Below are positions 1 to 64,000 of a DNA stretch of 64,000 nucleotides, in pieces. The notes under the pieces are model-generated. The model saw only the letters and a program-made list of their open reading frames with translations, made no database searches and was not told where the DNA came from. The position numbers and the translations under genes are program-made. Where the stretch lies: assembly GCA_973851085.1 (NCBI GenBank), contig OZ316775.1, positions 930,001 to 994,000 of the forward strand, written 5' to 3'. Position 1 is the first letter of the stretch. Every line of letters starts with the position of its first letter. Origin of the DNA: Ptychomitrium polyphyllum (Eukaryota).

Positions 1-894
1 TGAAGGGTATTAGCAAGTATTTTGTGACCGACAACCTGGAGGTTTTTCCCAGCTGCAACTCCTTGGCCTTGCTGAAGAAGCTGAAGGTGGAGAATATGAG
101 CTCTCTTGACAGTATTGACCTCCGTGTTGGCACTGACGAGGTAATGAACAAGTTCTTCATCACCCAACTTCCTGTTAACACTCATCTTACTGATTTGAAA
201 TGAAGAAACCGTTTTTCCTACATAGAAGTGCTGTAATTGATGCTTTTCATTGTAGGTGTTACAATTGCTGAGGGCGTCCCTGACATCAGCAAACGTTCTG
301 AGTGAAGTCTTTGGCAAATTTCTCCAGGAAACCTTCGCGGTAGAGTCTCCGCACCACAAGTTTCTCTCACATTACAACAGTTCTGGAGAGCCTATCAACT
401 CTCTAGAGAAGAAAGACCACGCTCCAGAAGATAATCCCCTCAAGGCGTCGATAGAGATTGCACGAGACTGGGGACGCGGGCTCTACAATGCCTTGAGGGA
501 GGTCCAGGAGACAGCATTTCACAGCAGCCTTGTGAATTATGTGAGAGAGAGGGAACAAAGAATCACCTCCGCTTTGAGAGACCTAAACTCTCCTGATTCG
601 ACTGAGACTAGCCACTCTAGCAGAGGAAGCGCATGTGGAAACGGGACATTGAAACAGATCAGAAAAAGGGCAGACGGAGATTATCTCATGCCTGCGCCAT
701 GCAAGGAAATGCTCATGTTGGAGAAGCAGGTTGACAAGGTCATGGCCAGGCTGTGTCACCTTACTTCCGCGGAGCCTCCTGACCTTGAGCTTTCTGTCGG
801 TGCCGGAAGGCCGAAGTCAGCTACTGTCAAGCCTCCTTGGACGATGTTCCAAAATTCCCGTGTACGACTTCCATCTAGGGTTTGGCATCCCTGA
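1..894 (+). CDS. DUF674 family protein, 3' part (exons <1-140, 256-894; 5' end outside the window)
   Basis: Exon 1 reads KGISKYFVTDNLEVFPSCNSLALLKKLKVENMSSLDSIDLRVGTDE, then a GT..AG intron (141-255), then VLQLLRASLTSANVLSEVF. This matches the DUF674 C-terminal pattern (F/Y-x-VTDxL ... LLxASLxSxxVLxxVF). A ~190 aa unrecognised extension follows. Confidence 0.8.
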
Positions 895-1968
895 TCTAGA
901 AGTATTCCAGAGTCAACTCTCTTAAGGCTCAAGGCTTTGAGGTTTTTTTTTACTCTGAAAACAGTCCTCGAGAAGTTTACGAGTTTCAAGTTCTGAGAGG
1001 TGACAAGAGATTGCAGAATATTCATGAGATGCTCAAATCCAATATAACGAAACAATATGCTGGACCACTGGTGGAGTATCAGTATCTGCACTCTGATCCA
1101 CAAATCTGTTAGCTGGAGCAATACGATATCTAGAGAAGCTCAAGGTGCCCTGTAAATTAAGATTATTTCAAGATTCTTGAGCAGGTGCAATGAAAACCTG
1201 TACCATTACAAGAATCGATATCATGTGCTTTGGTTGGAGGACTAACAGGAGTTCAGACGAGATACGGTACCTGATCAAACATTTTTAATCCCCGGGGATC
1301 ATGTCGACTACTGCTTGCTGCAAAGGAAACTAACGTTGCCGAATATACGAGGAATGTAATGAGTTGCACTACCAAGTACAGTGGAGGAATTGTATGTAGA
1401 GATTGGTTTCACCGGCATGACTGGGGAGACCCTGGAGAGCCTGTAAGTCACATGTCCTGAAAACGACGTGTTATTCTACCTTTTAACAAGCACGAAAACC
1501 AGAATTTTGTCATACACAGATGGATTGCCACACATTAGGTAGTTCAAACCTGGTGCTGATGCAATGCAGATCTCCATCATTGACCACTTTTGGCCTATTT
1601 CAGAAATTTTCTACAATACAACCTCGAATCGCACATGCCGAATGCACAAGGTCAGCTTTACTCCACTAGTCAGGGAAGCAAGCAGTCCCCAAAAAACCGA
1701 AAGCAAACTATGTGAGCTTTCACATGCTTGCTATTTATATACCGTGATACATCTCAGCAAGATAACCTACGTCAGAACATGTGCATCTAGAGATGGCCCT
1801 GCCATTCTTAGCCTGCACTCCCAGAGTCCTGCTGTTTAGCATTCTTACCCCCACTCACCTTTCATTGGAGTCCCCATACGTGAACATTGGCAGCAAGATT
1901 TTTCTACGCACTGAGGGAAAAAAGCCTCTTCCTTTTCTTCAAAAACTACACACCAACACACATTACAT

Positions 1969-3804
1969 TCAGGCACAAGGCCAAATTAGCCAAATTTTCC
2001 AGGCTTCACTTATGATGAATATTTTGAAAAGTTGGCAAACTATTCCGCAAATTGATTTACTGAAGGAAGACTTGGAAAGTGCAGTACCAACGCTTTTGAC
2101 ATCCGCACAATACTTGCCAAACACGTCGTTTAGCACATTTGTGGAAGTAAACGACGATTTCAATAGCTGCAAGATCTGTATTGAATCCCATAAACCAACA
2201 TCCACAAACAAGCACCCTTAAACACCTTTCCATTAGAACATCGCAAAATAGTAAAGGTGAAGAGAAGCTGCATACAAATGGGGCAAGACCTATACCTCAG
2301 ATGAAACGACAGACACTGGCATAGTGTCCAAGTCGCCAACTCGTTCGCATCGAATAATATTAAGGGTTATAAGAGCTCCGATCGCCTCAGAACTTGCATG
2401 AATTTCAAGTGTGTTGGTGATCATATACTGTGTGCCTTCCTTCACATATCCTTCTCCTTTTAAGTTCTGCCAAACCCAACTTCACACGTCCAAGCTTCAA
2501 AGCCAGAAATTCCGCAATGCCTACACTTAGCTTTATAAATATGTGCATATGTGAAGAAAACGTAGGAGTTGCAATGAAGTACATACTATAGAAGGAGCTG
2601 GACTCGAAGGCAACGCAAGCTGCATGTCGGCACCCGTCGTGGACGGACGAAGGACGACCTCAAGGTTAGAAGCGGGAAATTTTTTTTTCACTGTAAGCGG
2701 TCTGATAGACGGTTTAACAGACAGCCTACTTGAAGACTTGGTAGGGATCGGAGGCTTGGAAACGCATTTGTCAGCGACACACTGCCTTCCACGCTGTTCT
2801 TTATTTGTGCGAAAACTGTCTGGCTGTTCCTGCCCAATTGGAGTTCTTTAAATTCGTCAGCTTATGGCACAGTTGCCCATCCTTGTCAGAATAAGGCAAA
2901 GCAGTGCAACAACTCTGAAATAGCGTTCTCGACCTAGCACATTTCAAAATCACAAGAAACTCATAACGCAATGTGTGCAGGCCATTGCTGATTGGAAAAC
3001 ATCAAACGACGCACAAATTATTATTCATACATGCAGATATTCACGAGCAACTTGCACTGAACAACTCTTTGTTGCTAGCTGTGCAAGACACAATTTCGCC
3101 AAAGGTCATGTATGGCATACCTGAGAGTTCGCATCACCCGGATGGCTAGCAGCACCTACGGGGCCAACATGTCCAAGCTCCACGATCTTTAACGGAGTGC
3201 TCATCATCTTTTTGTGTTTAGGACACTTGGTAGCTGGGTTTGTATTATAAAAAGAGCAAGCATTTCCACAACCATAGTAATTTGAAATCGCTGAGCTCAC
3301 TGATGACCTTGCAGAACAAGGCGAAGTTTGCACATCCAGGAGTTTGCCAGCTCCAAAAGAGATGAGTGGCTTCGGGTCAACTAAGCAATTCTTATTAGTG
3401 CTCATCTCTCTGTTGTCCAGCCTTACTACGCTCCCAAAAATGTTGGAAATGGAGCTCATGGAGAAATGCTCACCCGATTCATTTTCTCCCTTCTTAGGTC
3501 CTGGAGTGTAGGGCGTACTGGGGGGGAAAGTGGGAGCAGGTGAAAGTGGTGGCGCTATCTTGCAGTCTGGCCTGTGAATCATGGTGGCCTCCTCTAAGAG
3601 TTTTATAATGCAACCAACGGGGAGGGTGAGAAACCCCATCAGTGTATCTACAAAGTCTTTCCCGGCCTCCAAGCACAACACTTGCCTAGTTGCCTTCGAA
3701 AAGAGTAGGGTGACGGGGATGGTCGGATCCACCTTGCATTGCGGCATGCCACAGTTGAAACAAAGTTCTTCTTCCTCATCGTCTGATGGCTTTGGACTCG
3801 TCAT
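1969..3804 (-). CDS. DUF674 family protein (exons approx. 3804-3121, 2829-2587, 2466-2296, 2175-1969)
   Basis: N-terminus has IPVTLLFSKATRQVLCLEAGKDFVDTLMGFLTLPVGCIIKLL (DUF674 signature), a Cys motif CGNAC..CPKH, then GYVKEGTQYMITNTLEI and ILQLLKSSFTSTNVLNDVF. Canonical splice sites keep the frame; exon 2 and the 3' end are less certain. Confidence 0.85.
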
Positions 3805-5965
3805 CGCTACAATGAGTTGCACCACTTATTAGGGTTCACAGGCATGAAACTTCACAGCCTGGCGGAGATACCTTTCGAACAGGTGGATCTAGGATGACGT
3901 TGTATAGGAGATTTCACCAGGGCAATTGCTAACCTGATTTTTGATTAGAGTGGATGTGAGCATCTCGTTGAAGCCTCCCCAATTAAGATCATTCCAGGGA
4001 CGTGATAGCCTGCATCCAATTGCAACGATGATCAACTTACTCAGTTCAAAGAAGAAGCCAAAATGAAAATCCTAAACTCGACTGACTCAAGACTTCCTGG
4101 GCTTACCAGTGCCATGTTTTTGCTTTCCCCAACCGGCAAACTCGTTGCACCAACTCTTCCCTCTTCGGCATCTTCTGGTCTGATCAAGCATGCAACCTAT
4201 TGCCTATAACTTTACTCATAGCAGCATCGATATCTCATACAGTACCATTCATACCACGAACAACGCCACTGCGTAAAACTCCTAGGCAAGAGTATAATAC
4301 GCAACAGTTTCAGTCGTCATGGTGCATGCGGATCCTTGCCTGCATAGCCACAATTCTAACTTCCAATGCCCTTCAAGATCTGGCCGACAGTCTGGCAGAT
4401 AGTCCACTCACTGCATAAGCACCAAGGAGGTGAGGATCATGTCCAGTAAAGTAGGACTGTCAAGCGCATGACAAGATCGTATGTAAACTTCGAACTGATC
4501 AGGAGCATAATTGACAAGAAGAGGCAACTCACGTAAACAAGGACGAAACGTCTCAACTGAATCTTCATGAATCGCTTCGTAACCAGAACTTGGCTTCATC
4601 CATCTCCACTACAAGACTAGCCGTTGGTTCTTCCTCATCCACGAAAGTTCAGCTGAAGCTGTCAAAAATTTATTACTACCACGGAGGTGGTCGAAATAAA
4701 ACTGCGTATGACTATCTCACTATGAGAATTTGGAGTTTGACCTCTATCAAAAATCCATATAAAATTGATAATTATTGTGGATCTCTACAAAGTAATTTTA
4801 TAATCCTAAAGTACACATGATAGTGCATTTCCACAAACAATTTTATTGAAATCTAATGGCTTGATGCTAAGATTATAACACTTAATGAACAAATATTGCA
4901 AAAATATAATGACTAAGTTTGTAGAATGAAGTTTGAGACACCATATTTTATATAAAGGATATCCAAATAATTTGAAATATTTCATGCTACATTATATAAG
5001 AGTTTACAAGACATCTAAATAATCTTAGATGGAAAGATGCATTAAATAAGAAAATATGATTCTTGAGGTATGACCAATTCAAGCTTCAGAGAAACAATGA
5101 AGAAAAAATTAGATTATAGGCTAATATGGGGAATTGCAAGTTAACTTGCAACGAATTTAGAAGAATAACTAAGAATATCTAATAAGAATATCTTTTTGGA
5201 AGTACATATTCTTCTAATTCACCATGAAATTTTTGACTCAATCTTTTTTGAACTTTTAAAAAAAAATTGAGTCCTTACACAAATTTTAAAACATTACTGT
5301 TGGCAGATTTTTTTTCTGAGTCTTTTAAGTTACTTTTAAGTTAAGTCAACTTCTAGGGACCTTCTAGAATAGTTTCATTTTACTATACAATATGAAGATG
5401 GCCCAGCTAGGCACTTACGGGTAAAATTTGCCACCCAGGACAGTACGACAATTAAAAAATGTGATGTCACTGGAAGCATTAAGCACTTTTACTTCATGAT
5501 AAGTACAAATTGGTAATTAGCTACAGAACATTAAACCTGTGCTGTACTGGGTTGACCTTATACACCAATCTGGTTACCTGACGTATCACGTTACACAAAG
5601 ATTGATAGTTGAAGAACCCACTAAATAGAAGTAATCAAGCACTATTCACACATCTAAGGCCTAAGCTCATTACCGTAGCCATTACCTTAGCCATTACCTT
5701 AACCACGTAGCTCAAGAATGAATGTTTATTTTATTGTGAAAAAACAACGTTCATCCCTCAAAAACTAATTACTTGATTTTCGGTTTTGAGCTAAAACGAC
5801 TGGAAATGGTCCAAAATGGTTCAAAATAGCAAAATCCGGTTTTAGATAATTTATTCTATTTTTCATTTTATTGTCTTCATAATTTTCCAATTTTAATTTC
5901 CACTTTTCAGAATCATTTTTGAGCAACGATAAACTGATTTTTCACGAAGTTGCATAGCAGCAATG

Positions 5966-8900
5966 TCAGAGTGCCCACGAAGATCGCAGCATGAGGGCAG
6001 GGGTTTGTGATTGTTTATTTAGGAGATACACTAAACCAGGTTGTAGTGTAAACCCAAGCCCCATGCTGAATTTCATGAAAGCCTCCATATAGAATTGCAG
6101 GTCACATGATTCACCTGATACAAAAGCATGCCCAGCATGTGAGACATCCATGCCCTTGTCATACATCCAAGGAAAGAGAACGCCACAAGAATTCGAACGA
6201 ACCACAAAATTACCAAAAGAAGCATAAGACCTAACATCCGGGTCAGAAATGTCACTACCTGTTACCACTGGAAGTGACGATTCTGTCAGCCTTCAAAGAA
6301 TGTGGATTTCGAGAAAATTTTGATTCATCAACTAGGTGCGTTCAGAGCAGAACCTTTCAATGTAAAAGTTGAGGATCATACCTAAACCATCTCCAGCACC
6401 AAGAAAGGTATTCTCTTCGTTTGTAGCAGCACTCCATAGATCTCCCTTTGAGCTCCCCACACAGAGACCCCAGTCAACTGTTTTCCCGACTGTTTTTGTA
6501 AGGCTCACACCCCATTCAATTTCATTCTTCTTAGACTCATCAAGCCAATACCCTAGGTCGGCCTAAAACAGGACAAACGGTGGAGAAAGATGATCAATTA
6601 TGCATGTAATTTGATTTAAAACAAAATGAAATAGAACCAACCTTGAATCACTCCCATAAGGGAAGAAATTATAAAAGAGCATGAATAAGCAGCACTAACC
6701 TGGGCCCAGCCTGCTAAGCTTACATTCGCGCCTACGTCTATTTCTCCAGCTAATGCAATTGACTGCATTGTATTTCCATGAGTTTCTAGAACAGGGACAA
6801 CTTTTCGCTCAGTCTCGCCATAAGGCGTTCCCCACGAGGCATTATTAGACATTCCAGATGGAGTGTCAAATGACGTTCGAAAATCACGCAATGATGAGTT
6901 GTCCATGGATGTTTGTAAATCTTGGGGACTGCTCGTCTGCGGATTACTCGAACCTGATTTATGACTACGGCGAGTTTTGGAGAGAACCAAAGGTCCCATT
7001 TCACTCCAGTGTAAACCTCTGAAAGAAGGTAGAGGAGGGCTAGGCCAGAAGTGATTGACTGCTGAGAGAGAGAATACTGAATTCACCCATGGTTGAAACA
7101 TAAAATGTGCAAGGGTGTTCAGACAAAGAGGCCCACTATTAAGTGGTCCATCAGATAAGGATGACTCCGTGCCCCAGCCTGAAAGATACTGCGACAATGA
7201 CACAAGTGCCGTCTTTCCCCTTATAGTAGCTCCTAGAGCGGAGCCCACACAATGCTGATATATGGCAGGTCCTACCCTTGCAAATTGTGTCAATGCTTGA
7301 CCCTGTAAAAATACGATCGATGTCAGAAATACCATAGCAAAGAACTCGATTAATGAAACCTAATTCTGCAATCTCTATGGAATCTCTTTCCGCACGGCAC
7401 ATATGTTGTGTCCGCAGTATACTAACCTGTAATGGGTTTACAGTCTCCGTTATGTCACTAGCACGAGCTCCTAGGGGTGCGACCACAACATGCAAGCCAT
7501 CTGTGACTTGAGCATTGTAGACGAGCTTGGTGACTGAAATAGGTCCTCCAAGTATGCTGCCATCACTACCAGAGTGTCCAGCTGAGCATTCCGTGATCAT
7601 CACATCTCTTTCTCTGTAACCAGTCTCAAAAGTGAAGCGCACATCCATGCCGGTGTGAAGACCAGCTTGTTCAAGCGCAGCCCGAGAATATCGACTGCTC
7701 TGATCATCCAATAAGAGGAAAGCACCACCAGCACACACTTCCCCCTTAAGTCGAGTCTTTGCAGCACCTTCACCATATGAAGATTGTGCCTTTGACTTAC
7801 GCAAGCCTGTGTGAAATTCAAGCTTATCCAGGCGCTCCCTGGCTCTCATTAAGTCTAAAAAGGCCTCACGTTGTAGTCTCTTCAAAGCAGCTGTCTGCGT
7901 AGAAGGTAGCTTGTTAGCAGAAAAGACGAAAACAAATCTGCACACAATACAGAGGAACGAATATATCGTCTGATATAATATCTTATCGCTAGTAACCGCA
8001 GTGTAAGAAGACTGAGGGAAAAGTCTTAGTATGGGCAGATACACTTTACATAGCGGAAAATCCTCTCGTATTATCAGGTTCATATACATATGACACCGAA
8101 GATTAAACACCCACCACAGCACTTCGGCAATATGAAAAACGAAAAAGTCCTCACCTGTGTTATGTCAATATTAAAGGTCGTGAAGTTTAAACTAATGAAA
8201 GGGAAATAGGTTTAACAATGAGACAATGTGTGATGTTTGCAATGAGGAAGTACACAGGATCTTAGATTACGAACCTCAGAGCGCTTAGAAAAAGCCTCAT
8301 CCCCATCTTTCTGTTGAATAGATTGCGCCGCGTGTGCCGCAGCCTCTTCCCCCAACTCATCTCGCTCGTTGTCCTTTACACTAGAAGGTCCACTGGAACT
8401 GCCTTGAGAACCTGTTAATTTGAACTGTAAATAATCAAGAGCCCAATTCCAGTCCACATGGTGACAATTAACACCGGGACCCAGAGGCAGAACTGAAACT
8501 CCATCGACCAGGCCAGTTACTTTGGTTGCCACATGTTGACAGGTTACAAATCAAAGAAAGAGAAGACATACTGCAAGCATTTGATTTCCTGAGATGTGAG
8601 TTCTAGCCGCTACAAGGAATCAGAAAGCTCTGATAATTCTGTGTGGTCTTAATAATTTTGCTATCCAGCCCTTCCCCTTACCAGAGGTTTTGGAAGTCAC
8701 ATTTGCAGCTGTCCTCTCCGCAGACCCAGGTCGCTTAGTTCTTCCAAGCAGCAGATCACCAAGGGGCGCCTCTCCATCTAGTGCATCCCCTGCGGCGGAG
8801 CTCAAGGACGCCAGAACTGGTGCTCGAAAATCTTGAGACTTCATCGTCAGTGCCTCCTCATTAGTTTGCTCCTCATCTCCGCTTTCCTTCTTCTCCACCA

Positions 8901-9465
8901 CGCTACTTACAAGAGTCTCCTCACCCGATGAACCAAATCTCCCGCTTCCACTTCCTCCACTGCCACTGCTTCCACCCCACCCTTTTCCTCCATTTCCATA
9001 TCCCACTCCAGAGTCACCCCCACCCCCACTAAACCCCAAACTATCAGCTTCAACATTGTCACCGTTGTTCCAAAACGGCTGCCAAAACAGGCCACCTGCT
9101 GACGAACCCGCCACCACCGAACACGCCAAGAACTTCTCACCTTGCATGCACGATGATTCTGACTCTCCAAAACTCCCCGCAGCACACGCAACAATGCGCC
9201 CATCTAATTTTCCCGAGCTCTTCACGCCTTTCTTCAACAACAACGCCCTCCTGGAGACATTGCCCAGACATAGCTGACAAAATCCCGGCAACACGTAACC
9301 AAAATCCCCCTCATCAACATCCACAACACGCACTCTCTTACTTCGAGGCTTCTCTAAACGTTTGGACAAAGTGTTCAAATCCACAAGCTTCCCCAGGATC
9401 TCCCTCCCGCTCTTAACCTGCACTTGCAACACCGGAGTCGCTTGGTGCCACAACCCTAAACCCAT
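5966..9465 (-). CDS. Putative plastid outer-envelope beta-barrel protein related to cyanobacterial OprB/SomA-type porins (exons approx. 9465-8682, 8411-8275, ~7927-7427, 7302-6700, 6562-6382, 6114-5966; junction between 8275 and 7927 unresolved)
   Basis: Transit-peptide-like N-terminus with a poly-Gly tract; coiled coil LKRLQREAFLDLMRARERLDKLE; TRLKGEV; alternating beta-strand segments; C-terminus EAFMKFSMGLGFTLQPGLVYLL..ALMLRSSWAL. Canonical GT/AG sites in frame for most junctions. Confidence 0.75.
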
Positions 9466-10032
9466 GGCGACACTCAAATTTCCACTGCCAGGTTCACATC
9501 CATCAACAATCAATCACCGATTACGGCTCCCAAACATCCTGACTACCCGTTGGATAGCAACAACAACGCAACCACCTCGCTATCTCGAGAGCGAATTTCC
9601 TATTGCAAATTCTTCATCATCGGCGACTCTTCAACTATTGACAGACAGTGCGCACTTCATATCATGCGTAGATGATCGCTGACATTGTCGCACTGATGCT
9701 CCTTCTCAACAACACGTCTAAGTTAGGTCATCTCCAGCAGCATCCAAGCAACATTAGTGTATACAGTAAGATGATTGTATGGATTGCTGTGATTACTCCA
9801 CATTCTCACGAAGTCTGTGGATTTCTTGCAGGTCGGAGATTCTCAAGAATTCTGCAGAGTCGCGGTCATGCGACCCAAGTGTCCCATAACCGAGTCGCTG
9901 AAATGTGATGTCAGTAACAGAAGTTTTACGACAGACGCAAGACGAAGGGTTTAGAGTACAGAGTTGAGAGACTGACAGGGGAGCAGGGTTTTAGCCGGGT
10001 CAACTTTGTAAGGAAGAATTGCTGCAACTTTG

Positions 10033-11781
10033 ATGGCCTTGTGCCCAGAATTCCATAATCGAGCTCCTCTCTGGATTTGGTCTTCTCGTCCTCACTTGGG
10101 TCGCTGCGCGTCTCATCGTTGCGTTCCGGTGGTGACGACGGAACAGATGGGGGTGCCCAATACATTGTCAAATGTTGCGCAAGGTTCGCTGTTGAGCAGC
10201 TTGGCGTACTCGCGCGCGGTTGAAGCAGTGGTGACGGCAGCGAAGCGAGGGGTTGGGAAGGAGCACGGCAGCGAGTGGCGGGATGCCACAGTGCGGCTTC
10301 TGCAGTCTCGGAGCAATCCGCCTCTCGCTCTTCTGTGGGCGTTCCTTGCTTTCCAGAAGGAGAGTCTGGTCGGCGACGGAGGATCACAATGTGGGCGTTC
10401 GGGCAGTGTCGGTTCCCTCGTCTCGGGTGCACGGTCTCTTCTGCACTCGTTGAGGTTGGTGACCGCCGGGTGCTGCAGTGGCCCCACAGCCATAGCTGCA
10501 GGAGCTCCGATTGTTCAGACTGTCGTGCACGCCTCGGCTGCGTTTGCCGGCAGCGAGAAGGATGCGGGCCTCGGTCAGAAGAGGGAGGCGAAATTGTGGA
10601 AGAGCTTGCAGAAGGTCGTCCTTGAGCTCTCCGGATTCATCACGTTGTGCCACCACAAAGACGCGCCGGTGGTGGGTGGCCTCTTCAGGGCCCCGTCGGC
10701 CAACATCGGGCTGGACATCTGGCTGTCGGAGAATGCGGACTTTGCCTCTCTGCTGCCGTTTGCAACGCAGCTGAAGGTGGATGGGTTCCTGAATTCCACG
10801 GAGTCGGTCCTTCGTCTGGGGGAAGTCGTGGAGACGGCAGTGGCCCTGCTGAGGCTGGTCGCGGCAGCGGTGGAGGGGCGGTCGTCTGCGAGCGCCTCGA
10901 GGAAGGACGAGCTGGAGAAGAGGTTGAAGCACGACGCCGTCCTGTACGCGAAGTTCCTGGGCAGGTCGACCATCATCCTGGACATGGTCCTGGCCGCGCC
11001 CCTGGAGGTCGGCGGCATCCTGGCGGATTGGGAGGAGCTTGCATTGCGTGACGTGGTGGGCGAGATGGCGGTGGCGGGGGTGGCGAAGTCGGGGGTGTCG
11101 TCGGAGGAGAGAGGCGGTTTGGGTGGAGGGGAGAGTGGAGGGAGAGACGGCGTTGCATTTCTGAAGCGGGTGATGATCGCCCGGCAGCTGGCTGCGGAGT
11201 TCAGGTCCAGGAGGGAGTACCTTCGGGCATCGGACCTGCTGGCAGGTCTGCAGGGACGGGGCGCACCTTCAGAGCTGGGAGAGTGGTTGGGCGAGAGGGG
11301 CTCGTTGAGGGTGCTAATCAGCACAGCTGTGCTGCAGAAGCAGCAGGATCTGGTGGACTGGCTTGTGAATGCGGGCGAGGGTGACTTCAACGTGGTGCTG
11401 GACAAGGCAAACATAGAGCGAGCGGAGACGGACAGCGTGGAGGATGTCCCGGGTGCAAGCATGGATGCGGAAGAGGCCGAAGATGCGGGCGGACCTGTGT
11501 TCTTCATAGACACGTCGAGGAGCCAGAACAAGGATGGCGCAGAGGGTGGGTTCGATGCAGACGAAGAATTCGTGACGGCGGCTGGGAACATACAGGCCGA
11601 TACGAAGGACGACGTGCTGTTCGATAGATCCGAGCAGTTGGAGCGGAAGAGGACAAGGGGTGCAGCGAAGTCGAAAGCGGCGAAAGCAAAGCAGAGGAAG
11701 AGTGCACATGGCTGGGAAGGTGGCGAGGAGACATCCGATTCGGAGGACGATTCCGAGGAGGAGTCAAGTATGAGTGAGTAG
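10033..11781 (+). CDS. Intronless ~582 aa protein of unknown function (helical core, acidic/basic C-tail with NLS-like RKRTR); duplicate of 46061-47821
   Basis: Long GC-rich ORF; 10174-11828 is nearly identical to the reverse complement of 46014-47680. Confidence 0.7.
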   Translation: MALCPEFHNRAPLWIWSSRPHLGRCASHRCVPVVTTEQMGVPNTLSNVAQGSLLSSLAYSRAVEAVVTAAKRGVGKEHGSEWRDATVRLLQSRSNPPLALLWAFLAFQKESLVGDGGSQCGRSGSVGSLVSGARSLLHSLRLVTAGCCSGPTAIAAGAPIVQTVVHASAAFAGSEKDAGLGQKREAKLWKSLQKVVLELSGFITLCHHKDAPVVGGLFRAPSANIGLDIWLSENADFASLLPFATQLKVDGFLNSTESVLRLGEVVETAVALLRLVAAAVEGRSSASASRKDELEKRLKHDAVLYAKFLGRSTIILDMVLAAPLEVGGILADWEELALRDVVGEMAVAGVAKSGVSSEERGGLGGGESGGRDGVAFLKRVMIARQLAAEFRSRREYLRASDLLAGLQGRGAPSELGEWLGERGSLRVLISTAVLQKQQDLVDWLVNAGEGDFNVVLDKANIERAETDSVEDVPGASMDAEEAEDAGGPVFFIDTSRSQNKDGAEGGFDADEEFVTAAGNIQADTKDDVLFDRSEQLERKRTRGAAKSKAAKAKQRKSAHGWEGGEETSDSEDDSEEESSMSE

Positions 11782-11828
11782 ATCCGTTCACGAAATTGAA
11801 GATTCAAGTGCTGGATATCTGGAGTATG
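10174..11828 (+). repeat. Inverted duplication, arm 1
   Basis: Identity starts at gttgcgcaagg and ends at ctggagtatg; it differs from arm 2 by a 12-bp indel near the 3' end and at least one missense change (IAAGAP vs IAAAAP). Confidence 0.97.
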
Positions 11829-12967
11829 TAGGAATGCACTTGTTGCTGCCAACACGGAAGATTTATGAGCATTTATGAGGATTCTAGGAGCTCTGTAGCT
11901 GTGCTACTTTGTTCGAGTGAGCGAGAGTCGGTTGTGAGGCGGTGTACTTTCACAGAGACAGCTGTATTGCGACGTAAGTTTTCCTCTGGCTCTGTGCTGA
12001 GACGGAGAAACGAAGAGATGGCACCATGAAGGATTCTTTCTAAGGCTACGATGGGTGTTGACAGCAGTCCAACCATGGTTCGCTTTACAGTATGTGAGGT
12101 AATGTTCTGTTCGAAGATGAGGTACGGAACACTTGTAGTGTGATATCATTTTTGACACTTCAGAGGTTTTTGGGTATGTATCACCTATGTTCGTATGTTG
12201 TCATTCTGTTTTGAAAAAGTTGCGGTTTAATAAGAAGTTCTATCCATCTAGTACAGTGGAAAACATTGATACACGTTAAGAATATAATCGTTCTGGATTG
12301 AAATCGAGCACGTCATTTATCAAAGATTTCAAGGTTATGATTGAGGGTGGTGGCTTATTGTATAACGATTATACTCCTAACGTGTATCAATTGATTTTCA
12401 CGCTTAAACTTTTTCTAGTGCAATTTCCTAGTGCATCTTTTCTTATTTCGAACGTAAATTAGTGATTTTCTTAGCACTGCGTCTGCAAACTATCAATGCA
12501 TGAGGCTGAATTTTACAGAACCTTACGTTCGACAACCTGTTTCGTTTTGCATTTCCAATTTTCAGTAGCAGGTGCTGAGAATTAAGATAGCTTCTTCACA
12601 ACATGTTCAGGCTCTGTGACGTAACATAACACAATTTGCACCGCAGACTCAGTCACTGACAATCATATCTGAAATAATGAACAAATACAGTTCCATGACC
12701 AAATGGGTGGGCCGGTTACGTATTATCATCGAGAGTACATGGCAAACAAGAGCTTCGCCTTCAGTAACATTTTAAGGATGCAAACGTCACTCTTTCCAGT
12801 GGCCGGGCTGCAAGCTACTGTGAGAACGATCTAGAGGTACGAATTCCAGTTTCATACCATTCAAAGGTCAAGACAGTCACGAAAACATTGTACAAGATTT
12901 GTGTCTAAGGTGTAAACCTCGCACATTCGATTCCAGATTAGAAGTCACAACTGAGTTGCTAATTATG

Positions 12968-15200
12968 CTAGTCGAAATAGCAAGTAGAAAGATCAGAAGA
13001 AAAATGACTGCGTGGTACCCACCAATTGCCATTACCATCCTTGCAAATAGTGCTCGATTCCGGTGATGGAGTAGCACACCCTCCCAAGGCTACCAGAAGT
13101 TCATGCAGATCGGGGGATTTCTCGCTCTGGCGCTTGCCAAGCATTTGTGCAACAGGGTACCACGCCCTTGTTGTCTCCGCTTTAAGAGTTCCGCTGCCAA
13201 CAGGTTCACTTTTCGCCTCAGATGCCATGCTTCGAATGAGCTCACGATTAGATTCGCGAGGCCGGGCCGAAAAAGTTAGCGATGCTTGAAGTTGCTCTCG
13301 TGTTGGCTTCACATCTTCACTGTAAACGCCATTTTCCTGTTTCACCTTGCTCCTGGTAGAAGCACCTGGTTCTTCTTTGACCTTCACCATAGCAGGAGCA
13401 CCAAGCTCTAGTTTAACCTTAGCTATCTTCGGGATAGGGTTCATGGATAAAATTTTAGGCTTGACATCGATCTCTTCGGATGTTATATCCGACTTACCAT
13501 CACATTCTTTTGCTTTGTACAACTTCGCCAGGGGTACATCATCATCTAAAGCATCGTGTTCTTCAGAAAAGGAAGCCTTCTTCCTTTTGTCCGACTTCCC
13601 CTTGACAATAGCATGACTGTTCGCCCCGCTTCGAGGGTTCCCATTGTTCTTCCCGGCACCATGAATGATATTATAGGTTTTCTCCCATCCACCACGAGTC
13701 CCAGGTACAAGATTGACGTCAACAACCCTGAAAATATGGACGAGAACCCTCCAGTCCCTGGAATTTATAATTTCGTAAATACACACATCCCCCTCTTCCA
13801 AGCGATGGTCCTTGCTAAACCCTGCCCAGCCGCCACTTAGCCCAGTGTGTTTGTCGTTCTGGATCCATACTGTTTTCGGCCACTCGAAGCCATGAATGTC
13901 CTGGAGAATAATTTCGGTTTTCTGCTTTGGCAAGGATTTCCTAGCAAATTTTTTCGGGATATTCTGCATAAAGTCATAAGAACATCAAAATCAGTGACTG
14001 TTAATGCTGTAATGAAATGAACATGACATCTAAGAAAAAAGATTTATACAAGAACGAACCGCACACAACTCTCCATCAAGTTCAACGACGCATGTGCATT
14101 GATCACTACATTTAGTGGTCATCCACAGGTGAGAACAAGCAATATTGAGGAGACTAAACTAGAGAAATTCGTTTCAAGAGTAAGGAATACAGACAGCAAT
14201 AAGAAATGCAGTACCAGCCAGAACCCACGGTATACATGAGAGGGCTTCATGACTATGGTGACACTTGGATGCTCCGTTGTGAAAGACTGGGCAGCTGCAA
14301 GTGCCCTGTCCAGCTCCGCTTGCATAACTTTTCGTCGCCGAGACTCAAACGTTGTTGTCATCGACCCAGGCGCAATGAGAGTGCCATCCCTCGTTTTTGA
14401 TGTCGGTGCTTTCTTGTGACTGGGCTTTGCCTCCACCCTCTTTATCGATCCTACAAACTTTCTTTTTACACCCTTTTTTATAGTAGAGCAAACTTCTCCG
14501 TCTCCAAATTTTCTGCCCTTGAAGTCAGAGCTGATTTTAGAGTCAGAATCCGAAGACGACTCATCTTCGCTTTGAGAATCATCATACTCACTGTCATCCG
14601 AAGACTCGGAGCCGCTATCATCCGACACAGGTTCATCTTTGACTTCTTGTTTCTTGCGTTTACCAATCGAAAGGGCTACAACAGGCGAAGGTGTCACTTC
14701 TACACCCAGTTTGTTGAACGTGTAAACGGAGAAGCAATTCTTGGAAACCAGCGAAAATAACATTTGATCACCTCGTTTTACATTGATACTAGCAACAAAG
14801 TTCTTCCAGCCACCTTCGAAGCCCATGAACTTGGCTGGGCCACCAACTTCCACCAACCACTCATTCCCATTGCCACCAAGAAGGCGAAAAGTGCCACGCA
14901 AAGTTTCACCGTGAGCTTCCACAAATTCCCTGGGAATAGGCTGCACCACAAATAGACACAATCAGTGAGAAAAAATGCACTATTTGAGGCTTATATGTAA
15001 CACACAGCAGATCCAATACAAGGTCATGGAAATCGTCTCTATATATCAGAGTAAGAATTCACCGTCCAGTTACTGGATACTTCTAAGCTCGTTAACAGGA
15101 AACAGGGTGGTCGTGTGAAGTGGGATGGTGTAGCATCAGCTCCATGTTCCTTGAAACAAGTTTGTGTACACACCGCGCAAGCTCTGAATTCGCTGTCCAT
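12968..15200 (-). CDS. B3 domain protein (REM/VRN1-like, two B3 domains); exons 15200-15063, 14940-14215, 13963-12968
   Basis: B3 motifs PIPREFVE..GNEWLVEV..GFEGGWKNFV..GDQMLFSL and VMKPSHVYRGFWL|NIPKKF..GLSGGWAGFSKDHRLEEGDVCIYE..VHIFRV; N-terminal CxxCxxxC motif; canonical splice sites. Confidence 0.9.
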
Positions 15201-17231
15201 TGTTTCAGACTGATCTTGCTTCAGTCGACTCCAACGAATTTCTGCAAAGTACCGACTCGGAATAAGTCAGAAAATCTGCCACATTAATAGTCTTGTCAAC
15301 TGAAAGAGAAGAGGAAAACAGAAACATCAGCAAATACAACTACGTAAAGTACTAATAAACCCGAAACCCTAAATGGAAACATCGGCAACAACTACTATTA
15401 TCGATAGTTCACGTGGCACAAGATAATCATGCTCTGGTGGCATTTCTTGGACTTGAAACCACCGACTGTTATTTTGAATTAGGAAAGGAAAAATCAAAAT
15501 CAAAATCAAAATTGCTCTTTCGCAGCTTTGTCTAAGCATATTTCACAAACCATCAAAGATGGAGAATCTCACTCGGGGTAGTGCAGAGCGCAGCATTATC
15601 AAACGGTTTCATAAATAGCTCAAAACTTCCTATCGAAAGGAATCCACACTCAATACCAACATTCATACTTCAAAGCTCAAACAGTGGAGCGTACTCTGGT
15701 CATTCCAGACTTTGTCAAAGTGCTCGTCCTACCTTCTGCCTAGTAACCTTCTTAGTACTCTTGGAACCATATTCATTACTATGAATATTGGCGCAAGGGG
15801 AAACCAGAGACTAACAAAAATGTGGAGCGCAGAGATGGATTTGCATGCCAAACAAGAGCGCATTCCGGTCATATGTAGATAGTTCCCTGAGGATCAAACC
15901 TTGAACTGGCTGTAGCGGAGGCCGCTGTAACTAAAGATCAATGAACAAGCACCCGCAGGTTCAAGTTATGGAGATTCAAGATGTATGAAAAAAACCGAAG
16001 CGCCAAGGCAAGTTCTCTTCCTCGGCGATCTCATAACATATCCCTCATAATCGAAACATATTACATAGCTCACACAAACTGTCCCATGTCACAACACATC
16101 ACTTAGAAACATGAAGAACGAATGCGGGCGTAAATGTAACCTAGTCAGACCATCTGAAAGTTAAGATAAAGACAATCAAAGCGACACTGTGGTCGTCCAC
16201 GAAACAGACAACAATCATCAGCATTAACTGGGCTAGAATGAATGTCGACACTCTCAAGGAGAATGAAGGTATCCATCTCAGCAAACGCAATCCGTCTTCT
16301 CAATACAACTTCGATTCCACTAACATCGTATTGAGCTCTCACAGAAGAAGGCAACAACTTGACAATCCAAGTGCTAGTGGAGCGCTAGCTAGCTCACCTG
16401 CAAGCTGCTACATCCCCGACTGCAGCGATCCTTCTGTGCTCGATCAGTCCACCCGATGTTGTCAATAATCTCAAAAATATGACGCCACACACCCAGACTC
16501 CAACGCGAGCTCCCAGGTTCCAAGCCCAACTAACCCAAGTGGAGAAGCAGAAAGCTCGCTTCCACCTTCAGAATGCAAACTCTGCAACTTTGGCCCTTTG
16601 AGCCGCAAACACTAGCACAGCATCTGCAGTATAGTAGATGTTATTCTACAACTTCGATGACTTCAGGTTTATAATGTAGACCGCTGGTAGATGATATGTG
16701 GCTGTTTCAGTAAGCACTGCAGCGCGCCGCCGTTTCTTCGGAACAACTAGTCCTAGTCCGAGTTCATCGTCGCCATTGAGTCCGACCATCCGTATTCAAC
16801 ACAACTTATGTAATACACGCTTTGGGAGGACAGTAACTGAGATATGATGGCATCTGATTCATTTTAAATTTCAAACTCAGAGTGGGAGTTATTTTAATAA
16901 TGTCCATTTGAGGAAGACAGCGCCCTGTCATTCATACTTCACACATCAGGTAGAAGTATTAAAAGAACTCGTTTCCGTGCCTGTGAAAGGTTGACTTCCG
17001 AGCGTCACTGTGTCCACACCTAATGAAAGGCAGACATGGACACCATTCCAACTATGCACCAGGTTCCAAGTCTGTAGGCACCCAGGTGCATTTTTCTTTG
17101 GATCTATTACCGTTCGGCTGGATACATGGACCCAGTCAACACTGTTTGTAAAAAGACACCTAGAGAATAGTAAAGGCGTCAGAGTACTTGATGGGATCCC
17201 AGCAAGGGGTAAAGCTGGGCATCTTGTTTTC

Positions 17232-17292
17232 CTAAAAACGAACCAAACAAAAACAAAAACAAAACAAACCAAAACAAACAAAACGTCAAACC
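17232..17292 (+). repeat. A/C-rich low-complexity tract, degenerate (AAAAC)n
   Basis: aaaaacgaaccaaacaaaaacaaaaacaaaacaaaccaaaacaaacaaaac. Confidence 0.8.
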
Positions 17293-19675
17293 AACTTGCT
17301 CTGTATTTTTACCCATGATGTTCCCACCTCCCTGTACCCTCTACTGAAGACATTTTTGAGCATGGCATGTTATTGTGAGCAACCCCCATGAATATACCTC
17401 CCTGAAGTCCAGAGAGTCAGCCCCAGGAAATCAAAAGGGTTGATTGGAGAAGAGTGAGGTTTAGGGGATATGGACAATACTGAAGTTCTTAAAAATCATT
17501 TAGTTTATGCAGAAGTCTAAAGTGATAAAGACAATATGGGTACTAGAGTAATTTTAAATGAAGAACGAGCTTTTTTTTTAAAATTTGATGTTTTTTATTA
17601 ACTCCAGTAAAATAAAGATAAATCACAAACCTTAATTACAAAAAGCTTAGTTTTAAAATAAATAAATAAATAATAAGGTTTAGAATTTAATGGATTCTAA
17701 ATCCTAGTTTGCATTGAACAAAATAAAATGGTCTTTTTTATTCCTTACAATGATTGAAGTTGGATGCATTTTTGTTATGGAGTTTTAAAAAAGAATCCAA
17801 TCATATTCTTTCTTATGCACCATCTTCATTTCCATCTATGTAGACCTTGTTTTTATTGCTATCAAATTCATTAAGTTTTTCTTTTCTAAAACTTTAGTAC
17901 AATAGTGTTACCAAATTCAATTCTTGTAAAAAGAATTAAAATCCAATAATTTAATCTTTCCACCCATATCTTAATTGAACTTTTTATATATTTCAAAAAA
18001 AAATTATATGTTGAATTAAACGCTTGAGTTGTAAGTACATATAATATGATTAGAAGTACACATATGATTAAATGTCAATCATAAAAGATTATGCAATTCA
18101 ACATAAAAAATATAAAATATATTGACTTTATAAATGCCAAGCCCTAAATTGATACACTATGCTTCAATTTAGAGACTTTTATGCAATTCAACATAAAAAA
18201 TACATATAATCTGATCCAAATTTATGACATAAGCTACAAATTTCATTCTCAAAAATGCCTTGATTCACCACTTATTTCCCAACATCCATTTATGTAGTAT
18301 CATGAACATCATGAACAGAATGTACTTCCTACCAGAAAGTACGAAGCAACACTGGTTGCCAAAATCCTAAAGCATGCAAAAAAATCAAAGACAACTGATA
18401 CAAGATAAATTTAGCAATCTCAAGGACAATTCTTGTCAAGATTTGGAACTCTAGGAACCACTAGGTCTCCAATTCCCATCATGATACATCATGCTAGATA
18501 ATCCCACGGCCAAAAAATAACAACCTCATCACAAAACCTACTGTCGTTGAGGTAGTGGCCAGATAGGTTCTGTCTTCCGGATTATTTTTTTCACAGTCCT
18601 AGCCTGGACTGTCCAGTTTGTATGTTTGAACAAATATCAGTGAACAAATAGTTTGCAGATTGCGTACCTACAGGTGTCGGTTGGCAGGGGGCGACCGGAA
18701 TCCGGAATCCAAGCTTTGGAACAGATTCTAGTGCAGAGGAAGCTACAAAGCTACAGAAACTTACAAAGTAAAGCAGAGGAATACATGCACGTTGTGTTAC
18801 GCTGTGTTACAAGCAGGAATATAGAACGATCGATCCTCCGTGTGCGACGAAGGAACTGAGAATGTGAAGCGTCTCCTGCATTTGCGGCTTTGATGCAAAT
18901 GCAGGAGCTGCAGGCAGGAATGGCGTAGTGGACCACTGAGGCGCTCTTTGATGCTTCTGCAGGGCCAGGCTGTGAACGGAGCACCGCCTTGTGGAACCAT
19001 GAAGGGAGGCACAGGAGGCATAAGAGGCTACAGTAGATGACTGAAAAGTGGAGCTGGCAGGCGGCACCTCAGCGCAGGCATTCGAGGGTCCGCACTGGGT
19101 GGGGACGCACACCAGTCAGAACGGATTGTATGTGTGACATGGCGCAGAAACAGCGGTGGTTTCTCCGGTCGCCACTTGGGCGTTGTGTCGTGTAGAAGAT
19201 AAACCTGCCTCGCTGATCTACGATCCATCCGGGGATGGACTTGAATGCGTCGTCTCCTAGCGGCGTGTTTCTTCGGGCGTTCTTGTGAAGATCGTGGAGT
19301 TTCATGGAGGATTTGTGATACTGGGTTGCTGTCATCAGCTGCGTCATCGGTATTTTTGAGGTAGGCATCGCTGTTTTGAAGTCCATGCTCTGAAGCTGCT
19401 TCGTCGATCATGTTGGGATTCAGTGATGGCGTGGGAGGCTTGCAGATTGCTCACTTGCTAACTTAAGCGGGTTTGCGTTCCATCATTGTGACGAACCTCA
19501 GAGGAATTTGCCTAAGGGTCGAGGTTTTTCGAGGATTTGGCACCGTGTTCTCGGATTGTTGCACGTGTGGGTTTAGTGATGGATGATCCCTAGTGCGAGC
19601 GACAAGGATATTCGTGGTTTTACACTCGCGGTTGTTTGAAGTTCGCGGTTCCTAGAACTTTAGAATCTTCCCACC

Positions 19676-22600
19676 ATGTCGTCGCCTATGGGCATTCCAA
19701 CTCTGACAAGGAGCGGCTCGAAGTCCGCGGCTTCGTCTCTGGCTTCGTCTTTCCCGTCTCGAGGAGGTTTTTATCGAATCCACAGCCAGCCAGAGGATCA
19801 ACAGGGCTTCTTGCGGTCGTACTCCTCCAACCGGAGGTCTCAAGATTTTGGTCATGGCGGCCAGGAGCCTCTGTTGCAGACGTCCTGGTCCTCGCAGAAG
19901 GATGGACGCTATGCGGACGACGCGGAGCGCGCCTTGCTTGGAGGATCGGAGGCCTTACCGGTGCCGCAGAAGCTCAACGTGTGGCAGGAGCTGGGGCGGC
20001 AGTGTTGGCTGGCCGGACCCATGGTAGTTGTGAACCTGCTGCAGTACTCCATTACGATTGTGTCCGTGGCGTTTGTGGGCCACTTGGGAGAATTGGAGCT
20101 TGCCAGTGCTTCCATCGCCAATTCACTTGCTGGCGTGCTTGGCTACTACGTTCTGGTAAATTCTTTTACGTGCTTTCTTCCAGATCATTTGACAGAGGGA
20201 AGGAATGATCAAGAACGGGAACAGGATGATTCACATGCTGAAAATCTCACTTGTATGGGTGTGCTTGAAGGTTGTGTAGAAATCGGCTGTGTGGCAATCT
20301 TTCGTTTGTTTTTACAATGTCCCAAATGTCGCAGCAGACAGCTTTTATTTCGCGAATGTAGTGCAGTAGAGAAGCAGAGCAAGAACTATGTAGTAAACTG
20401 TCCGATTTTATTACTTCGGTTTGAAATTTCTTGAATTTTCATAGTGTGTTTTGACATTTTGATCTCAAAAAAAGATGGCTGGATTTGAATGTGTCTACTT
20501 ACCTGCCTTTCTGTTATCTAAGATTTTAGTCTTTCTATCAGTCTAGGTTTTAGGGTTAACCACAGGTTTCTGCGGTGGTTTGATCTTATGAGCAGCTAGG
20601 CATGGGAAGTGCTCTGGAGACACTATGCGGGCAAGCGTACGGGGCAGGCTCAATGCATCATCATATGCTGGGGGTGTTTTTGCAAAGAGCGCTCATTGTG
20701 CTATATGGAGCATGCATTCCGATTTCGTTCCTGTTCATATACATGGAGCATGTTCTTCTTTGGCTGGGTCAAGAGCCTAATATCTCCGAGAAGGCGGGCG
20801 AGTATGCACTTTATCTGCTACCCAGCCTGTACGCCTATGCGCTTCTACAGCCTGTGGTCAAGTTTTTGCAGACCCAAAGTGTGGTGTTCCCAATGGTGAT
20901 TTGTTCAGCAGTGACGTTGTGCTTGCATACGGGAATTTTGTATACTCTTATTCATACGCTGGGGCTGGGGTACAAAGGGGCTGCCTTAGGAACGAGCGTG
21001 TCATTCTGGATCAATGCAATTCTTTTAGTCTCGTATGTCAGATTTTCTGGCGTCTGCAAACATACCTGGAAAGGATTTACAACGGATGCTTTTGTTGACC
21101 TGCGTGAGTTCCTGAAACTGGCAATTCCATCTTGTATCATGATCTGGTAAGTCACCTGCAGACGTGTCATTTCATTTCATACGATATGGATTTCTTTCAA
21201 CAAGTGATTATAGTAGGTTGTGGAAACCTTGGTCCGTAAGTTAGTTTCGAGAATAATTTTTTGACGAAATTTCGTAGTCATTCAATTGCAAGTGGGATGA
21301 GTTAATGTAATTGTTCTTCTTGACATGATCGCTACAGCCTTGAGTATTGGTGCTTTGAGGTTCTAGTCATTTTAGCTGGACTACTGCCGAATCCAAAACT
21401 TGAACTTGCAACCCTCTCTGTCTGGTATTTCAATCCTGCCTGATCTCTCCTTTGACCTGCCTTTAAGTCATTACTATTGTGGTTCCGATTGGTTCAAGGC
21501 AATGATATTTTAGATGTAAATGGGCAATAGTTCAATTTAAAAAAATCTTGCTAGTTAATAGCATCGGTGCAACCTACAAGAGTGTTTACATTCATTGGTT
21601 CCCGAGATTCTATGATTCTTCAGCGGAATTTTTGAGAAAATTAGTGATGGTGGTAGTGTTAACGACACTGGTGGGGGTGTTGCAGCTTGAGTACAACTTC
21701 TTTAAATTACATGATTCCTTTTGGCCTGAGCGCCGCTGCCAGGTTCTTACTTCACCTCCATATGTAGATCATTGTACTTGGTCTGTGAAATGTTGACTGC
21801 GCTTGAAGTATTGTTAAAAGGCGCAATATGTTAGGTTGCTCAAAAGCCTATCTTATCATCCGGAGTTAGCCCTCTTCCCATGTTGTATTGGTTGTTGCAT
21901 CCAAAATTTCGATCCTTTTTTCCCAAGATGAGCTGACTAATGTCATTTTAAATTTGCAGCACAAGAGTTGCAAATGAGCTTGGAGCAGGTGATGCTCCTG
22001 CGGCAAAACAAGCTGTAGTGTCGGTGGTGAGCCTCTCCGCTGTTCAAGCCCTAGTCATTTCCAGCATACTTCTGTCGCTCCGCCACAAATGGGGCTGGCT
22101 GTTCAGCAGCGATGCTGAAGTGGTGGATATGGTGGCGAAAATCATGCCTTTTATTGCTGCCATTGCCCTACTCGATGGTATCCAGGGTGTGCTTTCAGGT
22201 AACTTGTTACCTATCCATTTATTGTGGTAATAAGACGCATATCACCGAATTTGCATATCTTCCTATTGTCATGAAGTTTGTTACGTTGTGTGTTCGTAAG
22301 GAAATTTACTTCTTTTGATGTAGGTGTGGCAAGAGGATGTGGGTGGCAAGAACTTGGTGCTGTTATCAACTTGGGTGCTTTTTATGGAGTGGGAGTTCCA
22401 ATATCTGTCATTCTCGCCTTTGTGTTCGACTTCGCTGGTCGAGTATGTCCCTCTTGAACTATTTTCGCTTCAAATTGTTGGCCCTTTTCTGTATCAGCCT
22501 AACAACCATTACATCAGCATTCGAGTGAATTTAATCATTGCGTTTTTATTATGAATGAAGTCGGTGAAAGTATTGTCAACAATTGGTTGAACAGTCTTAA

Positions 22601-23595
22601 CCATTTTGCAGTAGTTGAGTAATCTTCAAAACCATGTTCATCCTCGAGATTTTAAACTCACAACTAAGGATTTGTATGAGGCATTACTGAGGAGTATTTT
22701 CTAATTACCATGCACTTTTCACAACGATGCTTTCGATTCCTTTATACACTTGTTTATGAAAATCAATTAATGCATGCAGGGACTCTTCATAGGTCTTATA
22801 TGTGGATTGGGTACTCAGACCCTTATCCTCATGTATGTTACATTGCGTACCGATTGGGAGAAACAGGTATGAAACTTTCTCAAAATTCCCTTCAGAGATT
22901 GTCCTTAGAATGAAAACTTCGTTTGAGTTTTTTCAAATTTTTTTATTGAACTTCATCATGGTTCTGATGCCTTCAGAACTATATGGTATTTATCACCCTG
23001 CTAGATTATTCTGCAGGATTGACAAGAATAAACATGTTAATGTATTATGTAGAGGTGTTTAATAAATGATGTTATCTAGGATGCATGTATGCATGTGTCA
23101 TCATTGTGTGCATTTGCAAAGCAGTGATCAGTGATTTCTGCATACTTACAATGAGTCTGCGGAAGGTGAAAATGGTGGTGACAAAGTTTGAGATGGTTTG
23201 TACATTATAGGTCCAGAAGGCAACAGCTCGCATATTGCACGACGAAGAGGACATGCTGGACAAGGTTTGTTTTTTTGTGGGCTGTTCATAATTTTTTTAT
23301 CCACTTTAAAGGGCCCACAGCTTAAATTTTTCTTAGTTGTATTCATAAATTGTAATGATCACCCTTGAACATGGAAATTTAGGGTGCCCTTCTTGATCCT
23401 GTTAGAGCTGTAGCGAACTGGACAATAGCGTTTGTTGCCTCAAACACGGCTTATAACCAACGCTTTACATTGAATGCTTCGCAAGTGCTTTTTTTCTAAT
23501 TGTCTGTAGTGTTCGTCGAATACAAGAGCAGAAGACCATTTTGATCAATGTGTTGTATTACGATGCACTTTTTGCAGGGTCACGATAGTAGCTAA
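19676..23595 (+). CDS. MATE/DETOXIFICATION-family efflux transporter; exons 19676-20155, 20596-21146, 21338-21424, 21686-21742, 21960-22198, 22324-22442, 22780-22866, 23211-23264, 23578-23595
   Basis: FVGHLGELELASASIA, LGMGSALETLCGQAYGA, FLQTQS, LAIPSCIMICLEYW, STRVANELGAG, GVLSGVARGCGWQ; all junctions are GT/AG and in frame. Confidence 0.95.
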
Positions 23596-25410
23596 AGGGT
23601 GCCGTGAATCGGACGCAAAGTCAGGTACCATCAACCTATAACACATGTCTTTAGAGCACAGTTAATATAGTTGATGAGGATCATGTGAAAATTATTTCAT
23701 GGCCAGGTCTTTATAATTGCTTCTGGAACTCGTATTACTGCTTACAAGTACGTTCACCTAGTATTTGAATTAATTAGAAACGATTTCCAAGTTAACTTTC
23801 TCAATGTTTCTCTGCACTATTTAGTTGACAATAGCAAGTCTGCTGTTGAAACTTGTGTATGTATGCATAACAACATGGAATGTTTGTACTTTCTAGGGCT
23901 GGTTGTACGAGTATGAGGAATAAAAATTGGTGCAAAGCGCTCTCCCTCCCTTTGAACAATTTTGATCGCTGGATAGCAACATAGACTTGTTTTGCAGGTG
24001 CTTCTAGAGAACAATCATGTCTTGTAGATTAGAAGAGTGATTATGTGTTGTTGATTAGCTTTGTGTGCAAATCTTCTATTTGAAGAACATGCACTATAGT
24101 TCACTATGAAATCCAAAAATGTGGAGTTAGTGAATGAAATCATGTAATTTACGTAAACTAAGTGGCATGTGTAGAATCTTTTCACTCTTGCGTTGTTTAT
24201 ATAAATAAAGTTAAACAACGCAATTCAATTCAAGCCGGACACAATGGAGAATGTGTAAAGGACTCTCAGATCCTTTATCATAAAAGCAAGGAGGACGACT
24301 GTGGTTATTTAAAGAATGTTAATAATGCTAAATATTATGTTGTTTATTCTCCATGAATCTTAAATACGTGCATCATTTAGACCTCTAAATTGTTTGCTAG
24401 GCACAGAGGCAACATTTGAGGAAAGCATTGGAACAATTTCCAGGTTTAGAAGTCAAGTAGTTATGATATCAACTGTAGCAGTGCGTAGGCTATTGGATCA
24501 CGTTGCAGATTAATTTTAGGACCATGTTTAGAGTTATTTTTAAACCAAACTGTTTTAGATCAGCGTGTAGAATTGGCTCTTATATTTGCAATGAGCAATC
24601 AGAAGCTTCTCAAGTGCAATCTGCAGTTAGAAGTTGTGTGAATCACTTCCTAGATGATCAAAAAAAAAACATTTGAAAAGAGTACAAAAGGCAACAAGAA
24701 ACAATATTAACAAGTTGGTGGTTTCAATTCCTTCAAAATGACATATCAAAGATTTTACAGAGACATCTAATCCAATACAAACAATTGATTTTTGAAAATT
24801 ACATGTTAAATTGTTTGTAAGATGGACATGAACTTGTGAACAATGATCTATAACTGTAAAAAGATGTGCACATTTAAGGAAAAAAAGATGACAAAAACTC
24901 CAAAAAAATTAATTATTCAAATAAAAATTGAAAAATTGGTCTAAATGTGGTAAAAGTTTAGGTTCACAATAATTTTTTTGAAAGTGTAATAGTTTCAAAA
25001 AATGGAGGCAAACAATAGTATATCACCACAACTACAATAGATGAATTACATTTGACAATGCTATCTATGCTTTAAAGGTCATATGTGCTTTCTATAAGTG
25101 CTACAATGCAAGAATTTTGTTGTCTTCCAAATCATTTTGACCAAGAAAGGACTTATCACTGAATAAGGATTACATAGATTTTTTACAAAAGAAATAGCAT
25201 AAGATTAATACTTGTGCACTTAACTAAACTACAATGACCAACAAATTTTTTTACATTTTTAATTATTTCAAATAATAAGTTTTCAAATCCTTCTCAAAAC
25301 ACTTGTATTTTGTTTCATATAGAATTAGTCTAATACAACAATTGAAACCAACAAGAACACATCTTAGGCTTAGTAAATCATCATCTACATCAAACCTTCA
25401 AGGCCTACAT

Positions 25411-25848
25411 TATCACGAATATACATATTAGAAGCATCTAGAAAGGTTCTTAGAATATTTAGGAAGTTTCCTTGACTTGGGAAACTTCCAAGGAAGTTAT
25501 CTTTGGATTAGGAAGCTTCTAAAGAAGTTGCCTCAGCTAAGATAGCTTTCAAGGAAGTTGCCTTCGTTCAGGAAACTTCCAAGGAAGCAACTCAAGGTTG
25601 CTTGAGTACAAAGCAATGTAGGTAAAACTTCTCAAGAAGCTTCCAAGGCTTGTAATTCTAATATATATAGGAGTCAAGGCTAAAGAACTCTTCCGTCTTG
25701 ACAACGCATCTCTTGTAGTCTAGCTCAGACCTTCTAGCCTTGTCTTTTGTATCTTGTTGTAGTTTTTTATCTTTAATATACTTGGACTTATCTTATTCTA
25801 CATCCTAGAATCCTAAACTCTTGTCTTGTGGTTACTCTGTCCGTAACA
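25411..25848 (+). repeat. 5' LTR (438 bp; TG end mutated to TA, ends ..TAACA)
   Basis: Aligns with 30861-31286; contains ~30-bp tandem repeats and a TATA box at ~25662. Confidence 0.95.
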
Positions 25849-26047
25849 GTTTGTCAAGACTAACATATAACAATATCAGAGCTTGGTCTTCCTTGATAGA
25901 GAGTGGATCACCCCTCTTTCTCTAAGGGTTGTGGATTACTCTCTTCTAGACTGATATTTCCTCTTGAAATTTCTTTAATTTCTTGCGTAGATAGTAGTTT
26001 TTATCTATTTCCACTTCATTTCTATACTAGGAGGTGAAGAAATCAAT

Positions 26048-27085
26048 ATGATTGATTCAAAAGAAACAAAATTAGATTCCATCATCAATGCCCTTGAAGC
26101 ATTGAGGATCAAGACCAAGACTTTATCCAAGCAAAACAAAGAATTGTATTTGACCATATACATTGGTAAAAAAATGGGAACACCACAGTTGCTATCCCAA
26201 GTCAATTTAGGTGTTTCATTGTCTAGACCTTATTTGGTAGATGACGGACAAGTTCAAACTAGGAATTCAATGCCGATGATTAAAGAACCAAGAATTAGTT
26301 CCAAAAAAGTTTGATGGTACGTGCTCAAAATTTTGGGGCTTTGTAAACCAAGTTCAACATGTTACCTTGCTTCAACCTCTACAGTATCCTACGGATGCTT
26401 TGCATATTGGTTTAGTAGGAATATTCCTCTCAGGATAAGCATTGTCTTGGTTTGCGCCACTTTTTGAGAAGAATTCCCCCATACTTAGTAACTTTGATGC
26501 CTTCCTAGCTGCATTTGCAGAAGCATTTGGTGACCATGACAAGCTTTGTTCTGCAACTATTAAGATTCATGCCTTGCGCCAAGGGCCACGTTCTATGTCA
26601 ATTTATGCATTAAAATTTTGACAACCTGCATGCAACATCAATTGGAGAGAAGAAGCGTTGATGAGCTAATTTCATTGGCGCATACATGACAAGATTAAGG
26701 ATTTATTACTATCCATGCCAGACCTCCAAACACTTGATGAAGCCATCATCCAAGCTTTGAAATGCGACGATCACTATTTCAATGTCGACAAGATAAACAG
26801 ACTTTGATTACGCCTCGGCCTTTTATCAACTTTTCAGTAGTTGCAGCCCCATTTACCTCTGATAAGTATTTAGAAGCAAAAGCCGTGCACATTGATGCGG
26901 TTTGCTTCAGATCCCTCACCAAATATGAGAAAAAACGACAAAGGGAGCAAGTATTGTGTTTGTACTGTGGAAAATCTGGCTACAAGGTTGGAAACTACCT
27001 AGACAAACTTCCAGATACATATTGGATGAGAGATACAACCACCATGCTGAATGTTTTGCAGGAAAACAAGGATGTCCAGCCATAG
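26048..27085 (+). pseudogene. gag remnant (PEG10-like capsid, degenerate zinc knuckle)
   Basis: KEPRIS..KFDGT, ALSWFAPL, LRQGPRS, CLYCGKSGY; in-frame stops and frameshifts. Confidence 0.85.
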
Positions 27086-30000
27086 TAAGGACCGTGTGGC
27101 TGGATCCGCTTCCTTTGCAAGAAAACAAAGGCCCTGTTCTATCCGCCCACTCTTCCTCTTGTTTTACTATACCTGTTTGTTTAGGTGTTCAGAAGCTCAA
27201 AAGCCTTGCTCTAATAGATTCAAGACCCTCTGCTTGCTTTATTGACAAAGAATTTATGAAAACCCATAAGTTTCCTTTTAGTAAAAAACCCAAATCCGTC
27301 CATATAGAAGTCATAGATGGTCAACTGCTATCTTCCGGAGATGTTATTCATGAGACCAATCCATTAACAATAATATTGAACAATCACACTAGCCAAGTGA
27401 TATTTAATGTCATTAGGTCTCCGTCAAATTCCATCATTCTAGGGCTTTCTTGGCTTGAAAAATACAACCCGCAGATAGATTTGGCATCCCTCAAAGTAGA
27501 ATTTCCATCATTAGAATCTGTAACTACTAAGCCTACGGAGGAAGTATATTGATGAAAACTTAGCCAAGAACCTCATACAACATTCAAAGTTTCATGTTGG
27601 TGCTCTGATACTTTTTGTAAAGAAGAAAGATGGATCCTTACAAATGTGTGTTGATTACTGCAGCCTCAACAAAATGACAGTGAAGAACCAATATCCATTG
27701 CCCCTGACATCTGGGTTTCTTGATCAACTCGGCCAAACAAAGATCTATACCAAAATAGACTTGCAAGGAGCCTACAATTTAGTGCGCATCAAAGAAGGAG
27801 ATGAATGGAAGACGGCATTTTGAACAAGATATGGACATTTTGAATACAATGTCATGCCTTTTGAACTTATCAACGCACCTGCTATTTTTCAACACTTGAT
27901 GAATGATTTATTTTGGGAATGCCTTGATGATTCTATTGTATGCTATTTGGATGATATCTTGATCTATCCAAAGAATCTAGAGGAACATGAACGACATGTC
28001 CGCATAATCCTACAAAAGCTACAAGATGCCGGTTTGTATGCCAAGCTGGAGAAATGTGTATTCCACGAACCTCAAGTAAAATTTCTTGGTTATCATCTCC
28101 ATCAAAGGATTATTAATGGATTTAAAGAAAGTCAAAGCAATTAGCAATTGGACAAGGCCAAAATCAGTAAGTAATATCCAATGTTTTCTTGAATTTGCAA
28201 ACTTCTATAGGATCTTCATCAAGGACTATTCTCAAATAGTTATACTACTCACGCAATTAACATGCAAGGAAAAGCTTGAGTGGAGATCCAATGCTGAGGA
28301 TGCATTCCAAAGTTTGAAGCAAGCTTTTACCACAGTTCTTATTCTGGTCCATCTGGACTTTTTGAAGCAATTTTATCTTGAGACAAATGCTTCCAACTTT
28401 ATACTAGAAGTAGTTTTGTCACAAACGGGTAAGAAAGGAGACTCCATCCAATTGCATTCCATTCCAGAAAGTTTTCAGCTGCAAATATCAACTACGAGAT
28501 CCACAATAAGGAACTCCTTGCAATTGTAGATTCCTTCTAAGAATAGTGTCACTTGCTCGAGGGTGCCGCGCATCCAGTGATTATATATACAGATCACAAG
28601 AACTTGGAATATTTCATGTCAGCCTATGTTTTGAATAACCATTAAGCTTGTTGGAGTATGTTTCTATCTCAATTTGATTTTTGCATCACATATCGACTCG
28701 GAATACAGCAAGGGTTATCAGATGCTTTGTCAAGGCAATCATATCTTGTGCCAAAAGAGGGAGAAGCAACACACAATCAACAAAAAGCAACTTTGTTGAA
28801 ATTCGAACGGTTTTGTATACACACAACCACCATTTCAACTCCGGTGGATTCATTGTTCCTTGACTAAGTGCGTGTGACATCTACCTAAGACCCTCTTATT
28901 CTTGATATCAAGCTTTGTCCCAACAACCTCCTTGAAGACGTGTCTAAATTCAAATTACAAAACAACCTTCTCTACTTTGAAGAACGTTTATATATTTTTG
29001 AAGGACCAATTCGCCTTCGATATCTTCAAACACGTTATCACTTTCCTGCGGCTAGACATTTTGAATTCAAGAAAACCTTGGAATTCTTTTCTTGAGACTT
29101 TTGGTGGCCTCAAATGTGGAAGGCCGTTAAGGAGTTTGTACTCTTGTGTCATATCTGCTCTAGGTCAAAAAACCCTCGACACCGTCCATATGAACTTCTC
29201 CAATCACTACCTATTCTAAGGCAATTGTGGTCGTCCATTTCAATGGATTTTATTATAGATCTTTCAGCGTCAAATTCTTTTGATACCATCTTCATTGTGG
29301 TAGATCGGTTGACCAAAATGGCAAACTTTGTACCTTGCAAAAAGACAATTACGGGTGAAGAAGCTGCCACACTCTTCATAAATAATGTCTATCGCTACCA
29401 CAGATTACCCTACAATATTATATTGGATTGTAGACCACAGTTTATATTAAGATTTTGGAAGTCGCTCTTTGAGATCTTTAAGGTAGAAATCAAACTTTCT
29501 TCTGCCTTCCATCCTCAAAACAATGGCCAAACAGAGCGAGTCAACCAGATCTTGGAACAATATTCAAGGTATACCATCAACTATCAAGAAGATGATTGGA
29601 CTTCCTACTTGACATTAGCTGAGTTTGCCTATAATAAGACCACACAATAAACGCCATTCTACTCCAACTATGGACAACATCCAAAAATGAATATGTTAGA
29701 GCCTCCACAATCTAAAAATCCAGCAGCAGTGGAATTTGCCAAAAGAATGGCAGAGCTTCAAACAACCATGGAGACTCAACTAAATGAAGCTCGGAAACAA
29801 TATAAAACCGCAGCAAATGCAATAAAGAAGGAACAACCTCCATTCCAAATTGGTAAGCAGGTGTGGCTCCTTTGACGCAATATAAGGACTAGTAGGCCAT
29901 GTGACAAGCTTAACTATTGCAGATTGGGACCATTTGCAATTGAAAAACAAGTCAACCACGTAGAATATTGTTTGGAACTACCAACATCAATAAAGGTACA

Positions 30001-30270
30001 TCCCATCTTTGAAGTTTTACTTTTGGAGATTTATAAGGAATCAAGTATTCTTGGACGATGGCAATTTCCACCACTTGTGGTCAAAATCAACGATCATCAT
30101 AAATTTGAAGTAGAAGAAGTGCTTGACTTGCGGATAAGACGTGGAAAGCTAGAATACTTGGTATATTGGAGCGGATATGACATCAGTGATGTACATGGAA
30201 GCCAGCTAACAACCTTGCCAATTCACCAGTAAAAGTTTGTAAGTTCCATTGAGAACATCTATTCAAACCA
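27061..30270 (+). pseudogene. pol remnant: aspartic protease, RT, RNase H, integrase, chromodomain
   Basis: ALIDS (protease), [20 protein letters not shown] (RT), ETNASN and YTDHKNL (RNase H), SMDFI..VVDRLTKMA..NGQTERVNQ (integrase), GPF motif, FEVEEVLDLRIRRGKLEYLVYWSGY (chromodomain); multiple stops and frameshifts. Confidence 0.93.
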
Positions 30271-30860
30271 AAAGTAGCAGTAGATGGAACAGTGGCTTGG
30301 TGAGGCTGTGTAACCTTGAAGGCTCTTGATGCTTGGGCTTTTAAGTAGGAGAGAAAACAACTCCTAGATCATAAGTTTCTAAAGTCCTAGACATGATTTT
30401 AAAATTAGTCATTTATATTTTGAAATTTGTCATAGTTTTTTGAGACTAGCTTGATATATTAGATATGGATAGTCAAGATGCAAATACCATGCCAGTGGTA
30501 TCAATCCAACCAAGTGGCTTTCGTTGACGACCTCATGAGGAAGAACACATTAGACCAAGAAGACGTCGGAGGTTATCCAGCAATAGATTGTTGATGATTG
30601 TCTTCGAAGTGGAGTCAACTTACAAAAATTATTCAAAAGCTATTTTTTAAGGATGCTTTCACAATGAAGATACAGAAGTTCATACTTGGTTCCAAGTAGA
30701 AGACGTTGGAGACTATTGGTAGTTACAAAAACCAATGAACCATTTGAATTGAGAAAGGCAATTGGAGTATGTTGCAGATATTTTACGACAAGTTTTTGAC
30801 TTTTTACGACTCTGAGCATTTGTTGCTCTTTGGAGACCTTGAAGCTAGGAGGACAGGTGA

Positions 30861-31286
30861 TGTCATAGACATACATATTAGAAGCATCTAGAAAGGTTCT
30901 TAGAATATTTAGAAAGTTTCCTTAACTTGGGAAACTTCCAAGGAAGTTATCTTTGGATTAGGAAGCTTTTAAGGAAGTTGCCTTGACTGAGGAAGCTTTC
31001 AAGGAAGTTGCCTTGGTTTAGGAAACTTCCAAGGAAGCAACTCAAGGTTGCGTGAATACAAAGCAATGTAGGTGAAGCTTCTAAGGCTTGTAATTCAAGT
31101 ATATATAGGAATTAAGGTTGAAGATCTCTTCAGTCTTGACAACGTATCTCTTGTGGTCTAGCTCAGACCTTTTGGCCTTGTCTTTTGTACCTTGTTGTAG
31201 TTTGTTATCTTTAATATACTTGGACTTATCTTGTTTTACATCCTGGAATCCTAGAGCCTTGTCTTGTGGTTACTTTGTTTGTAACA
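30861..31286 (+). repeat. 3' LTR (426 bp, TG..CA)
   Basis: Starts tgtcatag right after the PPT, ends tgtaaca, followed by TSD tacat. Confidence 0.95.
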
Positions 31287-34200
31287 TACATCTTCTAAAT
31301 CTTAAAACTATCCTCAATCTAAAAAAATTGAAGAAGATGAAAAAAAAAAAAAAAAAACTAAAGGTTACAAATTGCAATCACCGTAATTAGCTCCAAATAG
31401 TCATTTTCACATTTCTATAAGTTTTAGGAAAATTTAATCTAGTGTCCCTCCCTTCTTTATACACATTTTAATTCTAAGTGGGCAATTTGAGCTAGTCTAT
31501 TCTACTATTGTATACCTCTAAGGCTTACAAATGACTATCACGCATTGGCGCCATCATTTAACATAATAATTGTTGTATTATTCCATAGCAATAATAAAAG
31601 GTGTTATTTCATCAAATCACTACTAAATACATACGTATCAAGGAAAACATCATAAGCATACATCATATGTGCCTTATGGCAAAGCAAGGCAAGTAGATGT
31701 AGTCTTACAACTGCTTCTTTGGCTAAATAATGCTTCTTTGGAGCTCAATTAGTACTAAATGGTGAAGACAAACTATATGCCAACTTTGCTCATGTAAATC
31801 ATACAACAATATGGTGGCTACTCCTATACTTTTTCTATATATGCAACAAATATATTTAATTGAAGCCATTATCAACTCCAAATATATAGCACCTTCAATG
31901 AGGTAATAGCAAAGAATACAAATTTTTTTATTGACCTTGCATTCTTGTTCATATTTTCCTTTTAAGAAAACAATTCTTCAAGAAGATCTTCTAAGCTTAA
32001 ACATTTAAGGTTATAGGTGTTCTTACTACTAACAATGAAGTCATAAAAATAAACGCATACAAGCTTTTTAGAAATAACATTTAATGCTCATATTCTTACA
32101 AAAGAATACAAAAATCTAAATAAAATGGATTAGATACAAATAGGTGAAAAATTAATTGAATAATAAGTAGATAAAAGCCTAGTGACTTTCCAAGTAAATG
32201 AATGGAAATGACTATTTACTAAATTATATAGTGTTGACTTATCAAGTGGCAAAATGACGGTATATTGGATGGAAGGTCTATATGATGAAGACATGTTATA
32301 TTGGAAGTGAGATGATGAGCCATTTGAATTGATATTGGAATAAAGCATTACATTGCAAGAATTCTGTTGGTCAACATTTGGAATGGATTAGAAGGACGAA
32401 GGTATTTTTTAAGAATTTAAGTCTTTAGAATGTACTTAGAAGGTCTTAAGATGTATTATATGTATAAGTTTGTAACATCTACTTTAAATATTAAGTTGGA
32501 ATTTTTGTAATTATGTACTTTGAACTATTGAACATGTCCAAAAAAACTAATTATACAAAACTTAAGAATTAAGTAGTTAATGAAGTTTAATACTAGAATA
32601 TAAGGTTAAAAAGTTTTATGCTTGTTTAAATAAGAATCATGAAGTACTTAATTGAAAGAGATCTAATAAATTAGAACTAAAGCATTTAATTTGAATGGAC
32701 ACTTGAACTAAGAAGAAAATGTATGAGCAAGGCAAAAGATTCTTAATTTACTATAAGGAATAATTTTATGCTTATTATACAAATTATATACATCTTGATA
32801 TTGTACTATTTATAAAAAAAAAATTGTTCAAATATTAGATCCATTCCATTCTTAAAAATAATAGAGAAATAACAGCTTTTCTTTTTATGATTTACAAACG
32901 TATATATAATTTCTTGTCTAAATTAAAACTTTTAGATTTGGTTTTCAATAAAACAATAATAATGCACAAAATACTTTAGCGGAAACTGTAGCATTATATT
33001 TTTTAAAAGTGGCCATTATTAATGAATGTTGATCTACATATCAATGTCAATGATGTATATTTCATCAAGATACTAAGTTAATATTGTAATTTTGGATGTT
33101 TAATTATAAAACATAGTTTAGAGATTTTGGAATTGCTTATCTAATGGATCATCAAAACATCCACACAACCACTATTACAAGCATGGACACTTTAATATAT
33201 GGCTTTAGAAATTTTGTACATTGAAAAAGAAATATTAAAGATTGAAATGAATTATAAATGAAAAGATTGAACATGAAAAGATGGAAATTCCAAATCACTT
33301 ACATTTGGGTTCTTTATTGCCATCATAATCCAAAGGCCTTACCGGCTATAAAGGCATGTGGTTCAATGTTTGCATCAAGTTTATAGCATTGACAATATAG
33401 ATTGTGTAAGATACTAATGTGTTCATAATGCCTCTATACCAAGCCATTGAAAGTCTATATCTCATTTTAATTTTTACAAATAATAGACTCTATGTTACAA
33501 CAATCTTTTGAGGTTATATAGAAATGAATTCAAAAATTAAGTTCACATAAAGAAACATGATTAATCACAAAAGATAACATAAAGATTTTTAATTTTTAAT
33601 TTTTTTTCATTTGGTGGTATTTTTCATTACTAGTCAGTCAAGTTGAATATATCAAAGTCAAAACAAGAATAAGGGAAAGACCAAATTCTCTGCTGCAACT
33701 TTGTTCATGCTGGGTAGAATTTCAATTGTCTGATTTTTGTGTCCAACATTTTTGTTGCATGAAATGAATAAGTTCAGTTCTAATGCAATCTTATAATACA
33801 AACTGGCTCATGTAATGGAAACTATAATTGGCATTACAGTAGGTAAAACAATCATAACCTCACTTTGATGCTGAGAATTCCGAAGTGGGATCACATTACA
33901 GTGCATTACTGTGGGAGACCTGTAATTCGTGTTTCTAATCAAATTCCAGTTTTGTGTAACCCTAAATTGAACTAATAGCATTCAGAATGAGTAATCAACT
34001 ACACCAGTACGAGCTACATAATTGAGTTGTCAAACTTGTCATCCGCAGTAGTTTTGGTGGTTTTAAGAATTTAAGCTGGTACAGTCACGAATAACTTGGT
34101 GACAGTACTGAAACCTTGATTTACTATGGCCTACACTGGTTTACACTTTCATCTTTACATCTTTCAATGAACTTTCACTAAGAAAAGTATTTTTCTATAA

Positions 34201-34768
34201 TAAAAGTGTCAAGTAGGTAAAGAGCTTTCATATTAACCTTATCCTCACCCCCTAAGTTGGTTAAGTGAACATTCACAGTAAAAGTTTAATGCCTTGTATA
34301 TAAAATATTAAGTCAATTAATATACCCTGCAGCAAATGTTTGCTCTCCTGCCCAAATCAAATGCTTTGCCAATCCTTGAGTCGTGACCTTACTGTACACT
34401 CACTCCACTCTGCCAATTCAAGTTGCCATCCCCATTTTCAAATCCCGGTCTGGAACGGTTCTTCAACGATCTAGCTGAGATGGAATTGTAAACTGCCAAT
34501 CACCCGTGCTCACAAGTACTTAGTTGCAACTTAACAACGGAGCCTCGGTGAGGCCATTGAATGTGCATTTATAAGTTTTTGAATTCAACTATCCTTGATA
34601 GTATTGGATCAGACCCCATGCTACAAGTGCTCATCAACGTGTAATTGCAGCACATCAACACCAGAAAGTATATAACTGACTTTACTAAAGAGTAATTTAT
34701 TTTGCACTAGCTGTATCCAGGCGCCGATCGTAGTTGACATATCCAGTGAGAGCCCAGTTTTTATCAAA

Positions 34769-36588
34769 ATGCTCTTATACTCATGTATGGCTTGCCCTTT
34801 CCCGTTCCTCCTCTTCGTTGCAATAATCCTTGTGATATTGCTGCACGGCTCAAATGGATTTTCCATAGCCAATCCAGAAACTCACAACCAGTCGACCCAG
34901 CAAAAGGCGTTCACCAATTGGCTCTACCAAGTGCAGTCCCGGGCTAAACTGGTACCACGATTAGTATCCATAGATCAGATTACTCCTGCACTTGAGATAG
35001 AGGGTAAGGTTACCTTCACTGTAGATCAGGAAGGCAACGGAGACTTTGTGACGGTGCAGGCAGCCATAGATGCGGTGGCAACTCTGAATTCACTGCAAGT
35101 GACAATTCACATCAGAGCAGGAATCTACTTGTAAGTGTCCTGCATTAAATCGTCTTTCCTGAAATATCAGCAAGAAGATACGCATCGAATTCTGTGATCA
35201 TTTTTATGTTTCATGACTTGGGTGGGCTTTCTGTGACTGCAGGGAAAAAGTGGTGATTCCAAAAGCAAAGCCATACATAACCCTGCACGGAGAAGGGAGC
35301 ATGGGCACAGTTCTGGAGTGGAATGATACAGCGAGTAACGTTGATCTCCAAGGCAACCTACTGACGACGTACCACAGCGCCACGGTGACCGTTGAGAGCC
35401 ATGGATTTGTAGCACGAAACCTGACATTCAAGGTAAACATCAAATGCGCAAGAAATATCAAATTGATCTTCATAGACAGTCCAGTTTACTCCCGCTCGAG
35501 ATGCTTAGGGTCCAAAGTAGAGCAAACTGACGACTTTACTATTTCTATTAGAATTACCAAACCAATCACTTATTCTCCTTGTCAATTGTCCTATACACTA
35601 CATTAAATTACTCCTGGGAAAACAATTGCAGAATTCTGCACCAGCTCCGCCAATCGGAGCATACGGAAGGCAGGCGGCTGCAATACGGATCTCTGGGGAT
35701 ATGGCCGCATTCCATGGGTGCCGTTTCCTAGGTGCACAGGATACACTCTATGACCACAAAGGCCGCCACTACTTCCAAGATTGCTACATAGAGGGCTCCG
35801 TAGATTTCATCTTTGGTGACGGACTGTCACAGTATCGGGTCAGTTTCCTATTCCACACGGCTGCGGATTTTTTAGTGTTTTAAAAAATTAAATGGCAACC
35901 TACACTACACCCGAAGTTTTACTCTACATGATTCCCAAGCTTTTGAATTGCTTCTTATTCTAGGAAGTTTACATTGCAATAAGCAAAAGCTAGTGAGGTT
36001 CCCGTAAATTACTAATCAAGTGTTGAAAAGGTTGTGACCTTCCACAATGACTGACGTGATATACTACAAGTTCCTTGACTTTAAATGCAGGCATGCGAGC
36101 TGCATGCTATCTCGCACCAAGGAGCTTTCACAGCCCAAAAAAGGAAAGCTGCCTCTGACCACAGTGGTTTCTCGTTTGTGGACTGCAAAGTAACGGGTCG
36201 TGGGCAACTTTACCTAGGACGGGCTTGGGGTCTGTTTGCACGCGTTGTGTTCGCCTTTACATACATGGAAGATGTTGTTGATTCGAGAGGGTGGTCCGAC
36301 TGGGACGATGGCGCTCGAGACTTGTAAGTTTCATACAGAACTGACGCAACCAATTCTTACTTGGAGATTTGAGAGCAGGTGTCACATTCTCAAGCACTAC
36401 TGGTTTGTGTCATTCGCAGGAATATTTTCTTCGGCCAGTACAATTGTTTCGGTCCAGGATCTGCACAAGCAAGACGAGTTCGATGGGCTCATGAGCTGAA
36501 CTTTGAAGAAGCCCAGCCCTTTCTCTCCCTCGCCTTCATCGATGGGGAGCAATGGGTGAATCATCACTTATTGCACCTGAAGCCATAG
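34769..36588 (+). CDS. Pectin methylesterase (type II, no PMEI pro-domain); exons 34769-35130, 35243-35432, 35632-35838, 36091-36323, 36420-36588
   Basis: Signal peptide; [51 protein letters not shown]; canonical introns. Confidence 0.95.
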
Positions 36589-37186
36589 TGCCAATTTAGT
36601 CAATAGCCTGCAACATTTTCTTACGTAGTGCCATCATTAGGTTGATGAGTCAGGTCATCTAGCAGAAACGTCATAGTCATGGACACATCTCTAGTATTTC
36701 CTTCATGCATGAACATTGCCTATAAATTGCACTCTTGCAATCTATTATGAGAAACATAAGGTATAATCTGTACCTGCTAGTCAAGAGAATTTCACATGTA
36801 AGTTAAATGTAACAGAGGGACAACCAAAAACCACTCACACAACAGAGATGATGCTAAAGCTTGCTTTAATGAATTGGATGTTAAAATCTTGTGTTCTTTT
36901 CGGTTTACAATGTGGTGTCAAATCATGACAAGTGTCTTCACTAGCACACTATGTCCCTGTACAGAAACTCTCTTGGAAAAGAGTACATCCATATACAGAG
37001 ACAAAAGATCCTGAAGCCTAGGCAAAATTCTGTGCCTTGAAGTATCTGACTGCCTAAAAAGTATACACTCGCTGGTGCTCAACATGTGTTTGAGATCTTC
37101 AACACATGTAGCAAAAAAATCTGTAACAAGCTGCTGACTAGTCAGCGCAATGAATCTCGTTTTTGTAGGATACAGTGAAAAGTTCG

Positions 37187-40100
37187 CTACTGTGCACTCG
37201 ATCGATTTCTGAGCCGACGGAGCGCAAGGGAAACCTTAGAATTTTGGGACGCGTCTTCCTTCTTGTTCGATAACACCTTGCTAGCATCATCATTCTTGGT
37301 CTCTGACGCAGATTTCGGACCGACTTTAGTCTCAACCTCAGATTTGCGACTCAGTTTACCTTCAGCCTCAGATTTTCGACTTGGTTTTGTCTCGACGTCG
37401 GATTTGCGGCTCAACTTCACCTCAGAATCAGATTTACGACTCAATGATGTGGTTGGTTTTCGTGATGGTACTGGTAGAGTTGGTGAGATTGGAGCGGAGA
37501 CTTCGCTTGGAACATTGGGAATGGCCAACGGAGGTGGTCTTAAAGGAGCTGGTCTTGACCGAGGTAGCCTCTCAGCTTTCTCGTCGTTTTGCGAGCCGGC
37601 GCTCAGTGCCTTCGGCCGCTCAACGCCTGGACCTCTCTGGATCAATTTTTTTTCTGTACCAAAAGATTCAATTATACGAATTTAAAACCACATACCAATC
37701 TAGTAGTAAAGAGATAGATCAAAATTGTTCGGCCCATCTCTTAAATAAGCTTAGATAAAAGTGCTCTTATTCAGCCAGCCAGCCGCTAAGAAAGTTTCAT
37801 TTTGTTGATAACTCAAAAGCGACATTTCCGTTCAGTGTTCTCAACAAGCCCTCTGATGCAAGCACCGTTGTAACTCAAGAAACCGAAGTTGGCCCATGAA
37901 ATTGCTCACCCGTGAACGCATTAGAATCACCATATATATCTTTGATGAACGTGGTTTCATAATTTTCGTCTCGAATATTCACCACTGCACACGTCAACTC
38001 AAATCAGATAGGCAGCTCGGCCACAACTCACACAAACAAATACTCTGTCTAGTTTTTCTAGGATAATCTTGCTTCAAAACACTCCCACAACTCTGGTATT
38101 GTGGATAAGCTGACTTCAAGGTATTCGATTGAAGCTAAAACAAAGACATTACATTGGTGATTTGCAAAACGTACAGTGTTTGTAGAAACCATTTCTTCCT
38201 AATGATCCAGCTCCTACTAGCAGAATAGTTGCCTGCTGCTTGTCTCTTGATGACCCAATCGAGAGGTTTTTTGTGTCCACAAGAATTCCTGCGAGCTATT
38301 TCCCATCCATATAATTAAATTAAAGCACAGAATACCAGTCTGTAGTTGATAAACTCACATAGTCATTTCATCTTGGTGCTTCAGACACTAGATACATGGT
38401 ACAGAGAATTCGACTAAGAGTGGAGAGCAACGCCATACCAAAAGTGTCTTCATATAGCGTGCTTGGAGAAGTTTCGGAGCTTCCTGTCGAAACTTTTCAG
38501 AAACGATAGTGCAGCTAGATGCTGCCTGCATTCCAAGGAAATTATTCAGCAAGTGAAGCCGTCCAGAAAGCACTGCACCATTATCTATCACATGCATCTC
38601 ACCGACCCATTGTAGTTCGGTAAGTACCCAGGAATGAGAACGGATCAGCCTCAAAAGGTGACATTACCTCGTCTTTCGTGACCAGAATATCTTGACCAGC
38701 TACTGCCCGTTTCACGCGCCCAGCTACAACCGTTTCATTACTCGATGTGATCTGCTCAAAGGTTGACAATGCTGTTTAAACCCTATCCAGGCAAGGTTCT
38801 CGAACATATCATACATAAGATATTCAAATTAGGACACAATGTATGGACGCTAGACCGTTTGTAATACCTCGTCTAAGAAGAGTACAGCGTTTGCGTCAAC
38901 TCCGCAGACATGCAAAAGCCACGCAGCATCCCGATGCTGCCACATTTCCTTCTGACACATATTCATTACGGGAATAGGATGCCATTTCACAGAGGCTGAT
39001 GCCCTTGTGTTCTCCAACAGCCAAGCCGTGCAGAGTGTAGAAATCATGGAGCTTAAACCTGACAATAAAATTATGCGTAATAATAGTCAATTGCATGCAT
39101 TCAAAACCCTAACTTATCCCAAAGTTCAGTGCAAAGTCTTCAATGTGCAAACGCCAGGACTTTGCATTTAGAATCATGTCATCGATACAGAAGAAGGGAA
39201 GGAAACAACAAGCCAAAGGGAGATCGAAGAATGGCAAACACACCTTGACCGGCTTCTGATAATATCATGTGAAAACATTTCTCCGATTCCGTGTTCAAAG
39301 ACTCCAAGAATCGTTTCTTCTGGAGCGCAAGGAACTTGTTCAGATGCTCTATCTCGCGACACTTAAAGAAAAACTTCATAAGAGTGTTGTCTGTAGGAGG
39401 TGACCGACCGCGACCAGCAACAATGTGCTCAAATGAAACCGCCAGCGGTCGAGGTGAAGCAGGTAACAGCAGTGCAGTGCCAGAACCTGTCTTCTGCTTG
39501 TCCAAACTTTCGTTTTCATTGGAAATTGGACCTTCTGATTCAGCTTTCGATCCGTTGACGCCATTTCGTCCCACAATTGAAGCCGAACGCACATGGGAAG
39601 ACGAACGTGACCATACTCTTGTCCCTTGTTGAGCGCCCCCCGTCTCCGGACGTTTCGCGTTACTCGCTGCAACTGTAGAAGAGTTACTCGAACTGGTACT
39701 GTCGAAAGATGAGTTGGCAAGCAAGAACGTCTCTCCTCTGTTCGAACCTTGACCCCTAGGAGCTGTTCGTGAAATTGCATCCAATCTTGCAATTAGCGAG
39801 CTCTGAAATCCTGCCCTATCCGCAGATGTTCCATATACGCCAGGACTGATTGAAGACGCTCCATACACTCCAGAACTAGTCGGACTCTGCCTCCCTGCCC
39901 AACCCGGCGATCGAGCATGCAGTCCAGGACTTGTTGGAGTGCTCTGCATCCCATCTCTCGTTGGGGACGACGCAAACCACCCGGGACTATGAGAAGCTGC
40001 ATATATAGGGCTTGATGGAGAGCTCTGCGACCCTACGGTCCCTACCCTAACTGGCAACGGCAGAGGTGAATTAAACCCCTTAAAACTTCCAAAGCTACTC

Positions 40101-42310
40101 CTTGATGAAGTGAGCCGGGTTCCAGGACTTCTTGGTGGAGTGTGCACTTCAGACCCAACAGGCGAAACTGGATTCTGGAAGCTTTTGGGAGATGTTTCTA
40201 AATCTGCCCTTCCTGGAGACGTCAAAAGTGGGGCTGCGGTTTGCAGAAAGGTACCTGAAGCTGGCAATGCAGAAAGAGCAACACCGTGTTGGTTTTTCCC
40301 TTGGCGAGTACTTGTAGGAGACGTAGTTTGCGACTTTAGACGAGAATCTCCTCCAGGAGTTGCAGCTTGATGTTCAAGTGCAACCGGGGCGCTCACCGTT
40401 CGCGGTGATGACGATCTTTCCGTTACTTGAAGGGGGGTCGAAGTGGTCGATCCGGATTGCGTATTCAACGTGGAAGGCTTTCCGCGCCGTCGCTGGAAGT
40501 CAGTTTCGCGAGTGTCTACTATCAGTTTTTTTGGTGGCGCAAGCAATATGTGAGCGTCGCTCTTGAGCAACCGGGGCTGCCTGGGGGAAAACAGGTGATC
40601 GTTCGGACTTAGCTTGCCAGCATCCCAGGTGGAATTCCGCTTGTGCTTCCCCACGAGTTTAGAAATGGCATTCTTCTCCACGTTGAACCTCGCCGACCCG
40701 GGTAAGGACTTCTTCTCTACGTCTTTGAAGGTAGTGTCTGGGATACCATGGAACGTTACGCCCCGAACTGCTTGGTAAATATTGTCGTCTACAGACTCCT
40801 TGCTGGGCCGCCCCTGCAACTTATGATGCACCCTTAGCAACCACAGCTTCGACTTCACTACCTCAGACTTAGCGTTTTTCTTGTGGTGAGAATGCTTGTG
40901 GCTGTGTGACTTGGAACTAATATCAGAGTACGTAGTACTGACACTCGACGCTGAATATGCTGGACTCCAATTCCCGTCATCGAATGTCTCTAGATCGATC
41001 TTCTCCACAGGATCACTAACCACTCTGATCTCGAGTTCTGCTTCAATCTTTGCTTCTATCTGCTGCTCGGCCTTGGAGCCATCGTTGCTACCAGTTATCT
41101 TTTCGTTCTTCGAACCAGAACTAACCTTGGAGCTCTTCTTGCCTAACTTCCTCTCCAATGTCTTGAAAACCTCCAAACCTGTCTTGGATGCACTCCAGTG
41201 AAGCATACGACGTAGTCGCCCAGCAGGCTTAACAGCGTTCCCCTCTACATCATCATTCATTGATTTCTCATCTGATAATTTGATTGACTGAGAATGAATT
41301 AGCTGAAAATGTGGCCTTGTGGACAACCCTGCATGAAAGGAATGCAAAGTTCTAGAGTCGCTTCCACGAGAAGGGCTCTCTTTCTTACCTGAGACACTTC
41401 TTACCAGTTTCTCCCGCGTACTGGAGGGCGACCATGTACTGCCCAAGAGAGTCGATGTTGCTTGCAGCTTCTGCAGCGCAGAACTCGCTCCCCTGAAGGA
41501 GCGCCCACTTCCCTGCGAAGAGGACTTCAGAAGCTCGGGAGAAAAAGACGCTCCAAGAATTCCTTCGCTACTTTTATCCAAAGATGGTTGAGCAGCCGAA
41601 TTGATGGAATTCCCTGTTCCTGCTCCTGTCCTAACCCGCAAATGTGCAGGTGCTGGCGCAGGTTTGCCCTCGTAAGACAATTCCAACGTTGGCACAGCAT
41701 GCGCGTGCTCACCGAATGATTCCAATCCTATCCCTGATCGTGATATCGAGGCTAGGTGGTCACTGCTTTCAGCTCTTCGTGACATAGTTTCACGTTTTCC
41801 AGCTCCCAGCGACCCATGAGAAACTGGTTGTGTCCCGTCTCTAACACTTTCCCTTCCGTTCGAAAGGCGAGGTTTAGGAAATTTTCGGAGACTAGGTGAC
41901 GGCGGCTCCAACGCCGCGGCTCCATTTCGTCGTTCGTTACCACTACGAGTACTACGCGCACTAACAGGACTATCATTCAAAGAAAACCCCGACCTATTGC
42001 CATTCCCTGTTTTCACCTTTAGCTCAGAGATGAACTGATCCGGTTGCAGAAACGAACTGACAGTATCTTTTCGTGCGCTTTCAGAGGTCTGAGCATTAAC
42101 CATGTGCTTCTCGATTGGTGAGGTCGAGGTAGCATGGGGAGAGGGTGGTTCAAGGTTCTCAACATCTACGTTGAGGTGCATAGGTTTACCAGACCGCCTT
42201 GCTCGTTCTCCTCGAGCGAATTGCTCGGGCTTCATCGAGAACGACATTCTTCCGTCCTTGCGCGTTTCTTTGCCGTCGAGTCTCTGCGCAGTAGATTTGG
42301 GCCCGCCCAT
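37187..42310 (-). CDS. Large Ser/Pro-rich disordered protein with a C-terminal degenerate DHH/PRUNE(PPX1)-like domain; exons 42310-39244, 39058-38868, 38751-38668, 38525-38439, 38295-38175, 37984-37911, ~37653-37187
   Basis: 1043-codon first ORF; spliced exons read SSMISTLCTAW, PIPVMNM, AAWLLHVCGVDANAVLFLDE, ASSCTIV, LLLAGILVDTKNL, resembling PRUNE/exopolyphosphatase motifs. Confidence 0.75.
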
Positions 42311-44108
42311 GGTGATTGAGATCTATGGTCATCGCTCCAAGGGAGTGGCAAGCTCCTCACGTGTTTGTCGGCATGGAGCAAACCCTCCTTCGCACAGCTC
42401 TCGTTCTCCAAATGATCCTCGGAGAATTCTCATCTTCGGCTATTGCACCTCTCATCATGTTATATATCCCCTGAAACGTTTATTTTGTCAATGTCAAGAA
42501 ACAAAAACCATTTACGAATGGAAGCGACTCAATTCTCAAGAAATAACCAGTGACCATTTCAAGCGTATGTTACAATAACACGAATCTCATGTCCCTGCTC
42601 AATCAATCGTAACCCATGCTCTTCAAAGCACATGCAATGTGCATCACTTCTAGTCTTCTGTTACTAACTCGCATTACTAGTTCCAGCTACAAGATCCTCA
42701 AACGCATTAAGCCAACAAAACGGAATTTTTCAATCTAAACCGAAGCCACTAAGAAGTTCTTAAGTGTCCCTTCAATCGACAAAATTCCGAATAGTCTAAA
42801 ATAATATCGCAATGCATGATCTTGACATACCTACTGTAAAGAGACGCATGGTTGGAATTTGAACGGTTTAGCAGCAACTCAAATCCCTAAGTGGCATAGC
42901 AAACTTATACAGAATCTCTCGCAATGTAGCAATACGTGTCAAAGTGCACTAACTCACGGGCAACCTTTATCACTCGACCACGGGTATATATCCACAGAGC
43001 TCGTGGTCAGCCTCATCGCTTGTACTTCCTCATAAATCCACTATGTATCTTCAAAACTTGCGGCTACAAGAGAAGTCCAGTCCTAGCCTAACCCATCGTC
43101 GAAAATTCAAACACAAATTTTCTCAGTGCACTTTGCATCGGACACCACCTCTTGTCCCCAATCGTCACCTCCGAGCTGTGAAACGACTGGGATGTGCGCT
43201 GTGTAGTTCACAAAACCTCCACCAAGAAGTGAGAGACACGAAACTTCTACCCAATTCTGCATCTCTCATTACACTCTCAAATACTTGCCACGATTAGGTT
43301 GGATCACGATTCACAAACAACAGCGGTGAGGAAGAAAAGCACCCCGGCAGATCAAGAAGATGATGACAACGATGATCGTGGTAACAACGACGATCATGTA
43401 AGGGGTGGAGGGAGAACCGGGACGAGCAATGCCAGAGTGGTCTCCCCTAAGTAGCAGGACGAGGTGGCACCTCGCAGACGCCGCAGTAAGTTGAAACTAT
43501 TGGCTTGACAACGCAACCGCCCAGACATGGTCGACTAAAATCTAAATTAACAAGCCTTTGACGTTATTAGCAAAACTAGAATTACCGGCCCTTTACTGAT
43601 TATCATCATTCGTATATATTTGAATGCTCTCCTCTATAAGTAGGCGAGCCGCTGTTTTATAGTCCCGAGGTCGCATGCATTTTTCTGCAAAAACAAGTCA
43701 GCACCTGCAAGAGATGAAATGTGAACTAGTAAATCTTGGCAAGTGAATTGCACCGCATCGAAAAAATGGTAGAATTGACGCTGCACTAACAGTTGTCGAT
43801 TCAAGTACTTTTAATCATTTGACTATCTGTCTTGTGTTCTATTTTAGGTCCAACGTTGTCGTCATCTTTATAAGTGCTGCAAATAAGAAGCAGACCTCAA
43901 TGGCGACCAGTCCTGTTCGTGGGTGCTCTAGTTCCTCTGTTTCCCGATTGTGAATCTCGCCTCACACTCCATCCAGTATCCTCTATGCCTCATCAGCTGA
44001 GGTGAAATCAACTGAAGTCTTTATCGGATCTCGAAACTCACCCTGGCCGAAGAAGGAGCCTAATTTCATGGAAATCCTCATGGCACGCCGCGCACAATGT
44101 CCAGAAAG

Positions 44109-44118
44109 CTATAAATAA
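44109..44118 (+). promoter_or_regulatory. TATA box upstream of the long hairpin
   Basis: ctataaataa about 45 nt before the first arm of the foldback. Confidence 0.5.
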
Positions 44119-44160
44119 GGAGACCCTTTTACAGACCGCCAGCTCTATGCACCCTGCCCA

Positions 44161-44783
44161 TGCATGGTTCTGTGTACAGTTCACAAACGAGCCGTTTGCG
44201 GGGGCAGGAGACTCAAGCGGGCAGGCAGCTCAGAAATTACACTTCCCCAACCCGATCGCCCGTCACTCCTAATTCCCAGCTTAGGAGGCGCCTTCTCACG
44301 GCGTTCCCCTCTCAACCCCGGGCTACGCCGTGCCCGGCCGTGCCCCCTCCACCTTGCCCGCTCGCTCGCCTCAAGCACTCGGTGGTGGCATCCGTTGTGG
44401 TTGCATCCGCACAGTGGGCGGCAGAGAGATAGCTTGATAGCCCATCGCGGAGATGCTAAGCTTGGCAGTATTCGATATGCCGCCTCCGCACCGCCCGCTC
44501 CGGTCGCACGATGCAATCTTGACAGTATAGACAATCGCGGAGAGATCACTCTTGCAGCTAAGCTTCGCTTGCCAAAGCCAAAGCCACCACGGGCAAGGTG
44601 GAGGGAGCGCGGTCCGGGTATGGCGTAGCCCGGGGTCGGGAGGGGAACGCCGTGAGAGGGTGCCGGGGATTAGGAGTGACGGGCGATCGGGTCGGGGAGG
44701 AGTAATTTCTGCGCTGCCTGCCCGCTTGAGTCTCCTGCCACCGCAAACGGCTCGTTGGTGAACTGTACACAGAAACCCCTGCA
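44161..44783 (+). ncRNA. Long GC-rich foldback (candidate hairpin RNA / MIRNA-like locus; alternatively a foldback element)
   Basis: 44161-44389 is the imperfect reverse complement of 44583-44783. The inverted repeat is certain; transcription is inferred. Confidence 0.55.
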
Positions 44784-46013
44784 CCCCATATTAGATCAAT
44801 GCCAAGTATCTGAGCGCCCAATGCAATCTCTTATCCACGGAATTTCTGCTGAGTTTCACACCATACTGAACAAGTCGGGCAGCAACGACTAGTCTAGAAT
44901 CAAGAGAGTCAAGCAGAAGAATCAAGAGCGTGAATGAGGATGTGTACAGTAAGAACTTAGAATTTGGCAGGCACATGGCGCACATTCACAAGTACAAGTG
45001 GCATTGTTTTAACTTGTGGTAGGATCTGGGTTGCAAGCCCCAAGTTAAACAGTACTAATATAATCAGGAATACTTTAGAGGCAAACCGAGCTAATCTATC
45101 TTTTCTTGACTCTTGTGTAGTCAGTACTGTAGTTCTCATGTACCTGGTCCATCGTGAGCAACCTTTGAGTTCATCGCTAGGGTGCGCTCAAGTATTGTCG
45201 ATCCATCCCCACTCCAACACTCAATGCCCCGGATGGCAAAGTACAGTAAGTAGCTTCTAATGTGACGCAAGACCACTTGCATCATGAATGCGTCACTTGC
45301 TATTAATATAGAGTCCTCTCCGATTATTATAAAACGAATAGCATGTTGTGGCAAATTGACAATACCTTTTAACCTTTATCATAAGGACAGAAAAATAAAG
45401 GAAGTCCTCCCCATATGAGTCGCATAGCAGTTGATCCTTATGCGGCATCGCTGATCGAACCATTGTGGTAATGTGCAGATGGCAAATGCCAAGACGATTA
45501 GGTGCTGCATTGATAGCGTGAACTATTTACGTGATGAATAGATCTGATAGATTCTTTTCAATAGAAGACGACATGAGAACGTCAAGCTGCACCTGCTTCG
45601 CTACCCTCAAGCCGTTCCGGCAACCCGATACACAAGTACCGCAAAGAAAGTTCATCACATAGAGCAAGAAATGTTGAACAGAACACAACAATGAAACTGC
45701 AAAAACAAAAGAAGGTCTCAACAATCACAATGCAAGATCCTGCGCGGCTAAGCTACAAAAACCCAGATTCACCATAACCGGAATCCCATGCATAGCTAGA
45801 ATCTCTAAAACATTCCTATATAAATAACGGGCGAAGTACACAACGAAATCGCACTGACATAGGAATACCGTGTCGCTTTCCAATAAAGCTGTATCTCAAA
45901 TCGAAACCACCTCTTCCACGAATGACCTTAATATCTCTACCAAAGACCCAACATCTTATCGAATTGGATATAGCCAGACTGCAGTACCACCGAGTTCCGA
46001 TACTGGATAAAGG

Positions 46014-47680
46014 CATACTCCAGATATCCAGCACTTGAATCTTCAATTTCGTGAACGGATCTACTCACTCATACTTGACTCCTCCTCGGAATCGTCCTCC
46101 GACATGTCCTCCGAATCGGATGTCTCCTCGCCACCTTCCCAGCCATGTGCACTCTTCCTCTGCTTTGCTTTCGCCGCTTTCGACTTCGCTGCACCCCTTG
46201 TCCTCTTCCGCTCCAACTGCTCGGATCTATCGAACAGCACGTCGTCCTTCGTATCGGCCTGTATGTTCCCAGCCGCCGTCACGAATTCTTCGTCTGCATC
46301 GAACCCACCCTCTGCGCCATCCTTGTTCTGGCTCCTCGACGTGTCTATGAAGAACACAGGTCCGCCCGCATCTTCGGCCTCTTCCGCATCCATGCTTGCA
46401 CCCGGGACATCCTCCACGCTGTCCGTCTCCGCTCGCTCTATGTTTGCCTTGTCCAGCACCACGTTGAAGTCACCCTCGCCCGCATTCACAAGCCAGTCCA
46501 CCAGATCCTGCTGCTTCTGCAGCACAGCTGTGCTGATTAGCACCCTCAACGAGCCCCTCTCGCCCAACCACTCTCCCAGCTCTGAAGGTGCGCCCCGTCC
46601 CTGCAGACCTGCCAGCAGGTCCGATGCCCGAAGGTACTCCCTCCTGGACCTGAACTCCGCAGCCAGCTGCCGGGCGATCATCACCCGCTTCAGAAATGCA
46701 ACGCCGTCTCTCCCTCCACTCTCCCCTCCACCCAAACCGCCTCTCTCCTCCGACGACACCCCCGACTTCGCCACCCCCGCCACCGCCATCTCGCCCACCA
46801 CGTCACGCAATGCAAGCTCCTCCCAATCCGCCAGGATGCCGCCGACCTCCAGGGGCGCGGCCAGGACCATGTCCAGGATGATGGTCGACCTGCCCAGGAA
46901 CTTCGCGTACAGGACGGCGTCGTGCTTCAACCTCTTCTCCAGCTCGTCCTTCCTCGAGGCGCTCGCAGACGACCGCCCCTCCACCGCTGCCGCGACCAGC
47001 CTCAGCAGGGCCACTGCCGTCTCCACGACTTCCCCCAGACGAAGGACCGACTCCGTGGAATTCAGGAACCCATCCACCTTCAGCTGCGTTGCAAACGGCA
47101 GCAGAGAGGCAAAGTCCGCATTCTCCGACAGCCAGATGTCCAGCCCGATGTTGGCCGACGGGGCCCTGAAGAGGCCACCCACCACCGGCGCGTCTTTGTG
47201 GTGGCACAACGTGATGAATCCGGAGAGCTCAAGGACGACCTTCTGCAAGCTCTTCCACAATTTCGCCTCCCTCTTCTGACCGAGGCCCGCATCCTTCTCG
47301 CTGCCGGCAAACGCAGCCGAGGCGTGCACGACAGTCTGAACAATCGGAGCTGCTGCAGCTATGGCTGTGGGGCCACTGCAGCACCCGGCGGTCACCAACC
47401 TCAACGAGTGCAGAAGAGACCGTGCACCCGAGACGAGGGAACCGACACTGCCCGAACGCCCACATTGTGATCCTCCGTCGCCGACCAGACTCTCCTTCTG
47501 GAAAGCAAGGAACGCCCACAGAAGAGCGAGAGGCGGATTGCTCCGAGACTGCAGAAGCCGCACTGTGGCATCCCGCCACTCGCTGCCGTGCTCCTTCCCA
47601 ACCCCTCGCTTCGCTGCCGTCACCACTGCTTCAACCGCGCGCGAGTACGCCAAGCTGCTCAACAGCGAACCTTGCGCAAC
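46014..47680 (-). repeat. Inverted duplication, arm 2
   Basis: Reverse complement of 10174-11828 plus 12 bp (SDSEDMSEDDSEE vs SDSEDDSEE). Confidence 0.97.
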
Positions 47681-47821
47681 TTTCAACAAACGTATCAGGG
47701 TTTCATCTTGCACAAGGTGTTCATTCTTGGGCCGTGTCGCCACAGCAGGATGCTCCTTCGGTAACACTTCAGTGGGCTGCGCCTTCGACTGTGTCTTTGC
47801 TCTCAAATTCTTCCCCGCCAT
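46061..47821 (-). CDS. Intronless 586 aa protein of unknown function; probable parental copy
   Basis: Long ORF with ATG in good context (aagATGgc) just after an AG acceptor-like site; telo-box-like motif upstream. Confidence 0.8.
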   Translation of the reverse strand: MAGKNLRAKTQSKAQPTEVLPKEHPAVATRPKNEHLVQDETLIRLLKVAQGSLLSSLAYSRAVEAVVTAAKRGVGKEHGSEWRDATVRLLQSRSNPPLALLWAFLAFQKESLVGDGGSQCGRSGSVGSLVSGARSLLHSLRLVTAGCCSGPTAIAAAAPIVQTVVHASAAFAGSEKDAGLGQKREAKLWKSLQKVVLELSGFITLCHHKDAPVVGGLFRAPSANIGLDIWLSENADFASLLPFATQLKVDGFLNSTESVLRLGEVVETAVALLRLVAAAVEGRSSASASRKDELEKRLKHDAVLYAKFLGRSTIILDMVLAAPLEVGGILADWEELALRDVVGEMAVAGVAKSGVSSEERGGLGGGESGGRDGVAFLKRVMIARQLAAEFRSRREYLRASDLLAGLQGRGAPSELGEWLGERGSLRVLISTAVLQKQQDLVDWLVNAGEGDFNVVLDKANIERAETDSVEDVPGASMDAEEAEDAGGPVFFIDTSRSQNKDGAEGGFDADEEFVTAAGNIQADTKDDVLFDRSEQLERKRTRGAAKSKAAKAKQRKSAHGWEGGEETSDSEDMSEDDSEEESSMSE

Positions 47822-47882
47822 CTTCTGTTCAGAGAAGAAGAAACAACACTAAATCCTAAACATCATATGCTGCATAACACCT

Positions 47883-47897
47883 AAACCCTAAACCCTA
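47883..47897. promoter_or_regulatory. Tandem telo-box-like motif (AAACCCT)x2
   Basis: ctaaaccctaaacccta about 60 nt upstream of the 47821 start codon. Confidence 0.45.
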
Positions 47898-48399
47898 CGA
47901 TGAAAAAGCAACAAGTGCAGCATCAATTACACTTGAACACCGTTGTCTTCAATTTCAGCAACCCAGTCCATCATGGACCTCCAAATCGGCTTCTGTGCAC
48001 AGATTGTGCACACAAAGCAATATTCCGGAGCATTGACCGAAAAAGTATTTCATTCTAGAATCCGAGTCAGTTGCTTCCTAGTTGCAGAGGCTGAAAGGAG
48101 CCTCCTGATGAGGTTCATAGCATCTCCACGATGAAATCACAGCAGGCATGACGCAATGCAGGTAACCAGCCGGAAGAATCAGCAGCAGAACTGTGAAGCC
48201 CCGCAAGGCGCAGAATTGCTCGAGAGTGTTGGGAAGTGTGACGTCGATTAACGCAAATTGGTGAAAGCCCTAACTTCGAGCGCAGCATGAGAACAGAACT
48301 TGGGTGTGGTGTCTAGTACTAGACCTGGCTATGCAGTAAACTGGGCTCCGGAGTCAAAGTTCTGGTCTTCACAACTCCGGCATTTAAGTCAGGTCACCC

Positions 48400-51300
48400 A
48401 TTATTGCTATTACAGTCTTCACAGTAAATTTTATAGAACTCACAATTATTTTGAATAAGAACAAAGTGTTAATCACGGTACTTGAGGGTTCTCAGAGTAA
48501 TTGTGGTAGTGTATGCATAGTATGATCCGTGCTAGTATTTTAGTATGTGCATTGGTTTGATTAAAGTACTTGTAATCTATGTATGAAGTTTTTTTTTGAA
48601 TTTTTGAGAAATGATTATTGTTATTTTTAAAAAGAATTCTTGAAACTAGATTTAAACATTATATTCTTACACAAGTCTCTATCAATATTAATGGGAGAAT
48701 TAGTGTAAGATTTTATATTAATATTAGACTTATATTACGAATAATAATTGGTGAGATATTTTAATTCCAATGCTAGAATTAAATATGAGAATTGATTGTA
48801 TTTCAATCACAGAAGTTTTTGGTTCACTAAAAAATGGTATCCAGTGGAACATTTTTAAATATGCAGCCAAATATTAAATGTAAGTTTTATTGCAATAAGA
48901 CTTTAATTGGTTTAATAAAGTATGCATAAGTATTGGACTTTGTAATAAAGCATGAAATTCTTCATAATAGTCATTTAATTATACATACAAATTTTAAATT
49001 ATAAGACTGTTTAACAATATTTCATTAACAAATCATAGAGATGAATATGAGATATTTTTTTAATACACATTTGACTTTGGAGGTGTTTTTGGAAGTGTGC
49101 AAAGTAATATAAAATGTTCATGGTGTATTTTTATAAATGTATTTGAAAGATTCTTTGTAGATATCAAATCTACTCAAATAATGCTCCATTTGTTTTTTCT
49201 TGTGCCCTCCTTTTAACTTTTATTTTTAGATTTTTATAAATAGTATGAAAGAAAAACCTTATTGTTACAGGGCTATCAAGTAATATATCTGGTACTACCA
49301 TACTTTCTCTACCAATCTTCCTCTATTAATACTGCTAAACATATTCTAACAATAATTAGATGATAGTAGTAGTTTGTTAGTTTAAAAAAATAGATGTAGA
49401 TCCACTTTTATAGGATCTTGAATCTAGTAGTTAAACTTTCAACTAAGAGAGTTGAGGTTGTGTAATATTTTGTTTTTTCTATGAACAAGTTATACACTCC
49501 ATTCTCTAATTCTATCATCAGTTTCATTTTAGAGTAAATGTTTATATGCATATTCTTCCATTCTAGCAAGTTCTAAAGTATTTTATAGTTTGATCCTTAA
49601 TGCTACTATGCCTCTTCCATTCTGTAGTATCAGCTATAAATTTGTATAGATTATTTTTCCTAGATTTGGACTCTCCAATTAAAAACTATTGAGTCTCAAA
49701 GTACTTGATAGTTACCAATCTCAATACTAGTATAATCGACCATTCCTTGATAAGGATTTTCTAATAAAGAACTACTAAATCTTTGATTACTTGGTAGTTA
49801 CCAACTCTAACACTTGTAGTCTTGTTTTATTTTTTTGTGCATCTATCCGCACATATTTAGGTGAACATATTTAAATGTATTTATATTTGGATAGATGAAT
49901 AAGTACGTTCAGGCACTCAAACATGCGTTGAATTCCATAATATTGAAGATGTGATGGCCACCTTACTTGTTTGTTTATGTTTAGATGTTATAATATTTTA
50001 TTATGAATGAATACTCTATAGTTTATTTGAAGGCTAGTGACTTAAGCCTATATAGAAGGTATAGAATCTATAAAAATTAAAAATTAAAAATTAAATGGTC
50101 TTATTTTAGATTTTTTAATAATTTACTTATAAATTGATATTTGCTAAATTTTTGCTTTAAGAAGAAATATACTATGAATTTGTCTACATTATCTACTTTG
50201 AATGAATTTCTTAATTATTTTTATTATATACAAACTTAAATTATTTATAATTTACTTTTTTCCAGTTATGCTATTACAATTTCATTAAAATGATGCTATT
50301 TTTTTCTTCAAATACATACAATGGATTTTATATTTGATCTTATTTAGTTTTCTAAATTTATGGTGCTTTACTATTTGTACAATGAATTGTAATTTATAAT
50401 TTGTTTAACAAGTATTTGTTAAATAATAATTAACTTTTAGTTTAAATTTAGATAGATTAGATGTTTAAGAATATTGAATTGTCACAAATTTTTATTATAA
50501 TTTTCTAAAATAACTTCTAATGTTTTGTAAGTTAAAAATATATATAATTACCAAAATAATTAAACATACTACATTATTATTTAAAGACAACAACATGTCA
50601 AAAAATACCTACAATTTGAATTCCATATTTTCTTTCCCTAATCAGGTTTGAATGATGATGAATGAATATGCCAACATTATTATGTACATAGCTACGTTTT
50701 TTGGTATTAGATATAGCTTGTTATATAAAGTATTACTTGACAAAAAATAAAATTAGAATAATTTTAGGATTTTGTTATAACTTTAGCACACTTGGTGTTT
50801 TTTGATGTCTTAAATTAGAGCTTCAATGACCATGGCTCTTATTATTTGGAATTAAAAGCTCTTCTTTTTTAGATTGAAACTTCCAACATGTAAAAAAAAA
50901 TGTTTATAAATTTTCTTATATTTCATTGCAATTTATGAACATTCTTTAAGAAGAATTTCAAACATGACCATTTGTAATTTTATAAAGTATTTTGTTTTCA
51001 TATAAATATGTGAATATTTTGTTATAGCTTAAAAAAGATCATATTATATGTATAAATTTAGGTGTAATAGATTTTTTCTTTTGTTTCTGTAAAAATAAAT
51101 GTAATTTTTTTAAGAACTTTGTTAATAAATTACTACAACTTAGTTTTGTATAGATAAAAAAGAAATTCCATCTATGTTTAATAACAATTTAAGGCACAAA
51201 TTTAAGATCCTAATAACATTTACTATTCTTGGAATTGTTCATTAAGTATTCAAACCAAGATTAATTCCTTATTTTTAGATACAATATAGTCAAAGTAAAT

Positions 51301-53850
51301 TAAAAATATTTAAATATGATTTTTAATTGTTGTCTTTTTCATCAATTAACCATTATTTTGGATTTTCTATAAATCAAAGTATTTATAGATTTGGAAATTA
51401 TCTCCAAAGAATGTTTTAAATAATACCTATTAGTTAAAAATGAATTTGTTGTGTTAATTAAGATTGTCATACCCAATAGATTGCCATTCTCAAAACGACG
51501 CTTACAAAATTTAATTTGGCAAAAAATGCTAAATTAAGGAAGTTTTTCTATTTAATATCTCTTTTAGATTTAGTTTGTAGTAAAATCCAATCAACTTGAA
51601 ATTTACACTAAATGGATGAAATTTTTGTAAATTAAAGTAGGTTGCATTTATTCAATGTAACTTGATATTAAATGCTACATTACATAACATGATGATGTAT
51701 GATTATTTAATATTTTTTTTTTTTATTAATGAATTAAAAACGATCTGTTAATAGAATTTATAATTGTTCCATGTTAAAAAGGCTTATAATTTTATATATA
51801 AAGATTTTTTTTTCCATTCTTCTTTCCGTTTTCTACCTTCACAAAACAAAATGTGAGCCTTAATATTTTTATTAATTGCTTTATTAAGTATATCCTACAA
51901 ATTGAATAATTTAATTAACCTTTATAATTGTCATATTACAAGTTTATTACACCAAGTCTTCAATGATTTTTTGAATTCCTTTTATGTGCTTTGGCTACAA
52001 TACATCTTCATACTATACATAATGATTTAGATTTAGCTAATTCAAGGTTTATAAATGCAAATTAAAAATATTAGCATACATTCATCTTCTAATTATTGAT
52101 TATGTGCCATTACAATTTCTTATTCAAAGTTTATTTTTTTGAATGGGTTTTGAAATTCTGATAAATTTTTTGTTTTAAACATCACTTTAAGTTCATGTTT
52201 TAAACTTATTGACATGAATATCTTGCACATAGAAATATATACATAAATAAAATGTGTACAAATATGAGTGTAATTCCAACCAAGCCCTTTTTACCTTCTA
52301 TAACAATAAAATGCGGTAAATAAAACAGTATTGTAATACATTAGTGGTGTACCAAGTAAAATATATTGGCATATGAAAAAAAACATTGTAAGATTTCATG
52401 AGCTTGTTTTACATTTTCTTCTTTGTACTAAATATTTAATGAACTATTATTCACTTGATGTATGAAAAGTGACCTTATACATAAGAAGATCTTTATTATT
52501 AATGAAATCTTGAACTTGATAAGATGTTGCTCAATTGTGATAATAATATTAATTCTTTATATTTTATATGTTATTCAATATGAAAATTGTGGTGGTGATG
52601 TTCTATTTATTTTGCACCATAGGTTTAAATAGTAGTTATTGTTTTATTTGTTGATAAATTGATTTCAATTCACATTTATGTTGTTTTATTTACATGCAAA
52701 AGTATTGGCTACAAAAGTTTGTATTACATTATCCAAATAAATGCTTCAATTTCATCTTTACATTGTATACAATTAATGATGTGCAGTTATTTTACAATTG
52801 CAATTAGCTTTCATAATTCAATATAATAGTAGCAAATTTTTGTGTTTTCAACCAAAAAATCATTAAAGTTTAAGAATTTATATTAAAAGACCTTGTTTAA
52901 TTTTGGTAAATTAGAAAATAAATAGGAAAATAAAATTAAAAATACCATATAAATTTTTGATATACAAGTAAAATTTTAATTACTATTTATAAGCAATTAC
53001 TATTTAGTAAAATGAATGTCAATGGTTGTATATAGCATTATAAAGCCTAATTTTTATTGTTATAATTGCATTCAAAATATTAATTTATTCCACCAAAATT
53101 TTTGGAGTTTATATTCTAAAGTTTGAAAAATATCGATGATTTTTTTTAAGTAAATAAATATCAAATTAAAATTTAATGTACATAATTTCTAAAGTAAAAA
53201 TAGTCAAATGATAGAAATTGAATAATGTTATATAACATAATACCATCATAAATAAAAAACATTTGGTTTAAAAGTATTAAAAGTTAATAGTTTTATGACA
53301 ATATGTTAAATTTTCATTAAAGTTTAAAATTACTGTGATTGATTTTATTAGATTGAATAAATTGAATTAGTCTAAATGATTCAAATGAAGTAGCTGTACA
53401 TATAAAAAAATTGAGTGGAAAGAACAAATTTGGAACAAACTTAATCATGTTTAGTTTATAAACAAAAAATCAAGATTTTTTTTTTTAAAAGGATGGAAAC
53501 ATTCAATCTTGGGATAACACATGATTTCAAGAGTGATTTGTTAGACCCTATCATTAACTTGTATTTGATTAGTCATACTTTATGCATGGCCTGTTTTTTC
53601 TATTCAAATAAAGTTTTGTACTATATTGTATGTATGTAATCATATGTTGTTTGAAAGATATTTATAATAATAGTATAAAGACAATGGTTCTACATTGGTC
53701 TGAATGACTACACTCCACCTCATTGAAGAAGGTTTACCACTTATCCTATTTACTACAACTACTGGAATCAGGAACAAATACTTGTATTAATTTGATAATT
53801 ACAAGAAAGTATAAGTCGTAATAATCATGATAACAATACAATAACAAGTT
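48400..53850. other. Very AT-rich, CpG-poor intergenic block, probably decayed transposon relics
   Basis: No ORF of 60 aa or more in the track; homopolymer runs; CG dinucleotides nearly absent. Confidence 0.5.
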
Positions 53851-55039
53851 TCAGCCGGATGAAAGTATATCCAACCAACGGATGAACGCATCTATTCACT
53901 GGATGAACGAAGCCACCGCGGCTGCAGAGGAATACCACAACCCCATTCACACCACCACAGTCCCTTCGTGTTCGACGCTCGCTGATTCTGTAAGATTTCG
54001 CAGCACCGCCTCAATGTCGCACTTCCTACAGATCCTCTCCACCACCACCACTGCGTCCGCCCATCTCACCACCGTCTCTATCTCCGTCACTACACTTCTC
54101 TCACCTCACCGTCCTCAGCTTTTGTCTTCTGTCTTCTCATCTCTCTAATCTCCAGGTCCCAACTTGCAGATCAACCAACTGGATTCACAGTGAACTCCTC
54201 TCCACTGCATTGCATCCCTTGACTGCTCACTGTATCCCACATGAGTTTCGTCTTATGGATTGGGTGAATTTGGATGAATTTGGATGCAGAGTCTGCATCC
54301 CCATCTGCATTGCCATCCCATGATTTGCAACTGAATCAACCCCTCCTGGAAGGGTGGTGCTGTCCAAGATTCGAGTTTGGTGCGTTGTTGTGGTGATTCA
54401 AGTGGCAGCTTCTCGGAGGTCCTTTTGGAGATTGCATTGATGCGGTTTTGGATCTTTCGTTGAAGTTCGGTGCGGGAGGTTTTGGTTTGCATTTGGTGGT
54501 GAAGACTGAGTTTTAGCCTCTTTGGTGATAATTATTATACCTCATCCTGGTGGTTCTTGGGATAGGTTTCGAGTTCTGGGTAGAATAGGGTTGGTGTCGC
54601 TTTTTGGATTGTGTCTATGAGGCGGACCTGGGTGATTTTTGCAGGAGCTTCATAGATTGTCGGAGCTAGAAGCTGCTTGCATCTGTAGGTTGGTGCGAGA
54701 CGCCTATGTAAATGTGACGGTTTGGAGATTCTGGGAGGAGGGTGTGGTCAAAATTTGATGTGCAGGGTTTTGGTTTGAGAGTTCGGATCAGATGGACATG
54801 TGTGCAAGGTGGGTTCTTTTGGAGGATTCTTGCATAAACCCTAAATTTCCCGGGGTTGCTGGAGAGGAGGTCCTCAGTGTTGCGTTTAGGTTCGTGGGAT
54901 TGCATGCAATATGCAATCCCAGCATTGTCAATATAGCTTAATGTCTACGATCCTGTTTTGCTCAGTAGATCGATCGAGACATAGAAGCGCTGTTGCACAG
55001 ACGAGGGAGCCTAGACGAGTAGGAGATTCTTTTCGCATT

Positions 55040-57571
55040 ATGTCTGGCCAGTTCATGTTTCCTGGAACTCCGCGCTTTAGGAAACGGATGAATTCTCGCA
55101 AACCGTTCTGCCTGGGTATGGCCATTCTCCTCTGTATCGTCACTGGCTACCAATTAGCGCCTCATAAACATCCAAGTCGGGAATTTATCCTGGATTACTC
55201 TGCAGGCCCTCGCAGTTCTGCTACCATAGCTCCAGAAGTTGGTGGAAATGGAGTGGAGTCTTCGAAGGAGAAGAACCGTGCGACAGCTGATGACTTCGAA
55301 CTACGACAGTCCGAGTTTTGCACCAACAATTGTAACAGTTCGGACATCTACAGAAGATTATGGTACCACGCGAGGATTAGAGAAAACACTCAGAATTTTC
55401 AGCCGAGCGAGGATGCAGGCGATCCGTATCGAGAGTCGATCGAGACAAACCTCGTCACCAAAGATTTTCGTGTGCTTATCAAGGTTCTTGCTTTCAACAG
55501 GTTGGAGTCTTTGACTCGATGTCTCCACTCTTTAGCAGTAGCAGACTATGGAGGCGACAATGTCAATATTCAGATTTTTGTTGACCATTTTCGATATGAA
55601 GAGACTAAGAGAAATGAAAGCCATGAGAATAGTGAAGTTGCCTCTGGAGTAGGAAAGGTGGCCGTGTCTGGTTCCGAAAGGGAGATACCATCTTCAGAGT
55701 CCCTAGAGCCAAGTAAAGTAGAGGGAGGAGTTAGAAGGTTGCTGTGGGGTTTCTTTAAAAGAAAGGAGATTCACGAAGTCAAAGCAGATATGCAAGCAAA
55801 TTCCACAACAACAAAAAAGTCGGGCTATGCTCCAGATTCTGGTCAGAGAGATTCTGTTTTAGAGGCTGGGCAGGAAGTTGTTGGCAGGTCAAGCGACGAT
55901 TCTGGAAAGAAGAAGGGACCTCAGGAACGGAAATCTAGAGTTGAAGCTCCCCTTCATGCAAAGAGTTCTGTTGATATGCATCATGAAAAACAAGGAGGCT
56001 TCAACGATGATATCCCCCGTCAAGGATTTGAAACGAATTCTTTGAATACCCGGCTGAGAGAAGCGCATGAGATTCTGAAGTTTGTGGATGAGTTCTGGTG
56101 GAGTCACGGTACGAAGGAGATTCATTACAGGAGCCAGAACGTAGGGCTACAAGCGCAGTGGATAGAATCATGGTGGCCAGCGAATCTGGACGAATTTGCA
56201 TTTATAGTTGAAGATGACATGGAAGTTTCAAATCTTTACTACCGATTCTTGCGTACTGTGGTTGCTACGTATTACTATAATCCTGAACAATATGATCCTT
56301 CTGTTTACGGGATCTCACTCCAACGTCCAAGATTTGTACCTGGGAAAGGAGGTTTACAACTTAAGGTCAATAGCACGAAGAATCTTTTCTTGTATCCATT
56401 GGTTGGAACTTGGGGCCAGCTGTTGTTTCCGAAACAGTGGAAGGAGTTTCGGTTATGGTATGATAACCATAAGAGTAAAGGAGAGAGGCCGGTTCTGGAA
56501 GGGATGGTTACAAACTCATGGTATAAGAAACTGGGGGAGAGGATATGGACTCCATGGTTTGTGAAATTTGTGCATGTTCGAGGCTACTTCAATCTTTACA
56601 CCAATTTCTTGAATGAGAGAGCATTGTCAGTTTCGCATCGTGAACCCGGCTCAAATTACAAGAAATCAGCCGGACCTGACTCTCTGCTTGTCGATACAAC
56701 GGAAGCGGGGAACGACACCATGCTCTGGGTAATGTCACCTTCCAAATCATTACCCCAATTTGATTCCTGCTTTCGAGATGTGAAAAGATGGAAGATTGCT
56801 AGAACTTCAACTGAGCTCAGCCCCATGCTCGCGTTTATGGAGATGAATAACTCTGTCTTGCTAGTGAATATCATTGATGTGCACAGCGTGCTGGTTCGCA
56901 ACTGGCTGTGTCATATGGAAAGGTTAGGGATGCGAAAATTTGTTATTTTGGGGGATGATGATGAATTAGTTAATGACCTTTCTAGACGAGGTTATGCAAC
57001 GGTGTCAACTCAGCTTTTTACTAAAACTGAGACAGTAGTGACCATTCTTAGGAGAGATATGATCGCCGTGCAAGCTGTGCACGAAATACTCAACCTAGGA
57101 TACAGTGTGTGGCTAACCAGGGCAGACACGATGTGGTTAGAAAATCCTATTGATACTAGGGTTGACATAGGGGGAAGTAGCGACGTGATGGGGTCACAAC
57201 CTCTAGATGGGTTTCATCCAGCCCTTTTGTACATAAAAGCCTCTCAAGGAATTTTACGTGTGTGGAGTAAGTGGGTTGTTAACATTTCAGTCATAGCTAG
57301 AGACTCGAGGAATATCAACACTACTAGACATTACAGTGTGTGGCCTGGTTTCCAGAGTTTCATCATGTCAAATAAGAACTGCCGTTACTTGGCCTTGCCG
57401 TCAAACCTCTCAGGAAGTTTCAAGGATTTACAAACCGTAGGATCTAGTAAAAAGGTCATTTTGTTCAACGGAATACGGGGTAGGAACGTGCTATTACTTA
57501 TCCACACATTAAAAGCAGCAGGTCTGTGGGCAATCGACAAAGACTTGGCATGTAAACGAGTATACTGTTAG
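55040..57571 (+). CDS. Type II membrane glycosyltransferase with a GT-A-like N-terminal domain and a C-terminal nucleotide-diphospho-sugar transferase-like domain; single coding exon (true start uncertain: 54911, 55040 or 55088)
   Basis: Signal anchor FCLGMAILLCIVTGY; IKVLAFNRLESLTRCLHSLAVADY; NVGLQAQWIESWWP; FIVEDDMEVS; second domain VRNWLCHMERLG..ILNLGYSVWLTRADTMWLENP. Confidence 0.85.
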   Translation: MSGQFMFPGTPRFRKRMNSRKPFCLGMAILLCIVTGYQLAPHKHPSREFILDYSAGPRSSATIAPEVGGNGVESSKEKNRATADDFELRQSEFCTNNCNSSDIYRRLWYHARIRENTQNFQPSEDAGDPYRESIETNLVTKDFRVLIKVLAFNRLESLTRCLHSLAVADYGGDNVNIQIFVDHFRYEETKRNESHENSEVASGVGKVAVSGSEREIPSSESLEPSKVEGGVRRLLWGFFKRKEIHEVKADMQANSTTTKKSGYAPDSGQRDSVLEAGQEVVGRSSDDSGKKKGPQERKSRVEAPLHAKSSVDMHHEKQGGFNDDIPRQGFETNSLNTRLREAHEILKFVDEFWWSHGTKEIHYRSQNVGLQAQWIESWWPANLDEFAFIVEDDMEVSNLYYRFLRTVVATYYYNPEQYDPSVYGISLQRPRFVPGKGGLQLKVNSTKNLFLYPLVGTWGQLLFPKQWKEFRLWYDNHKSKGERPVLEGMVTNSWYKKLGERIWTPWFVKFVHVRGYFNLYTNFLNERALSVSHREPGSNYKKSAGPDSLLVDTTEAGNDTMLWVMSPSKSLPQFDSCFRDVKRWKIARTSTELSPMLAFMEMNNSVLLVNIIDVHSVLVRNWLCHMERLGMRKFVILGDDDELVNDLSRRGYATVSTQLFTKTETVVTILRRDMIAVQAVHEILNLGYSVWLTRADTMWLENPIDTRVDIGGSSDVMGSQPLDGFHPALLYIKASQGILRVWSKWVVNISVIARDSRNINTTRHYSVWPGFQSFIMSNKNCRYLALPSNLSGSFKDLQTVGSSKKVILFNGIRGRNVLLLIHTLKAAGLWAIDKDLACKRVYC

Positions 57572-59307
57572 CTATAAGGTTCAAGTTTAGGAGTGAGAGG
57601 TCTACTAGGTTAGTGTAGCTACTAGGTTAGTGCTACCGGTGCATTTCTTTAACTCGGGGTGTAAGGGTGCGTTTTAAGGTTGTGCCCTATGGCTAACCTG
57701 CCCGATAGCAGTCAAACAATTTTAGGACCAGTTACGCAACCATTTTTTGTTCAGTGCTTATTGAACCATTGAATGCCTGTTACTCATACAAGCTGATATA
57801 ATACCATGGGGAGATTCTTTTGTAATCATCTCTCAATTGATTACTAACTCCCGTCTTCGTTACCATTTTATGCGGATAGGCCTCTTTTGAGATTGCTGCA
57901 GTTCTTATGTTTCTGTGCTGCTGAGAATAGGATTACTTCGTTGACTTCATTCTGTGACTTCAGTGTTGCTTTGGAATTTAACATCTAAGCTGGTTGTGCT
58001 TCTTGTGAGCTTGTAGATTAGGTTCTGCTTATGATGAGTAATTATTAAAGCATGTTTAGGTATAGTAGAAAAAACATCATCAAATGGTGGTGCAGATGCC
58101 CTATCGTATATGAAAATGCGAAACTGGATATGGTGATGTTGCACTTACTGCAGAATATAATTCATCTTGGAGATTATAGTCAACACCATGAATGAGTTGC
58201 AATACAATTCGAGAATCAAGAGTCTGGAGAGGTCGATAGGCTAATGGAAATACAAACACATGAATGAGTTATAATCTAGACTCTATCCAATAGAATCTTC
58301 AATGTTACACTTGAACATCTTTGTTCCTCACAAAGTGAGTCACGATTTACCTGTTGTGAGGTTTGAATTTGGAGAGGCAATCATTGTAAAGGCAAAGGTA
58401 ACTGCTGAATTATGATGTGATCCACCTTAGCACAAGAGAAAGTCCGAGACGCTACAAAACCAAGTGCTTCCCTATATTGGTTGTGTGATAGTTGTCACCG
58501 GAATAGGTGTTTGATAGACCAGTTCCTTCCATTATCCATTTTTGAAAATTATCAAGTTAAAAACTATTAGGAACATTAGGCTTAGTAAGTAATATGTTGA
58601 TTGTTGGATGTCCCTAGTTATTCCCCACCACTACACCATAACAAGAAGCAAATAATAAACTCGGACTGCTAAAATGGAAACTAACAATGTGAATAAAAAT
58701 ATTTTTGGAATACGCTCGCTGCTAAAAGGAGATATGACCGAGGCAAAATTCTCACATGCTTTTATGTGGACAATTACTCATGGATTATAATTACATGATT
58801 GCCTATTTGTGACTCAAGGATAAAGATCAACCAAACACATAATAAGCCTGTTCTAGAGAAGGTTGTTAGCACACAGAAGTATTTATATTATCTAGAAGTA
58901 TTTAAAGAAGCAGTATCCATTGGAATTTGAAAACACAATTTCAATCACGAAATATCAAGGTTTGGGAGAGAATGTCATTAATATGCATTGAATTGCACTA
59001 ATAGCACAAAGGCATAACCTTCTATGCTGTTATGGATACTTTGATCAAGTTGTACCTTTGACAACAAGAGTCCAAAAGTGAACAAGTGATTCAGCAATAT
59101 TTCTTCTACATTTTGAACACATAGCATGCTGCACTTAAGTTTACTTAGAAACCGAGAATCTAATGCCCCAAATTTAGGGCTTCCATCAACTTCCGCAACT
59201 ACACGCTCATTCTGGATAGAAGACACTGTCAAAGAATTCCTAAATGGTAGCTCCCCAATATCGTGGTTATTCCTAGTGTACAAAACTGTGAAAGCAGCTA
59301 AACCAAG

Positions 59308-62112
59308 TTACTTCTTCCCCTTGATTTTAGTCTCCACAACCAAGACTTCAGAACCAAGATCAAACATCCTTTCTAGTGCCTGCATGTTCTCAATTGTCTC
59401 ACTCACCGTCTTTGAGTCGTTTCCATCCGATCTCAGATGCTGCATAGGACCATGTAACAACTTGTTTACAATGCTCCTGCTTAAATCTTCAACAGCCCGT
59501 TTCTGCTTTGATGTTATACCCTCCGGCAGTTTGCTCAAACATTTCTCTAGTTCTGATTGTCTGATGCGTTCAGCATAAGATCGCAGTTTCTTAATTGTTG
59601 GCACAGTCTCTAAGGAATCCCTCCACGCTTCAAAATTTTGAATTTCGTCATCGATGATGAATTGTGCATCAGCCGCCTTTCTTCGCCTGTCCTCCTTGTT
59701 TGCAGCAACCACTTCCTTTAAGTCGTCCACATTGTATACACGCGTGCCTGGCAAATCGGAGACACAGGCAGCAACATTCCGGGGCACTGAAATATCAATG
59801 AAGTGCCTCACGCCACCGCTAGTCTGCGGAGCATGAAAGTTTCAGGGTCAGGCCATGTAATAGGAAAACATACTAAAATAATCGCAACATGGAGCGATCT
59901 GCAAAATTGTGTAGATAGTCCAAACGCCATCATATGGTTACTATCCATATTTGCAAAAAATTAAATTAAAAAGTAGTCAATTTACGAAATGATGAAAATT
60001 AAATGTAAAAAGAAACATGCAAGCCCAGACTCACCTGTGATGTAGGAAGCATATTTTCCACATTCTCCTTCATAAATAGAGGGACTTCTGACGAGGTACT
60101 CGTAAAAACAAGATCAGCTTCTCCAGTACACCGTAGCATTTCAGAGAGAGGCTCATATATAATTCTAGCTTCCGGAAACTCATTTTGCAGATCCAGAACT
60201 CTTTGCTCTGACCTGTTAACAATTATCATGCGTGTACATCCTTTCGAAACCAAATGCTTCACTAAGAGTTTCGACATTTTTCCAGCACCCACAATCAACA
60301 CATTCACTCGTGAGACGCCCCCTGCTGGAAGTTTCATCACGGCCAATTCAACAGCTGCCGAGCTTACAGAAACAGCTCCGGCAGAAATATTGGTCTCTGT
60401 TCTTACCCGCTTTCCAGCGGTAATGGCTTGCTTGAACAGACCTGTAAGATTACGACCGAAACCAGAAACTTCTTGCCCAACCTTCAAAACTTGCTTGACC
60501 TGCACATGAAATGAAAATCGGAATCACTTCTGAGTATTTCCCCCAACCTCAATACGAATAATAATCAGCGACGTGGTTGTAATACCATGGCACTACAATT
60601 TGAATTGTCTAATCGATATGGATTGAACTTCACTGTATGCACAGGTGGACATCAACACCTCAAAACCAAACAAAAACTCTGGTAGGGGGTAACAGAAAAG
60701 CATCATCCTCATACCTGCGCAAGAATCTGGCCTTCTCCAAGAACTAAGGAGTCCAGGCCTGAAGAGACTCGGAACAAATGCTGAGTAGCATCTTGGTCCC
60801 GCAGGATAAATAAATGCTCCATCAAATCCTCAACCACGATTCCGCTAGTCTGCAAACCTCGAACAAATCACAAAGGTTAATGGCAACACCTACATGTTGA
60901 GAATTTTCACGTGCATATCCGGAGTCAGCCAAACGATTGCAGCCAGAAAGACAGCAGACAATCAAAGCAGCAAGAAACTTTAAGACATCATTTGTTGTCT
61001 AGTTGCCACCACGCTCGCAGTCCTATAAGCTGTGTGTCTCCAGAAAATATAGACGCAATCATGAATCATGGCAGAATCACCTACGACTAAAATAGGAGTC
61101 AACAAGCTGAATCGAGCAGAATAAATACTCACCTTCGACATCCATTCAGCGACCTCCTTGACTCCTCTGTTCCACGAAACTGCCACCACGTATATCTCAA
61201 ACCGATTACATGTACTGAGGACGCCAGCTTCCTCAATATGGTTCTGGCTTGACAACTCGTCAATAGCACGAGGCCACTCAGCTTCAGGTACTGCAAGCTT
61301 CTCACGCATTTCCACAGGAGCAGTATGCACACTTAAACCCAATACCATAATACTGCTCTTCACTTTAGTGTACCCTGCACACATGAAGGGGGTACAATTA
61401 CTCAAAAGACTAGTCATCACCATTCACCGAAATCCATTACAAGAACCCAAGGAACTTAAAAAAAGTCAATACGTTCACCTCAATATTCTTAATTTTCCAA
61501 ATTAAGAAAATTCTAAACCAGCTAGTTCCTTGAGAAACTAACATTCACAATCATGAGTTCCCTTCACAAGGCTTCCCTCATGTAAGAATTTCATCCCTTT
61601 CGACGCACGGTCAAAGAAGGGTCAAAGAAGCCAGATAAAGACTAAGTTGCAACCGGCACCTCCGACACGTAATTTGAAGTTTGTGAATAGCAAGCTACTC
61701 GAGGTGGTATAACTCCAGGGTCTCAAAACGGCGATACACGACCCATAACAATCGAGATTTCGGAACAGTGAAACCTAAAACCTCCCATTTGAGCACATCC
61801 AGACATTGTGGAATACTCACGATTGGCTCTGGCATTCTGAAACTCCACGAAGGCGGAAAGACTGGCAGCCTTGACCCTGTGGCTGGGCGGCATCGCCGGA
61901 AGCCCATCGGAGCCTGACATATCCGCCCGCGGCGCCCTGCTGCTCTTCCCAGCCCGCTCCACCAGCTTCACCGCCCCCAAACCCCTGCTCGTCCCCAACA
62001 TGCTGGACCTCCCAATCCTCTCCCCCCGCATCCCCACCCCCGTCCCCTTCACCATGCCCGCTTCCCCAAATGCGCGAGCCACGACGCCGGACCTCATCGT
62101 CGCCGCCCCCAT
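59308..62112 (-). CDS. HEMA: Glutamyl-tRNA reductase, chloroplastic; exons 62112-61821, 61374-61133, 60849-60715, 60499-60035, 59823-59308
   Basis: [16 protein letters not shown], catalytic [28 protein letters not shown]-binding [20 protein letters not shown]; transit peptide; canonical introns. Confidence 0.97.
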
Positions 62113-62717
62113 CCCCCACAACACAGCCCCCTTCCAAATGAACCCAAACCCACTCCCCTCTCTCCTCCCCACCCACCTCTCAAAACCTCGCCTTTCAACT
62201 CAGCCCCACCGCGACCATCATGTCAACTCAGTGCCTCGTCCGAGACATCTAAACTCAACGGATTGCAAAGAAAGCCCACGTGTATGAGCAAAAACGAAAC
62301 CTACTTCCTCTCTCCTCCCAAAACCAACGCCTCTCCTCCAAACCCACCTCTCAAAACCTCGCCTGTCAATCCGCCCTCGCGGCTATTCCCACTCCAACTC
62401 GCGCCTGCCCGTACTCCAAACTCACTCGTTCTGCCGAATCTCTCTTCCGAAGGCTGGACACGAAAGCTGAAAACTCCAATGAAAGCTCAAAGCTGAGCCG
62501 GTCACGGTGAACCTGATGGAGGGAGCACTCGGGGTGCGTGGAATGGATCCGAGGGGGAAGCGCGTCGACGCTGCGCCTGGAAGACTAGAGCACTGCAACA
62601 GCCCACGCTCGCACTATCACACAGAGCCTCCAGGCGGGGCTGCCGGGGCCGTCCGATGCGGGGCGCGGGCGCTAGGGACCGTTGGATAGGGTGCTTCTGG
62701 GGCAGGAGTGTGGGCGG

Positions 62718-62870
62718 CACGTGGCCTGGACATATCGCCAACATGGGAGTCTTTGAGTTTTCGCGTTGTTGGTCGTCGTCGTCGTCGTCGACCTTTTCCG
62801 ACACGTGGTACTTTCTCCGGCCTATCGTAGGCCTATGGTAAATGGAGAGCAGGAAAGGATACCCCACGTG
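62718..62870. promoter_or_regulatory. G-box (CACGTG) cluster upstream of HEMA
   Basis: CACGTG at 62718, 62802 and 62865, plus one at 62277. Confidence 0.6.
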
Positions 62871-64000
62871 GGCGCCATCAATGTCCTTGTTGGCGGTCCC
62901 TTACAAGTTGTAATGCCTTGGGCAACCTGTGACCGCTGCCCTGCTTTGCCATGGGATTTCTTTTAATTTTGATTGTTTTGAATTGGTGATTGAAAGCAGC
63001 TGAATCCAAAACTTCTAAGGAATCGTTTACATTAATCCTTGAAAGGTTGGACCATTACAGTTGGAAGAACTAGGTCATCACAATTGGGGAACTCTTGGAT
63101 TCTATATGACACTTTTGGATTTGGAATATTAATGAAGACAAATAATCTTTAGAGGTAAAATTTAAGATTTTGCTACTATATTTCCTAAAAATGAGCATTC
63201 AAGTTTGTTTGTAGATGATATTTGTGCTGCACTTTTTTAAGGCATAAAATAAACTATGGTTGGATTACTTCCAAATATAGTATAAAATATTGAGTTGTAG
63301 ATCCATTGTTTGCCAATTTGTGATAGAACGTGTATTGTATAAGCACATGAATCAAATATTTTTTAGCTTTGATATTCTTCATTGTAATAAGAGAGATAAG
63401 AATGTTCATTTTTCTATTCATGGTTATGAGCCTAGTACAAAGCCTAAAAATATTAGTCAAATTTCCAAGTTAGAAATGATGTTCTTTTTTGGAAAATAAT
63501 CTTCTAAAGAAATTAATGAATTCTTATTAATGGTTTTCTTGAGATTTTCCTATTTTGAGGGGTGTGTTTGTTTTTGGATATGTTTGACCACTCACCTTCT
63601 GCTTGCACAGTCTTGTAGTGGTGTGGCGGTTTACGTTTGTGGATTTGATGTTTGAACAGATGAGAGAAGATCACCAATTGAATTCAGAATTTCTCCGAGT
63701 TGACTCCTGTGCACCATAACATGACTTCCATGTTTACATGATTGGCCTATAGTTGTAACTTGAATCATATCATAAGATTTAAAGCTTGTTGTTTTAACAA
63801 CTTGTAACTTACTTCAGCACAGAGATTTTGACTAAGACTGTAGCTTCCCAGGGCAGGCTGTCATGTCTCAGCAGGTCTCATCAGATTGTCCTCAAGGTAG
63901 GCTGTGCCATTGTCAGAAATTCTTGTCTGTGTCATTTTGACATGAGGCATGATATCAAATGAATGTGTGCCATGCTGCACAATAGTTCCATGTAATTTTA

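What the first reader, a model, noticed from the sequence alone, without database searches (positions are those of the whole stretch)
5966..7930. Nuclear plant gene that looks like a cyanobacterial SLH/OprB-type (SomA/Slr1841-like) outer-membrane porin
Seen: the spliced product has, in order, LKRLQREAFLDLMRARERLDKLE, TRLKGEV, DVRFTFETGYRERDVMITECSAG, VTKLVYNAQVTDGLHVVV, NPL..ALTQFARVGPAIYQHCVGSALG and a C-terminus EAFMKF..FTLQPGLVYL..ALMLRSSWAL. Recalled knowledge: cyanobacterial SLH-porins have a collinear series of roughly L.RL..EF..EL..L..RVD.LE, TTKL.GEV, RVRLNF.TSFTG.D.L.TRL.AG, L.Y.FP, NP..A.SRF...NPIY..G.GAG and EAFY.....I.ITPG....LRTTF.F. Inference: six collinear matches suggest an endosymbiont-derived porin retained as a plastid outer-envelope channel. 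This family is not among the commonly listed plastid channels (OEP16/21/24/37/40, Toc75/OEP80, TGD4), so it may be an unrecognised solute or ion pore.
Basis: partly seen in the sequence, partly recalled or inferred. Interest (0 to 1): 0.9.

Follow-up and report, generated by a model that had tools for sequence, protein, structure and literature searches.

The report
Cyanobacterial porin kept in plant chloroplasts
This moss nuclear gene encodes a relative of the main outer-membrane pore of cyanobacteria, kept from green algae to Arabidopsis but without its cell-wall anchor, and it is predicted to form a 16-stranded barrel that likely lets small ions or solutes through the chloroplast's outer envelope, although a 2020 preprint says plants lost this family and a 2011 paper noted the likeness only briefly.

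Summary
The gene is real: six exons on the minus strand (9465-5966), 773 aa, from a moss. Residues 276-773 align collinearly with cyanobacterial SLH-OprB (SomA/SomB, Slr1841-type) porins (profile-profile 99.2%, E 2e-19; reversed control 0.5%). NCBIfam por_somb hits 30 of 31 family members, all below its cut-off. AlphaFold gives 16 strands in the same order as a cyanobacterial porin model, behind a coiled coil. The SLH domain is gone. Algae and non-seed plants mostly carry a long extension with a glycine run, as in Toc75's envelope-sorting signal; seed plants have lost it. The family spans chlorophytes, streptophyte algae and land plants, and includes Arabidopsis At1g11320 (UP1, labelled 'GDSL esterase/lipase' in UniRef). 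It is not wholly new: Imai 2011 noted At1g11320-SomB similarity in one short section, and Bouchnak 2019 placed UP1-GFP in the chloroplast envelope. Yet Kojima and Okumura 2020 say plants lack Slr1841 homologues, and no function was found in print. Best reading: an endosymbiont-derived outer-envelope pore for small solutes or ions. Channel activity, outer versus inner membrane and trimer formation are untested.

The parts
8682..9465 (-). Exon 1 (aa 1-261): basic, transit-peptide-like start, moderately hydrophobic stretch and glycine run; predicted disordered
   Evidence: homologue low pLDDT for residues 1-221; transit peptide is inferred from composition, no predictor was run
9073..9129 (-). 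Moderately hydrophobic segment, aa 113-131 (Kyte-Doolittle 19-mer 1.05), just before the glycine run
8923..9033 (-). Glycine-rich run, aa 145-181 (9 Gly in 15); resembles the Toc75 envelope-sorting polyGly
   Evidence: Endow 2016 introduction
8275..8411 (-). Exon 2: helix (aa ~276-296) that aligns with the helix following the SLH domain in cyanobacterial porins
7427..7894 (-). Exon 3: coiled-coil helix (aa ~306-338), strands 1-5 and first half of loop 3; best match to por_somb
6700..7302 (-). Exon 4: rest of loop 3, strands 6-11 and the long loop 5
6982..7047 (-). Trp/Pro-rich motif at the start of loop 5 (aa ~549-570), near-invariant from streptophyte algae to ferns, absent from cyanobacteria, eroded in angiosperms
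6382..6562 (-). Exon 5: strands 12-13 and loop 7
5966..6114 (-). Exon 6: strands 14-16 and stop codon

Best explanation
This is a spliced moss nuclear gene, orthologous to Arabidopsis At1g11320, whose C-terminal 500 residues are homologous to cyanobacterial SLH-OprB porins and are predicted to fold as a coiled coil plus a 16-stranded barrel that likely sits in the plastid outer envelope as a narrow pore for small ions or solutes. Shown here: the gene, the homology, the orthology, the loss of SLH. From papers: the Arabidopsis orthologue is in the chloroplast envelope; the cyanobacterial relatives pass inorganic ions and iron and exclude larger organics. Inferred: the gene came from the plastid ancestor; in algae and non-seed plants the extension (transit-peptide-like start, hydrophobic stretch, glycine run) sends the precursor in through TOC and stops it in the intermembrane space, as for Toc75, from where the barrel is inserted into the outer envelope with the coiled coil facing inward; loop 3 folds into the lumen and narrows it; the barrel trimerises through the coiled coil like OmpM1. 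Seed plants shortened the extension to 30-45 residues and must use a transit-peptide-free route, like most other envelope barrels.
For: Sequence: hhalign 99.2% (E 2.4e-19, 412 columns) and 99.6% (E 1.2e-24, 386 columns), collinear from the post-SLH helix to the last strands; por_somb hits 10 of 10 and 30 of 31 members and 8 of 8 further members including At1g11320 at a weak E 0.035 (one of the 8 is the cyanobacterial-type porin P0214); the plant profile finds 85 of 85 cyanobacterial porins and 0 of 18 other ORFs. Structure: AlphaFold of the Ceratodon orthologue gives two helices then 16 strands, a cyanobacterial porin model gives the same series, both models rank the same 13 16-stranded porins on top, Z 19-21 and 20-24 (OprB 4gf4 Z 20.8, rmsd 3.0, 250 aligned; OmpM1 8bym Z 21.1, rmsd 3.8, 274 aligned); Foldseek agrees; ESM Atlas lists cyanobacterial OprB/SLH clusters right after the streptophyte ones. 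Strands alternate hydrophobic and polar faces, with conserved polar residues on the inner face. Origin: 13 of 13 and 4 of 4 plasmid records hit by two algal members among 72,556 are cyanobacterial; 1 of 131 newly listed hits of the 1.84-billion search scores as a bacterial SLH porin; the gene tree follows the plant species tree. Location: UP1-GFP in the envelope, found in envelope fractions only. Glycine run of 8 or more in 15 in 25 of 29 sequences examined against 3 of 37 long open frames of the window, one being this exon.
Against: No channel measurement exists in anything I read. Scores stay far below the family cut-offs (27-44 bits against 100 for por_somb; no Pfam OprB hit). The model is of a 63%-identical homologue, mean pLDDT 58, pTM 0.52, with loop 5 (about 110 residues) unresolved; that loop could plug the pore. 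Bouchnak's table files UP1 under 'Inner Envelope Membrane' and gives no transit peptide; TAIR text there also lists mitochondrion. UP1 was seen with only 7 spectra, so it is scarce, unlike the dominant cyanobacterial porins. The angiosperm branch is long, so function may have drifted. The tree has no non-cyanobacterial outgroup and is the quick search without bootstrap. No transit-peptide predictor was available. Glycine runs are common in plant proteins and some homologues have them in the core too.
Confidence: 0.68

Rival explanations
1. It is mainly a tether: the barrel sits in the outer envelope and the coiled-coil stalk reaches inward to the inner envelope (or to plastid peptidoglycan where that survives), keeping the ancestral membrane-anchoring job by a new anchor; the pore is secondary or vestigial.
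For: The coiled coil is the best-conserved part from cyanobacteria to Arabidopsis. Cyanobacterial members tie the outer membrane to the wall and OmpM1, a top fold match, is an attachment porin. In 12 of 15 algal-type rows outside the streptophytes listed (P0140-P0195; 5 named or clustered as chlorophytes, the rest unnamed) the glycine run is followed by a hydrophobic helix of 1.56-2.29, mostly flanked by basic residues, like an inner-envelope stop-transfer anchor. Such an anchor, or a tight inner contact, would fit UP1 being filed with the inner envelope.
Against: SLH is lost in every eukaryotic member tested. The window's protein has no segment above 1.05 and seed plants have no extension at all. 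The hydrophobic helix may be a cleaved sorting signal. Inner-face polar residues and loop 3 are conserved, as expected of a working pore. The protein is scarce.
Confidence: 0.17
2. It is an outer-envelope barrel repurposed for a specific cargo or partner (a lipid, a cell-wall precursor, or a cytosolic protein docking on loop 5) rather than a diffusion pore.
For: A near-invariant Trp/Pro-rich motif in loop 5 is new to streptophytes and, by strand order, faces the cytosol. UP1 leaves the envelope fraction during cold acclimation in one proteome. By the consensus lines, two arginines of strands 2 and 3 in cyanobacteria align with Asp and Glu in plants (window D391, E409), so the lumen chemistry has changed.
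Against: No partner or cargo is known; the loop-5 motif is eroded in angiosperms and absent in chlorophytes; 16-stranded porin folds in the match list are mostly diffusion channels.
Confidence: 0.11
3. The gene came by horizontal transfer from a non-cyanobacterial OprB/OmpM-type porin, not from the plastid ancestor.
For: No red algal or glaucophyte member was named among the 30 clusters I looked up; the fold is as close to proteobacterial and Negativicute porins as any; no outgroup in the tree.
Against: All plasmid hits are cyanobacterial although the collection is not restricted to them; the only NCBIfam match is the cyanobacterial subfamily; Atlas neighbours are mostly Cyanobacteriota.
Confidence: 0.03
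4. It is a GDSL esterase/lipase, as the UniRef label of the Arabidopsis orthologue says.
For: The label itself, repeated in a cold-acclimation proteome.
Against: No Pfam family hits At1g11320 at E 1 or any window exon; the predicted fold is a beta-barrel.
Confidence: 0.01

Closest known systems
Cyanobacterial SLH-OprB porins (SomA/SomB, Slr1841, Slr1908, Slr0042; NCBIfam NF033921 por_somb; TCDB 1.B.23; Pfam PF00395 + PF04966)
   Same: Collinear post-SLH helix, coiled coil, 16 strands and loop 3; about 22-24% identity in the profile alignments.
   Different: No SLH domain; no bacterial signal peptide but a 300-residue extension with a glycine run; plant-specific helix in loop 1 and motif in loop 5; nuclear and spliced; scores below family cut-offs; apparently scarce rather than dominant.
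Arabidopsis At1g11320 / Q9SXB7 / UP1
   Same: Orthologue: 38% identity over 147 aa with window exon 3 (E 3e-26), two further blocks with the Ceratodon protein, same land-plant clade (SH-aLRT 99). SomB likeness noted by Imai 2011; envelope GFP signal by Bouchnak 2019.
   Different: 424 aa; extension cut to 35 residues with no glycine run; loop 5 shortened; long branch.
Pseudomonas OprB (PDB 4gey/4gf4) and Veillonella OmpM1 (8bym)
   Same: 16-stranded barrel; Z about 21 to the plant model; OmpM1 also has a stalk before the barrel (paper title and my recall).
   Different: No sequence match in the solved-structure search; OmpM1 keeps SLH (recalled); OprB lacks the coiled coil (recalled).
Toc75 (targeting only)
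   Same: Long N-terminal extension with hydrophobic stretch then glycine run in the window's protein.
   Different: Omp85 family with POTRA domains; no homology claimed; Omp85 barrels score lower (Z 13-15).
OEP21/24/37/40
   Same: Plastid outer-envelope beta-barrel solute channels (works-like comparison).
   Different: A 2025 preprint found no cyanobacterial sequence homologue for these; this family has one over its whole barrel.

Membership tests
Cyanobacterial SLH-OprB porin (por_somb / TCDB 1.B.23) | N-terminal SLH domain | tested here: not met
   SLH-only profile: best 2.1 bits among 92 plant proteins against a median of 132 bits in 126 cyanobacterial ORFs; best 0.8 bits among the further eukaryote-like hits; no Pfam SLH hit
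Cyanobacterial SLH-OprB porin (por_somb / TCDB 1.B.23) | Score above the curated cut-off of NF033921 (100 bits) or PF04966 (22.9 bits) | tested here: not met
   44 bits for the Ceratodon protein, 27.4 for window exon 3; no PF04966 hit
Cyanobacterial SLH-OprB porin (por_somb / TCDB 1.B.23) | Coiled-coil helix between anchor and barrel | tested here: met
   aligned with high confidence; helix 251-285 in the model
Cyanobacterial SLH-OprB porin (por_somb / TCDB 1.B.23) | 16-stranded C-terminal barrel, homologous along its length | tested here: met
   16 strands in both models, matched in order by the profile alignment; fold search; predicted on a homologue, not solved
Cyanobacterial SLH-OprB porin (por_somb / TCDB 1.B.23) | Trimer | not testable with these tools
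   three full barrels exceed the size limit of the complex tool; see Tried and rejected
Cyanobacterial SLH-OprB porin (por_somb / TCDB 1.B.23) | Passes inorganic ions or iron, excludes larger organics | not testable with these tools
   needs bilayer or liposome assay; property of Slr1841/Slr1908 as reported
At1g11320/UP1 orthologous group | Reciprocal homology and tree position matching the species tree | tested here: met
   profile hit E 8.7e-60 to the cluster holding Q9SXB7; land-plant clade 99 (quick tree)
Plastid outer-envelope channel (OEP-type, works-like) | Located in the outer envelope membrane | not testable with these tools
   envelope shown for UP1; filed as inner envelope in the same paper's table; nothing for the moss protein
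Toc75-type bipartite envelope sorting signal | Transit peptide, hydrophobic domain, polyGly, then a Plsp1 cleavage site | tested here: inconclusive
   hydrophobic stretch then glycine run present; transit peptide not predicted by any tool; no cleavage site identified in the moss protein
GDSL esterase/lipase | Pfam lipase profile and alpha/beta hydrolase-type fold | tested here: not met
   no Pfam hit for At1g11320 or window exons; barrel fold

The most novel reading that the evidence does not exclude
Green plants never lost the cyanobacterial major porin: this family is its direct heir, the missing outer-envelope route for iron and other inorganic ions, and it swapped the SLH-peptidoglycan anchor for an inner-envelope anchor (a membrane helix in chlorophytes, an amphipathic helix in seed plants), so that one trimeric protein both conducts ions and staples the two envelope membranes together.
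Probability: 0.2. Interest if true: 0.88.

Novelty: new variant of a known kind. Interest (0 to 1): 0.64.

Why it matters
Whether any plastid solute channel descends from a cyanobacterial porin is an open question: a 2025 preprint could not trace OEP21/24/37/40 to cyanobacteria by sequence, and a 2020 preprint builds an argument on Slr1841-type porins being absent from plants. This family is a full-length counter-example kept across green plants, with an Arabidopsis gene already shown in the envelope but labelled a lipase or unknown. It names a single Arabidopsis gene (At1g11320) and two Physcomitrium genes (LOC112281224, LOC112280501) for testing how ions and metals cross the outer envelope, and offers a second natural case of a Toc75-like glycine sorting signal, present in algae and ferns and lost in seed plants.

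Tried and rejected
No genome is held for the window, so copy number in this moss is unknown. Pfam gave no porin family for any plant member. Sequence search of solved structures gave nothing significant. Two word-based protein searches missed angiosperm and bacterial relatives; the exhaustive profile search found them. An early idea that the family is confined to lineages with plastid peptidoglycan was dropped when angiosperm and chlorophyte members appeared. First model of the last exon (acceptor 6282) was replaced. Homotrimer prediction on a truncated homologue (3 x residues 218-500) returned no verdict. The plant profile found matches in only 35 of 301 cyanobacterial genomes at E 0.001, a sensitivity limit, since only up to three candidates a genome were scored. 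The metagenome scan gave 4 loci, all plant-like. Hydrophobic-moment scan upstream of the coiled coil had no control and gave a weak value for the window's protein (0.41), so the amphipathic-helix idea for seed plants stays a lead. The careful tree did not finish; the quick tree is reported. A second Atlas search, for At1g11320, did not complete. Look-ups of earlier scan findings gave nothing on this family. Paper searches for OprB/SomB with plastid-envelope terms found no study of the family; At1g11320 gave 5 papers, Q9SXB7 one. The library lacks most subscription journals, and bioRxiv supplements are closed.

Full report
Observation. The six motifs named in the finding are on the minus strand in the stated order. 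They belong to a six-exon gene running from ATG 9465 to the stop at 5968-5966, with five GT-AG introns. The last acceptor was set at 6114 from the homologue alignment, giving 773 aa. Closest relatives are from mosses (Ceratodon, Physcomitrium; 62-64% identity overall), and neighbours are ordinary plant genes (DUF674, two B3 domains, MATE), so this is moss nuclear DNA, not a bacterial contig. Genomic-derived homologues break or retain sequence at the same intron positions (P0001, P0006; L082, L084). No RNA was available to confirm junctions.

Homology. Pfam is silent, but NCBIfam por_somb, the cyanobacterial SomB/iron-uptake porin model, hits exon 3 alone at E 1.3e-6, 10 of 10 members of the first alignment and 30 of 31 of the second, always below its 100-bit cut-off. 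I collected cyanobacterial porins (the two from the seed locus carry Pfam SLH and OprB). The plant profile found 85 of 85 of them and 0 of 18 other ORFs; the cyanobacterial profile found 31 of 32 plant proteins, the spliced model at 32 bits, while reversed proteins scored at most -0.3. Profile-profile alignment gave 99.2% over 412 columns, window residues 276-773 against the stretch from the helix after SLH to the last strand; the reversed control gave 0.5%. An independent pair of alignments gave 99.6%.

Structure. The spliced protein could not be handed to the folding tool, so the Ceratodon orthologue was folded with 31 rows: two helices (222-244, 251-285) and 16 strands; strands mostly score pLDDT 78-93, while the first 221 residues and loop 5 are unresolved (mean 58, pTM 0.52). 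A cyanobacterial porin folded the same way gives the same series, including two short helices in loop 3. Both models put the same 13 16-stranded porins at the top of a 48,161-chain search (Z 19-21 and 20-24; next class 17 or less), among them OprB and OmpM1; rows within 1 Z are tied, so structure does not choose between them. Foldseek agrees. The ESM Atlas lists cyanobacterial OprB clusters directly after the streptophyte clusters, by features and by structure. Strands show alternating hydrophobic and polar faces with conserved inner residues.

What changed. SLH is gone: best 2.1 bits among 92 plant proteins against a median of 132 in cyanobacteria. In its place is an extension of about 300 residues. 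A glycine run (8 or more in 15) occurs in 25 of 29 sequences examined; the misses are a Ginkgo model with no extension, a truncated Sphagnum model, one moss and one fern protein. The control in this window is 3 of 37 long frames, one being this exon. In the window's protein a moderately hydrophobic stretch (113-131) precedes the run (145-181), the order described for the Toc75 sorting signal (Endow 2016, introduction and passages read). In most chlorophyte-type members the run is followed by a strongly hydrophobic helix. Seed-plant members have extensions of 5-90 residues with no run (9 of 9 listed). A Trp/Pro-rich motif in loop 5 is near-invariant in streptophyte algae, bryophytes and ferns. 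Consensus lines suggest two arginines of strands 2 and 3 became Asp and Glu (the Glu is kept in Arabidopsis); no column-by-column count was made, so a shift in selectivity is only a lead.

Distribution and origin. The exhaustive profile search gave 253 proteins at E 0.001, 150 listed. I named 30 clusters in all: Cymbomonas, Tetraselmis, Apatococcus, Mesostigma, Chlorokybus, Chara, Spirogloea, mosses, Selaginella, Pteridium, Ginkgo, Welwitschia, Amborella, monocots and Arabidopsis; several stayed unnamed; none was red algal or glaucophyte, but the other clusters and ranks 151-253 were not seen. One of 131 newly listed hits is a bacterial SLH porin. Two algal members hit 13 and 4 plasmid records among 72,556, all cyanobacterial. 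A quick maximum-likelihood tree of 41 eukaryotic and 24 cyanobacterial rows, chosen by hand from 254 proteins and about 126 porin ORFs, follows the plant species tree, puts the window's protein with mosses (100) and with At1g11320 in a land-plant clade (99), and separates cyanobacteria on one branch (100); it has no other bacterial outgroup, long algal branches and no bootstrap. Endosymbiotic origin is therefore strongly indicated but not formally tested.

What is in print. I recalled At1g11320 as a likely orthologue; searches confirm it (Q9SXB7, 424 aa, UniRef label 'GDSL esterase/lipase'; no Pfam hit). Imai et al. 2011 (PMC3045335; passages and section 15 read, supplements searched without a hit, one PDF unreadable) report that HHomp finds cyanobacterial SomB at 100% and suggest a chloroplast barrel, calling the result not completely clear. 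Bouchnak et al. 2019 (PMC6601204; passages and supplementary rows) show UP1-GFP in the envelope, and file it as inner envelope, 'no similarity to characterized protein'. PMC13263057 (passages) uses UP1 as an envelope marker. bioRxiv 813725 (passage) treats it as a lipase that leaves the envelope in cold. Kojima and Okumura (bioRxiv 2020.03.24.006684; passages) state that Slr1841 homologues are not conserved in extant plants and describe them as inorganic-ion channels tied to the wall by SLH. PMC8707739 (passages) links Slr1908 to iron uptake and membrane stability. PMC4827864 (passages) lists the family only from bacteria. bioRxiv 2025.06.18.660430 (first quarter and passages) does not mention the family and leaves cyanobacterial ancestry of OEPs open. 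Six keyword searches found no functional study; subscription journals are largely outside the library, so a later description may exist.

Mechanism and verdict. The most likely reading (0.68) is an endosymbiont-derived, SLH-less porin of the plastid outer envelope that passes small ions or solutes through a loop-3 constriction, sorted in non-seed plants by a Toc75-like signal. A tether between the envelope membranes (0.17) and a specialised carrier or docking site (0.11) remain open and are not exclusive. It works like a cyanobacterial SLH porin by prediction, but is not a member by the SLH and cut-off criteria; it is a new variant of a known kind whose Arabidopsis member was flagged once and then left. 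Interest 0.64: the homology is solid, contradicts a published statement and makes an open question testable, but the core likeness was noted in 2011.

Noticed in passing
window 6115-6282 (-): An upstream AG at 6283 would give an in-frame last exon 56 codons longer; homologues favour the 6114 acceptor, but alternative splicing is possible.
   Followed up: partly
window 10012-11781 (+): A 589-codon GC-rich open frame with no Pfam hit lies head-to-head with the porin gene, about 550 bases from its start; possible shared promoter.
   Followed up: partly
window 6850-6930 (-), loop 5: Moss homologues carry a short Ser/Met/Asp/Arg-rich unit in loop 5 in varying copy number, making the loop longer in Ceratodon.
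   Followed up: no
window 3106-3825, 12968-14961, 19664-20434: Ordinary neighbours: DUF674, two B3 DNA-binding domains, a MATE transporter.
   Followed up: partly
P0096, P0231, P0091: Public gene models fuse family members to unrelated parts (a reverse-transcriptase/RNase H piece in Chara, a lectin receptor kinase in Arabidopsis arenosa, a 1293-aa Selaginella model); probably annotation merges.
   Followed up: no
P0028, P0030, P0097, P0152: Several algal members show a hydrophobic stretch ending in Ala-x-Ala, like a type I signal peptidase site, near the glycine run (read by eye).
   Followed up: no
P0017/P0026, P0051/P0065, P0008/P0088: Independent duplications in ferns, Physcomitrium and Sphagnum.
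   Followed up: partly
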